64,000 bases of DNA, taken from positions 3,996,799-4,060,798 of the forward strand of contig MU053588.1 of the NCBI GenBank assembly GCA_013239625.1, read 5' to 3'. The translations under genes were made by a program, and so were the position numbers. Positions 1-64,000 of the stretch are shown in pieces. The notes under the pieces were generated by a model that was not told the origin of the DNA, did not search any database, and saw nothing but the letters and a program-made list of their open reading frames with translations. This DNA comes from Lama guanicoe. Taxonomy: Eukaryota. The first letter of the stretch is position 1; each line of letters begins with the position of its first letter.

Positions 1-1397
1 TTTTAATGGATACCCCGCAGTCCCATTGAATCGATGTACCTTTTCATTTTTAACTACTTCCCACCTGTAGACATTTAGGTGGCTTAAGAATTTGATGGTT
101 TTAAGCAATACTGAGTGATTGCTTTCCTGCATAAAACCTTTGCCCCTAAAAGCAGCTCTGAAAGCAATCTGCCAATTTTTTGTCCTCATGGGCTGTGAGC
201 TCAGCATAGACAGAGTACATTCGGTATGTGTCATGTTGGCTGTGTTCTAGGTAGAATATCTGAATATGAGCTCCAACTGCTGCATCACACAAACACGTTT
301 TATTCATTAGGCACTTATACTGTGCCACTTACTCTTCCAAATGCTGTAGATATTCCCTCATTTAATCCTTGAAAGAAGTCTGTTATGTAAGGACCACTCT
401 ACAGAGAGAAAACTCAGGCACGCAGGCACACTTGTCCAAGGTCACACAGCTAGTAAGGGTTAGGGCCGCCCAGACCTTTGGGAATCGTGCCGAGGCATGC
501 TGGTCCCAGAGTGGGACACTGAATGCTCCAATTAGGTGTATTGTGTGCAAGATGGGAACCCTCGTCTCCAGGAAGACCCCAGAACCAGGGAGGGATCTGC
601 AACCTGTGGAACTCAGAGAATAGAAATGTTGTCACGAAAGCCCTTTATGGGGCAAGAAGTCCTTTAAGAAGGAAAATCTGACTTCCAACCTCATGAGTAG
701 TTTATATGGACCAATTCAAGGCAGCCAGTCAGCTTCCAAGTTTGAAATGCCCTCAACCCCTTAAATTTTGCCGCAAACCGTGGATCGAGTAGATTGATTT
801 GAGAGCCTTGCCTCCTGCATCCTTGTCAGTGGACTTTACAATAAAGCTTTTTCACAAAAAAAAAAAGAGAGAGAGAGATGTGGTGTGTGCCTTGAAGATA
901 CATAGGACGAACTACATAGCTCTCCCACACAGGTTCCTAAAAACATGTTAGTTTGGCAGACACTAATGAAAAGGGCTAGCTTTTCTGTTACAGGAGGGTT
1001 TGTGTGTCTAAGAGGAAGAAGGCAGGTGCTATCAAATATGTCTGGATTAAATCGCTCAACTCTTCTGGGGACAAATAGCAATATTCACAAAAAAGTAAAA
1101 TGCATGTAGCCCAGGATACATGTTTAGGGTTTCAGAGGGTTACTTGTAAGTAGACTCAATGAGGTTACAAAATATATACAAAGACTGTTATCACTGCTGC
1201 ATTTGGGATGTGGCTGAGGAAAATCAGCGTGTGGCATTGGCAGGAGAGAAAGAGAAGGGTCAGGGAGTCTACAGATTGACTTATGTGCCTCAGAATCTGG
1301 ACTCACTTCTCACCCATCCTCACCACCACATCAGTGCTGTCTGTTTTCAAGTGGCCATTGATTGTAACATTGAGGTTGCGTGTGTTTGGTGTTGTAG

Positions 1398-1550
<153 letters not shown>

Positions 1551-1658
1551 TAAATGTCAGCTCCCTGGTCTGGCCTGGCTTTGTGTCCTCAGGTGTTGAC
1601 AGGGTCTTGAAATGGTCCCCTTGCGTTGGTGGACCTGACTTTTATGCCAACGATTTTT

Positions 1659-2357
1659 CTTTATTGTACATCTTTTTTATTTTATTTTTTATTGACGTAT
1701 AGTCAGTTTACAGTGTTTCATCAATTTCTGGTGTACAACATAATGTTTTAGTCATACATATATATATATTCATTTTCATATTCTTTTTGATTACATATAC
1801 ATGTGATCATTTTCATATTCTTTTTCATTATAGATTACTACAAGATATTGAATATAGTTCTCTGTCCTATACAGTATAAACTTGTTGTCTATTTTATATA
1901 TGGTAGTTAGTATCTGCAAATCTCGAACTCCCAATTTATCCCTTCCCACCCCCTGCCCCCACTGGTAACCATAAGTGTGTTTTCTGTGTCTGTGAGTCTG
2001 TTTCTGTTTTGTAAATAAGTTCATTTGTGTCTTTTTTTTTAGATTCCACATATAAATGATATCTTATGGTATTTTTCTTTTTCTTTCTGTCTTATTTCAC
2101 TTAGAATGACCATCTCCAGGTCCATCTATGTTGCAGCAAATGGCATTAATTTATTCTTTTTTATGTCTGAGTAATACTCCATTGTGTATATATACCACAA
2201 CTTCAGCTTCTTCATCCAGTCATCTGTCAGTGGCATTTAGGTTGCTTCCATGTCTTGGCTATTGTATATAGTGCTGCTGTGAACACTGGGGTGCATGTGT
2301 CTTTTTGAATTTGAGTTCTCTCTGGATATATGCCCTGGAGTGGGATTGCAGATCATA
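1659..2357 (-). mobile_element. 5'-truncated L1 3' end (artiodactyl/camelid type)
   Basis: T-rich tail then the L1 3' UTR motif (tatagtcagtttaca...ctggtgtaca); imperfect TSD ttatgccaRcRattttt at 1642 and 2358. Confidence 0.8.
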
Positions 2358-2712
2358 TTATGCCAGCAATTTTTAAGGAAATAAAATAAGATAGAAAAAT
2401 ATCAGAACTTGTAAGGAAGAATGGAATCCATTGCAGCAAAAACTCTGGCCAATTAAGTGAATGATATAAGAACCAAGGGGAGGGGAGTTAATGAAAATAG
2501 ACATTAGTGAGAAACAGATTTTTGTAATACTTATGCATATGTGTCTACGTCTTGAAATGTCAGTGTTTCTTCAAATAGATCATGTTTTGAAAAACACTTT
2601 GAAAAACATCAGTTTTGATTAATTGATCAACATTAAATTCAGGAATCTAAATTTCCAGTTAATTGTACCTTTGGTGTATTCATTTTAAATAAGTAACTTT
2701 TCATGTTCACAG

Positions 2713-2805
2713 GGTGTCACCCCTTCAAACATGATATATTCCACTTAGAAAAGGCAGATGGACTTTGGTGGGTAAAGACAGCAGCCCAAAGAGAAAGGAA
2801 GTCAG
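2713..2805 (+). CDS. ZNF234: KRAB-b exon of ZNF234-like gene
   Basis: 93-nt phase-1 exon, cacag|GG...TCAG|gtaag; (G)CHPFKHDIFHLEKADGLWWVKTAAQRERKS, in frame with both flanking exons. Confidence 0.9.
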
Positions 2806-3568
2806 GTAAGAACCGGGCGGATGGGAGTCCTTGTGGACGCTCTCCCACGTGTCTGACTTCTCTCCAGCCATTTTGCTCTCATCTGCTCCATGTGCACACC
2901 TCTTTGCTGAATTCTTTCAGTCACCTTCGTACTGGTTGCCCCTCTGCCACTCCTCCCCTCTTATAGTCTGTTCTCCGTGTAGCAGCCAAAGTGATCCTTA
3001 GGAAATGTAAGTCAGGTTATAATTCCTCTATTAAACCCTTCATGGCTTCTTATTTTTCTTAAAGTTAAAACCTCTTAAAGTGGCTCCTGGAGTCCTCCAG
3101 ACTCTGCTCTTGGTCGTCCCTCCCCCCACCCCACCAAGGCTTCTTGATGCATCTCCCCTTCTGTCCCTCTTCCTCCATCTCTTGCAGCCACACTGGCCTC
3201 CCCGCTGTCCTCACACCTGCCAGGGATGCCGTGTCACCCGTGGCTGCCCTGACAAACTACCACAGACCTCACGGCTTAGCACAGCACATGTTGATTGCCT
3301 CACGGTTCTAGCGGTCAGAGGTGTGGTATGGTTCTTACTGGGCTGAAGTCAACTGAGGGGTTTTATGGGATGCTACATGGATAGTGGCCAACTAGACCTC
3401 TTGGTTTCCATTGTCAGGCAAACCAGAACACACGGTACACAATGGAAGAGACAAACTGAACATTCTCTGGACTCATTCTAGTCTCACACTCTCTCCTGAA
3501 TGTGAAATCTTGAAAACCCTGAACAGAGCCTTCAGTTGTTCACGTCTCTGAATTTTGTGTCTTTACAG

Positions 3569-5436
3569 AAGGAAAGATCCCAAGTGAGATGGAGGCTGTT
3601 CCAGAAGCAGGACCACATGGAGAGCGTCCCTGCTGGCAGATGTGGCATCAGATTGCCAGTGACTTAAGCAGGTATCAAGACTTCATGATAAAAAGTTCTG
3701 AGTTCCCTAGGCAAGATGACTCACCTGGCCAGGGTGGGGCAGGACTGGCTTTAACTCACACAGGCCAGAAACTTTATCCATGTAATGAGTGTAAGAAACC
3801 TTTCAGCGATGTCTCCCACTTTGATCTTCACCAACAAATGCACTCAGGAGAGAAGTCTCATACGTGTAGTGTGTGTGGAAAAAGCTTCTGTTACAGCTCA
3901 GCACTTCGTATTCATCAGCGAGTCCACTTGGGAGAGAAACGCTATAAATGTGATGAGTGTGGGAAGGAATTCAGTCAGAGCGCACAGCTGCAAACTCATC
4001 AGAAAGTCCACACCGTCGAGAAGCCATTCAAATGTGAGCAGTGTGGGAAAGGCTTCAGCCGTCGGTCCACACTTACTGTTCACTGTAAATTACACACAGG
4101 AGAGAAGCCTTACAATTGTGACGAATGTGGAAGGGCCTTCATTCATGCTTCGCACCTGCAGGAACATCAGAGAATCCACACTGGGGAGAAACCGTTCAAA
4201 TGTGATATATGCGGTAAGAACTTCCGCCGTAGATCAGCACTTAACAGTCACTGTATGGTCCACACTGGGGAGAAACCGTACAAATGTGAGGAGTGCGGGA
4301 AATGTTTCACTTGTAGCTCCAATCTTCATATCCACCAGAGAGTCCACACGGGAGAGAAACCTTACAAGTGTGAAGAATGCGGTAAGTGCTTCATTCAGCC
4401 TTCACAATTTCAGGCTCATCGGAGAATCCACACTGGAGAGAAGCCATATGTATGTCAAGTGTGTGGTAAAGGCTTCATTTACAGTTCAAGTTTTCAAGCC
4501 CATCAGGGAGTCCACACAGGAGAGAAACCATACAAATGTGGTGAGTGTGGGAAGAGCTTCAGGAGAAACTCCCATTATCAGGTTCACCTGGTCGTCCACA
4601 CAGGGGAGAAACCCTACAAATGTGAGGTGTGTGGGAAGGGCTTCCGTCAGAGTTCGTATCTCAAAATCCATCAGAAGGCCCACAGCGTAGAGAAACCTTT
4701 TAAGTGTGAGGAATGCGGGCAGGGCTTCAATCAGAGTTCCCGACTCCAGATTCACCAGCTGACGCACACCGGTGAGAAACCATACAAATGTGAAGAGTGC
4801 GGGAAGGGATTCAGTCGTAGAGCAGATCTTAAAATTCACTGCAGAATCCACACAGGAGAGAAACCGTATAATTGTGAGGAGTGTGGGAAGGTTTTCAGTC
4901 AGGCCTCTCATCTCCTGACCCATCAGCGGGTCCATAGCGGAGAAAAACCATTCAGATGTGAGGAGTGTGGGAAAAGCTTCAGCCGCAGCTCACACCTTCA
5001 AGCCCATCAGAAAGTCCACACTGGAGAAAAGCCGTACAAATGTGAGGAGTGTGGGAAGGGCTTCAAGTGGAGCTTGAATCTTGACATGCACCAGAGGGTC
5101 CACACGGGAGAGAAACCCTACAAGTGTGGGGAGTGTGGGAAGCACTTCAGTCAGGCCTCGAGTCTTCAGCTTCACCAGAGCGTCCACACTGGGGAGAAGC
5201 CGTACAGATGTGACGTGTGTGGGAAGGTCTTCAGTCGGTCTTCACAGCTTCAGTATCACAGGCGCGTTCACACAGGGGAGAAGCCTTACAAGTGTGAGGC
5301 ATGTGGTAAGAGCTTCAGCTGGCGCTCCAATCTTGTGAGTCATCACAAAATTCACACAGGCGATGCATTTTATGAAAGTGATGAGAGTGGTCAGAACCTC
5401 AAGGAACTATCAGAGGAAGGAAGTCCTACAGAATGA
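3569..5436 (+). CDS. ZNF234: Terminal exon of ZNF234-like gene: short spacer plus 19 C2H2 zinc fingers
   Basis: Acceptor ttacag at 3563-3568, in frame with ORF 3589..5436. 19 CxxC...HxxxH units with TGEKPY linkers. Helices such as [18 protein letters not shown] and SWRSNLVSH match ZNF234 as recalled; position just upstream of ZNF226 fits synteny. Confidence 0.92.
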
Positions 5437-7110
5437 TGCTTTCAGAACCCTCATGTGCCGCCTGAATTCTCGTCATCATTAGGTCTCAGAGGAGAGAAAA
5501 TATTGGAGGTTAGTTGGTGTGGAAGCAGTCGCTGAACAGATCCCAGTTCTCTCTAGACGGCACAGCAGAGAGCCCTTCTAACTGGTGCAGTGGCAGCTGC
5601 TGTCAGAACTGTGACATGTCACTTTGGAGATAGGACTTAGAAGGGAAAAGAGTTTGGTCTGGCCTTTAGCAAAAGCATAGGGACAGGCTCGTCAGAATCT
5701 CTGTCCTTAGAATGTGAGCTCCAGGAGGGCAGGGACCTGCCTGCTCAATCTCCCCCATCTTAACACTGACTAGCGCTTGCAGGTGTGCTCAGTGCTTGGC
5801 CGTTAAGTAATCCAAACGGTGAAAAGGTTCAACATATGAAAATTATATCCAGAGGAGGAAACCCGCAAAATAAGATTAATTCAGGAAAGGAATATTTGTT
5901 GAGATGCAGGAAACCACTCTGTATGACAGTCCATGAAATTAACGTGGTGTTAGTCAGTTGCAGTTGGCGTCTTTCCTCCCACAGCGTCTGTTCTACAGGT
6001 CAGGGGATTATTTGGGGCCCTGTCTGGTTTTCCAAGGATTGTGTCTAGTATAAACTGAACTATCTCATGATTTTTTTTCCCTAACAATGCAGACTGAAAA
6101 ATTGTGGTTAACTCTACAACAGCAGGTTAAATGCATATTATACAATTGATTTTTGTCTATCAGTGTTAAGGCAGGGCTTACTGTAACACTTCGAAAGCAT
6201 CGCAGGTGGTTACCAATGACAAGCATGTTCTTAGTCGATCTGGAGATTTTTATGGATTTCTAATTGTCTGTGTTTTCAGCCAGAAATGTTTGCCTTCTAA
6301 TTATGGTAGCATTTCTTCTTTAAGAACTTCTCAGGGGTCTTTGCCATAGTCTTCCCCCACATCCATGGGGCAAATCACCAGAAAACTTGCAGGAATTTGA
6401 TCAAATTATCAAATGCATTATTGAGGTGAGACTGGCATTTATATGCTTTCCCTATTGGTAGCAGGAAAGCATGGTTTGGGGAAAGGAGAACATATCAGAA
6501 TATAGATTGTACATCTCTTGCATCTGGAAATCATATCATTGGATGCTATGGTTATGAAATTAAAATACCAAAAAATTGAGCACCACATCAATGATGTCAC
6601 TGAATTTTTTAATTGAAATAAATGTACATCTGTAGAAATTCGAGTTTTGCTATATTCCTGTGTGAATCTGAAGCCATTAAAATTATGGCAGATACCTGTA
6701 ATGGCAGAAAAAATACATAATACGGACTTTGAGAGACCACAGATTGTAGTCTTCTTGATATAATCAACCATAAATCTTTGTGTGTGTGTGCGTGCGCACA
6801 TGTACGTGTACGTGCATAAAGTAATTTGTAAAAGATACTCTACCATAGTGGGTTTCCTTGGCAAGGAACATTTTACAGGTTTTTTTCCATTTTTTAATTT
6901 CAGGTTATGTTTTCATTTTTCATTGAATATTGAATATTACCAGAGCAGTAAATTATTACAACAGAATTTGAAGAAGTACTACATAATTTTTTTTAATTTT
7001 AAGTACTGAATAATTATCCCTTGCAGTTAAGACCTCATAATATGATTGTTCTATATTGTCATTTAAGTTGTAAGGTCAAAATTAAGGTATGGACTCTGGA
7101 AGGCAATTTC

Positions 7111-7278
7111 TTCTTTTTTTTCCTCTTTTTGTTTTGGTTTTTTTGGGGGGGAGGTTGGGGTTTGCTTTTGGGGGAGCAATTAGGTATTTATTTATCTATA
7201 ATGGAGATACTGGGGATTGAACTCAGGACCTCAGGCATGCTAAGCATGCACTCTACCACTGAGCCAAACCCTTCCCCG
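7111..7278 (-). mobile_element. tRNA-derived SINE (Vic-1-like)
   Basis: Reverse A/B boxes (ggggattgaac...ctctaccactgagc), T-rich tail, TSD tggRaggcaatttc. Confidence 0.85.
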
Positions 7279-7357
7279 TGGGAGGCAATTTCAAAAGGAA
7301 AAAATTCTCAGATTCTTTTCCATACACATTTAAGTTGATGAGTTTCAACAATTGAAT

Positions 7358-7751
7358 CTTTTTTCAAACTTTTTTTTTATTGAAGTACAGTTGATTTACA
7401 ATGTATTCGTTTCTGGTGTACAGCATAGTGATTCAGTTATACATACATATTCTTTTTCATATTCTTTTTTTATTGAAGTATAGTCAGTTTACAATGTGGC
7501 AATTTCTGGTGTACAGCATAATGTTTCAGTCATACATATATATACATGTATTCCTTTTCATACTCTTTCATTTCAGGTTACTAAAAGCTGTTAAATATAG
7601 TTCCCTGTGCTCTACAGTAGGACCTTGTTGTTTATCTACTTGTACATAATAGTTTGTATCTGCCGATCCAAAACTCTCAATTTATCCCTCCCTCCCCTCT
7701 CTCCCTCCTGGTAACCTTATGTTTGTTTTCTATGTCTGTGAGTCTCTTTCT
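7358..7751 (-). mobile_element. L1 3' end with a second L1 tail nested inside (about 7465-7570)
   Basis: 16-bp TSD gtttcaacaattgaat at 7342 and 7752; the tail motif occurs twice. Confidence 0.8.
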
Positions 7752-8056
7752 GTTTCAACAATTGAATGTTTGTAAGTTATGCTACACTTTAATTATAAAT
7801 CCGTAACAGGGAGAGGGCAAATCCTGGAGCTAGAAACAAAATGGATGTACATATATTCTGGAGGTTTTTTTTTTTTAAAGGTTTCCTGTGAAAGGATGTA
7901 CATGAGGAGAGAACACAGCATAATAGTGGAGGATGCTCTGGATGTGGAGCCAGTAAGGACAAAGGACAAAGCCGGTTTGGTTGTCATTCCATACTCAGAC
8001 ACAGTGGTGATACTTTCAGTGTAATTGGTTAAAGGGCTTTACTCATCACCAAGTTG

Positions 8057-8225
8057 CAGCTGACCCCTGAACAATATGGGTTTGAACTGGGCAGGTCCAC
8101 TGATAGACACAAAATTTTAAAATAGTCAGTACTGCAGTGCTACACAGTTTGCAGTTGATTGAACCCGTGGAAGCAGGACTGCAGATACAGAGGAACCACA
8201 GATACAGAGGTCTGACCATAAGTTA
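8057..8225. mobile_element. Tigger-family (Tc1/mariner) DNA transposon fragment
   Basis: cagctgacccctgaacaatatgggtttgaactg resembles the Tigger2-type terminal repeat. Confidence 0.6.
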
Positions 8226-8607
8226 TTTATATATATAGAGAGAGAGAGAGCATGAGTGCACGTGCTAGGTGTTTACAGAAGTAGATACAGAAGTGTGTGG
8301 GTGTACAAACATGTGTATGTGGTGTAAGTAAGCATATATATCCACATACCTATTTCAGGGCTAGAGCAGGAAAAGCACAAAATAATCATGGAAAAATTTT
8401 GCTGTGCAAGAAAGTAGGAAAGAGCAATGGTACATATAAAAAGATCCAGCTCAAAAGGATTCACACTGGGGAAATCTGAGCAATTTGACCATAAGCAGAA
8501 ATAATTAGCAAAATAAAATATGAATTAAAAAGGAGAGAGGGAAAGAAGGAAGGAAAGAAGCGAGGAAGGAAGGGCTCTTGTAGTAGAATGCCCAGCCATA
8601 AGTATAG

Positions 8608-9118
8608 TGTTGCAGGAAAATGTGCTATACAGCTCAGTGTTACAGCTCGGTTTTACAGCTCAGTTGTGACACCTGGATCCTGGCCAGAGAGCACTTGGAG
8701 AGTTGGAGAACTCGGGTTTATTATGTCAGCCGGCCCAGAGGAATTAACACTCCAAGCTCTGGACCCGGTCTGTAGGTTTACACAGGCTTTTATAGGCTGC
8801 CAGTTTACACTTTGCAACATCATATGCAAGTAAGGTATAACAAAAGTTGACTAATTAGGAACAAGCTTTGTAGAAATGGACCAAGCAGGAGGGAGAGAAA
8901 TAACCAATCAAGAGTGAGGGAAACAGACCAAACACGAGTGAAGGAAATAACCAATCAGAAGTGAGCTCAGGGAACCAACAGAATTTTAAGGGTAAGTAAG
9001 CTGTTTCAGAGGCAAAAAGTGAGATAGAGCTTCCCAGTCAGGGAACCAGATGGTGCTGCAGGAGCTTAGTGGCCCTGCGTGGGGGTCCTGCTGACCTTTT
9101 TATGGGCTTCCCACCTTA
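8608..9118 (-). mobile_element. Solo ERV LTR (class I-like)
   Basis: 4-bp TSD ATAG (8604-8607, 9119-9122); minus-strand TATA-like and AATAAA signals; repeated ataaccaatca boxes. Confidence 0.72.
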
Positions 9119-11379
9119 ATAGAAGGAATTATATAATTTAAAAATCATTTACAACTATCATAGTAATAATTGATTCTAGCAAGAATAATCAATGAATTCT
9201 AAAACTGTTGGTTAAAAGTTAATAAGTAGGAGGAGGATGCTACAAAGCCCAAAGTGCCTCTCCACAAAGTAGTAGTAATTTCAAAAGGAAATAAAGTAGG
9301 TGTATCACGGAGAAATTTGGTGAACACGACCTTAGCCAAGATGTTCACATTATCAATAATAGAACAAGTCAACATTTTTAGACCTCCTGATATGTGCTGA
9401 GAATCTCAAGACACATTGTTGCTTCAGTATTAGTCCTGCTGAAAATATGCAACCAAATATAATATCAAGGAAAACCCAAATTAAGAGACAGTCTACTTCA
9501 TACTGATGACTGCTGGGAGCATAATTGACCAAAGGTCCCAGCTTCTGTGCTCAAATCCATCACCACATTTGCACGGAGACCCACAACTGCTCCTGGTGGA
9601 CTCAGCAGGAATCCTAATGTAGGTGCATTTTTGGAGGCCAAGACTCTTCCGTCCAATGACTTTTTTTTTTTTTTAAGAACAGCCTGGAGGAATTTTACTT
9701 AGATTACAAAGCAGTCTAGGGTGATTCACCAAATCTTTCTTCCAAATCTCCTTCACTCAAAGTCAGACTTACACCATGATCTGATGGTTCTGCCAACCTC
9801 CCAGAGCTCCCTGCCATTTTCTCTCAGATGTGTCCCCTAATAAAACATTTGTTCATTAAAGTCTTTCTTAGCATCTTGCAGTCTACTTCTTGGAGGACTA
9901 GGACAAAATACCCCTTTTTGGCTCATTCTAGTAATGTCACTTTCCATATGGTAATCACTAACTTGTAATGGCATAGGTTCATTTAGCCTGTTTTGTATTT
10001 TATATAAATGGAATTATATAATATGTACTATTTTGTGTCTAGCTTCATTTGCTCAACATTATGTCCATGATGTGCATCCATGTTGTTAGGAGTGTATAAC
10101 TGATTCACTTTCATTGGTGGATATTATTGCAGTGGGTAAACATACCAAAATCTATTTATTCATTCCGTTAGTGATGGATATTGGCTAATCTTTCCATTCA
10201 CAGTTAGTGCTGATGTGAACAATCTAGAACATGTCTTGTGCCTAATGTATGATACACTTTATTTGAGGGATCTTTCTATGGTTGGAACCAGTTATAAGGT
10301 GTATGTTCAACTTCAGTAGATATGGTTGACCCTTGAAGAACACACAGGGTTTAGGGGAAGGAAGGAAGAGAATGAAAGAAGAGAGAAAGAAAAGGAAAGG
10401 GAGGGAAAGGAAATTGTTGATAGGTGAATTATTTTTTCTAAAAATATATCTCATCTAAATTTACATATACATTTTTATAAAGTTGTTCACCACATCCTCC
10501 TATATTTAATGATGGTCGCTTATAAAATTTCTGACTTTGGCAGTTTTTCATATCTGTCTTTTTTCTTGGTCATTCTCACCACACTTTTTATCAGTTCTAT
10601 TGTTTATACATAGGATGATCTTTTGATGTGTGTGAGTGTGTGTGTGTAGGACCTACTTCATTTTGTTTGTTTTGTATTTCACGAATCTGCTGTTATTTTC
10701 TACCATCTGCCTTCTTTGGCTTATTAACTTCCTGAAATGGATGTTTTCTGAATCAATTTTCAGCTTCCTTTCTATTTTAATACATGCATTTAAGGCTCAA
10801 CATTTTCCTCTATGTATGTGTTAAAATCTCCAGAACCAATTATGAATTTGAATCTTTCTTTTAACGGCTGTCAATTTTCCCTTTATAAAGTATGAACTGA
10901 AATTATTAGTTTCTAGTAACTTGAAACTTTTATCACTATGAACTGTCCCTCCGTCTGTCAAGTAGTATTTTTTTTTCCCCTTAAAGTTCACTTGGACAAA
11001 TATCAGCATCACAAATATTATAATTACAGAAATAACTTGAGACTTAGGATGATGGTATCTTTCTTTTCTAGAAACGATTTTCACTTGCTTCTGCAAGGGT
11101 TGGAAAATGCTAACAAAACACGTTCACCTTTCCGCAGTTTCAGGGATTGAGGTGTTTTGGCGTTTGACTTCAGTTCCTGCCGAAGAAAGCCCAGTTTCCT
11201 CCTGCTCTTTTTCCAACGGTGAAACTCTTTGGCGTTTAGAAAGAGGCCTCTGCGGTAGGCAATGCATTTATGTCGTTTAGCACCTTTGAACGTGTCCAAA
11301 ATGCTACTGAGCTTGTAAGCCTTAAAATAAACAGAATCTACACTCTTCTAAGGCCGACACGCGAACAAGATTTTTGCCC

Positions 11380-11700
11380 CACACCTTCTCCGGGATTCCG
11401 GGAAGTGAAAACCAGGAGCGTAGGGCACTTCCGCGTCACCCGGCGAGGCTTCGCCCGTTAGTGCAGTCCAGGAAGGCAGTACTGTAGCCAGGGCACACAC
11501 GCTCCCCTTGCATTCTGGGACATGTAGTCCAGAGCTCTGTGTCGTCCCACATACCGCCGCTACAATGAGGCCACTGTAGCCGGTTTCCCCGTGGAATTCT
11601 GGGAAATGTAGTTCAGGTGCTTCGGGTAGCGGCAGGCACTTCCGCCCCAAGAGGACAGCGTAGCAGCCATCTTTTCCCTGATTAGGGTGATTCACGTCAG
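11380..11700 (+). promoter_or_regulatory. CpG-rich promoter and first exon of ZNF226
   Basis: ZNF143/THAP11-type sites (reverse of ACTACAnnTCCCAGAA) at 11513-11530 and 11597-11614; ETS/GABPA-type CACTTCCGC at 11426 and 11637; YY1-like GCCATCTT at 11666; CpG-dense. Confidence 0.82.
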
Positions 11701-12333
11701 CTATTTATGATCTGTTCAGACTTCCCCAAAACGCGCCTGGGGCCAACATTAGCGACCTTTCATTTGGGGAGAAAGAGGAGAAGCGGCTCAAGGCGGAGGT
11801 TTGGGGATCGAGAGTGGTGGTGTGCGTCCCCCTGGGAGGAGCTTCTTTCCGTTTGATGCGTCCCCGGGATGGGGCGGGCTCAGATCGTGCTTCTCGGGTT
11901 TGAGGGTCTCCCGGGCTTGAGGGTCTCCCGGGCTTAACGCACCACTAACCCTCTCCCATCTATGAGCTAGCCCTACCACTTCCTACGGCATCAAACTAGG
12001 TGAGTTACTTAACCCCTCTGTGCCTCCATTTGCTGCTCTGTAAAAGGGAGATAAAAAGTAATGCCTTCCTAATACAGTGTTTTGAGAAAAAAGGAGACAA
12101 TACAAGTAAAAGGTTTACAACGGCCTGACGCCTTGATTGTTGTGATTAATACTACCGTAATTCTCCGAGAAGCACCCATTTCTCAGTGAGGTTCTGTGAG
12201 CGTAGGAAGGTGAATTGTCCTGGACTCGTGACCTGTTTTGGAAGGAGAGAGCTTCTAGCTGGTAGCGGAGGATATGAATTACAGGGGATGGAAACACAAT
12301 CCTGGTATTTCACAACCTCCTTTCCTTCCCCAG

Positions 12334-12384
12334 CCCTGACTTCTCAGAAAGTACTGCACGAAGGAAGAGGCAACAGAGCCCCAA
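12334..12384 (+). other. Probable non-coding 5' UTR exon of ZNF226
   Basis: Pyrimidine tract plus CAG at 12331-12333 and donor CAA|GTGAGT; homologous segments exist at about 33200-33270 and 57580-57644. Confidence 0.5.
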
Positions 12385-13029
12385 GTGAGTAGGACTTGGC
12401 ACTCTTCTCCATAAGATGTTCACATAAATTGTAGAACGTATGATAGAAACTTGGGCATAGGTAATGATTATAACTAAGCCTTCGTCTCTAAGTTTCATTC
12501 GAAAAACTGTACAGATGAACATATTCTGTCACAAAGTGGTAGCTCTGTGAAGTGGGGCTGCTATTTTCTCTACTTTAAAGATGGTGGAGATGGAGGCAGG
12601 GAACACAACCTGTTGGCCGGTGCTCACCCAGATGGTAGGAGGCAGAGCTGGGGTTGGAACCTAGGCAGCCCGAGTCCAGCACCTGATTGTATTAATCTCT
12701 TTGGTATATTCTCCTTGAGCATACGGAGCTGGCTAAAATTTTTGTGGAAGTAGGTGGGACTTAATTGTGGGGACCTTGAGAGCAAGATTTAGGCTATTAA
12801 TGAGTTTTTACAGGTTTTCTCAACTGAGTCGTTTACTTTATTTAAAATAATATTTATATTATAGGAGTGACGTAATCATTGTGGAAAATGCAGATATACA
12901 TAAAGAAAAATGTTAATTACCCATCACCTTAAGCTGTAGAAATAACAGTTGTTAATGTTTTAGTGCCTTTTTGTCTGGTTACTCTGTGTGTGTTTCTGTT
13001 TTGTGGAGGCTGTTTTCTTTGGAACTGAT

Positions 13030-13215
13030 GTATACTACTCAGATTGTGGTCCACAAACCAGTGGCATTGGCACTGGCATCACTCGTGTAGAAATGCACAT
13101 CATTGGACCCCATATGAGACCTTCTGATTTAGAATTTCCGTGTATGGGACCCAGGAGTCTGAATTTTAACCAGATCCTGAGGTAATTCCTATGCACGTGA
13201 AAATTCGAGAAGCTC
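13030..13215. mobile_element. MER5-type hAT-Charlie element
   Basis: Typical MER5A segments (tgtggtcc...agaaatgca...gaattttaac...ctatgcac...gagaagc). Confidence 0.65.
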
Positions 13216-13731
13216 AGGAAAGGGTCTTGTCTGGAAACTGGGGCCTACAAAATTGACCCTGCTGGATGTCACAGATAAAACTGAGCTGGATATCCCGGAG
13301 CCCTACTTAGTCCAGTGATTTTATTCCCCAACGAATTATTGTCAACTGTCAGGTCTCCTTGCAAAATCCTGACCCAAGCAAAAGGCAGCTGGCAAATAAT
13401 GAGTCAAAATGGAAGGAATTAGAAGTTGTGAAGGTGTATTTTCCAAAACAATGGGGAGTGGATTCATTGCCATCTTTTATACTAGAGGGCTTCTGCCTGA
13501 AGGGGGAAGATGAACTAGGAGTTACTGTTAGTTACACTAGATGTTTTTGCTATAGGCATCATCATCGGACCTACTACTACTGTTATGACTATGACTGTTT
13601 CCTAATTTCTGTAACTTTTTATTTTTATATAATTTCAAACACATAGAAAAGTTGCAAAAGTAGTATAAGGAAGTCTCATATATTCTTTACACAGAATCAT
13701 CAGTTGTTTATGTTTTGCCCGTTTGCTTCTT

Positions 13732-14212
13732 TGTGACCATCAGCCAGAAACCACCAGGAACGTTCCCTGGGATTGAAGAGCTGAGTTGTTTCAGTTGACA
13801 GCACTGAGAAAGCCCACACGCCACGGTAAGAGGCAGTTAGGCGGGGCTGCTCACAGGGTTTTGGCTTATGTTTGCTGAGTTGGGGAGGGTTTTAGGCAGG
13901 GAGGGTTTATTCTGGGTTGGATGCTGTCAGGAGTCAGATGCAATTTGATGACTGAATATCTCAATACTTTTTGTCCAGTAGATGGGAAAAACAAAATGAG
14001 ACTGGAGTTGTCACCGCTGTTCAGGAAGTAGTCACTCCTCTTATCTGAGAGGGGCAGTTCTTTGGTTATTTTTGTCATTGTAGAATGCCTCTGCCTTATG
14101 GGGTGGCTTGTCTTTTTCTTGTTCAGCACAATTCTTGTTTCTCAGTTAAAAACACCGAGTCCTAGCTGTTGCTGCTCTTAGCTGTCCGTGCTGTGTAGTT
14201 TTTTCTCTTTCA
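13732..14212 (-). mobile_element. Solo LTR (ERV1-like), older
   Basis: TG...CA ends (tgtgacc...ctctttca); interrupts an L1M-like segment. Confidence 0.5.
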
Positions 14213-15049
14213 CGGCTGTATCATGTTTATATTTTTTTGTTTGCTGAACCAGTTGAAAACAAGCTAAAGACTGATCAAAATGAGATTAATTACATTGACA
14301 ACCCAGTTACCTAATCCGCAATCCATATTTAAATTTTTTCTGTTTTCCTAATACAGTCTTTGAGAGCTAGTTTTCTTTCCTAATTGAGGGTCCAGTCCAG
14401 TTATATGCACTATGCTTAGTTTTTGTTTCATTAGTCTCCTTCAATCTAGAATGATTCCTCAGACTTTATTTTTCTTTCTGGCTCTTGATATTTTTGAAGA
14501 GCATTGGCCATTTATATTGTAAAATGTCCCTTTTTTTGGTTTGCTTGATATTTGTTCACAGTGAGATTCAGGTTATGCGTCATCAGCAGGGATGCCGCAG
14601 GAGTGGTGAGACATCCTTCTCAGGGCATCATCCGAAGCCAATGTCAGTTTGTGGGTTTGTCCCAACTGATGGTTTCAACTTTGTTTTCTTGGCTAAGGTG
14701 TCTGCCATGTTACTGTTTTTTCCTTTTGCAACAGTGTGGCTATCTTATTCCTCCCCCAACTTTCCCCGATGTTTAGCATCCATTGATTTTCTAACTATCT
14801 TTGATTCTACAGTCCCTAGTTTGCATCTTGCCGTAGGGAGAGCTTTCTCTTCTCATCCATTTATTTCTTGTACATTCATCTATTTATAACTACATATTTA
14901 TAACTCAGATTCTTATCGTTTTCATTTAAATTAGGTACAGGGTGTCAAATAGTTTTGTTGTTGTTGCAGAATCTTGGCTTTTACTAGTTTTCTTCACCTC
15001 TGTGCATAGTTGTCAAAAGAATACTCCCTGTTTAAAAAGAAACAAAAGT

Positions 15050-15146
15050 GAGGAGAGCATAGCTTGGTGGTAGAGTGCATGCTTAGCATGCACAAGGTCC
15101 TGGATTCAATCCCCAGTAGCATCATTTAAAAAATTAAAAAAAAAAT
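15050..15146 (+). mobile_element. tRNA-derived SINE (Vic-1-like)
   Basis: tagcttggtggtagagtgcatgcttagcatgcacaaggtcctggattcaatcccc followed by an A tail. Confidence 0.82.
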
Positions 15147-15582
15147 AGAAACAACATATTGTTACATCTTTTATAAAAAGTTGTCCATGTCAATTTAAGT
15201 ATATTGTTGAGATAACAAAATTCTTAGGAAGACAACCAGAGATTTTGAGAAATCTAAAGACTCTTGCATGACAGAACAACAACCTAGGAACTCCACATGT
15301 CTTACAGTATTCTGTTGGGAGAAATTGCCTTTATAAGGATAATTTCAAACTATAAAATATCATCTGCTTTACTGCAGTTGCTGAGAAATAAGAAACCCTG
15401 AGAGTGTTCTCAGAGTTTTCTACCTTACAGCAGTCCTACGAGGTGGATACCACTGTTCCCCCCCACTTGCAGGTGACAGAATTGAGACAAAGAGACGTTA
15501 ATAATTTGCTGAAGATGATACTCCTGGTGAAAGGCCTCGCTAGGATTTCAGCCCATGCATATTGACTCCATAGCCTACTCTT

Positions 15583-16126
15583 TTGTTTTTTTAATCAAAG
15601 TATAGTTGATTTGCAATGTTGTGCTAATTTCTGGTGTACAGCATAGTGATTCAGTTATGTGTGTGTATGTATATATATATTCCTTTTCGTATTCTTTTTC
15701 ATTGTAGGCTATTACGAGGTATTGTATATAGTTCTCTGTGCTGTACAGTAGGTCCTTGTTTATCTAGTTTATATATAGTAGTTAGTATCTACAAATCCCA
15801 AGCTCCCAATTTATCCCTCCCCATCCCCTTTCCCTCCCAGTAACCTTAAGTTTGTTTTTTGTGTCTGTGAGTCTGTTTCTGTTTTGCAGACAAGTTCATT
15901 TGTCTCATTTTTTCAGATTCTGCATATAAGTGATATCATATGGTGTTTGTCTTTCTTTGACTTACTTTACCTAGTGTGACAGTCTCCAGGTCCATCCATG
16001 TTGCTGCACATGGCATTATTTTATTCTTTTTTATGGCTGAGTAGCATTCCATTATATGTATGTATACCACAATTTCTTTACGTTGTCATCTGTCAGTGGA
16101 CATCTAGGTTGCTTCCATGTCTTGGC
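15583..16126 (-). mobile_element. L1 3' end
   Basis: Perfect 17-bp TSD ctccatagcctactctt at 15566 and 16127. Confidence 0.85.
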
Positions 16127-16457
16127 CTCCATAGCCTACTCTTATGTTGTCTAGTTTACACCATACCAGGGATGAGAATGACCACTGTGGAAGCTGCAGG
16201 CACATTGTGAAGGGGCCACTGTGTGTGTTTGGGTGGGTTGTTCCTTGAGCTAGCTCCGGGCTCATGGGGGCATCTGGTATCCATGCTGGGCTCTGCTCAT
16301 CAAGCACGGTCATCTGCAGCCACCCTGAGGACTGGGTGCCTTGCTGATTCACAGCGAGCAGCCATGTGGCTAGCGACATTCTTGACCGGTGTCCATTGAC
16401 TTCTGTTTCCTTTCCTGTCTTCCCAGGGCTCTGCATGTCCCCAGAAGGAAAGAGGAA

Positions 16458-16472
16458 ATGAGCACTTTCCAA
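16458..16472 (+). CDS. ZNF226: Start exon coding part of ZNF226 (MSTFQ)
   Basis: Acceptor tcccag at 16421-16426; GGAAATG AGC ACT TTC CAA|gtgagt gives the typical 5-codon KZNF start, joined in phase 0 to KRAB-A. Confidence 0.85.
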
Positions 16473-16867
16473 GTGAGTATGGCTTGCCTTTCTTGCTGTT
16501 AAAAAGGCCAGTTAGTACTCAAAGATTGGACACAAGTTTTTATTTTTCAAGGAGAGTCAAGGTGTATGAGGACCTGAGTGCGTGACGTGCTTTTTTTAAA
16601 TCCCTGTTAAGTTTAATTAGTTTTGGTTTCAGTTTTTATTTTATTTCATCTTTTTTTATTTCGCAAGTGAAAGAAAAATTAATAGAAATGAAGAACATCT
16701 ACTTTATTACTTCCCTACTTACAAATTAGCCTCTTATATTATTGTATTATAATATAGTATAATAGTGCACGTTCTAAATTTGTACATATGCATTATAAAA
16801 TTGTATAATAATACATAATACAATATAATGTATTGTATTACAATGTATTATATTTCTGTAATCTCTT

Positions 16868-16986
16868 TTTTTAGGGGGAGGTAATTAGGTTTATTTATAA
16901 TTTTTTTAGAGGAGGTACTGGGGCTTGAACCCAGGACCTCGTGCATGCTAAGCACACACTCTACCACTTGAGTTATACTGTGTCCC
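16868..16986 (-). mobile_element. tRNA-derived SINE (Vic-1-like)
   Basis: SINE body with TSD ctgtaatctctt. Confidence 0.85.
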
Positions 16987-17627
16987 CTGTAATCTCTTAA
17001 TCATATGTATTCATAGCCATGTATTTGTATTTATAACAAATACACTTTAAAATTTTTTTCATTTGATACTATACAACATTCACTTTCTTTTTTTTTAATT
17101 TATTTTTTATTTTTTGACATTCACTTTCAATTGCTTTTTCATGTTCCTGCAAACTTATGTACCTATTTTTTTTTAAACTATTCTCTACTCATAGACATTT
17201 CATTTAGGACTTTTACTGTTTTAGGAACACTATGGTGACAGTGTTCCTGATCGAATCTTTTTCTCAAAAAAATCCATTCTGAAAAATATTGCCCCCATTT
17301 GCCCTTAACGAACTGTGGCTTCTGTGCAGTGCCCCGGGTGTTTCGGGTAGAACATCCGAGCAGGGCAGGGCATGGCACAGTCGCACTGCTGCTTCACACA
17401 GAGGAAGTAGGTCTTGTTAGCTGTTTTCTCACTCGCAGAGCAACAGCCCGTCTCCCCCGTGCCTGAGTCATATCCTGTGTGTATTTTATTTACTGGTTGG
17501 TTTGTTTTCCCATTTTTTTTAATCAAAGTAATACATGACCTTAGTTTTAAAAGACCCAGTGGTCCTTAAAGGATTTGTTATTGCATTGATACCTCAGAAC
17601 AATCGTATAAAGAGGTGCATGGTTTCC

Positions 17628-17640
17628 TCTTTATTTTATT

Positions 17641-17671
<31 letters not shown>

Positions 17672-17680
17672 TTATTTTTT
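17628..17680. repeat. (TTTTA)n simple repeat, probably the tail of a very short L1 3' fragment
   Basis: Direct inspection. Confidence 0.75.
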
Positions 17681-18272
17681 TAAACATTTTTTATTGAGTT
17701 GTAATAATTTTACAGTGTTATGTCAAATCGTCTTCATTTTAAATACAAAGAAAAGGAATTGTGAGAAGTTAAAAACCTGCTCAGGCTTCCCTAGAAAACC
17801 GAGGATCTGGAGGCAGAGAACTGCACTTGAGCGAGAGACAGGGAAAGAGGGTTTCCCTGGGAGGCCAGGCACACCCTCTTGGTTCATTTCCACACACGCC
17901 GCCCCTCCTCACCTGGTTCCCTCTGTGGGAAGGCAGGTGCTGTCGCGTGCCCCTGGGACTAAATTGGGCAAAATTTCGGGGCACTTGGCAATATTAAATA
18001 AAAAGTGAGACCTTTTCAGTTCAGGAGGCAGCAGTTAGAATTTTAGGGAGTTTACTGAGAGTATCAGGTGAGTACACAAACTTTCTCTTTCACAGCAGCA
18101 CTTGGGGTGAGGCCGAGGAGAGCCAGTATGTGGCACTGGCAGGAGAGGAGGAGGGGGGCTGGGAAGTCTACAGATGGCACAAGAGCCACAGCAGCTTCCC
18201 ACCCATCCTCCTCACCTTATTGGCACCACCTCTCTTCCATGGACATGGCGTTTATCGTATTGTTTGTTGCAG

Positions 18273-18399
18273 GAGGCAGTGACCTTCAAGGATGTGGCTG
18301 TGGCCTTCACAGAGGAGGAGCTGGGGCTGCTGGACTCCACTCAGAGGAAGCTGTACCAGGACGTCATGGTGGAAAACTTCAGGAACCTGGTCTCAGTGG
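18273..18399 (+). CDS. ZNF226: KRAB-A exon of ZNF226
   Basis: 127 nt with AG/GT ends; [43 protein letters not shown]. Confidence 0.93.
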
Positions 18400-19003
18400 G
18401 TGAGGACAGCCTTTCTCTGGAGTGTCTTTGTGACCTTGGCGTTTTAAGGCTTTGGGACCCTTAAAATGGTTCCTTGAGTTTGGGGACCAGACTGCCAGTT
18501 CCTGTGCAACACAAGGGGGTCTTTCTAAACAGGATGTTTTAGGTCTTTTTCTTTTGTGTTTTGTGGAAGAACTGTAAATGGATAGGATGCTGCTGCACCT
18601 TGTCTGTTCTTTTTCAGGTTTCACTCCTGTCCCTTAGTGGATTAGGAAGCCAATTTATTGAGTCCTACGTGCAATTTTTAAAATATAGGAAATATCAGCA
18701 CTCTTAGGAAAGGTAGAACACGCTGCAGCAAGAACTCTGGCCAGTTGCATGAGTGGTGTGAGAGCCAGTGGGAACAGATTTAATGAAAATAGAAATTGCT
18801 TAGAAATAGATCATTCAGCCTTCATTTTAATAATACATATTTTTACACATCTGGGTCATGAAGTAAATGCTGTTTCTTCAGTGGGTCACGATACAAAGTT
18901 TGAAAGACACCGCTTTCAATCTCTTGAATACACAGTTGGAGATCAAATTTCCAGTGAATTTTAGCGCTAGAATGTTCACTTTAACTTGCGACTTTGTTCT
19001 CAG

Positions 19004-19096
19004 GACATCAACCCTTCAAACGAGATACATCACATATAGAAAGAGAAGAGAGGCTTTGGATGACGAATACAGCATCCCAGATGGAGAGAAATTTTG
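19004..19096 (+). CDS. ZNF226: KRAB-b exon of ZNF226
   Basis: 93-nt phase-1 exon, ctcag|GA...TTTG|gtaag; HQPFKRDTSHIEREERLWMTNTASQMERNF. Confidence 0.9.
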
Positions 19097-20090
19097 GTAA
19101 GAACCAAGCGGTTACGAGTTCTCATAATTAATTCTCTGTTTTGCTTCTCATCATGCCAGTGCTGTCCGCCACCTGGTCCAGATCAGAAATCTCTTTCTCA
19201 GGTTATTGCATGGTCTGTACTGGTTGCCTGCTCCTACCCTTCTCCTGTAGCCTGTTCTTTAAGTGGCAGTCAGACTGATCTTTTTTGACTCTAAGGCAGG
19301 TTACGTGAGTTCTCTATTCAAGATTCCCTTATGGCTTATTTTACTTAGAGTAAAAACCACCTAAAGGTGGCTTCTTGAGTCCTCTGTGGTCTGCTGTCTG
19401 CTGTTCGGCCCCCACTACCTCTCTGAGTACATCTCCTATCCTCCATCTTGGCTCTGTCTTTTTCATCTATATTGTCCTCCCTGCTGCTTCTCAGACCCGC
19501 AAAAGATGCTTATGCCTCGCGGCCCTTCATGTGTCCACCTCTCTGCCTGGAATACTCTTTCATCTGTAATCCGTCAGGCCTCTTTACTTCATTCAGGTCA
19601 CTCACTTTTAATGTCATAAGAAGGCTGTCCTTGACCATCCTATTGAAACTACAGTCTTCTGTTTATTATTCTCTCTGCCCTGCCTAATTTTGCTTCCAAG
19701 CATTGGTCATCACTCAGGTATATTTTTGTTCATTTGTTTCTCACCTCTCTCCTCACTGGAGGGTAATCCCCAGGGGTAGAGGAATTTTGTCTGTTATGGC
19801 AGTGTCAAAGCTATGAGCACAACAAAACGCTTGCCTTTACTGGTACTGCGTTGTGGTAGGAGTGGCATGTTAATTTTTGAAAAATGACTTAAATAGTATG
19901 TCAGATGGTGATTTTATTTTAAATGGGTTTTATTAATGCTAAGTATTTGGGAGTTTAATGGACCATCTCTTGATCTTTGTCAGTATACAAACCAAAGGAC
20001 TTCATAGGTGGTGAAAAAGAAAAGACGAACCATCCTGACATTCATTAAAGTCTTATACTGTGTCTTAAGTGTAAAGTCTCAAATCTGTAA

Positions 20091-22289
<2,199 letters not shown>

Positions 22290-23079
22290 TTAAAAAAAAA
22301 AAACTCAAGTGTCATGTGAATTCTTCCAATCATCAAGTTCAAAAGGAAAAACTCATTTGCTTCATTAAAGTCCGTGTTTCAGCCATAGCTCAACACGTCC
22401 CTGTAGTCAGGAGGCCACACAGCGGAGAACCCTTATAAGTGGTATAGTAGGGCTTCAGTTTGAACTTTGACCTTTATTAAATATTACTCAGGGGAGAGGC
22501 CTTAGTATGCCTTGTGTCAGGCCTTGTACAAAAATATGATGGACATGCCACAATGAATGCCCATTGGGATGTGAGCTCCATAAAGGCAAAGACTTTTGTT
22601 TTGAATCTATGTAGTCTGAACATTGCCAAGCACTTCACAGGTGCCCAATATTTATTAAATTAAGAAGTGAGAAAAAAATTTTTGAAAATTATGTTGAGAG
22701 CACTTCCAAAATTTCATAAAAATTTGTATTCAGAACAGGCAACCTAAATGTGGCCTTAAAATTAATTCAGGGAGGCAAAGAGTTGAAGTGTTAGAAAACC
22801 ACTCAGTTCTGTAATGTTAATTTGGCATTGTTCTGCTTTGATTTGCTCCTGTTCCATCAGCCTGACTTCAGGTTGGATCTTCCCATCTTGGACTTTGTCT
22901 ATTGTTCTGTTGATTGTATACCATACAAATTCTGTTAATCTTTTTTGACAGTATAGACTTAATGGAAAATGGATTGTTAATCTTGCAATACAGAAAACAT
23001 GTTATACTACTGACTTTTTTTCCAGAAATGTGAAGGCAGAGGTTTTAATGTCAGAGTTACTAATGACAATGACAAATGA

Positions 23080-25070
23080 TAAACACTTCTTCACAGAGTT
23101 AAGAAACTCATTTGTGAGGGGGGCACTGGCAGTCTTGGAATGCTCTGTAGTGACTTTTCTCTGCAGGCCAGCAATGAGAGAAGGAAATTATGATGTCAAA
23201 ATGAGCTTCCTAAATCCAGTGAGGATGGGGAGATCCTAGGGCATCACCGATAAAGTGGAGGCATTCATTAGCAGAGATAAAAGTGAATGTATTTTTCACA
23301 GTGAACAATAAAACCAGAGAGATCATTAGAATAGTTTGATACACAGAGACGTTTGAATTTTCTTATTGACTGTGGTATCTCTGAGACTGAAATAAATGGG
23401 AAGCCTATTAATATCCTGCCTGATTTGAATCAGTGGAAAAGCTCCAGGTCTGATAAACAAGTCAGACCTAGATCAACATGAGAGTTGTGGCCCCTCAGCC
23501 AATTCCTTAACATCCGTTCCCGTTTTTAGAGCATCTTGAATGAATGGCAGGCCGGATCCCCTTGAGGAAGGAAGCATCCTGATAATGCTACCAAAACTGT
23601 ATACTGTAAGTCAGCCCCAGACTTCTTCAAAGTGACTTCCAGCTGTATTTTATGGAGGTTGTGCCTCAGGTAAGTGGAAATAACCAGAATATGGAGGAAT
23701 CACTAGACACTAGAGCTGACATTTACTCCTGGACCCCACAATGGCATTGTGGTTTATCAGTTAGTAGAGGGGTTTATAAAAGACAGTTCATGGATGTTTT
23801 TGCTCAGGTCCATATGTGGTGGTCTGAATGGATCCCTAAATTCATCCTATGATTATTTCCAAAGTTCCAGAATGCTGAGTTGCAATAGAAATAACCAACA
23901 ACTGGCAGAATCCTCACACTGGTTCCCTGACCTGTGGTGCAGGGGCTACTTTGATAAGAAAGAACAAATGAACACTGTAACTACCTTGTATGTACCAAAA
24001 TAGAAAACCAAAAGCAATATTGTATTCCTGGAAGGACTGAAGAGATTAGTGCCACTAGCAGTATCTTGAAAGCTGGAGGGGTAATGGTGTCTGTTACATC
24101 CCATTTCAGTTCACTCATTTGACCTGTGCAGAAGACAGGTCAGTCTTGGATAATGACATGGGGTTATTGTAAACAATCAGGAGTTGATGCCAGTTTCAAT
24201 TCCAGATGTGTCTTAACTGCTAGGATTCAACATCTGCTAGCACCTGATATGCAGCTGTTGAACTGACATAGTGCTTGTTTTTCTCTGTATCTGTTAGTAA
24301 ATATCATCCAGTGAAGTTCAGTTTCATCTGGTAGGGCTGTCAATACACTTTTATGACCCCAGCTCAGGGCTGCATCAACTTTCCAGTCTTTCCAGTTGAG
24401 TCCAGCATGGAGATCGCAACACAGATACTTAGGATTTAGGGGCAAAGTTATGTCATTCTCTGCATATGGCATTACTACTTCTGTGAAAGCAGTTTCTGGC
24501 TTTATTGGTCCCTAGTTAAAACTAAATATGTGACCATGAGGCAGAAAATTATCATGTAGTGAGGTCATAAATTTGGGCATGCCAGAAGCACTTCATCATC
24601 AAGTGGAAGTGATGCATGTGACACTGGGCTCCAACAGAAGCCACAAGTAAGCTGCGTGAGCAAGTGGCTCAGATTCCCACAGCTCCAGTTCCCTCTACAA
24701 TGACTCACATTGTAGAGTGAGCCTGTGACCTCAGGAGTTCTGTGTGGTCAGCTGAATGAGGAGGGAGAATGTGCTCTTCTCCAAAGAGCACTCCCCAGCC
24801 CCCCGCTGGGAGTTTGGTTACATGAGACCACTTCCATCAGGGAAGGGACAGCATCTTTCACCAGAAAACAGTTGCTCTAAATACGAAGGAAATCGCCTTT
24901 TCTGTTACGGTGCTTCTGCTAGAAGCACAATCTGTGGACCTTACAGAATGCTTTATTCTTTGTATTCCACCCATCATTGCTTGTGAACAGTTAAGTCATT
25001 TTATGAAAAATGAATTGTGGCAACTGGACTCACGCTCACAGAATTCACCTATCTCATACCATGTTTCCTC
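23080..25070 (+). mobile_element. Degenerate ERV-L internal (gag/pol) fragment
   Basis: 24099-24180 translates SHFSSLI*PVQKTGQSWIMTWGYCKQ, like the ERV-L RT motif [27 protein letters not shown]; many stops. Confidence 0.72.
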
Positions 25071-27101
25071 TTAAGTTCCACTTCAGTAGTTGGATTTGCC
25101 TGGATTCTCAGGTTTCCTACCAGCTCTGATTGCTCCTCCCACATTTGTTTCTAATTCCTATTTTAAAATTCTCTTATTTCTAAAATCATAGTGACATGGC
25201 TTTCCTGATTGAACCCTGATACTGAACCCTCCAGTGTAAGTGGCTGACGTTAAACTTTTGATGGCCAAGGCTTCCATTAAAAACGATACCCATTTAGAGT
25301 GAACATATGGCCAGCTATGTGACACAACCAAATAAGGAATTGGGCCACCCGCACCCATGAAGTTTCCCTTTCAGAAACCCTTGGCAATCTAGATAACTGA
25401 TCGCTTGACTGACCCTGCCTCTATTCTCCCACGCCCTAATTTTCATTTATGCTTCAAATTAGCCAATAATGAGTGAAACCCCACACACCCCACCTTTGAA
25501 CCCGAATACAGGCAGGGCCCCAGGTCCAAGGTCTCTACTGAGTAGAAATTCTGAGAATCCAGCCACATCTAGCTACTGAAATGGAACTGTTAACAGGGAA
25601 CATGGTGTAAGATCAGTGAATTTGCATTCCCAAAGCCACCACCAGCAAGGTGGAAAGTAGAGAGCATCTGTGAGTGATAAATCTTGTTTTTCAAAGTTCC
25701 CTGAAGGTCTTTTTCTGAGATGTGTCCTGTGATCATATAACCATAAAGGCTGGCCCAGCCACGACATTTGGCCCCAGTGTCTTGGGGGCTCTGTGCGGGT
25801 AATACGGAGCTCAGGCGTTATAGCCCAGAGAAATACCATCAGTAGACTGGGACAGACACCACAAACCCTTTCTGCTGCTTTTTCAGTTACTACCCCTCTT
25901 TCTCAAATGCACTTTCCTAACTTTTAACTCCATTGACTATTTTTCCTTTGGTTTATATAAATAGGATCATGTTGTATATATTCTCTGGGGTTTTGCTTGC
26001 TTTGCTCAGTATTGAGTTTGTGAGGTTGAACCATGTTACTGTTTATAGCAATTGTTCACTTATTTTGTTACCGTAGGGCAGGGGTAGGCAAACTATATGT
26101 TATGGGCCAAATCCTGTATATATTTTGGGGGTGTATGTAGTGTGTTTTCTTTTTCTACTTCCAGAGGTAGAATTCTTACGTCACAGGGGAGGCATATATT
26201 TAACTTTTATCAGATACTGCCAAACATTTCCCAAAGTGATTGTACCAGTTTACACGCTCACAAGCAAGATGATGGTTAGTTGCTCCATATCCTTGTCAGC
26301 ACTTGATACTGTCAGATGTTTTAAATTTTTAAAATTAAAATGTATTTTAAAATTAGTCACTCTGATATGTGTGTAGCGGTGTCCCATTGAGGTTTCTGTT
26401 AGGACTCTAATGACTAATGAAGTTAAGCATATTGGGGACCTATTCAAAGGCTCATTGTACAGTTGTGTATTCTCCTTTATGTAGTGTTGGTTCAAGTAAT
26501 TTGTGGATTTTTCTATTGGGATGTCAGTCGTATTCTTGGATTTACAGGATTTCTTTATATTCTGCTTACAAGTATTTCAACAGATGTGTGTAATATGATT
26601 ATTTCCTCAATTCTGTGGCTTGCATTTTCACTTTCTTTATGGTGCCTTTTGATGAACCAATCTGAATTTTAAATTTTCTTTTTTTTAAGTTAGTGATTTT
26701 TAAAAATCTTTGCCCATCACAAGGTCACAAAGATATTTTAATAGCTATTTTTAATTCTTTTACTCTTCAGATCCACAATCCATTTCATACTGATATTTGT
26801 ATGTGGGATGAAGTAAAGGTCAAGATGAGTTTTCTTCCCATATGAATTCACAAAGGACTAGCCCCTCCACTTCCGGAAAAGACTATACATCCCTCATTGT
26901 ACTTCAGTGCCATCTTTGTCATATATCAAGTGACTAGATGTGTATGAATTTGTTTCTGAACCTTCTATTGTCTTCCATTAGTCTTTTCATATATCCTTGA
27001 ATATATACCACACTGTTTTACTATTGTAAATTCATAAAAGTCTTGTAGTATAAATCCACTTCTTTATATTTTCTTTTATATATTCCTAGTTACTCTTTTA
27101 A

Positions 27102-27121
27102 ATATATATATATTTAAATAA

Positions 27122-27145
<24 letters not shown>
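27102..27145. repeat. (TA)n microsatellite
   Basis: Direct inspection. Confidence 0.85.
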
Positions 27146-27154
<9 letters not shown>

Positions 27155-27155
<1 letters not shown>

Positions 27156-28184
27156 AGTAGTGTGTATCTGTTAATCCCAACCTCCTACTCCCCGCCACAT
27201 CCCCCTGCTACCAGCTTTTCTCTTTGGTAACCATAAGTTTGTTTTCTATGTCTGTGAGTCTGTTTCTGTTTTGTAAATAAGTTTATTTGTATCATCTTTT
27301 AAGAGTCCACATATAAGTGATAGCATATGATTTTAGTCTTTTTCTGATTTACTTCACTTAGTATGATAATCTCTAGGTTCCTCCATGTTGCTGCAACATG
27401 TATTTTGAGTGTTTTAAAATTTTACCAAGCACTTTTATTCTTTTTTATGGCTGAGTGGTATTCCATTGTGGAATCTTCTTTATCCATCTTCTGTATCCAG
27501 TCATCTGTTGATGGACATTTAGGTTGCTTCCATGTCTTGGCTATTGTAAATAGTGTTGCTGTGAATATTAGGGTGGATATATCTTTTCAAACTAGAGTTT
27601 TCTCTGGATAAATGCCCAGGACTGGATCATATGGTAACTATTTTTAGGAAACTCTGTACTGTTCTCCATGGTGCCTGCACCTTCAGAACGTTCCCACCTT
27701 CAGTGTAGGAGGGTTCCCTTTTCTCCACACCCTTTTCTCCACACTCCACACCCAGCATTTACTATTTGTAGAATTTTTGATGATGACCATTCTGACCAGT
27801 GTGAGGTGATACCACCTTGTGGTTTTGATTTGCATTTCTGTAATAATTAGTGATGTGGAGCATCTTTTCATGTGCCTGTTGACCATCCAAATGTCTTCTT
27901 TAGAGAAATGTCTATTTAGGTCTTCTGCCAATGTTTTGATTGGGTTGTTTGTTAGTTTATTTTGATATTGAGCTGTATGAGCTGTTTGTATATTTTGGAA
28001 ATTAATCCCTTGTTGGTTACAACATTTGTAAATATTTTCTTCCATTCTATAGGCTTTTCATTTTGTTTATGGTTTCCTTTGCTGTGCAAAAGCTTGTAAG
28101 TTTGATTAGGTCCCATTTGTTATTTTTGCTTGTATTTCTTTTGCCTTGGGAGACTGACCTAAGAAAGCATTGCTATGACTTATG
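27155..28184 (-). mobile_element. L1 3' region including the ORF2 C-terminus
   Basis: ORF 27683..28045(-) reads [41 protein letters not shown], the L1 ORF2 C-terminal motif. Confidence 0.88.
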
Positions 28185-28201
28185 TAAAATTTTCAACATT
28201 T

Positions 28202-28348
28202 AAAAAATTACTTATTTATTTAATCTTTTGGGGGGGAGGAGGTAATTAGGTTTATTCATCTATTTATTTAATGGAGGTACTGGGGCTTGAACCCAGGACC
28301 TCGTGCATGCTAGACATGCACTCACCACTGAGCTATATCCTCCCCTCC
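28202..28348 (-). mobile_element. tRNA-derived SINE (Vic-1-like)
   Basis: SINE body; TSD taaaattttcaacattt. Confidence 0.85.
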
Positions 28349-29389
28349 TAAAATTTTCAACATTTTATCAGTAAGTGTTATGCGTGATTTTTATTTAAGT
28401 TTATTTCAGTTTTAAGGGGGATTTTTCTAGGAACTTATAACCATTTTACATAGTTTTCAAATTTATCATAATATTCCTCATAATGCTCTCTTCATATCTT
28501 TAGTGATGTTTCATTTTTAATTTTGGGAATTGGTAATAGTGTCATTTTTGTCTTTGTTTCTTGGTCACTCTTACTGGACTTTGTCAATTTTATTGTTTTA
28601 TTCACAGAATGGTCTTTGGCCCTTTTAAAAAAATACACTTATTTTGTTTGTTTTCTGTTTCATCAATCTCTTATCTTCATCATTTTCTTCCATCTACTTA
28701 CTGCATTTTTTGTTACTAAGTTCCTGAGAAATGTTTTCACTTTCATATTCAGCTTCTCTTCTATTTTAGTATATACTTTTAAAATTCTACAAGTATATAT
28801 TAAGAATTCTCTTTCTAATTGTGAATTTTGTTTTTCTCCTTGTGGTTCTGTCAACTTTTCTTTTTAAAGTTTGCTTTATATTATGTGAAGCTGTTATTCT
28901 TGATAGTTTAAAACTTAACTAAGTCTTTTCTTTGTATTTCTTATAATGCATTTTTCTTCGAGGACTACTTTGTCCAATGTTAATATATTTTTAGATTATA
29001 GAAATAATTGGAAACCTAGGATGATGCTCTCTTCCCTAGAGAGGATTTTCCTTTGTTTCTGTTAGGTCTTTGAAGATACTAACAAACAAGGTTCACTCTA
29101 ATGCAATTTCAAGTGCGGCGGTAATTTGGAGTTTGGTTTCAGTCTCTATCAAAGAGAATTCATTTCCTTTTATCCGTCTTCCTATAAGGCAGCTCTTTTG
29201 GATTTTACCGCAGACTCCTCTCTTCCCCATTCAGACCTCGTCCCAAGCCCCTTGAACGTGGCGAAAGTGCTGCTTAACTTTCAACAACAGAATGGGTAGG
29301 AGTCACCCAGGAAGACACTAGCAGCTCACAACAGCACAACTTGGCCGGGCCCCGCGCAGGCACCGTAGTAATCAGTCGGTAGAAGCTCA

Positions 29390-29760
29390 AGGTACTTGAG
29401 CGTCTTTCCGCTTCAGGGGGCGGGGCCGTGGCCTTCGTTTCCTCTCAGGCATTCTGGGAAGTGTAGTCTCGTGTCCGTGCGACCCAGAGCACTTCCGCTC
29501 CTGGACGTCGCGGGTAGGGAATTCTGGGAAGTGGTCTCCGGGCTCCCCCTAGTAGCCTCACTTTGGGTGGATGAGTCTTCCATCATCCGGGCTTCTCCAC
29601 ACCTGGGACTTCCCAACCCTGGGCGGAGAATCAGCGAGGCCCGGGCCTTCGTCCTCGGGGAGAGTAAGAGAAGCTGCGGCCGGCTGCAGAGCACGGTGTT
29701 GGGGAAAGTTTGCGTTCCCCTCCGGTGAACCTCCGGTTTGGAGCAGTCTGTGAGGCCCCG
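29390..29760 (+). promoter_or_regulatory. Extra CpG-rich KZNF-type promoter, paralogous to the ZNF226 promoter; possible upstream promoter of ZNF227
   Basis: GC box at 29417-29426, ZNF143-type site at 29452-29468, CACTTCCGC at 29490, second partial site at 29522; flanks align with the ZNF226 promoter flanks. Confidence 0.72.
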
Positions 29761-30049
29761 GCTTGGGGGGCTGCCTTGGTCACCTGTCGCCTGATTTGCG
29801 GGCCTCCTGGCTCTTCAACCGGATTCCCTCGCCTACGAGCCTGCTTTGCGTCTTCCTAGCGGAATAACATGCGAGTTACTTAATCTCTCTTGGCATCATT
29901 ATCCTCATCTAATGTCATTAATAGTAGTAACCCCTTATCATTTTATACGAATTAATTCATTAAGTGACTGCAACAGCCTTATGAGTTAGGTAACGCCATT
30001 AGGCTCTGTTTTGTTTTGTTTTGTTTTAAACAGATAAAGAAATGGAGGT

Positions 30050-30731
30050 TGTGTTGGGGGGATAAAGCATACTACCAACGCAAAGTCCTATGTACCCAAT
30101 GTAGAAAAAAGAAAGCAATCTTATTACTGAGTAAGCATTTCTAGAGTACAGTATTGTAGATTATTTGCAGAAAGATATTACAAAGAAGGGAATTTAACCC
30201 TATTTATATAGTCAAGCAATTACAAGCTTTTTCTACTATTCTATTTTTAACCACTCGATACATACATTCTCAACATTAACGGTATCTTGTCTTCCAATAA
30301 GAGGTCGTGACTGTCCCATTTGCTGCAAGTTCTTTGATAAATTCATCTTAAATTTACTTGGGAGTCGGATCTTTGTTAATTGACTTCATCCAAAGGAATA
30401 ATAAAATTTATCTTATTTCCTCTAACAGCACATTTACAGCTCAGAGAAAGGCACCTTCGTCAAACTCCCACAGTGATAGGGACACTGGATTGTTATTTTC
30501 TCAGATGTTTATATTCAAACGGGACAAACCTCAGGACTTTGCAAAACATTCTTGGATTGTAAACTTGGTAAGAAGCTTACTTAACCTTTAACAAAACTTA
30601 CATGCATATCAAAAAGGTTAGGGAAAGGATCTGAAAGCACTTGGATTCTTATGGAAGTACTGTAAGAAAAAGGACAGGGAAAATGGACCCTTTGGACAAA
30701 GAAAATTCTTTTTTATGTTTTTCATTTACTC
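30050..30731 (-). mobile_element. Old solo LTR inserted in a MIR
   Basis: Starts with TG, has a minus-strand TATA-like signal, and splits a MIR whose halves lie at about 29970-30050 and 30732-30830. Confidence 0.45.
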
Positions 30732-32339
30732 TTAGTGAGTTTATCTTATGTGCCCAAGACTTAACAGCTAGTAAGAGGCAGAACTACCATTTGAACCCAA
30801 AGAGTTGGAACCTCAAGTCTGTGTTTTTAATCTCTATTTTTTTTTAATCATAGGAAATAGTCGTGTAAATGGTTTAAGGAAATCTTTTTCTATCAGGTTT
30901 GGAAGGTGGTTTGGGGCTTTGTAGTTTATATCTTCATTATAGAAGGAATGTATGCTCATTATGCAGAGATTATGAAATACAGAAATATAAGAAGGAAAGA
31001 ATCCAAATTACCCATAGTCTTGGGGTTTGAAAGTAACCACTGTTTACATTTTTAATGCATTTTGTGTTGGAGCTGTACTACGCATGATATTTCTTCTTTA
31101 AATTTTATTAAGAAACAGCCCAAACATACACAAACAGAAAATAGTGTAATGAAACCTGCCCCCCTCCATCAGTCATCTGCAACCCTTGTCAGTGTTTTGC
31201 TTGTCTTTTTGTATCCATTCCCTTTGTTACACAAAAACTTTTGGGGGATATTAAGGGGAGGAGGAGATGGAATCATTCAAATTAAAAACAAACCCCAGTC
31301 ATGGAGTCACTATTCAAAATCCACTAACATAAAATGATTAAAAACGGAGAGCAAAGGGAAGGCTCTTTGTTAACTTCACGGTTTTCATTCTTGGCAACCA
31401 GGAGGATGGTAGTTACATATGTAAGAAAGCTAAGGGACATAGAAATGTTGAAATTTGAAGAGGAATAATTATGAATTTGGTTTCTTAAATTGGAGTTTGA
31501 CTTGAAACAGTCTTCTAGATCTTGGTCTCTGATCTGTTTCTCCCTTAGGCTTTGTGCTACTTTGTTGCAGCAAGAATGTCACAGTCTTTAAAGTGTGGTT
31601 AGCACCCAGCAAAGAGACGCTCTTCAGCGTTTGTGGCTGGTGAGGCTGCCCAACATCCTGAAACAGGGACCTGCAGCCCAGTTAGATTTTATTCAGAATT
31701 CCTGAAATGGATTTTGGAAACCATAAAGGGAAATCATATAAACTTTATCGATCCTAACAAGCCACGAAACAGGCTGTTCCCGTTAGCATCAAGTTTAAAG
31801 TTAAATTATATACAAGCTAGAATGACTTCCCCATACATCAATATGTGAAAATTTCTTCCATCAGTACATTTGAGCAAATAACAAGTCTTTATTGTGACTG
31901 TTGTATAAACACTTAACAATAACGTGTTCATCTTTCAAATTCAGAAACTCCCTGAGGAATGATTACAACCGCCCTGATTGTATTGAGAAATTGATCACAG
32001 GTCCATGCTGAAGCTTGCCTTTTCACCCTATGTCTAGCTGTCCTTAGCAGCCAAGTTCTGAATTATTTGACTATTCTGTTAACAGTAGTGGAAATTTACA
32101 ATATAATCTGTCCCCATTGGGGAGAGGGGGGTTTTTCGTTCTTTTTTATATCTAAAAAGTGTCTAAAACTTCATTTTAAAGGCTCTCAATTTTTCTTTTT
32201 TCTTGTAGAATAGGTAAAATTCTATTACAATGATCTGTTTCTTACAGCCCTTTTAAGATTATGACTTTTCAAATATATGCTATTATGTTTTGTTTGTCAA
32301 TGAGAAAAAGCTAAATTCTACTGGCGTCAGAGAACTGCT

Positions 32340-32620
32340 TCAGGCCGGCGGGAAACCATAAAGGGGATTCGTGAAGTTGTTGGCCAAGAACTTCCGAGAG
32401 ATTGGGGTTGTTTTGAAGCTCCGAAGGCGCGGGCGTGTCCCTCACTCCTCTTGCTGTTCTGAGAAGTGTGTTCCCCGAGTTCTATCCGGAAACAAAAGGC
32501 TGAGGCACTTTTGCTTGGCGCTTCTGGGAAGTGTAGTTCCGGAGCTCAGTGTAGTCAGTGGCACTTCCGCCCTTGGGAAGCGAGACTGCCACCATCTTTT
32601 CGGTCCGGGAGGTGAGTTAG
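32340..32620 (+). promoter_or_regulatory. CpG-rich promoter and non-coding first exon of ZNF227
   Basis: ZNF143-type site at 32522-32539, CACTTCCGC at 32562, CCATCTTTT at 32592, donor GAG|GTGAGT at 32611/32612. Confidence 0.82.
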
Positions 32621-33471
32621 CCCTGAGTCCCTACGACCCCTCTGAGCCTTTTCGGCCTGAGCGTGGGACTAGTCGCTACCTAGCCGGCTGTCTTAGGATG
32701 GTGAATCGCGGCCACCGGCGGAGGCTGAGAGGCCGAGGGCAGAAGTGTGGATTCCCTCAGCTCTCCTCCCCCACTTACCAAGCAGCGCTGCTACTTCTAT
32801 CGGTACAATATATGGCGAGTTGTTTATTATCTGTGCCCTACTTTTCTCCTATAAGATAGCGAGAGAGACAGTAACTACTAGGTAGGGGTGAGATGAGACG
32901 TAAACGGGACCGCAAGCGTCAACAGCGTAGAACGCTGGTGGCACCTAACGGGTTGGCTCTTGCTGTTGTAGATCCTGTTAGTTTTCTCACCAGCGCAGTT
33001 TCTGTTGGACGCCCCAGTGAAGGGGAGAGCGAGGAGCAATGCCGCGGCCCGCCTGTCATCCGTCAGGAGACTGAGCTCCTTCCGAACTTTTACTGATCCC
33101 TTTTTTAGGAAGCATCGAGTCACCCCGCGTCAGTGCCTGGAAATGTTCGCTGAAGTTTATCCGGGAGACAGATACAGCCTGGCTGTCCCACCGCATCCTT
33201 CTCTTTCCACTCCTGAATTCGCAGAGGGGAAGAAGGAGGGACTTCTTGGCTTCTCACAGCCTAGCCTCAGGTACATACTCCTTCCTGAAGGTTCCTTCTT
33301 GCTCCATCATCTATTTTCAGTTAATCAGGTTTCCTTCAGTCAGTAAATTACTGCTAGGACAAAGTTTAATTATTTGTTGAATAAACCTGAGAATGTTTAC
33401 TCTGCTTGTTAATATGTACGTGTGTATTTCCACCACACAGATATATTTTTAAATAAATACATAAGTTTTTA

Positions 33472-33706
33472 TTTTTATTTATTTTTTAGTGTTTTCTGTA
33501 TTTTTATTGAAATATAGTCAGTTTACAATAATGTGTCAACTTCTAGTGTACAGCACAATGTTTCAGTCGTATGTAAACATACATATATTCGTTTTCATAT
33601 TCTCTTTAAGTTACTACAAGATGTTGAATATAGTTCTCTGTCCTACGCAGTATAAACTTGTTTATGTTTTATATATATTAGTATCTGCAAATCTTGAACT
33701 CCCAAC
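33472..33706 (-). mobile_element. L1 3' end
   Basis: Tail motif; TSD taaatacataaRttttta. Confidence 0.78.
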
Positions 33707-34871
33707 TAAATACATAAATTTTTAAAATATATAAATATATTTTATTTGCTTGTTTTAAAATTTTTAAAAAATATTTTAACATATACATTTATTTTTAAAT
33801 CTATCATGCTTTCCTTTTCTTCCTTTTATTTTTTGCTGTCTTCAGTTCAGTTTACTCCCCCCCCCTTTTTTTTTTACTCTCAACTGAGTTGGAAATGATG
33901 TGGTCTTGCATTATTTTTTTAACGTTTGAAAATGATGTATGTCTCAACAAATACTAATTTTAATTAGCGTGTATTCTCATTCTGAAAAATATAGAGACTG
34001 AAAATATATTTGAAAGTTGATGGCTCCCCAAACCCTTTTTTTTTTTGACTGTAGATTAGGTCGTAGGTCTACTAGGTTTAGTTTTTATTGTAACTCCCCT
34101 CAAAAGTTGTCATTGTGGTCTTGGGTTTTTTCCCTTTTTTCTTTTAACAAGGATGTTACCAACATATTTACGTGTTTTCTTGCCATTGCTTCTTTCAGGG
34201 TTCATTTAGTCATAAATTTTCTTCATTTTTTTTCAGCTAAGATGCCTTTGTTCCTCTCCTACGTACATAATCATTTAGTTGAGTGTAGAAATCAGGTTCA
34301 CAATTTTTTTTCTTCATTTTCCCACTACTCAGTTATTTTAGCTCTCCATTTTGCTTCCTTGTTTCTGTCAATGCAATGATCATTTCTATGTGGTAAATTA
34401 TAGTCTCTCTGGGAGCTTTAAGGATTTTTGTCACTATTTTTAGTTATTTATTTATCCTTTGCCTTCCTGATTTTCACTCTGATTTCTTTGGGAATACACT
34501 TATTTTTATTTCTACTGATCAGAATCTCGATATATGAACTCAGCACTTGTCTCCTGAAATGAGACCTCTCTGCCATTGCTTTTGTTCTCTCCTTCTTACA
34601 CTCCTATTGGACACGTGTTGGAGCCTCTCAGTCTCTCTTCCATGTTTCCTGATTTTTTTTTTTGTCTCTTTTTCTTTTCTCTGTGTTTTTCTTTATCTCC
34701 ACACAGATAGAATAAAAGCTTTCTACCAATAAGCCTTTTCTGGTTTCAGTGAAATAAATTGACCTGCAGTGATTTGTTTTAGAAAATTAATAATAGCGTG
34801 AATATAATGTTATTAGCTCAGCAGTAAATTATTAAGTAGGGAGAAATTTTAAGTCACAATCGGGGCTTTCA

Positions 34872-35566
34872 ACTCTGGAAAACAGTATGGAGATTCCTTA
34901 AAAAACTAAAAATCGAGTTTCCATAGGATCCAGCAATCCCACTCCTGGGCATATAGCCAAAGAAAACTCTAAAATTCAAAAAGGTGATGCACCCCAATGT
35001 TCACAGCAGCACTATTTACAATAGCCAAGAAATGGAAACAGCTTGTTTCCATGGACAGATAACTGGATAAAGAAGCTGTGGTGTATGTATATATAGTAGA
35101 ATACTACTCACCATAAAAACGGGTGAAATAATGCCGTGTGCAGCAACATGGATGGACATGGAGATTGTCACACTAAGTGAAGTCAGACAAATATCGTATC
35201 ATGTCACTTATATGTGGAATCTTAAAAATGAACAAATGAACTTACCAAACAAAAACAGACTCACAGACGTAGAAAACAAACTTACGGTTACCAAAGGGGA
35301 AAGGAGGTGGGGAAGGCTAAATTAGGAGTTTGCAATTTGCAGATACAAACTACTAGATGTAAAATAGATAAACAACATGGTCCTACTGTCTAGTACAGGG
35401 AACTACATTCAATATCTTGTAATAATATACAATGGAAAAGAATCTGAAAGAAACATACGTATAAATATGTATAACTGAATCACTGTACTGTGCACCAGAA
35501 ACTAATACAACATTGTGAATCAAGTATCCTTCCTGTTTTTTAAAAAAAAAAAAAAGGGTGGGGGAG
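34872..35566 (+). mobile_element. L1 3' end (ORF2 end, 3' UTR, poly-A)
   Basis: ORF 35131 (AATWMDMEIVTLSEVRQ), A tail, TSD aatcRgggctttca. Confidence 0.85.
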
Positions 35567-36220
35567 AATCAGGGCTTTCAGAAAATAAAGATGACTTTCA
35601 TAGGAGAGCAGTCACATATGAAGTCCAGATGCCTTTCAGGTCTTTTTTGTTGTTGTCATTAAAAAGGCATCTGCAGATACAGTGACGCCAAGTATCTCAT
35701 CTGCTTTTTTGCAGCTGCAAGAGAAAGGGACTCCTCGTTTTTTGAACTTTCAATCTGCTCATTCACTCCTTGAAACAGCCCTGTGAGGTGGATATGACTT
35801 AACAATTCTTATCTTCTCGTCATTGTGCAGGTGACCAAGTGAGGCACAGAGAGGTTTTTGGAATACCCCTGATGTTCCCCGGGTGGGAAGTATCATTTCC
35901 AGGATTGAAACCCATGCCTAGGGCCTGCTTTTTTTTTTTAGCCCCACATGTTGTTACATGCCTCTCATTTCCTACTATCCCCAGGATCTGAAATCTTTAT
36001 GTCAGGGATACCGCGTTTGGCTGTGCGAGTTGTTGACTGTCTGGTGGCCACTGGCTGACAGACCTGTCAGTGGCTGCCGTGTCCCCCAGGCTCCGCTCAC
36101 CAAGCTGTGCGTGGCTGCCTGTGCTGGAGGTAGGGTGCTCTTGTATAACTTCTGCAGGGATGCACATGTCTAGTGGCAGCCCTGGCCTGTGTCTCATGGC
36201 TTCTTTGTCCTTCCCCAGTT

Positions 36221-36280
36221 ATGCCTTCTCAGGACTCTGCCCTTCCACAGAGGGAACGGGAGGAAGTGATCGAGTTTCAG
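36221..36280 (+). CDS. ZNF227: Start exon of ZNF227 (MPSQDSALPQREREEVIEFQ)
   Basis: Acceptor ccccag ends at 36218, ATG at 36221, 20 codons, donor CAG|GTGAGT. The MPSQ N-terminus resembles ZNF227 as recalled. Confidence 0.85.
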
Positions 36281-36929
36281 GTGAGTGAGGCATGGCTTTC
36301 CATCCCCTAACGTGGGACTTTGCTTCTCAGAGATGAGGCACGTCTTTTTTCTCTGCCTTAGAAAGGCGAATGGAACACAGCAGATCTGGAGAGCCTGTTG
36401 TCTGCCAGACTGTGTGCGCGCGCATGTGTATGTTTGTTTTTATCGTCTTTATTATTTCACAAAGCAATCTTTGAAAATAATTAGAGAAATCTGAAGTCGG
36501 CAAAAATAATTCACAGTACAGCCCTGCTCACAAACTAGCTCTTTTTGCTTTCCTATATTCTTTTTTCACATGCGTTCACAGTTGCATATTTGCATTATTA
36601 GAGTCAATGGGATATACTTACAAACGTTAGATAAAGGCTTACTGTCTCTAATTCTTATTAAAATTAGTGAGATAAAGTAAGACCCAATTGGAATATGAGT
36701 GAAAGAAGTGAATGAGTGTCATAAAAAAGGAAAATAAATTCATGAGGAAAATACTGATCATTAATACCTAAATGTGTGCAAACGTTAATAAAAGCTCTCT
36801 GTTTTTTTATTTCACTTAAGATTGCTGAAGATTTCTTTAAAAAGGGACGTGTGTCTTGTTTGGCCAGTCTAGAGATTCAGGAACATTTGTGCTCTCACAT
36901 ACAAGATGAATTGGGAAAGTCCCCCCCTG

Positions 36930-37031
36930 CCTTTTTAAATATTTCCCCTTAACAGAGGCCCTGGGGACTGAACCCAGGACCTCGTGCATGCCAAGCATGT
37001 GCTGTACCACTGAGCTATACCCTACCCCCCC
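36930..37031 (-). mobile_element. tRNA-derived SINE (Vic-1-like)
   Basis: ctggggactgaacccaggacctcgtgcatg...ccactgagctatac. Confidence 0.82.
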
Positions 37032-37594
37032 AGGAAAGCCTTTTGAGAGGGAGATATGCCACTATGGTTTCAAAACTTTTAAAGTGCATATTTTGTGACT
37101 TTGCAGTTGCTACCACTTGGCTAAGGTCTCTGTAAAAGGATCTTTGCAGCATTGATGATACATAAAAATCTGTAACTGATTATACCTTACTTGGATTGAG
37201 TGAAGCTAAATCGCCGGTTCTAAAGAATACTATACTGTGCAGTTCACAGAATGGAGTGAAAGATGATCATGACGTGACTTGCTCAGATGTGTGAGTGCTT
37301 GTTACGTGCCAGGCACCGTTCTGAGTGCTTTACGTGTACTCACTCATCTAACTCTTCCAAACACCTTGTGGTTTAGACGCTGTTATAGAAGAGGAAATGG
37401 AGACAGAGAGGTTAAGGAATTTGCCAAGAGTCCTGTCATTAAAACCTTGACATTTGAGCTCAGCCTGTGTCCTCACCAGGTGTGCATGCAGTGGATACAG
37501 CTCGTGCCTCAGAAACACAAAGGAGGAGCTAGGTGCCTGTCCTGGAGGGTGGCTGAGGGCCTGGGAGCTTTGCCAACATTAAAAACAGTGATGG

Positions 37595-37736
37595 AGTGGG
37601 GAGGGTATAGTTCAGTGGTAGAGCGTGTGCCTAGGATGGCAAGGTCCTGGGGTCAATCCTCATTACCTCCATTAAAGATAAATAAATAAAAACCTAATTA
37701 CCACCCCACTGAAAAATAATTTTAAAATTAAAAAAA
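37595..37736 (+). mobile_element. tRNA-derived SINE (Vic-1-like)
   Basis: ggggagggtatagttcagtggtagagcg...; TSD aaaacagtgatgg. Confidence 0.85.
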
Positions 37737-37898
37737 TAAAACAGTGATGGGGGAGGCAGGGAGGGAACATCACTATCACCGAGAGGGACAGTTTTTGGGA
37801 CTAAGAACTGCATGGAGACCTCCTAATTGGTAACAATTTTGGGGGAAATCTTTATCCTTCTCAGTGCTGCCCTTCTTCCAGTGGGGTTGTACAATTGA

Positions 37899-38063
<165 letters not shown>

Positions 38064-38192
38064 TGAATCCCAGCCGCCTTGAGATCTCTGGTCCTCAGTT
38101 GTTCAAAGCTTTGGACTTTTTGAAAGGGCTCCCTGACCTTGAAGACACAAATCTTTCTAATCCATAGATTTTTCTGGTCCCTCTCTGCTCAG

Positions 38193-38391
38193 GCAGAGTT
38201 CTGTTCAGGGGTGATTTTGCCTCCCTGGGAACACTTGACAACGTCTGGAGACAGTTTGGATCGTCACAGCTGAGGGTGGGGTGCTACTGGCATCTAGTGG
38301 CTAGTGATGCCGTTGACGTTCCGGCAGTGCCCGGGACAAGCCCCACCACGGAGCAGCAGCCAGTCCGGACTAGCAGTAGCGCCTCTGCTTA
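38193..38391. mobile_element. MER20 hAT-Charlie element
   Basis: ggggtgattttgcc...gtctggagaca...gtgctactggcatctagtgg. Confidence 0.75.
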
Positions 38392-38817
38392 AATGAACTG
38401 TAAATGGGCAGCCTAGTTTCTCTACTTTGTCTTGCAAATACTTTCATGGGTCATGGAGTCCACTGAGTACATTGTACTGGCGTTACTTTCTTTGGTTGAA
38501 TCAAATAGAATAAAATAGAAAAAGAATAGAAAGGATCAGCATTCCTTCTTAAGACCTCACGTTGCAGCAAAACTGACCATTAGCAGTACTTGGTGGGAGG
38601 GTGTGGGGACTATGATGAAAGCAGGTAATTCTGGCTAAATCTGATTTGATCTCTTATTTGAACGTGAACTAGGTCATAACTTGAATTTATTTCTTATTGC
38701 AATGCATAATCAAAAAGTTCTTAAAATATCACTTGAGAGGCCTGAGGGTTATAGAACTTGGACCGAAGTCTGTATGAGCCATGTATTCATCTGAAATGTG
38801 TGTCTGTCTTTTCAAAG

Positions 38818-38913
38818 GACATCTTCCCTTCAAACCAGATATGGTGTCCCAGCTGGAGGCAGAAGAAGAGCTTTGGATGACGGAACGAGAAACGCAAAGA
38901 AACGGGTGTTCCG
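38818..38913 (+). CDS. ZNF227: KRAB-B exon of ZNF227
   Basis: 96-nt phase-1 exon, caaag|GA...TCCG|gtgag; HLPFKPDMVSQLEAEEELWMTERETQRNGCS. Confidence 0.9.
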
Positions 38914-40029
38914 GTGAGAACCGCGCTGCCGTTCTTTCAGGTACCTGCCCACCCGCGTCTCACCGCGCCCGCGACGTGGTTATCACCCTTGTCCAGGCAC
39001 TGTCGTCTCTTCCCTGGACTCTGACAGCTGCCTCCACGCTGGTCTCCGTGCTTCTGCCTTTGCCCTCCTTCTTCTTTCACTTCTAGTAGCCAGAGTGGTT
39101 CTTTAGAACACCGTTCCTCTGTCCCAACCCTCCCAAGGCTCCCCGTTTCACTCACAGTCCTACGTGATCTGGCCTCCTCACCAGGTTCCTCTTGGCTCTC
39201 CCATCCTTTCACCCTTGTGGGGATCATTCCTGCCATCCTGGCCACTCAGTGTTCGCCTCTGTTTCCTGGCTTTGGACTAGCTCTCCCCTCTGCCTCGGTG
39301 TGCAGGTCCCTGGCCACGCCCTTACTCACTTGGGTCTTTGCTCAGATTTCATGTCATCAGACAGGCCGTCTGCGTCTGCCCCAGGTGAAATATTGTCCTC
39401 TCTCCACTCTCTGTCCTCTCTCCACTCTGCCTTCTGAGCCCTGATCACCTCGTGCCCTGGTAACCTATTTTTGTTCACTTGTTCATCACCCGTCTCCCCA
39501 TGAAAGTAGGAGTTTGGGCAGTTTGATTTGCTGTCAAGGTTTCTGTTCCTGATCTGAATGAGTATAACTTGGAGACAGTAGCCTTCTTGAATAGTTAGCG
39601 CCTTTGTTGGATGTATTGAGAGAACCCAGATTGGTTGGAGAGATGGCAGCAGTTCTCGGATGTAGATTCAGGACTTGGAGAATCTGTTACTCATCGTATT
39701 ATTTGAAATAAGTCACTTTCCTGTATGCCTTGGTGAATACATTTTAAGTTTTCTAGTACATGCTGGGGGAAAAAAGGCCTCTGATGGTCTGTTTGCATAG
39801 TAGGTGCTTAGCACGTACTTGTGGGATGAATAAATTGTTTTAAAAGTTACTCCTGTTTTGAGCAGAAATGAGGACTCTCCTGACAGCTCCTCCTAACCTG
39901 TGAGCCCCGCCTGCCCTCTCCGTGGCGAGCACCTCATCCAGGTCCCCAGCGGCCATCTCACTGCTCTGCCTTGGCTTTCAGTGCCCTGTTGCCCTGCCTT
40001 CTCTCAGTTCTTCACTTTTTAACTTCACT

Positions 40030-40410
40030 TTATTTATTTATTCATTTATTTATTTTTTATTGTAGTATAGTTGGTTTATAATGTGTTAGTTTCTGGTGTA
40101 CAGCGTAATGATTCAGTCATGCATACATGTATATATTCCTTTTCATATTGTTTTTCATTATAGGCGATTACAAGGTATTGAATATAGTTCCCTGTGCTGT
40201 ACAGTAGGACTTTATTATTTATCTATTTTGTATATTGTGTGTGTATCTGCAAATCTCGAACTACCAGTTTATCCCTCCACCCTCCCCTTCGCCCCGCCAG
40301 TAACCATAAGTTTATTTCCTATGTCTTTGAGTCTCTGTTTTGTAACTCAGTTCGTTTGTATCTTTTTATTAGATTCAACAAATAACTGATATCATATAGT
40401 ATTTACCTCA
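40030..40410 (-). mobile_element. L1 3' end
   Basis: (TTTA)n tail plus the L1 3' UTR motif. Confidence 0.75.
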
Positions 40411-41227
40411 CTTTTTTACTCCTTTCCTTTTTCTCCACGTCTTTCTTTTCTCTTTGCATATTCTGCAGTTCTACCCATTTAAAAATATCAGCTCTTCCTA
40501 GGGAGTGTAAATTTATATACTCTCCCTGTCTGAAAAACAAAGCAGAGATGCTTCTCTGCAAATGTGATGGATTAGGCCCTGAATTCTGTGAGTAGGCGGT
40601 GGATACAATTCGTCTGCTCCTGTCCGTCTCCCTTCTTGTGTGTGTACATGAGATGTGCACTTGGTGTATTCAGGAATGTGAGACACTTGCTTCACTTTAC
40701 CGAGGCTCATCTTCATAGGCAAACTGAACCTCAGGAATCGTGATTCTACGTATTGTCACGTTTCAGTTTGGTGTGGTAGACCAAGTCTCTCTTTGAATAA
40801 CTCTGGTAGCTTTTTCTGCTGCCCTTTCTGAAAGGTTTTTTTTGACCTCCTCAACATCAGTGTGTTTCTGGATTTTGCAACCATGCTCCATGTTCAAATG
40901 CTACCTAAAATACTCTTTGTAGGTCACCTGAGCGCAAATTGAAGGGCTTGTTTATGTAAGAATTCTTGAATCCCGAAACCCTGCAGATCACAGAGACAAG
41001 AGGATCTCATGTCTCTGTTACCTCTAGCGATGGCTCCTGGGCTTAGAGCACACGAGTGTGATTAAGTGGATAATTTCAGAACTTTGTCTTCCAGTGAACT
41101 TGTAACGTAATTATGATCTTTTAGACATCTTCAAATAAGTAAAGATTCACACTTACTAACCATAGAAGATAAAAGCTGTTTACAGTTATCAGAACGTATA
41201 ACTACATTATCAAAAATTATCAATACC

Positions 41228-41395
41228 ACGGAATAGAGAATCAAAGTCCTACTGGGTAGCACAGAGAACTATGTTCAGTGGCTTGCAGTAACCTGTGATG
41301 AAAAAGAACATATTTACATGTATACCTGAATCACTGTGCTGTATACCAGAAATTAATACAATATTGTAAATCAACTATATTTCAACAAAAAATTT
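41228..41395 (+). mobile_element. Short L1 3' end
   Basis: gtcctactg...tgaatcactgtgctgtataccagaaatt...tcaactatatttcaa plus an A-rich tail. Confidence 0.7.
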
Positions 41396-41744
41396 ACAAA
41401 AGTTACCAACACCAATATGCCAGGCATTACAATTCATCGGTTCTCAGGTAGCAATTTCAAGTCAGATGCTTATGAATGAAAACTGCCTCATCTGTGCGGC
41501 TGGTGTCCCACTGGTACCTCAGCACCCAGGACCTAAGCAGTCATGTAACATACACGGTAGCTCTGCGTAGATTCCGATTGGATATTTCCAGAAGTCAAAA
41601 GGCACTGGCATATGTGGAGATGAAGAGTCCTGGGTAGGAAAGAAAATTACAGAATTTCTAAATAAGTTCTCCAGTGTAACTTGCATCCTAGTGGTATTAA
41701 CTAGTTGATGTCACAGGTGACACAAGAAGCCTGTTACATGTTGC

Positions 41745-42020
41745 AGAGCGTTCTGATCCCAAACCTCCAAGATTCACCCCAACTTTACAGATTAAGGGCA
41801 CAGTCCTCCACAAGACTGCCCTCCAAGACTTCAGGCGCCAGCTGGGGTTCCCTTCTGACCCAGCTGGCTATAGATTTGTGGGTTCTGATGATAGTTGGCT
41901 AGAATGGCTGACAGAAGTCAGGGAAGTGCTCTGCTTAGAGTTAACCATTTCATTATAGCAAACAGTACAAATTGGAACTGGCAAAAGGAAGATGCATAGG
42001 GTGAGGTCTGGGAGAGTTCC
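41745..42020 (-). mobile_element. MER21-family LTR fragment, followed by an MLT1-like piece (about 42020-42310)
   Basis: Shares ttaagggc.cagtc..cacaagactgccc with the copies at 52.7 and 59.1 kb. Confidence 0.5.
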
Positions 42021-43613
42021 CTCCCTTCTGCCTCTTGTAAGGACCCTTGTGATCAGTTTGGGCCCATCCAGAGAATCCAGGGTAACCTCATCTCAAGATC
42101 CTCAAAGCACTCAAATCTGAAGTCCCTTTTGCATGTTAACTTACAGTTAATTAACTGGACGATTAATATGTTAATTGTATAATTAGCTGTACAATTAATA
42201 TGTTAATTACACAGTTAACTGCACAATAAATATGTTAATTGTACATTGACGTAGTCACAGGTTCCAGGGAATAGGGCATGGGCATCCTGAGGGCATTGGA
42301 TTCGCCTGCCTCACCCAGAAACCTGCACGTACCTGTTGAGACTGTTTCAGTGTGTATTTGAATGTAACTTTCCGTTTAAGCAAATGAAACATTAAGGACT
42401 TGGTACCCCCATCCATACTTTAAGCCAGTGGCTTCCATGCATTTTTAACTATGCCCCTCAATAAGGAATACTTTACATCTCACCCCGACATAAATACAAT
42501 GTATGGGCATATTTGTGTGTGTGTCTACAGCTGAAACAAGCATCTCCTATAGTGGTACCCTTTCCACTTGTAATGCACACTTCATGTTTGTATTCTTTTA
42601 ATTTTTCTTTTCATGTGTCACAAGGTCGGGAGTGGGTTTCACAGTTCACTCATACATGCCAGCAAGTTAAAAAATTCTGTCACATCGGGGCTAAAGCAAT
42701 GAAAAAGACAAAGGGCATGTCTTCCTCGTGTCTTTTCCATTCTGATGGGTCTAAAAAGACGAGCACAAATGAGGAAGGCTGGAGGGAAGCAGAGAATAAG
42801 TGCTGCAGGGAAAAGTAAAGCAGAGTAAGGCAGAGGGGAAGGTGAAGGTGTGCGCAGCTGGGGAGGAATGACTTTCTGCTGGGTGAGGAGGACGCCCCCC
42901 CCCCTTGACTGACATGTGCGTATAGAGACCTGCAGGGAGTGAGAGGAAGGGCCAGCTTTGCAGCCCTCTGGGAGGAAGCTTTCCCAGCGGAAGATGACTC
43001 TTCCCTCTCTCCCACTTCAGGGCTGCCTTTGAGAATCTGGACGGTGCCCTGTTTCTTTCCTTTGCCCAAGTGCTTTCTTAGCCACAGAAGATGAGTTTTT
43101 CCCTTTTCCACTTCTTTCAACAGAGACCTAAATTACTACCAGGTTTAGAACAATGCATATAATTATTCCAACCACTTCCCAAGTTTTCTCTGGGAATATC
43201 CTATCTACGAGGACCTAAAATACCTTCGTAGGCCCATAGCCTGAGCTTTTGGGACCTAACTGGGTAGAAGCCCACTTGTCCTAAGCCTGCTAAGGAGAAA
43301 GTGAGTAGACTTTTCATTGATGTTGCTGTAGGCTGGAATGTGGGTTGTCTTGGTTTCAGCCTTAGAGCCCAGGTATTAAACTGTTAGACTTACAGTTCTC
43401 AGTGGGTCACATGTACAGAAGAGTCTGTTGACTTCATTCTTTGCTTCCACTTGTACAGAAAAGCATAACAAAACGATAAATGGTGTTATACAGACATGTC
43501 CCTTCCCCTGGCCTATTAAGGCCTTATCTCCTGGCCTAAGTGTGAAATCCTGATACTGATACTGAACAAAGCATTTACTTGTCCTGGTCTCTGAATATTG
43601 CCTTTTCTCATAG

Positions 43614-45742
43614 GCAACAGGAATCAAAATGAGATGGAGAATCTGCGAAAAGTTGCATTAAAATACATTTCATGGGAAGAGCCATCCTGCTGGCAAATCT
43701 GGAAACAGGTTGCAAGTGATTTAACCAGGGGTCTTTACTGGAAGAGTTCCCCATTTCTACAGGGCGATTCTGTTCAGGTTTCTGAAAATGGGAACCATGT
43801 AATGAATCGTAAAGGAGATAACTCCATTTGCCTTGAAAATCAAGAGTTTTTGGTGTCGAGAACACAGGATTCTCGTGTGAACACCTACCTGAGCGAGGCA
43901 CAGAATCAGAGTAGAGCTGAGCACATCAACAGGAAAAATGACCTGCGTGTGTGTGAAGGCTTCATGAGGAAACCACCACTCAGTGAGCCCGCTGAGACTG
44001 ACATGGACCAGAAACCCTCCAAACATAACGGATGTGGCAGGAGCCTTGGTGACAGCTTCACTCGGCACTGCCCCTTAGGAGAGAGGCTCCTTCCATGCAG
44101 AGAGTGTGGGAAAGGCTTCAGTCATCACTCTGTGCTGCCAGCTCGCCAGAATGTTCACACAGGAGAGCGATGGCCCCGTCAGAGCTCACACCTTCAGACA
44201 TGTCTGAGGATTCCCCGAGGAGAGAAAGTCGATGAATGTCATGAATCAGGTGACTGTTTCAGTAAGACGTCTTTTTATCCTCATCAGTCTCATCATATAG
44301 GAGAGAAGTCCTATCGGTGTGGCAGTTGTGGCAAAGGGTTCAGTAGCAGCACAGGGCTTACCGTCCACTACAGAACGCACACGGGAGAGAAGCCTTACAA
44401 ATGTGCAGAGTGTGGTAAATGCTTCAGTCAGAGTTCAAATTTTCAGTGCCATCAGAGAGTCCACACAGAAGAAAAACCATACAAATGTGAAGAGTGTGGG
44501 AAGGGCTTCGGCTGGAGCGTTAATCTTCGCGTTCATCAGAGGGTCCACAGGGGTGAGAAACCCTATAAATGTGGAGAGTGTGGGAAGGGTTTCACTCAGG
44601 CCGCACATTATCACATCCATCGGCGGGTCCATACTGGGGAGAAACCTTACAAATGTGATGTCTGTGGCAAGGGCTTCAGTCACAATTCCCCTTTAATATG
44701 CCACCGGAGGGTCCACACCGGAGAGAAACCCTACAAATGTGAGGTGTGTGGGAAAGGCTTCACCCGGAATACCGATCTTCACATCCATTTGAGAGTCCAC
44801 ACGGGAGAGAAGCCCTACAAATGTAAGGAGTGCGGGAAGGGCTTCAGTCAGGCTTCCAATCTTCAGGTCCATCAGAACGTCCACACTGGGGAGAAACGAT
44901 TCAAATGCGAAACGTGTGGGAAGGGCTTCAGCCAGTCGTCAAAGCTTCAGACCCATCAGAGAGTCCACACCGGAGAGAAGCCATACAAATGTGATGTGTG
45001 TGGTAAGGACTTCAGTTACAGTTCAAATCTCAAACTGCACCAAGTGATCCACACCGGAGAAAAACCATATAAATGCGAGGAGTGCGGGAAGGGCTTCAGC
45101 TGGAGGTCAAATCTTCATGCACATCAGAGAGTCCACTCAGGAGAGAAACCCTACAGATGTAAGGAGTGTGATAAGGGCTTCAGTCAGGCGATAGATTTTC
45201 GGGTCCATCAGAGAGTCCACACTGGAGAGAAACCCTACAAATGTGAGGTGTGTGGGAAGGGCTTCAGTCAGTCCTCTGGTTTGCAGTCCCACCAGAGAGT
45301 CCACACTGGGGAAAAGCCGTACAAATGTGATGTCTGTGGAAAGGGTTTTAGATACAGTTCCCAGTTTATATACCACCAGAGAGGCCACACTGGCGAGAAA
45401 CCGTACAAATGTGAAGAGTGTGGGAAAGGCTTCGGCAGGAGTTTGAATCTTCGCCATCACCAGAGGGTCCACACGGGAGAGAAACCCCATAAGTGTGAGG
45501 AGTGTGGGAAGGCCTTCAGTCTCCCCTCAAATCTTCGAGTCCATCTGAGTGTTCACACTCGGGAGAAACTATTTAAATGTGAGGTGTGTGGTAAGGGCTT
45601 TAATCAGAGTTCACGTCTTCAGGCCCATCAGAGAGTCCACACTGGAGAAAAACCATACAGGTGTGACGTCTGTGGTAAGGACTTCAGTCACCGTTCCCGC
45701 CTCACGTACCATCAGAAAGTCCATACTGGCAAGAATCTTTAA
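43614..45742 (+). CDS. ZNF227: Terminal exon of ZNF227: spacer, about 3 degenerate fingers and 17 intact C2H2 fingers
   Basis: Acceptor ctcatag ends at 43613, in frame with ORF 43598..45742. Helices [27 protein letters not shown] and SQAIDFRVH match ZNF227 as recalled. Confidence 0.93.
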
Positions 45743-46129
45743 AAATCAGAAACATGTTATTGACTTCGGTCAGGATGCATGTCTTCAAGCTTTTGGTGAT
45801 TCCATGCTGGTGATAAACTCTACAATAAAGTATTGAGGGTGGAAAGGGATTTCTTCAGATGGAATCTTTCTAACAAATCCATTAAAATGACATAGACCCA
45901 TACATTGTAACAGAGAAGAATTAAGTTGTAACCCTCCTGGTAAGATCCACTTGATATAAATCATCTTTCAAAGTGAATATATGCCTGAAAACAATGTGTG
46001 ATAAGGCTATTTGCTGTATACTAGCTAGGTTTTTGGGGAATTAAGGGGATTATTTTTCCTTCAGCTTCCATTTTATACTTACTTACAGTGACTGTTATTT
46101 TTACTAAAGCTGTAAAACTATGAAAAATG

Positions 46130-46135
46130 AATAAA
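46130..46135 (+). terminator. Candidate polyadenylation signal of ZNF227 (another AATAAA at 45824)
   Basis: AATAAA about 390 nt after the stop codon; usage not verifiable from sequence. Confidence 0.4.
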
Positions 46136-47034
46136 ATTACTGACAAAATTTCCAGTAGCCAAGAAGTCATAATATGGTCGCTTCATTCCATATGGTAGAT
46201 TGGATTAAAATTAAAGAATAGATCCCCAGAGATGAATCTTTGATCCTCAGAAGTAAATATCTGTCTACTGTAGATGTATTTGAAGGGATATTCATTGCAT
46301 CATTGTTTATAACGGCAAACATAGAAATAATCTGTTGGATTGCCAAAGTATTTTGTGATTTATTGACCCAGTGGATCTCTCTACGGACATCAAATGAGAG
46401 AAGGTAAATTTGCATTACGTATGTTGGAAGATGCCCAGGACACATTCACCTGGAAAAACACAAAACATGGGATTTTCGTGTGGTCTCATTTAAAAAAAAA
46501 AAGAGCATATGTAGGTGTTAATTTCTAGTTATTTCTAAATGATGAGAGTTTGCTTCATATATATTTTTTACCTCTTTTTAACTTTCTTGAAAAAATTTAA
46601 AACTTCCCAAAAGTTGTAAAAATTATATAAAATCTCTCATATACCCTTTACTCAGATTCACCAGTTAACATGTTTGAGTCGTTCTCTTTTTGTGATGAAT
46701 GTGTATACATGCACATACATACTGACATATTTTTCTTTAACCACGAGTATGTTCCAGACCGCTTACCCTTTGCATCCAAATACTTAAGTGTGTGTATCTT
46801 AGAACAAGGATATTTACTTAACATAGCTACATCAGGAAAATTGAATTTTGATACACAACATTATCTAACCTACAGACCTTACTGAAATTTTATCAGTTGT
46901 CCTGATAATATATTTATCACACATTTTCCTGGTCTAGAATCCAGTTAATGATTATATATTTCACTTAGACTCCTTTAATCTGGATTAGAACTCATTCTTT
47001 GTCTTTAATGACCTTGATTAAAAAATTTTTTTTC

Positions 47035-47365
47035 TTGTTCTTTTTTTTAATTGAAGTATAGTCAGTTTATAACATGTTAATTTCTGGTGTACAGCATAGT
47101 GTTTCGGTTATGCATACACTTTTTCATATTCTTTCTCATAGGCCAATACAAGGTATTGAATGTAGTTCCCTGTGCTATACAGGAGACCCTTGTTTATCTG
47201 TTTAAGTTACTATCTGCAAATCCCTAACTCCCAACTTACCCCTCCACCCCTCCCCTTCCCCCCAGTAACCATAGCTTGTTTTCTGTCTGAGTCTGTTTCT
47301 CTTTTGTAAATAAGTTCATTTGTGTCATTTTTTTAGATTCCACATGTAAGTGATAGACCTTGGTA
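47035..47365 (-). mobile_element. L1 3' end
   Basis: T tail plus ttgaagtatagtcagttt...tagattccacat. Confidence 0.75.
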
Positions 47366-48282
47366 TTTTTGAATGTCACTTAACTTGGATTTTTCTAAGG
47401 TTTTCTCCTTACTAGATTTAAACTGTACGTTTTTGGGTACAAGGATTCCATAAGTGATATGTCCTTGGCGTATCACGTTAAGGAAACATGATATGTTTGT
47501 CCCCTTGTAAGTGAGGTTGACATGGTTAACTTGATTAAGGTAGGCATGAACTGGGGCTTCCACTGTAGAGTTACCATTTTTGCCTTTGTAATTAATCATT
47601 TGTGAGGAGATAATTTTCTGGTTCCGCAAATGGCTTGTTTTTACGAATATTCCTATTCTAGTTTAAGCATCCATTGCAAAACCTAGCCTAAATAGATTAT
47701 TACTGATGGTTACAAATGGGTGATGTTTCTGCCTTCCTCATTCCCTCAACATTTGTTAGCAGACATCTGTCCGTTATTCACTTTTTGTAAGTTTGAGCAT
47801 GTCTCTCACTCTCTTGATACAATACAGTATTCCATATGCATCTTGTACCCCACTGCCCCAGCCAGGGGGTTTGCTCTTTCTTTGAGAGCCCTGGTTCCTT
47901 ATGGTGGGGACTGGTGTTTAGAAAGATCTGAGTAATAGATGTGCTCATTTTCACTCCTGTGGGCAGAGAGATGATAGGCAGGCAGATAGACAGGTGGGTA
48001 GAGAGGGAGGTACAAATGTCAAAAGAACGAATCATGAGTTCATACTTTCACCACCAGTAATTCCTCATTCAACATCAGTGTTCTTCCTAGCCTCCCCCAA
48101 ACTGCAAATTCATTCTTCAAGAATCAGAAATGTGGCTCCCAATATTATCCACATATACCAGCTAGGACTTCACAGGAAGAGAAAATGGAGTATTGGACAG
48201 CTGATGCCAGAAATGATTGTTGAATGGCATAGCTCCCCTCAATCCCCCAACTAAAACTTTTCCCATCCTTATGGCATTAACT

Positions 48283-48983
48283 TTATTTTTTCAATTGAAC
48301 TACAGTCAATTTCTGGTGTACAGCACAATGTCCCAGTCCTGCTTATACATACATACATTCATTTTCATTTTTTCCATTAAAGGTTATTACAAGATAATTG
48401 CTATACAGAAGAAACTTTTTTAAATCTATTTTTATATAGTGGCTAACATTTGTAAATCTCAAACTCCCAAATTTATCTCTTCCCACCTCCTTTCCCCAGT
48501 AACCATAAGATTGTTTACTATGTCTGGGAGTCTGTTTCTGTTTTGTAGATGAGTTCATGGTGTCCTTTTTTGATTCCACATATGAGTGATATCATAGGTA
48601 TTCTTTCTCTTTCTGGCTTCACTTAGAATGATGATCTGTAAGTCCATCCATGCTGCTGCAAATGGCATTATTTTATTCTTTCTTATGGCTGAGTAGTATT
48701 CTATTCATTCTCTCTCTCTCTCCATATCTATGTGTATATACATTTATCCAGTCATCTGTTGATGGACATTTAGATATTTTCCATGTCTTGGCTGTTGTAA
48801 ATAGTGCAGCTGTGAACATTGTTGGGGGGGTGTGTGTTTGCAAATTATAGTTTTCTCTGGATATATGCTCAAGAGTGGGATTGCTGGGTCATATGGTAAG
48901 TCTATTTTTAGTTATTTAAGGAACCTCCATATTGTCCTCCATAGCAGCTGCACAGTTTACATTCCCACCAACAGTGTAGGAGG
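48283..48983 (-). mobile_element. L1 3' end, adjoining older L1M sequence (about 48985-50240)
   Basis: L1 3' UTR and ORF2-end motifs; ORF 48343..48579(-) is the usual L1 tail reading. Confidence 0.75.
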
Positions 48984-51502
48984 TCTCATCTTGATTTCTA
49001 AAAAAATTTGCTGAGATTTTGATGGGAAGTGTGTTAGACGATTTGGTATCTTAATTTAAGTCTTCCAATCCATGGACATGGTGTAGATCTCTGTTTAGGT
49101 CTTTTATTTCATCAGTGATTTTTTGAGTTTCAGTACACAGTTGTTGCCTGTGTTTTGTTAGATCTATATTTAAGTATTTTCTGAAATTTTTGTTCTTTGT
49201 AGCTTCTTTATATAATAGAGTGTCTGCAAACGGAGACAATTATTTCTTTTTTTCCAGTGTGTTTTTGTTGTTTGTTTTTCCCTTATAGTAATGTCTGGAC
49301 CCTCCAGAAAGCTATTGAATGGGAATATTGAAAGCAGACATCTTTGCCTTTTTCCTCATCCTAGGGGAAAACATTTAGTCTTTTAAGTGTTATATTAACC
49401 GTAGGCTCTTGTAAATGCCTTTTATGCCGTTAAGGAGAGTCCTTTTATCCCTGGTTTGCTGAAAAATTTTCATCATGAATGTATGTTAAATTTTCTCAAG
49501 AGTTTTTTTCTGCGTCTGTTAAATGGTTATATAGTTTTTCTTCTTTAGACTATTACTATAGTAAATTACATTAATTTTCAAATATGGGAACAACATTGCA
49601 TTCCTCGGATAAACCCACTTGATCATGATGTATTATTATTTTCAAATATTGTATTCTACTTAATATTTGTTGAGGGATTTTGCATCTGTGTTCATGAGGG
49701 ATATTGGCCTATAGTCTTTGTTTATGTAATGTCTTTTTCTTATTTTGATAACAAGGTAATGCTGGCCTCATAAAATGAGTTGAGAAGTGTTTTATTCTGT
49801 TCTCTCAAAATGCTTTTGTAGAATTGTTTTTTTTTTCTTCTAATGATTGGTAGATGTAAGCACTCTAGGCCTGGTGTTGTTGTTGTTGTTTTAGAAATTT
49901 TTAAAACTTGAATTCAGAATGGGTACAGAAATACTCTGGCTATTTATTTTTCCTTGAATGAGTTTTGGAAGTTTGTGCTCTTTTAAGGAATTTGTCCTTT
50001 CACCCAAGTTGTCACATGTGGCACGACACTGTTTACAGTATCCTTTTAATTGTCCTTATTTATATTGAATTATCTTACTATCCTTTTAGGATCTGTAATC
50101 ATATCTTTCAGTCCTGCAGTTGGTAATTTCTATTTTATTATAGTTCTTTTCAAAGCTTACTACTTTTTCTCTATTGTTGTTCTTTCAGTTCCAGTGATTT
50201 CTGCTTTCCCTCTTTTATTATCTCCTTCCTTCTTTTCCTGAATACCATTATTAGAACTCACTTGAAGTTCCTGCTAGGGACTTTTGTTCATTTTTTCCCT
50301 CCCCAGCATTAGCTCCCTTCTCCATGCCTATGTTCCCTCCTCACTCGGTTGTGTTACCCAGCTCTCTGGGAGTTATAGAGAACTCTTATTTCGCCAGGTG
50401 TTTAAACTACAGGAATTATTGCTACATTCAGCCCCTCATTCCAGTTATACTTGAAAATACATTTTTAAAATCCATTTTAACCCATTAAAGTTAAACTGCT
50501 TTGAGAGTTGTAGAGTGACACCAGTGAAAATGATGGAGTAGGTAGTTCCAAGGGCCCAACCTCCATAGAAACAACAAAATCAACAACTGTCAGAATATGC
50601 TTCTTTGGAATTCTGGAAAAATAGCCAAAGGTTCACAACAACCCAGTGAATGCTGAATAGAGAAAACAGCAACTTTAAAATGGTAGAAAAGCTTTGTGGT
50701 ATTTTTACGTGCCTTTGCTTCACCCTTCTCTCCAGATCAGTGATGGTCTTGAAAGTGACAGCCTACATTCCCAATGTAGGACCCTTATCCCTGGCTTCTA
50801 AGGAAGCAGAGCTGAACTTGTTCTCCAAGAACTGTGTTTGTCTGTTTTGAACTCTATAGGAGCTGGCTGGAGGACTAATGCAAGGTTTCTGATTCTGTTT
50901 CACCTAACTTAGAAGTCTCTCATAGTGGAAAAGCAGCTAAATGGAGACTTCCTTGAAACATCAAAAGGCAGATGAACAAACCACTGCCATCTGTGGTAAG
51001 AGATTACAGTTGAGGCAAACAATAGATGAGCTGAAAGCCTGGGAGGAAAATCTGGAGAGAGATTCTGTGGGAGAAGTAGGGCATTGAAAAGCTCTGTGTA
51101 TACTGGGGAATTTAGAAAGCCATGACTGTGCCTAGGGTAAGCCATGTCTTCAGAAATGACCTGTTAAGCCTCTAAGCTTTTACCTCTGGCTGATCTTTGG
51201 CTACCAGTGAAACAAGAGGTGAAAGCTAAGGCAGGGTTGTAAATGGTTTGGCTAAGTGTGAAAGGAGGGTTCCAATACAGAGCCATTACCTAAAGACTGG
51301 GAGTATTTTTTTCTTTTATTTCTTTTTCTTCTCTTCCTCCTCCTCCTTGTCCTCCTTCTCTTCGTCCTCCATATCCTCCTCCTCCTCTTCCTGCTTCTCT
51401 ACCCAGATATTCCAGGAAATCTCTATTAGCACTGTAGCTGAACAGAAACTAAAAGAACAGACCACATAAGACAGTTTTTAAAAGAGTTTAGAAAAGTCAT
51501 TA

Positions 51503-51901
51503 TGTTTATTCCTATTCTACTGTAACAACATACCACAAACGTGGGTGGCTTAAAACACAGAAATTTGTTCTCTCATATTCTGGAGGCTAGATGTTTAATC
51601 AAGGCGTCAGCAGGGCTGTGCTCTCCTTCCTTGTGTCTTGCTACCTTCTGGTGGTGGCCATTGATCCTGGTTCCTTGGCTTTCAGCTGCGTCACTCTAAT
51701 CTCTGTCTCTGTAGTCACATGGTGTTCTCCCTGTGTATTGTTCTAGTCACATGTCATTTTCCTCTCCTTACAAGGACACCAGTCATATTGGATTATGGTA
51801 CACTTAACTTGATTATATCAAGTTGCCCAATAAGGTCACATTCACAAATACTGGAGGTTAGGACTTCAGTATATCTTTTGATGGCACACAAGCCCTTAAC
51901 A
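51503..51901 (-). mobile_element. MLT1 (ERVL-MaLR) LTR
   Basis: taacaacataccacaaac.tgggtggcttaaaacacagaaattt...ctggaggttaggacttca. Confidence 0.75.
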
Positions 51902-52729
51902 GTCACTTAAAAACAGATCATTGCAACCCACAGCAAGCAATAAAAAACAAGTGGAAGAATCTGATTTCAAGAAATAGCACATTATAATATTCAACAGAAA
52001 ATTACACAATGTGAAAAGAAACAAAAAATATGAACCATCCACAGGAGAAAATCCAAATTATCCCCAGTGAGGTACAGATATTGAGCTTACTTGACAAAGA
52101 TTTTAAATCAACTGTCTTAAATGTTCTCAAAGTACTAAAATCCATGGACAAAGAATACACAGAAACCAGGAAAATGTTCTCTGAACAAATAGAGAATATC
52201 AATAGATGAAAATTATAAAAAGGAAACAAATTCTGGGGCTGCAAAATCCTTGTTTTTTCCTGGAAAAAAATACTAGAGGGCTTCCACATCAGATTCTTCA
52301 GCAGGCAGAAGAATCGGTGAACTAAAAGATAGGTTAATTGAAAGATAGGTTAATTGAAATTATTTAGTCTGAGGAGTGGAAAGAAAAATAAACAGAGCCT
52401 AAGAGTACGCCATTAAACGTACCAACGTATACATGATGAGAGTCTCAATAGGAGAGGAAGGAGAGAAAGGGGCAGAAAGAACATTTGAAGAAATAATGAT
52501 CAAAAATGTCACAAAATATATGATATGAATCTACACATCTAAGGTCAAGAGGGATAAATGCAAAGAGATCCACACCAAGACATTTTAATCAAACCGTCAA
52601 AAGCCAAAGCCAAAGCATCTTGAAAGCAAGAGGGATTATGATTCATCATGTACAAGGAATCTACAATCAAATTAACAATTAAAAAGAAAAAACCTATAGT
52701 TCTCCTGTATAGGAAAAGACATGATTCTT

Positions 52730-53655
52730 CCCCACTGTTTGTTTCCTCCCTGTGAGTCTCCTTTGCTACTCACATAGAACACTTTCCTTCTGACACTTCT
52801 GGTCACCAAATGTGTGGAGGTTTTTGCCTACAACAAGCACTTCCCTGTGACACCAGCTGGGTGTCCTACAATTTAGCTCAATTCTGACACTATTTACCAG
52901 GAGATAGCATCAGAGCCCACAGGTTAAGGGCTCAGTTCCACAAGTCTGTTCCCAAACCACTTCTAATGCCAGTTGCAAATTGTAGGTTCCCAGGTTACCA
53001 ATAACTTCTGTCTGATTTGGCTACAAATTGGAGATTCCCATAATCTCCTTTCAGTTTCAACTAATTTGCTAGAGTGGCTCCCATAACTCAGGGAAACACT
53101 AACATTTACCAGTTTATTAAAAGTATATAATAAAGGACACAGATGAACAGCCAGATGAAGAGATACAGAGGGCAAGGTATATGGAAAGGGGAACGAAGAT
53201 TCCATGCCGTCTCTTGGCAAGTGACTTTCCCTGAAATTCCACCTGTTCACCAACCTGAAACTCTCCAAACCCTGTCCTTTTGGGATTTTTATGGAAGCTT
53301 CATCACTTAGGCATAACCAATCATTATGTCAATTTTCAGCCCTTCTCCCTTCTTAAGAGAATGGGGAGTGGAGCTGAAATCCCAAGCTTCTAATCATGGC
53401 TTGTACTTTCTTGTGATCAACCCTTATTTAGGAGCTGTCCAGGTGCCCAGCCAGAGCTGCATTTTAGACTAAAAGACACTTCTGTCATCCAGGGAATTAC
53501 AAGAATTTCAGGAGCTCTGTGTCAGAAACTGGAATTAGAGACCAAATATTAAAAGATGCTCCTAGTGCTCTTAATACTTAGGAAACTACAAAGGTTTCAG
53601 GAGCTCTGTACCAGGAACTGTGGGCAGAGCCCAATACACAGTTTTTATTATCTCA
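52730..53655 (-). mobile_element. MER21-family LTR
   Basis: gacaccagctgggtgtcctacaattt...caattctgacact...cccacaggttaagggctcag. Confidence 0.7.
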
Positions 53656-55510
53656 ACCAATTTCTCATCAGAAACCATGGAAGTCACAAGACAGTGGCAT
53701 GATATACTTAAAGTACCAAAAGAAAAAAAAACCTGTTAACAAAGAATCCTATATCTGGCAAAACAATCCTTCAAAAATAAAGTAGAAATTAAGACATTTC
53801 CAGATAAACAAATGCTAAAGGAGTTCATTGCTAGTAGACCTGCCCTACAAGAAAACTGAAGTAATTCACTCAGGTAAAAGTGAAAGGACACTCAGACAGT
53901 ATCTTGAAGCCATATGACTAGTAAAGAACACTGGTCATGCAACTATGTAGATAAGTTTAGATAAAGTAACTACATAGGTAAATATTACAAAAGCCAGTAT
54001 TACTTTATTTTGGTTTGTTACTTCTATATGATTTAAAAGAAAATTCATAAACAATACTTATAAGTCTATGTTAATGGGTATGCAATGTATAAAAATGAAA
54101 TTTGTGACAACAAAAATCTAAAGGAAAAAGAGGTGTGTGGGAACATAGTTTTTCTGTACTATTGAAGACTGGCAGGTATTCATTCAAAATAAATTATAAT
54201 ACATTTAAGAGGTTAAATGAAACCTCAGAGTAACTACCAAGAAAATAACTTTAAAACATGAAGATGAAGAATTGAGAAGGAAGTAAAAATGATGTATTTT
54301 TAAAAAACAATTAAAATTTAAAAAGGCATTAATGGAGGAATCAGGCAAAAGAAAGATGACATATGGAAAACCAGTAGCAAAATGGCAGGAATAATCTTCC
54401 TTATCAAGAATTAATTTAATGTGAATGGGTTAAACTTTCCAATTAAAAAGCAGAGATTGGCAAAATGAATAAAACATGATTCAACCATATACTGTCTGCA
54501 AGAGACTCATTTTAAAACCAAAGTTGTATTTAGATTGACTGTATATAAATTTGTATATGGATTGTATATAGATTTGTATACAGATTGAGTGAAAGGATGG
54601 AAAAAGATATTCCATGCAAATTGTAAACAAAGGAGATCTGGCATGATTACACTAATATCAGATAAAATAGGCTTTATGTAAAAAACTTATGAGACAAAGA
54701 AGTATATGGTATATCCTTAAAGGGTTAATCTATGGAGATACAACAACTATAGACATTATGCACCTAGCAACAGAGTCCTAAAATGTGTGAAGTGGAAATT
54801 GACAGAAATGAAGGGGAAAATAGTTCTATAATAAAATTTTGAGACCTCACTAGCTCCACTTTCAATAACGCATACAACAACCAGATCAATAAGGAAATAA
54901 AGAATTTGAAAGCACTATAAACCAAACACATAACAGATATATACACAGTACTCCACCTAAAATCAGCATAATACACATTTCTCTCAAATGGACACAGAAC
55001 AAGATAGACCATATATTAGGTCACAAAACAAGTCTCGATACATTTAAGAAGAAATCATACAAAGTATATTCTCTGACCACAGTGGAACGAAATTAGACTC
55101 CATAAAAGGAGAAAACTGGAAAATTCACAAATATGTGGAATATAAACACCACACTTGTAAAAGCCAGTGGGGCAAGAAAAAAATCACAGGGAAATTATGA
55201 AGGACTTTGAGATGAAAACAGGTCCACAGCAGTTAATAAGTTCTTAGGGCTGTATTTTCCACATAAAAGATGGTTTATCCATCTTTATTTCCTAAAATTT
55301 ACTCAAGGCTGGAAGGTGGGGCAGTTGTTTCTGTGGCTTCTCTGGCTGTTCTTCCACCTTCATCATCCAGGCCACCACCACTGCCTCTCCTGGCTGTCCT
55401 GCGACTGGCTCTGCTGCACTTTATCCCTGACTCTGGCTGGAGCCATGTCCCACACTAACCTAGATGTAACTGTAATGTGATTATTATCACATATGAATAG
55501 AAGTCTGGGG

Positions 55511-56090
55511 AAGCTCATCAATGAATTCAGTAAAGTTGTAGGATACAAAATTAATGTACAGAAATCTTTTGCATTTCTATACACTAACAATGAAACATCA
55601 GAAAGAGAAATTAAGGAAAAATCCAATTTACCATCACATCAAAAAGAATAAAATACCTAGGAATAAACCTACAGGAGGCGAACGACCTGTGCTCTGAAAA
55701 CTATAAGACACTGATGAAAGAAATTGAGGATGACACAACAGATGGAAAGATATATTGTGTTCTTAGATTGGAAGAATCAATACTGTTAAAATGACCATAC
55801 TACCCAAGACAATCTACAGATTCAGTGCAATTCCTATCAAATTACCAATGGCATTTTTCACAGAACTGGGGCAAAATTTTTGAAAAATTTGTATGGAAAC
55901 ACAAAAGACTCTGAACAGCATAAACAATCTTGAGAAAGAAAAACAGAGCTAGAGGAATCATGCTGCCTGACTTCAAACTACACTATGAAGTAATCAAAAC
56001 AGTGTGATACTGACACAAAAAGACACATAGATCAATGAAACAAGATAGAAAGCCCAGAAATAAACTTGCATTTATGGTCAATTAATCTAT
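55511..56090 (+). mobile_element. L1 ORF2 (RT region) fragment
   Basis: Encodes [27 protein letters not shown], then [10 protein letters not shown] after a frameshift. Confidence 0.88.
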
Positions 56091-56099
56091 CTAATCTAT

Positions 56100-56249
56100 G
56101 GCCAATTGCACACTGAATAGACTGCAGTGTAGCGTCAACATAACTTGTATGCTCTAGGAAACAAAAATTCATGTGATGCATTTTATTGTGATATTTGCTT
56201 TATTGCAGTGGTCTGGAATTGAATCTGAAATATTTCTGAGGTATGCCTA
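56100..56249 (+). mobile_element. Tigger1 3' end
   Basis: tttattgcagtggtctggaa...tatttctgaggtatgcct matches the Tigger1 terminus. Confidence 0.75.
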
Positions 56250-56699
56250 TATTCTAGGCTTTTCTTTTTAAAATTACAGTATTTCATTTACTTCTTGCCA
56301 ATGCCTCTTCTTTCATTTGCCAGAAAACCCCAGATTTCAAGTGAGCAATTTAAACAAATAAGAGTGTGAAACTTTTTAAATCTGTTCTGTTGTTGGATCA
56401 AAGGTTACTTTTTCTTTTCACGAGTCTCTAGCACCTTGGAATAAATGACTCAAGCCCGAAAAAACTGTCGGGGGTCTAGCTGTATTCAGGCACAAGTAAA
56501 GTAAAGCAAAAGCATCAAGCCAAGTTTGGTACTTTCGTCAGCTTTAGTTCCTGTACAGCCACATTTACTTTTCAGTCACACTTATTTGTAATGTGGTTTA
56601 AGAAGAAGAAAAAAAAAAGGAAGAAAGGAAAAATAAACAAACAGCAAAATCAAGCGCTAATAGCGCCTGTAGACTGAACCGAACCATCTACATATGTCT

Positions 56700-57130
56700 A
56701 AAAAACAGTGGCACTTTCTTGCCGAGGATTCTGGGAAGTGTAGTCCACGAGGGCCGGGTAGTCAGAGCCACTTCCGCTCTCCAAGGGAAGAGCGGTAGCC
56801 CTTGTTTCGCTCAGGAATTCTGGGAAATATGGTCCAGGTGCAGCTAAGAGTCCGGGCACTTCCGCTGCAGGAGTGGGAGGCCGGCGTTATCAGTACCTGC
56901 TGGGAGGTGAGTCGGTTTCTAGAACCTGCGTCGCTTCGAGCCTGCCTGGGCGTGGGAACTGCAGGTACCACTCTCGCCCTTGGGGAATAGAAGCCGCGGA
57001 GGGCAGGGGCGACAATTTTGGTCACTTTGGTGTTTAGGGCGGCTGGCGGGCGGGGGTCGCAGTCTCCGTTTTGAGAGTCTCTGGGACGCAGGTTTTCCCT
57101 CGCCTCCCCCACCTTCCGCACGCTCTGTCG
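56700..57130 (+). promoter_or_regulatory. CpG-rich promoter and first exon of ZNF233-like gene
   Basis: Two tandem modules: ZNF143-type sites at 56729 and 56818, CACTTCCGC at 56769 and 56857; donor GAG|GTGAGT at 56906/56907. Confidence 0.82.
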
Positions 57131-58860
57131 TTTTTTAGGGGTTATATCCAAGTAGAGTTATTTAATTTCTCCGTTTCTTTTCTGTAAAGTGGAGTCAATG
57201 TAGTACCTTACTAGTAGGCGTGAGGTGAGATTTACGTGACGTAAATGGATGTAAAAATGCTTAGTACCGGGCCGTGGCACATGCTGAAAGGCGGTCGGTT
57301 GTTCCTAGTCTTTTATGTCTCTCCCAGAAGCGCTCAGTACCTGAAAGCCTCTGTGAGCCCGCAGTGGGTTCTGAGCTCCAGTTGCAGAGCCACTGGCTCG
57401 TCTCTGACCCCTGCGGAAAGGGGAGGTTTTCGTGGATTCCTAGACTCCCTGCAACCCCGCCTCAACCCACCCCACCTTTTTTAAAGGAAGAAGTGGGTCT
57501 CACCCCCAGCTGGTGCCTGGGGATGTCAGCTGTGATTTATCCTGGACGAGAGATATGGTTGTAGTATCTTCTAGCCTCCTTTCCTTTCCCCACCTTGATT
57601 TCTCAAAAAGGGCGCAGAGAGGAGGGAGTGACCCTTGACGCCAGGTAATACTGTCCCAACGTGAGAGCATTTATCGTGTTGTGTTATTTCTGCTCTCAAG
57701 TGAGCAAGACTTCCTTCACTCACTAGCAGATTTTTTCTACTGGACAAATATTCAAATATTTATAGAGTAAATGGAATGAGACGTGTTGGTGAATGAATAA
57801 TAATTTTTTAACATATTGAGTGCTAAATACTCTTCTACAGGCTTCATATGGATTAATTAGCATGATCTTCACGACAAACATACTGTTATAATCTGTATTT
57901 TACAGATGAGAACATTGATAGTTGAAGAATTTAAGTTGTTTTCCCAAAGCCAAACAACAGGGAAGAGACAGAACTGGGAATCTGAACACAGGCAGCCTGA
58001 GTTCTTGACCTTTAAGCCATACTTTTGAAACTGCAGGACCCTTGGGGACTTCTCAAGCTTGTTATTATGTACCAGGCACTGAGCCAAGGCTTTCCCCCGC
58101 TATTTTTAAACTTGAGATGTAATTTACATATCATAAGATTCGTCCCTTTAAAGTATACAACTCACTGTTTTTTAGTATGTTCACAAGGTTTTGCAGCCAT
58201 CACCGCTGTCTAATTCCAGAACATTTTTGTCACCCCCAAAATGCCCCTGAGCCATCACCTCCCACCTGCTGCATTCCCAGCCCCTGGCAACCACTAATTT
58301 ACTCTCTGTCCCTGTGGACTTACTCACTTAATCTCCAAAGCACGCTTATAAATTATTACCTGTTACGGCCACTACAGTCTTGTTCATTTAAGTGAGGCAG
58401 ACTGTCGGACTTTTGTTTAAAATGAAGGAGAAAAAAATAGCACTCATATTTTAAAATGGTTTTTCTTTACTACCGTCAGTGTAGGAGAGGACATGGGCCA
58501 CTGAGACTCTTCTGGCTGCATGAAGACAATTCACAAGTACTTACGTCTTTTACAAAACCAGATGCTGATATCAATGAAATATCATTAGAGGAGAACAAAT
58601 GACTAAGTAATAAAGCCAGTCAGAACTATGGGCTTGTCAGAGATAGAGGTGAATTTCTGAAGACAAAGCAGTGTACAGTCTCTGAAATCTGGATGTTGTA
58701 AAAGCCCCCTTTGTTGGAAAGGATGGCAGAAGATGTTTGCAAGGACAGTTTTAGGATGCATAATACCACCTGCTTTTCTGCAGATACAGTGAGATCAGTT
58801 TTAAGTTTCTGTCTACTCACACATTTGACCCTGATAACAATCCTGTAAGGAAGCACTGTT

Positions 58861-58960
58861 TTTTTGTTTGTTTGTTTTTTTAATGGAGGTACTGGGGATT
58901 GAACCTACGACCTTGTGGATGCTAAGCATGCGCTCTACCACTGAGCTATACTGCTTCCCC
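58861..58960 (-). mobile_element. tRNA-derived SINE (Vic-1-like)
   Basis: SINE body; TSD gaagcactgtt. Confidence 0.85.
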
Positions 58961-59054
58961 TGACCCTGCCAGAAGCACTGTTCTTATTTTGCAGATGACA
59001 GCTTTGAGGCATAGGGAGGTTAATTAACTTAAGCAGAGTTAGTAGCAGCGTAAG

Positions 59055-59980
59055 AAAAACTCAGTCTTCCTCCTGCTTTTCGCCTTTATTCTTACACTGC
59101 TAGCCCGTTCACCACATTTCTTTTTTTTCTTTAATTTTATACTATTATTATTTTTAATGGTGGTACTGGGGATTGAACTCAGGACCTTGTGATGCTAAGT
59201 AGCACTCTACTGCTGAGCTATAACCAGCCCCTTTCACCACATTTCTGACACCAGATGTGGATGGTTTCCTGCCCCCCACACCAGGCAATTCTGCTTTACC
59301 AGCTGGGTGCCCTACAATGTAACTCAATTCTAACACTGTCTACCTGGGGATAGCTTCAGATCCCACAGGCGAAGGACTCAGTCCCACGAGATTGCCCTCC
59401 CCCACTTCAGGTGCCATTCATAAGTAGTAGGTCCCCAGGTGACCTCCATCTTCTGACTTGGCTACAGATCAGAGTTTCCCATGACTCCTCCGCTTTGGAT
59501 TCGATTGTTTGCTGATATGGTTCACAGAGCTCAGAAAAACACCTACTTAACATTTACCAAGTTGTTAAAGGATATGTTAAGGTTACAGAGCCAGATGAAA
59601 AGAGCTACCTAAGGCGAGGTCTGGGAGGGCGGGTCCCAAGCACGGGCGCGTCAGTCCCTCCTGGTGTGTGCATGTACTCACCCACCTGGAAGCTTCCGGA
59701 ACCCCATACTATTGGAGTTTTATGGAGGCTTCCTCCGTAGGCGGAATCAAATGTTAACTCCATTTCCAGCCCCCTCCCCTCTCTGGAGAATGGTGGGGTG
59801 GTGAGGCTGAAAAATTCCAAGCATCAAATCATGGTTTGGCCGTCCCGGTGACCAGCCCCCATCCAGGAGCCCATCAAGAGTCACCTCATTAGAACAAAAA
59901 CACCCCTCCACCCCCAGGAAATCACAAGGGTTTCTGGGGCCCTGAGTCAGGAACTGGAGGCAGAAACCGATAGATGATTT
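59055..59980 (-). mobile_element. MER21-family LTR carrying a SINE
   Basis: Colinear with the 52730-53655 copy. Confidence 0.68.
59122..59232 (-). mobile_element. tRNA-derived SINE (Vic-1-like)
   Basis: TSD ttcaccacatttct at 59108 and 59233. Confidence 0.85.
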
Positions 59981-60297
59981 CCCAGTTGCTTTACCAGGAT
60001 TGACCTGTTGGCCCCAGAGTCTACTCTCATAGCCAGTATATTCCACTGCCCTTTCGTTTTCCCTGATACCGAGGATAAGAATAAGGATCCTGAACCCTGG
60101 AGACCACAAGGGATGCGTGTGTGAGCCCTGCTGCTTAGACCTGAGCAGAATGTCCACTGCACAGGGGCCCCTGGCTGAGGGGCTAGTGACTTACACACGG
60201 CAGGCACGTGGGGTCGGACCTCCGTCTCATGGCTTCTTTCTCCTTCGCCAGCTGTGCCTTCGCAGGACTCTGCGCTTCCACAGAAGGGGCAAGAAAA

Positions 60298-60312
60298 ATG
60301 ACCAAGTGTCAG
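60298..60312 (+). CDS. ZNF233: Start exon coding part of ZNF233-like gene (MTKCQ)
   Basis: AAAATG ACC AAG TGT CAG|gtgagt; aligns with the ZNF227 start exon. Confidence 0.75.
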
Positions 60313-61862
60313 GTGAGTTGATGTTTATCTCTTAAGATTACATCTCTTTTCTCAAAGATGAGACACATCTTTTTTCTCTTCCAGGGGAAGGGTAAAGGAA
60401 GAGAACAGGTGTCTGTTATGTGCCAGTTACTTGCTTCTTTGTTGGTTCTAGTTATTGTTTTTGCTTTTAGTTTTTGTTTCATATTATTATCATCTTCATT
60501 TCACAAATAACAGTACAGAAATTCACAGAGACCAAGAAATTTTAAAAGCTCAACTTAATACATTGCCTGTGAATCAGCTATACTTGATATAATTACAATC
60601 ACAGTATACGTACACTTTTCAGTTTTATTTTTTCATTTAATGTTACCACTTGAGTTTTTTATGATTCAGTATTCTTCTATGAATTGTCTCAGAAGGGTTT
60701 TGATTTTTTTTGTCTGACATTTCAGAAGCTCCACTTCCTCATACAGACTGCTGTGCCTCTGAGCAGATTTTGTTTTGATTCATAACACTTGCATAGGGCT
60801 TTTAAAAATGAAATATAATTTACTTGAAAAAATGACACAGATCCTAAGTGTCAGATCAGTGACCGTTGTAGGCCCCATTTTGAAAGTTGTGTAATTGCAT
60901 TAGCCCACTACCCAGACCAGAAATAGAACATTTACATTACCTTCCAGAGTTCTCTCATGTCTCTTTCAAGTCAGTTTCTTACCCCTGGAGGGCATCAACT
61001 GTTCTGATCTGTCATCGCATCATTAGATTTCCTTGTTTTCAAATTAAATATCATCAGTGAAATCATACTGTATGTACTCTTGTGTCTGGCTTTTCACTCA
61101 GCATAATGTTTTTGAGATTCATCTATGCTGTTGCTTGTGTCAGTAATTCAGATCTTTATCCTGTTCCATTTTCTGAATGTATCAAAGTGTGCTTATCCTT
61201 TTGAAGGAGCTTTGAGTTGTTTACAGCTTTTAATTGTTATGCATGAAGTTTCTTTGAGCATTCTGGGCAGGTCTTATGGACATATATTTTTGTATCTCTT
61301 GGGTAAACATCTCGAAGTGGAACAACTGGGTTTGTAGGTGAATATAAACTGTTTTCCAGACTGGTTGTACCATTTTACAACCCATCAGTGATGCATAAAG
61401 GTTTCAGCTTGCTCCTTTGCTGCCATTTGCTGCTGTAGATCTTTTTTATTTTAGCCATTCTAATAAAATGACATCTCACCATGACTGTGACTTGTATTTC
61501 CCTCATGATAAATGATGTTGGATGCTTTTTCATGTGTTTTTGCCATTGGCAGATCCTTTTTGAAAAGTTTATTGAAGTCATTTGCCTGTAAAATTTGACT
61601 TCTACTTTTTATTATTAAGGAGTTCCTTATATTTTCGGAGTTCAAGTCCCTTGTCAGATATATGTACTGTGAGTAATTTTTTTCCATTCTGTGGTTTGTC
61701 TATTTGTTTTCTTAATTGTGCCTTTAAAAATCATTTCTGAGGTGAAATTTACATATAACTTACATGTAATAAATGTATTCAATCACTTTTGACAAATATG
61801 CATCCCTTTGTGACCATTGTCACAATCCAAGTGTAGATCTCCATCATCAGAAAGGTTCTCTG

Positions 61863-62219
61863 AATACCAAATGATATCACTTGTATGTGGAATCTAAAAA
61901 AAAAGACACAAATAGACTTGTTTACAAAACAGAGACAGACTCACAGACATAGAAAACAAACTTGTGGTTACCAGGGAGCAAAGGGGGTGGGAAGGGATAA
62001 ATTGGGAGTTCGAGATTTTCAAATACTACTATATATAAAATAGATAAACAACAAGGTCCTATTGTATAGCAGAGAGAACTATATTCAGTATCTTGCAGTA
62101 ATCTATAATGAAAATATATGTATATATACTTATGACTGAAGCATTATGTTGTACACCAGAAATTGACACAACATTGTAAACTGACTATATGTCGATTTAA
62201 GAAAATAATAAAATCACAA
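61863..62219 (+). mobile_element. L1 3' end inside older L1M sequence
   Basis: TSD agaaaggttStctg; L1 3' UTR motif. Confidence 0.8.
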
Positions 62220-63005
62220 AGAAAGGTTGTCTGGTGCCCCTTCCCAGTTAATCACAATCCCACATCCCCAGCTGTAGGCAACAACTGATTTACTTTATGT
62301 CACTGTAGGTGCGATTCATCTCTTCTTGCATTTCATGCTGATGGAATTCTACAGTGTGTGCTTTCTGTGTCTGGCTTCATCTGTTCATCATGTTTGTGAA
62401 CACGTGACAACAGTTTGCTTCTTATTGCTGCGTAGTACTTTGTTGCATGGGTATACCACAGCTTAGTTATTCATTCACCTGTTGATGGACATTTATGGTT
62501 GTGGTAAAATATACATAGAAAGTACCATTTTAAGTGTACAGTTCGGTGGCATTAGGTACATTCACTGTTGGGCAACTGTCACCACCACCCATCTCTAGAA
62601 CTCTTTTTCATCATCTCAAAGTGAAATTCCATACCCATTAAACAGTCATTCCCTACCCTCCTCTCGCCCAGTCTCTGGCAACCATCATTTTACTTTCTGT
62701 CTCTGTGTATTTGACTACTCTAGTCTATCTCATGTAAGTGGAATCATCCACGTAATCCTTTTGTGACTGGCTTGTTTCAGACTTCATCCATCTGACCAGG
62801 ATTTTAAAGCAACCATCATAAATAGTTCATTCTAGCATACAGGATTGGTATGCGAGGTGGAGAAGAGGAGGAAACAACATAAGGTAGACTCAAGGCCCTC
62901 AGAATCCAGAACAGCTTCCCACCCATCCTTTCCACCCACTCAGTGCTGCCCCTTCCCAGTGGCTGCTGATCAGAAGATTGAGGTTGTATGTGCTTCATGT
63001 TGTAG

Positions 63006-63149
<144 letters not shown>

Positions 63150-63232
63150 TGACTCAGTGTCAGCCCCTAGGAGTGGCTTTGTATCCTTGGTTTCAAATGT
63201 TTAAGACTTTGGAGCTCTTGAAATGCTTCCCT

Positions 63233-63362
63233 GGGGCGTGGGCATAGCTCAGGGGTGGAGCACATGCCTGGCATGCATGAGGTCCTGGGTTCAATCCCCA
63301 GTACCTCCATTAACAAAATCTTAAAATAAAAACATTTTTTATATTAAAAAAGTTTAAAAAAG
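63233..63362 (+). mobile_element. tRNA-derived SINE (Vic-1-like)
   Basis: ggcatagctcaggggtggagcacatg...ggtcctgggttcaatccccagtacctcc plus an A-rich tail. Confidence 0.85.
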
Positions 63363-63812
63363 CAGTGCTTCGCTGAATCTAGGGGCCTGAACTTCCTAAT
63401 TCCTGTGGAATATCTCATCTATACCTTGTCTGTTTTTTCAAATTGTATTTGTGATATCTTGGGGTTTAAAATCAGTGGATTACATCAAATTGCATTTAAT
63501 GCAATAGGACAGAAATAGCATAGCTTCTTGTCAGGAACTGCATATAGTGCAACAAAAATTGTGAGTAAAAGACAGGAAAGGAGAAGAGATAGGAGTAGAT
63601 AATGGTTAGGATCAGGTCATTTGATCCCTTGACTCAGTGATGTGCATCTGTGTATTTGCATACTGGGTCACAGCATAAAAGGTGTTTATTACAACAGGTC
63701 ACCATCAGAATTTGGAAAAATGCTACTTAGCCACATGAAGATCGTTACATTGGAATGAAAATTTTTACCTTTAATGCGTTCACCTTATACATGTGCCACT
63801 TCTTTTTCACAG

Positions 63813-63923
63813 GCCATCCATCCTTCAGGTTAGGGTTGATATTACAGGTCGGGAGAGAGGAGAAGCTTTGGGCGATGGAGACAGAAACCCAAGGAGGTGG
63901 GTGTTCAAGAGAGAACTGTGCAG
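63813..63923 (+). CDS. ZNF233: KRAB-B exon of ZNF233-like gene; ancestral donor at 63909 mutated, in-frame substitute donor at 63924 assumed
   Basis: HPSFRLGLILQVGREEKLWAMETETQGGGCS resembles ZNF233 as recalled; the 3' boundary is uncertain. Confidence 0.62.
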
Positions 63924-64000
63924 GTGTGAGTCCTTGCAGCTCACAGAGTGGACCATGAGGCAGTGTGATGAAAGAATTATTTCAGAACACTGGTTATCTC

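What the first reader, a model, noticed from the sequence alone, without database searches (positions are those of the whole stretch)
4508..5318. Patchwork gene conversion between the ZNF234 and ZNF226 finger arrays that spares several recognition helices
Seen: at a constant offset of 16853, fingers 10-19 share perfectly identical tracts, synonymous sites included: 4508-4644 (137 bp), 4666-4889 (224 bp), 4990-5213 (224 bp; one mismatch, then identical to 5246) and 5266-5318 (53 bp), matching 21361-22171. The breaks fall mostly on helix codons: F11 RQSSYLK vs SQSSYLQ, F14 SQASHLLT vs RQASNLLA, F15 SRSS vs GRSS, F18 QYHRR vs QSHQR, F19 LVSH vs LTIH. Fingers 1-9, introns and UTRs are heavily diverged, so the duplication is old. 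Inference: recurrent non-allelic gene conversion homogenises the C-terminal arrays while selection removes tracts that overwrite specificity-defining helices.
Basis: partly seen in the sequence, partly recalled or inferred. Interest (0 to 1): 0.8.

Follow-up and report, generated by a model that had tools for sequence, protein, structure and literature searches.

The report
Patchy gene conversion between zinc-finger paralogues
Two neighbouring zinc-finger repressor genes of a camelid that duplicated long ago have recently had most of their last ten fingers copied onto each other, a known process, and nothing tested here shows that selection rather than mechanics or chance left the small uncopied gaps.

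Summary
At offset 16853 the last exons of gene A (3523-5436, ZNF234-like) and gene B (20091-22289, ZNF226 orthologue) share identical runs of 137, 224, 224+32 and 53 bp. The 220 whole codons in these tracts show 0 differences over 127.7 synonymous sites. Fingers 1-9 have dS 0.82 and the gaps between tracts dS 1.40. The gaps are therefore old, unconverted DNA. No third donor exists in the assembly. Interlocus gene conversion is the best reading. The events are recent: the single mismatch is a CpG transition. They probably number at least two, in opposite directions, judged from a whale ZNF234-like protein. Tract GC3 is raised, 61% against 43-47%.

The selection claim is not supported:
- Only 3 of 9 amino-acid differences in fingers 10-18 lie at canonical contact positions.
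- Two "spared" helices (F11, F15) have identical contact residues.
- 5 of 8 boundaries fall in helix codons, P=0.16.
- Finger 10's helix seems to have been overwritten.

No read-level check was possible. The scan found the same pair converted in another genome (e1-7855695). This is a new member of a known kind.

The parts
3523..5436 (+). Gene A last exon (open frame, 637 aa): spacer plus 19 C2H2 fingers of 84 nt starting at 3775. ZNF234-like; the name rests on gene order recalled from human and on 91% identity to an unnamed whale model.
20091..22289 (+). Gene B last exon (open frame, 732 aa): longer spacer, one degenerate finger (last His replaced by Gln), then 18 fingers. ZNF226 orthologue.
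   Evidence: Its spacer and its F5, F7, F9, F18 helices and C-terminal tail match the Peromyscus 'zinc finger protein 226' cluster.
4508..4644 (+). Tract 1, 137 bp identical to 21361-21497 (end of F9, F10, start of F11). Probably copied from B into A.
   Evidence: A differs from whale ZNF234 at 7 of 46 codons here against 9 of 224 in F2-9, Fisher p=0.009.
4645..4665 (+). Gap 1 (F11 codons 11-17), pairs with 21498-21518: 5 differences in 21 bp (2 nonsynonymous at helix positions -2 and +5, 2 synonymous codons). Canonical contact residues are identical in A and B.
4666..4889 (+). Tract 2, 224 bp identical to 21519-21742 (end of F11, F12, F13, start of F14).
   Evidence: A against whale: 3 of 69 codons differ.
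4890..4989 (+). Gap 2 (F14 codon 8 to F15 codon 13), pairs with 21743-21842: 15 differences in 100 bp, both synonymous and nonsynonymous. F14 differs at +3 and +6; F15 differs only at -2 and at codon 2.
4990..5246 (+). Tract 3, 257 bp matching 21843-22099 with one mismatch at 5214/22067 (GAC|G against GAT|G, a synonymous CpG transition, read as a mutation after conversion). Covers the end of F15, F16, F17 and the start of F18.
   Evidence: A against whale: 0 of 85 codons differ.
5247..5265 (+). Gap 3 (F18 codons 15-21), pairs with 22100-22118: 8 differences in 19 bp. A has QYHRR as in whale ZNF234; B has QSHQR as in Peromyscus ZNF226.
5266..5318 (+). Tract 4, 53 bp identical to 22119-22171 (end of F18, start of F19). 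Old divergence resumes after 5318: F19 has 18 differences in 84 nt, the tail is 63.6% identical and the 3'UTR 67.4%.
21361..22171 (+). Partner region in gene B holding the four tracts and three gaps.
1404..1526 (+). KRAB-A-like exon of gene A (context; limits approximate, from a motif match).
18279..18401 (+). KRAB-A-like exon of gene B (context; limits approximate). It lies inside the 74%-identical A/B intron-region alignment.

Best explanation
This is mosaic interlocus (non-allelic) gene conversion between the last exons of two tandem, same-strand KRAB zinc-finger paralogues 16.85 kb apart: A, ZNF234-like, and B, the ZNF226 orthologue.

Shown:
- The duplication is old.
- Within an 811-bp stretch covering fingers 10-19, four segments totalling 670 identical bases (671 positions with the single mismatch) have been made identical.
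- Three short gaps (21, 100 and 19 bp) and everything outside the stretch keep the ancient divergence.

Inferred:
- Homologous repair used the paralogue as template, in tracts of about 50-260 bp.
- The last homogenisation is recent, roughly 1-4 My. The 95% range is about 0.03-22 My over the assumed rates (1.0-2.2e-9 per site per year) and site counts.
- There were probably at least two events in opposite directions: finger 10 copied B to A, and fingers 12-17 mostly A to B.
- The region has probably exchanged repeatedly, which would explain its raised GC3.
- The gaps persist because tracts are short and tend to end, or be rejected, where mismatches are dense. In zinc-finger DNA that means the helix codons. 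Once a patch has diverged it becomes a self-reinforcing barrier. Selection for gene-specific helices may add to this, but it is not needed to explain the data.
For: - Exact tracts at one offset.
- 0 of 127.7 synonymous sites differ in the 220 tract codons, against pS 0.497 (dS 0.82) in F1-9 and dS 1.40 in the 49 gap codons.
- Permutation maximum run 100 against 224 observed.
- In-register identity is 86.9% overall, while every other register or paralogue gives 68-78%.
- Flanking divergence is old: 3'UTR 67.4%, introns 71-74%.
- In the whole 2.05-Gb assembly only A (100%) and B (93%) match the region; the next hit is 74-76%. No gap has a third-party match above 87%, 24 flanking bases included.
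- The gaps carry gene-specific residues. A's F11, F14, F15 (position -2) and F18 gap residues equal the whale ZNF234-like protein. B's F18 gap equals Peromyscus ZNF226.
- Direction: A against whale differs at 7 of 46 codons in tract 1 against 9 of 224 in F2-9 (p=0.009), but at 3 of 69 and 0 of 85 in tracts 2 and 3. Those last two are far below the A/B-type distance of 54 of 224.
- GC3 is 135/222 in the tracts against 115/244 (A F1-9), 105/244 (B F1-9) and 19/48 (B gaps). This fits the GC bias of non-allelic conversion and the 250-bp mean tract length reported in 10.1101/135152 (passages read).
- Short conversions among poly-ZF paralogues were found with GENECONV in PMC2604467 (passages read).
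- Old differences are denser in helix codons, 28.7% against 17.8%.
- Weak support: 19 runs from 8 studies (7 without the best holder's study, a possible source of the assembly) hold at least 0.80 of 296 sampled words of 3500-6200.
Against: - There is no read-level or second-assembly confirmation of the tract/gap junctions. The 15-20% of sampled words missing could hide all eight junctions.
- No DNA of orthologues could be obtained, so the species-against-gene tree test was not done.
- Direction rests on one whale protein model, which is itself a chimeric prediction. Its own ZNF234 might be converted, or its finger 10 might have changed in the whale lineage.
- Conversion between sequences with about 20% background divergence is thought to be rare ('escape', 10.1101/135152). 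A history of earlier exchange in this sub-region therefore has to be assumed.
- A 21-bp gap between 137 and 224 identical bases is small compared with a 250-bp mean tract. That is what a selective barrier would also give.
Confidence: 0.8

Rival explanations
1. Recurrent conversion homogenises the C-terminal arrays, and purifying selection removes every conversion that overwrites a paralogue-specific recognition helix. The gaps would then be selection-maintained peaks of divergence of the Teshima-Innan or opsin type.
For: - Peaks of old divergence inside a converted region are the published signature of such selection (PMC3924837 passages; PMC3728101 abstract).
- All three multi-base gaps include helix codons. 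Phase-shift tests are marginal: 7 of 84, 4 of 84, and independent shifts P=0.05.
- Gap residues are conserved by gene across orders: A equals whale ZNF234, and B's F18 equals Peromyscus ZNF226.
- The 21-bp F11 gap is short relative to typical tracts.
Against: - The F11 and F15 gaps differ at no canonical contact residue.
- Only 3 of 9 amino-acid differences in F10-18 are at -1, 2, 3 or 6.
- 5 of 9 complete fingers have fully identical helices.
- A's finger-10 helix appears overwritten.
- Gap dN/dS is about 0.07, against about 0.19 in F1-9.
- Boundaries in helix codons, 5 of 8, are not above the 39% expected from where old differences lie, P=0.16. For canonical positions alone, 20 of 84 phase shifts do as well.
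- Conservation by gene holds for the whole protein (0-3 differences per finger in F2-9), not for the gaps in particular.
Confidence: 0.2
2. One single conversion event with a roughly 0.8-kb heteroduplex, whose mismatches were repaired in patches. Some patches went to the donor and some were restored, giving a discontinuous tract at once.
For: All four tracts are equally young: 0, 0, 1 and 0 differences. They lie within 811 bp, and none occurs in the 756 bp of fingers 1-9.
Against: - The whale comparison suggests opposite directions for tract 1 and tracts 2-3, which a single one-way event does not give.
- A heteroduplex across about 20% mismatch would be strongly disfavoured (inference from established knowledge of mismatch-repair anti-recombination, recalled).
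- Raised GC3 suggests repeated events.
Confidence: 0.15
3. Assembly or polishing artefact. The true copies differ slightly in the tracts, and reads of one copy were used to build or correct the other.
For: The assembly is fragmented (55,231 contigs) and holds redundant small contigs for other ZNF loci. No read-level check succeeded. Sparse true differences in highly similar stretches are the kind that polishing can erase.
Against: - The gaps, 137-257 bp apart, are assigned correctly by gene: A-type equals whale ZNF234, B-type equals Peromyscus ZNF226. The copies were therefore kept apart at read-length scale.
- The window has no N.
- No extra contigs carry alternative versions.
- 19 runs of 8 studies and 5 organism labels hold at least 80% of the sampled words.
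Confidence: 0.07
4. No conversion: extreme constraint on the nucleotide sequence itself (splicing or RNA signals) keeps the tracts identical.
For: None found.
Against: 0 of 127.7 synonymous sites changed where the same exon shows pS about 0.5 next door. The sharp tract edges and the raised GC3 are not what constraint gives.
Confidence: 0.01

Closest known systems
Interlocus gene conversion among paralogous poly-zinc-finger (KRAB-ZNF) genes, detected with GENECONV (Emerson and Thomas 2009, PMC2604467; passages read)
   Same: Short converted regions between paralogous finger exons in clustered ZNF genes. The mechanism and the gene family are the same.
   Different: That paper treats conversions as a nuisance to be filtered out and describes no pair in detail. 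Here the pair is an old one (dS about 0.8) with a finger-resolution mosaic. ZNF226/ZNF234 are not linked to conversion in the searched library: one search found 3 papers holding two of the terms, and none holds 'gene conversion'; one search found none holding either gene name.
Non-allelic gene conversion in human duplicate genes (Harpak et al. 2017, bioRxiv 10.1101/135152; passages read)
   Same: Tract sizes of 53-257 bp fit the estimated mean of 250 bp. The GC bias fits, as does the dependence on similarity and the 'escape' of diverged parts.
   Different: Their model predicts that pairs this diverged have escaped. Here a sub-region is still exchanging while the rest of the same exon has escaped.
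Mosaic divergence and selection-maintained divergence peaks in converting paralogues: red/green opsin, RHCE/RHD, the Teshima-Innan model (reviewed in PMC3924837, passages read); HMA4 mosaic model (bioRxiv 10.1101/2025.10.29.685298, abstract read); GOT1 islands (PMC3728101, abstract in listing)
   Same: Low-divergence converted stretches are interrupted by sharp peaks of old divergence that contain amino-acid differences.
   Different: In the opsin case the peaks sit on substitutions of proven function. Here two of the gaps carry no canonical DNA-contact difference, and no function is known for any of them.
   Same: The same gene pair and the same C-terminal fingers. Its follow-up reached the same conclusion: a known process with no evidence of selection.
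   Different: That note reports two uncorrected gaps; here there are three multi-base gaps plus one single mismatch. Its DNA shares no indexed words with this window, so it is not a close relative. I did not see its sequence.
PRDM9-type minisatellite homogenisation within one finger array
   Same: Recombination acts on 84-bp finger repeats.
   Different: Here the exchange is between genes and in register. Fingers within each array are only 68-78% alike.

Membership tests
Interlocus (non-allelic) gene conversion between tandem paralogues | Paralogous segments identical or nearly so at synonymous sites, far beyond the background of the same genes | tested here: met
   0 of 127.7 synonymous sites differ in the tracts, against pS 0.497 in F1-9. 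The longest run in 5000 permutations was 100, against 224 observed.
Interlocus (non-allelic) gene conversion between tandem paralogues | Flanking paralogous DNA shows an old duplication, so the identity is not a young duplication | tested here: met
   F1-9 dS 0.82, gaps dS 1.40. 3'UTR 67.4% and introns 71-74% identical.
Interlocus (non-allelic) gene conversion between tandem paralogues | Phylogenetic discordance: converted segments group by species, unconverted ones by gene | tested here: inconclusive
   Only protein-level evidence from two outgroups. The gaps group by gene: A equals whale ZNF234, and B's F18 equals Peromyscus ZNF226. No second-species ZNF226 covering F10-17 and no orthologue DNA was obtainable.
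Interlocus (non-allelic) gene conversion between tandem paralogues | The identity is real in reads or independent assemblies | not testable with these tools
   The one read-laying run gave no result. One search shows only that most sampled words occur in 19 runs of 8 studies.
Interlocus (non-allelic) gene conversion between tandem paralogues | GC-biased composition of converted tracts | tested here: met
   GC3 is 135/222 in the tracts, against 115/244 (p=0.004) and 105/244 (p=0.0001) in F1-9 of A and B. It could partly reflect donor composition, since A's gaps have 28/48.
Selection-maintained divergence peaks under conversion (Teshima-Innan / opsin type) | Sharp peaks of old divergence inside a converted region | tested here: met
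   The gaps of 21, 100 and 19 bp carry 5, 15 and 8 differences, with dS 1.40.
Selection-maintained divergence peaks under conversion (Teshima-Innan / opsin type) | Peaks centred on functionally decisive substitutions (here the DNA-contact positions -1, 2, 3, 6) | tested here: inconclusive
   3 of 9 amino-acid differences in F10-18 are canonical, against 13 of 64 in F1-9. The F11 and F15 gaps have none. The phase test for canonical codons gives 20 of 84. Boundaries in helix codons: 5 of 8, P=0.16.
Selection-maintained divergence peaks under conversion (Teshima-Innan / opsin type) | Conversions entering the peaks occur but are removed (polymorphism or cross-lineage evidence) | not tested
   No population data or orthologue DNA was available.
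KRAB C2H2 zinc-finger genes of the ZNF234-ZNF226-ZNF227 neighbourhood | KRAB-A exon upstream and a long C2H2 array in the last exon, with tandem same-strand genes | tested here: met
   KRAB-A-like motifs at about 1404, 18279, 37929 and 63009, all on the + strand. Arrays of 19, 18 and 17 fingers.
KRAB C2H2 zinc-finger genes of the ZNF234-ZNF226-ZNF227 neighbourhood | Orthology to the named genes | tested here: inconclusive
   C is 83% identical over 710 aa to Equus asinus 'zinc finger protein 227'. B's gene-specific spacer and helices match the Peromyscus 'zinc finger protein 226' cluster at 59%. A is 91% identical to an unnamed whale model; the name ZNF234 rests on human gene order recalled from memory.
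PRDM9-like within-array concerted evolution | Neighbouring fingers of one array nearly identical to each other | tested here: not met
   Out-of-register and within-gene alignments are 68-78% identical.

The most novel reading that the evidence does not exclude
The C-terminal arrays of ZNF234 and ZNF226 have been in continuous concerted evolution since before the artiodactyl radiation, possibly in many mammals. The earlier scan note in an unrelated genome points the same way. The few patches that never convert (the F11, F14/15, F18 and F19 helices) would be held apart by selection. The mosaic would then be a natural, finger-resolution map of which residues make the two repressors functionally distinct, including non-canonical positions (-2, +5, +8) that the standard recognition code ignores.
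Probability: 0.2. Interest if true: 0.55.

Novelty: new member of a known kind. Interest (0 to 1): 0.3.

Why it matters
Conversion between KRAB zinc-finger paralogues blurs orthology, distorts dN/dS and dating, and can swap DNA-reading fingers between repressors in one step. This pair shows that an old duplicate (dS about 0.8) can still exchange one half of its finger array while the other half has escaped. Anyone building ZNF234/ZNF226 trees or testing positive selection in camelids must mask 4508-5318 and 21361-22171. If the uncopied gaps proved to be selected, they would mark the residues that keep the two proteins functionally different. As it stands, this is a clean but ordinary example of a described process, already met once by this scan in another genome.

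Tried and rejected
- **Orthologue proteins.** Three word-indexed searches were made.
  - Whole A: 2223 hits at E<=1e-100 among 8000 scored candidates and 120 listed. Only one, the gray-whale model P0003, exceeded 60% identity.
  - A spacer, residues 1-100: 1 hit, a mis-joined Camelus ferus model.
  - B spacer, residues 40-215: 2 hits, neither an orthologue with fingers 10-17.
- **Representative library with B residues 1-215.** 4349 hits at E<=0.001. The top spacer matches were fragments or a Peromyscus ZNF226 that lacks fingers 10-17. No non-camelid ZNF226 covering the converted fingers was found, so the direction of tracts 2-4 stays open.
- **Orthologue DNA.** The metagenome scan kept 80 loci with a best identity of 59%; none is an orthologue. 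The window's assembly has no relatives held.
- **Read-level check.** Whether the junctions stand in raw data is therefore open.
- **Solved structures.** 150 sequences at E<=1e-10 and 60 shown. None is named ZNF226 or ZNF234, so there are no human finger sequences from that route.
- **Third donor for the gaps.** Rejected.
- **Earlier-notes look-ups by place and sequence.** They returned nothing.
- **Shannon et al. 2003 on this cluster.** The paper is not held, so I could not see what it says about this pair. Supplements of the papers cited were not opened.
- **Nucleotide-level constraint and unequal crossing-over.** Both were considered and rejected as causes of the identity. Constraint cannot give zero synonymous change next to pS 0.5. 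A single crossover cannot give an in-place mosaic.
Full report
**What is in the window.** Stop-to-stop frames of at least 200 aa under the standard code give three long zinc-finger exons on the + strand:
- A, 3523-5436
- B, 20091-22289
- C, 43595-45742

A fourth frame, 3755-4690, is merely an off-frame reading of A. A has 19 C2H2 fingers of 84 nt starting at 3775. B has one degenerate finger and then 18. C has 17. KRAB-A-like motifs lie upstream of each at about 1404, 18279 and 37929, and a fourth at about 63009. This is a tandem KRAB-ZNF cluster.

Naming and origin:
- C is 83% identical over 710 aa to Equus asinus 'zinc finger protein 227'.
- B's gene-specific spacer, several helices and its C-terminal tail match a cluster named 'zinc finger protein 226' in Peromyscus.
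- A is 91% identical to the zinc-finger part of an unnamed, chimeric gray-whale model. Calling A 'ZNF234' rests on human gene order that I recall, not on a call.
- Earlier notes of the scan call this genome an alpaca-like camelid. The only hit to A's spacer was a Camelus ferus model.

**The observation.** One search compared the window with itself at offset 16853. It gave identical runs at 4508-4644 (137 bp), 4666-4889 (224), 4990-5213 (224), 5215-5246 (32) and 5266-5318 (53). No run longer than 25 bp occurs elsewhere in 3000-7000.

Per finger:
- F1-9 are 70-83% identical.
- F10, 12, 13, 16 and 17 are 100% identical.
- F11, 14, 15, 18 and 19 carry 5, 9, 6, 9 and 18 differences.

The in-register alignment 3759-5401 against 20612-22254 is 86.9% identical. 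Every other register and every other paralogue gives 68-78%.

**Is it more than chance or constraint?** Shuffling the 205 differences over the 1596 aligned bases 5000 times never gave an identical run above 100, and the analytic chance of one run of 224 is about 9e-12. With third positions alone the observed run is 74, against at most 47.

Nei-Gojobori counts:

| Region | dS | dN | Note |
|---|---|---|---|
| F1-9 | 0.816 | 0.153 | pS 0.497 |
| 220 tract codons | 0 | 0 | 0 of 127.7 synonymous and 0 of 532.3 nonsynonymous sites differ |
| 49 gap codons | 1.40 | 0.095 | |

Protein-level constraint therefore cannot explain the tracts. The gaps are not new mutations. They are pieces of the old, never or long-ago converted sequence, carrying both synonymous and nonsynonymous differences.

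The flanks confirm an old duplication. The C-terminal tail is 63.6% identical, the 3'UTR 67.4%, and the alignable intron pieces 71-74%.

The single mismatch inside tract 3 (5214) is GAC|G against GAT|G, a synonymous CpG transition. It is most simply a mutation after conversion. With one change in the tracts and assumed mammalian rates of 1.0-2.2e-9 per site per year (recalled), the last homogenisation dates to roughly 1-4 My ago. The 95% range is about 0.03-22 My, depending on rate and on which sites are counted.

**No third donor.** In the 2.05-Gb assembly that holds the window, a search with 4447-5436 found A (100%), B (93%) and then nothing above 74-76%. I scanned each gap with 12 flanking bases per side against the window and the neighbouring paralogues. 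The best third-party matches were 76-87%, and for A's F18 and F19 gaps nothing reached 75%.

**Comparison with other species (protein level only).**

The whale ZNF234-like protein differs from A at 0-3 residues per finger in F2-9, 9 of 224 in all. It shares A's gap residues: RQSSYLK in F11, SQASHLLT in F14, Ser at -2 of F15, and QYHRR in F18. The one exception is F15 codon 2, where whale and B share Lys.

Peromyscus ZNF226 lacks F10-17 but has QSHQR in F18, as B does. So the gaps group by gene across orders.

Inside tract 1, A differs from whale at 7 of 46 codons (Fisher p=0.009 against the F2-9 baseline). This is compatible with the A/B-type distance of 54 of 224 (p=0.25). The changes include -1 (Met/Arg) and +2 (Ile/Ser) of F10. 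In tracts 2 and 3 the figures are 3 of 69 and 0 of 85, at baseline and far below the paralogue distance.

The simplest reading is that finger 10 was copied from B into A, while F12-F17 were copied from A into B or were already alike. That means at least two events. This rests on one outgroup protein and is tentative.

**Composition.** GC3 in the tracts and comparison regions:

| Region | GC3 | P against tracts |
|---|---|---|
| Tracts | 135/222 (61%) | |
| A F1-9 | 115/244 | 0.004 |
| B F1-9 | 105/244 | 0.0001 |
| B gaps | 19/48 | 0.0097 |
| A gaps | 28/48 | not significant |

This fits the GC bias reported for non-allelic conversion (10.1101/135152, passages). It also fits a mostly A-type origin of the tracts.

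**The selection claim.** The tests I could run do not support this:
1. Five of the nine complete fingers in the region have fully identical helices.
2. In the canonical code (-1, 2, 3, 6, which are unit positions 12, 14, 15, 18; numbering recalled and checked against the Leu at +4 and His at +7), the F11 and F15 gaps show no contact difference. Only F14 (+3, +6), F18 (+6) and F19 (+6) differ. That is 3 of 9 amino-acid differences in F10-18, against 13 of 64 in F1-9.
3. Gap dN/dS is about 0.07, against about 0.19 in F1-9.
4. In unconverted F1-9, helix codons 11-18 are already more diverged (28.7% against 17.8%) and hold 62 of 158 differences. Visible tract edges are therefore expected there 39% of the time. 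Observed: 5 of 8, P=0.16.
5. Sliding the gap mask through the 84-nt finger phase, 7 of 84 shifts (codons 12-18), 4 of 84 (codons 11-18) and 20 of 84 (canonical codons) reach the observed overlap with helix codons. Independent shifts give P=0.05. This is marginal and is not corrected for point 4.
6. A's finger-10 helix appears to have been overwritten.

Against my scepticism: a divergence peak is the published signature of selection under conversion (PMC3924837). The 21-bp F11 gap is small relative to a 250-bp mean tract. Selection stays possible, at about 0.2.

**Mechanism proposed.** Shown: identical tracts, old gaps, no third donor. Inferred: repair of breaks in one finger exon used the paralogue 16.85 kb away as template, giving tracts of about 50-260 bp. 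Tracts end, or heteroduplex is rejected, where mismatches are dense, and in finger DNA that is the helix codons. A patch that has once diverged is then spared again and again, while the similar stretches between patches keep exchanging and gain GC. This is local 'escape' as described for whole duplicates in 10.1101/135152.

**Artefact.** I could not test reads; the one read-laying run gave no result. The evidence against an artefact is indirect:
- The gaps are assigned to the right gene at 137-257-bp spacing.
- There are no Ns.
- There are no spare contigs with other versions.
- 19 runs from 8 studies and 5 organism labels hold at least 0.80 of 296 sampled words of 3500-6200. The missing 15-20% could hide the junction words, and one study may be the assembly's source.
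- An earlier scan note reports the same pair converted in a different genome, which I did not verify.

I put the artefact at about 0.07.

**Known or new.**
- Short conversions among poly-ZF paralogues are in print (PMC2604467).
- Tract length, GC bias and similarity dependence are in 10.1101/135152.
- Mosaic divergence and selected peaks are in PMC3924837, in 10.1101/2025.10.29.685298 (abstract) and in PMC3728101 (abstract in listing).
- In the held library, three papers hold both ZNF226 and ZNF234, and none of them holds 'gene conversion'. A second search with paralog, concerted evolution and camelid found none holding either gene name.
- The 2003 paper on this cluster is not held.
- The scan itself met this pair before (e1-7855695).

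**Verdict.** This is a real, cleanly resolved, recent mosaic conversion, and a new member of a known kind. The selective gloss is unproven. Interest 0.3.

Noticed in passing
P0126 / P0271 (Peromyscus ZNF226 cluster), compared with window 21300-22223: The deer-mouse ZNF226 lacks the eight fingers that correspond to F10-F17 of the camelid gene. A finger that reads like the start of F9 and the end of F10 is followed directly by F18. The in-frame loss covers almost exactly the stretch that is converted in the camelid, which suggests the same region is prone to recombination in other ways.
   Followed up: partly
P0123 (Camelus ferus hypothetical protein) against window about 3580-3680 and 43600-44000: This database model joins the spacer of gene A to the spacer of gene C (ZNF227) and holds no fingers. 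It is a mis-joined gene prediction across the cluster.
   Followed up: no
P0003 (gray whale, 1035 aa): The whale model fuses about 445 unrelated N-terminal residues to the ZNF234-like last exon and is cut off inside F19. It is a chimeric, partial prediction, usable only for its finger part.
   Followed up: no
window 20628-20711: The finger of B that pairs with A's finger 1 has lost its last zinc-binding His (Gln instead). B therefore has 18 intact fingers against A's 19.
   Followed up: partly
window 63009 onward (+ strand): A fourth KRAB-A-like exon lies at the end of the window, the start of a further tandem ZNF gene. The own-genome search shows more finger exons just beyond the window on both strands (C1236:4063168, 4081834, 4118980).
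   Followed up: no
window 1796-2358, 15578-16126 and 34923-35556 (the last inverted): Three copies of an interspersed repeat of about 0.5 kb, 76-81% alike, lie in the introns or spacers of the cluster. They were not classified.
   Followed up: no
own genome C55200:2013-3919 and C6946:5418029-5419935: A small contig repeats a ZNF stretch of a large scaffold with identical scores. The assembly therefore holds redundant pieces for other ZNF loci, though none for A or B.
   Followed up: no
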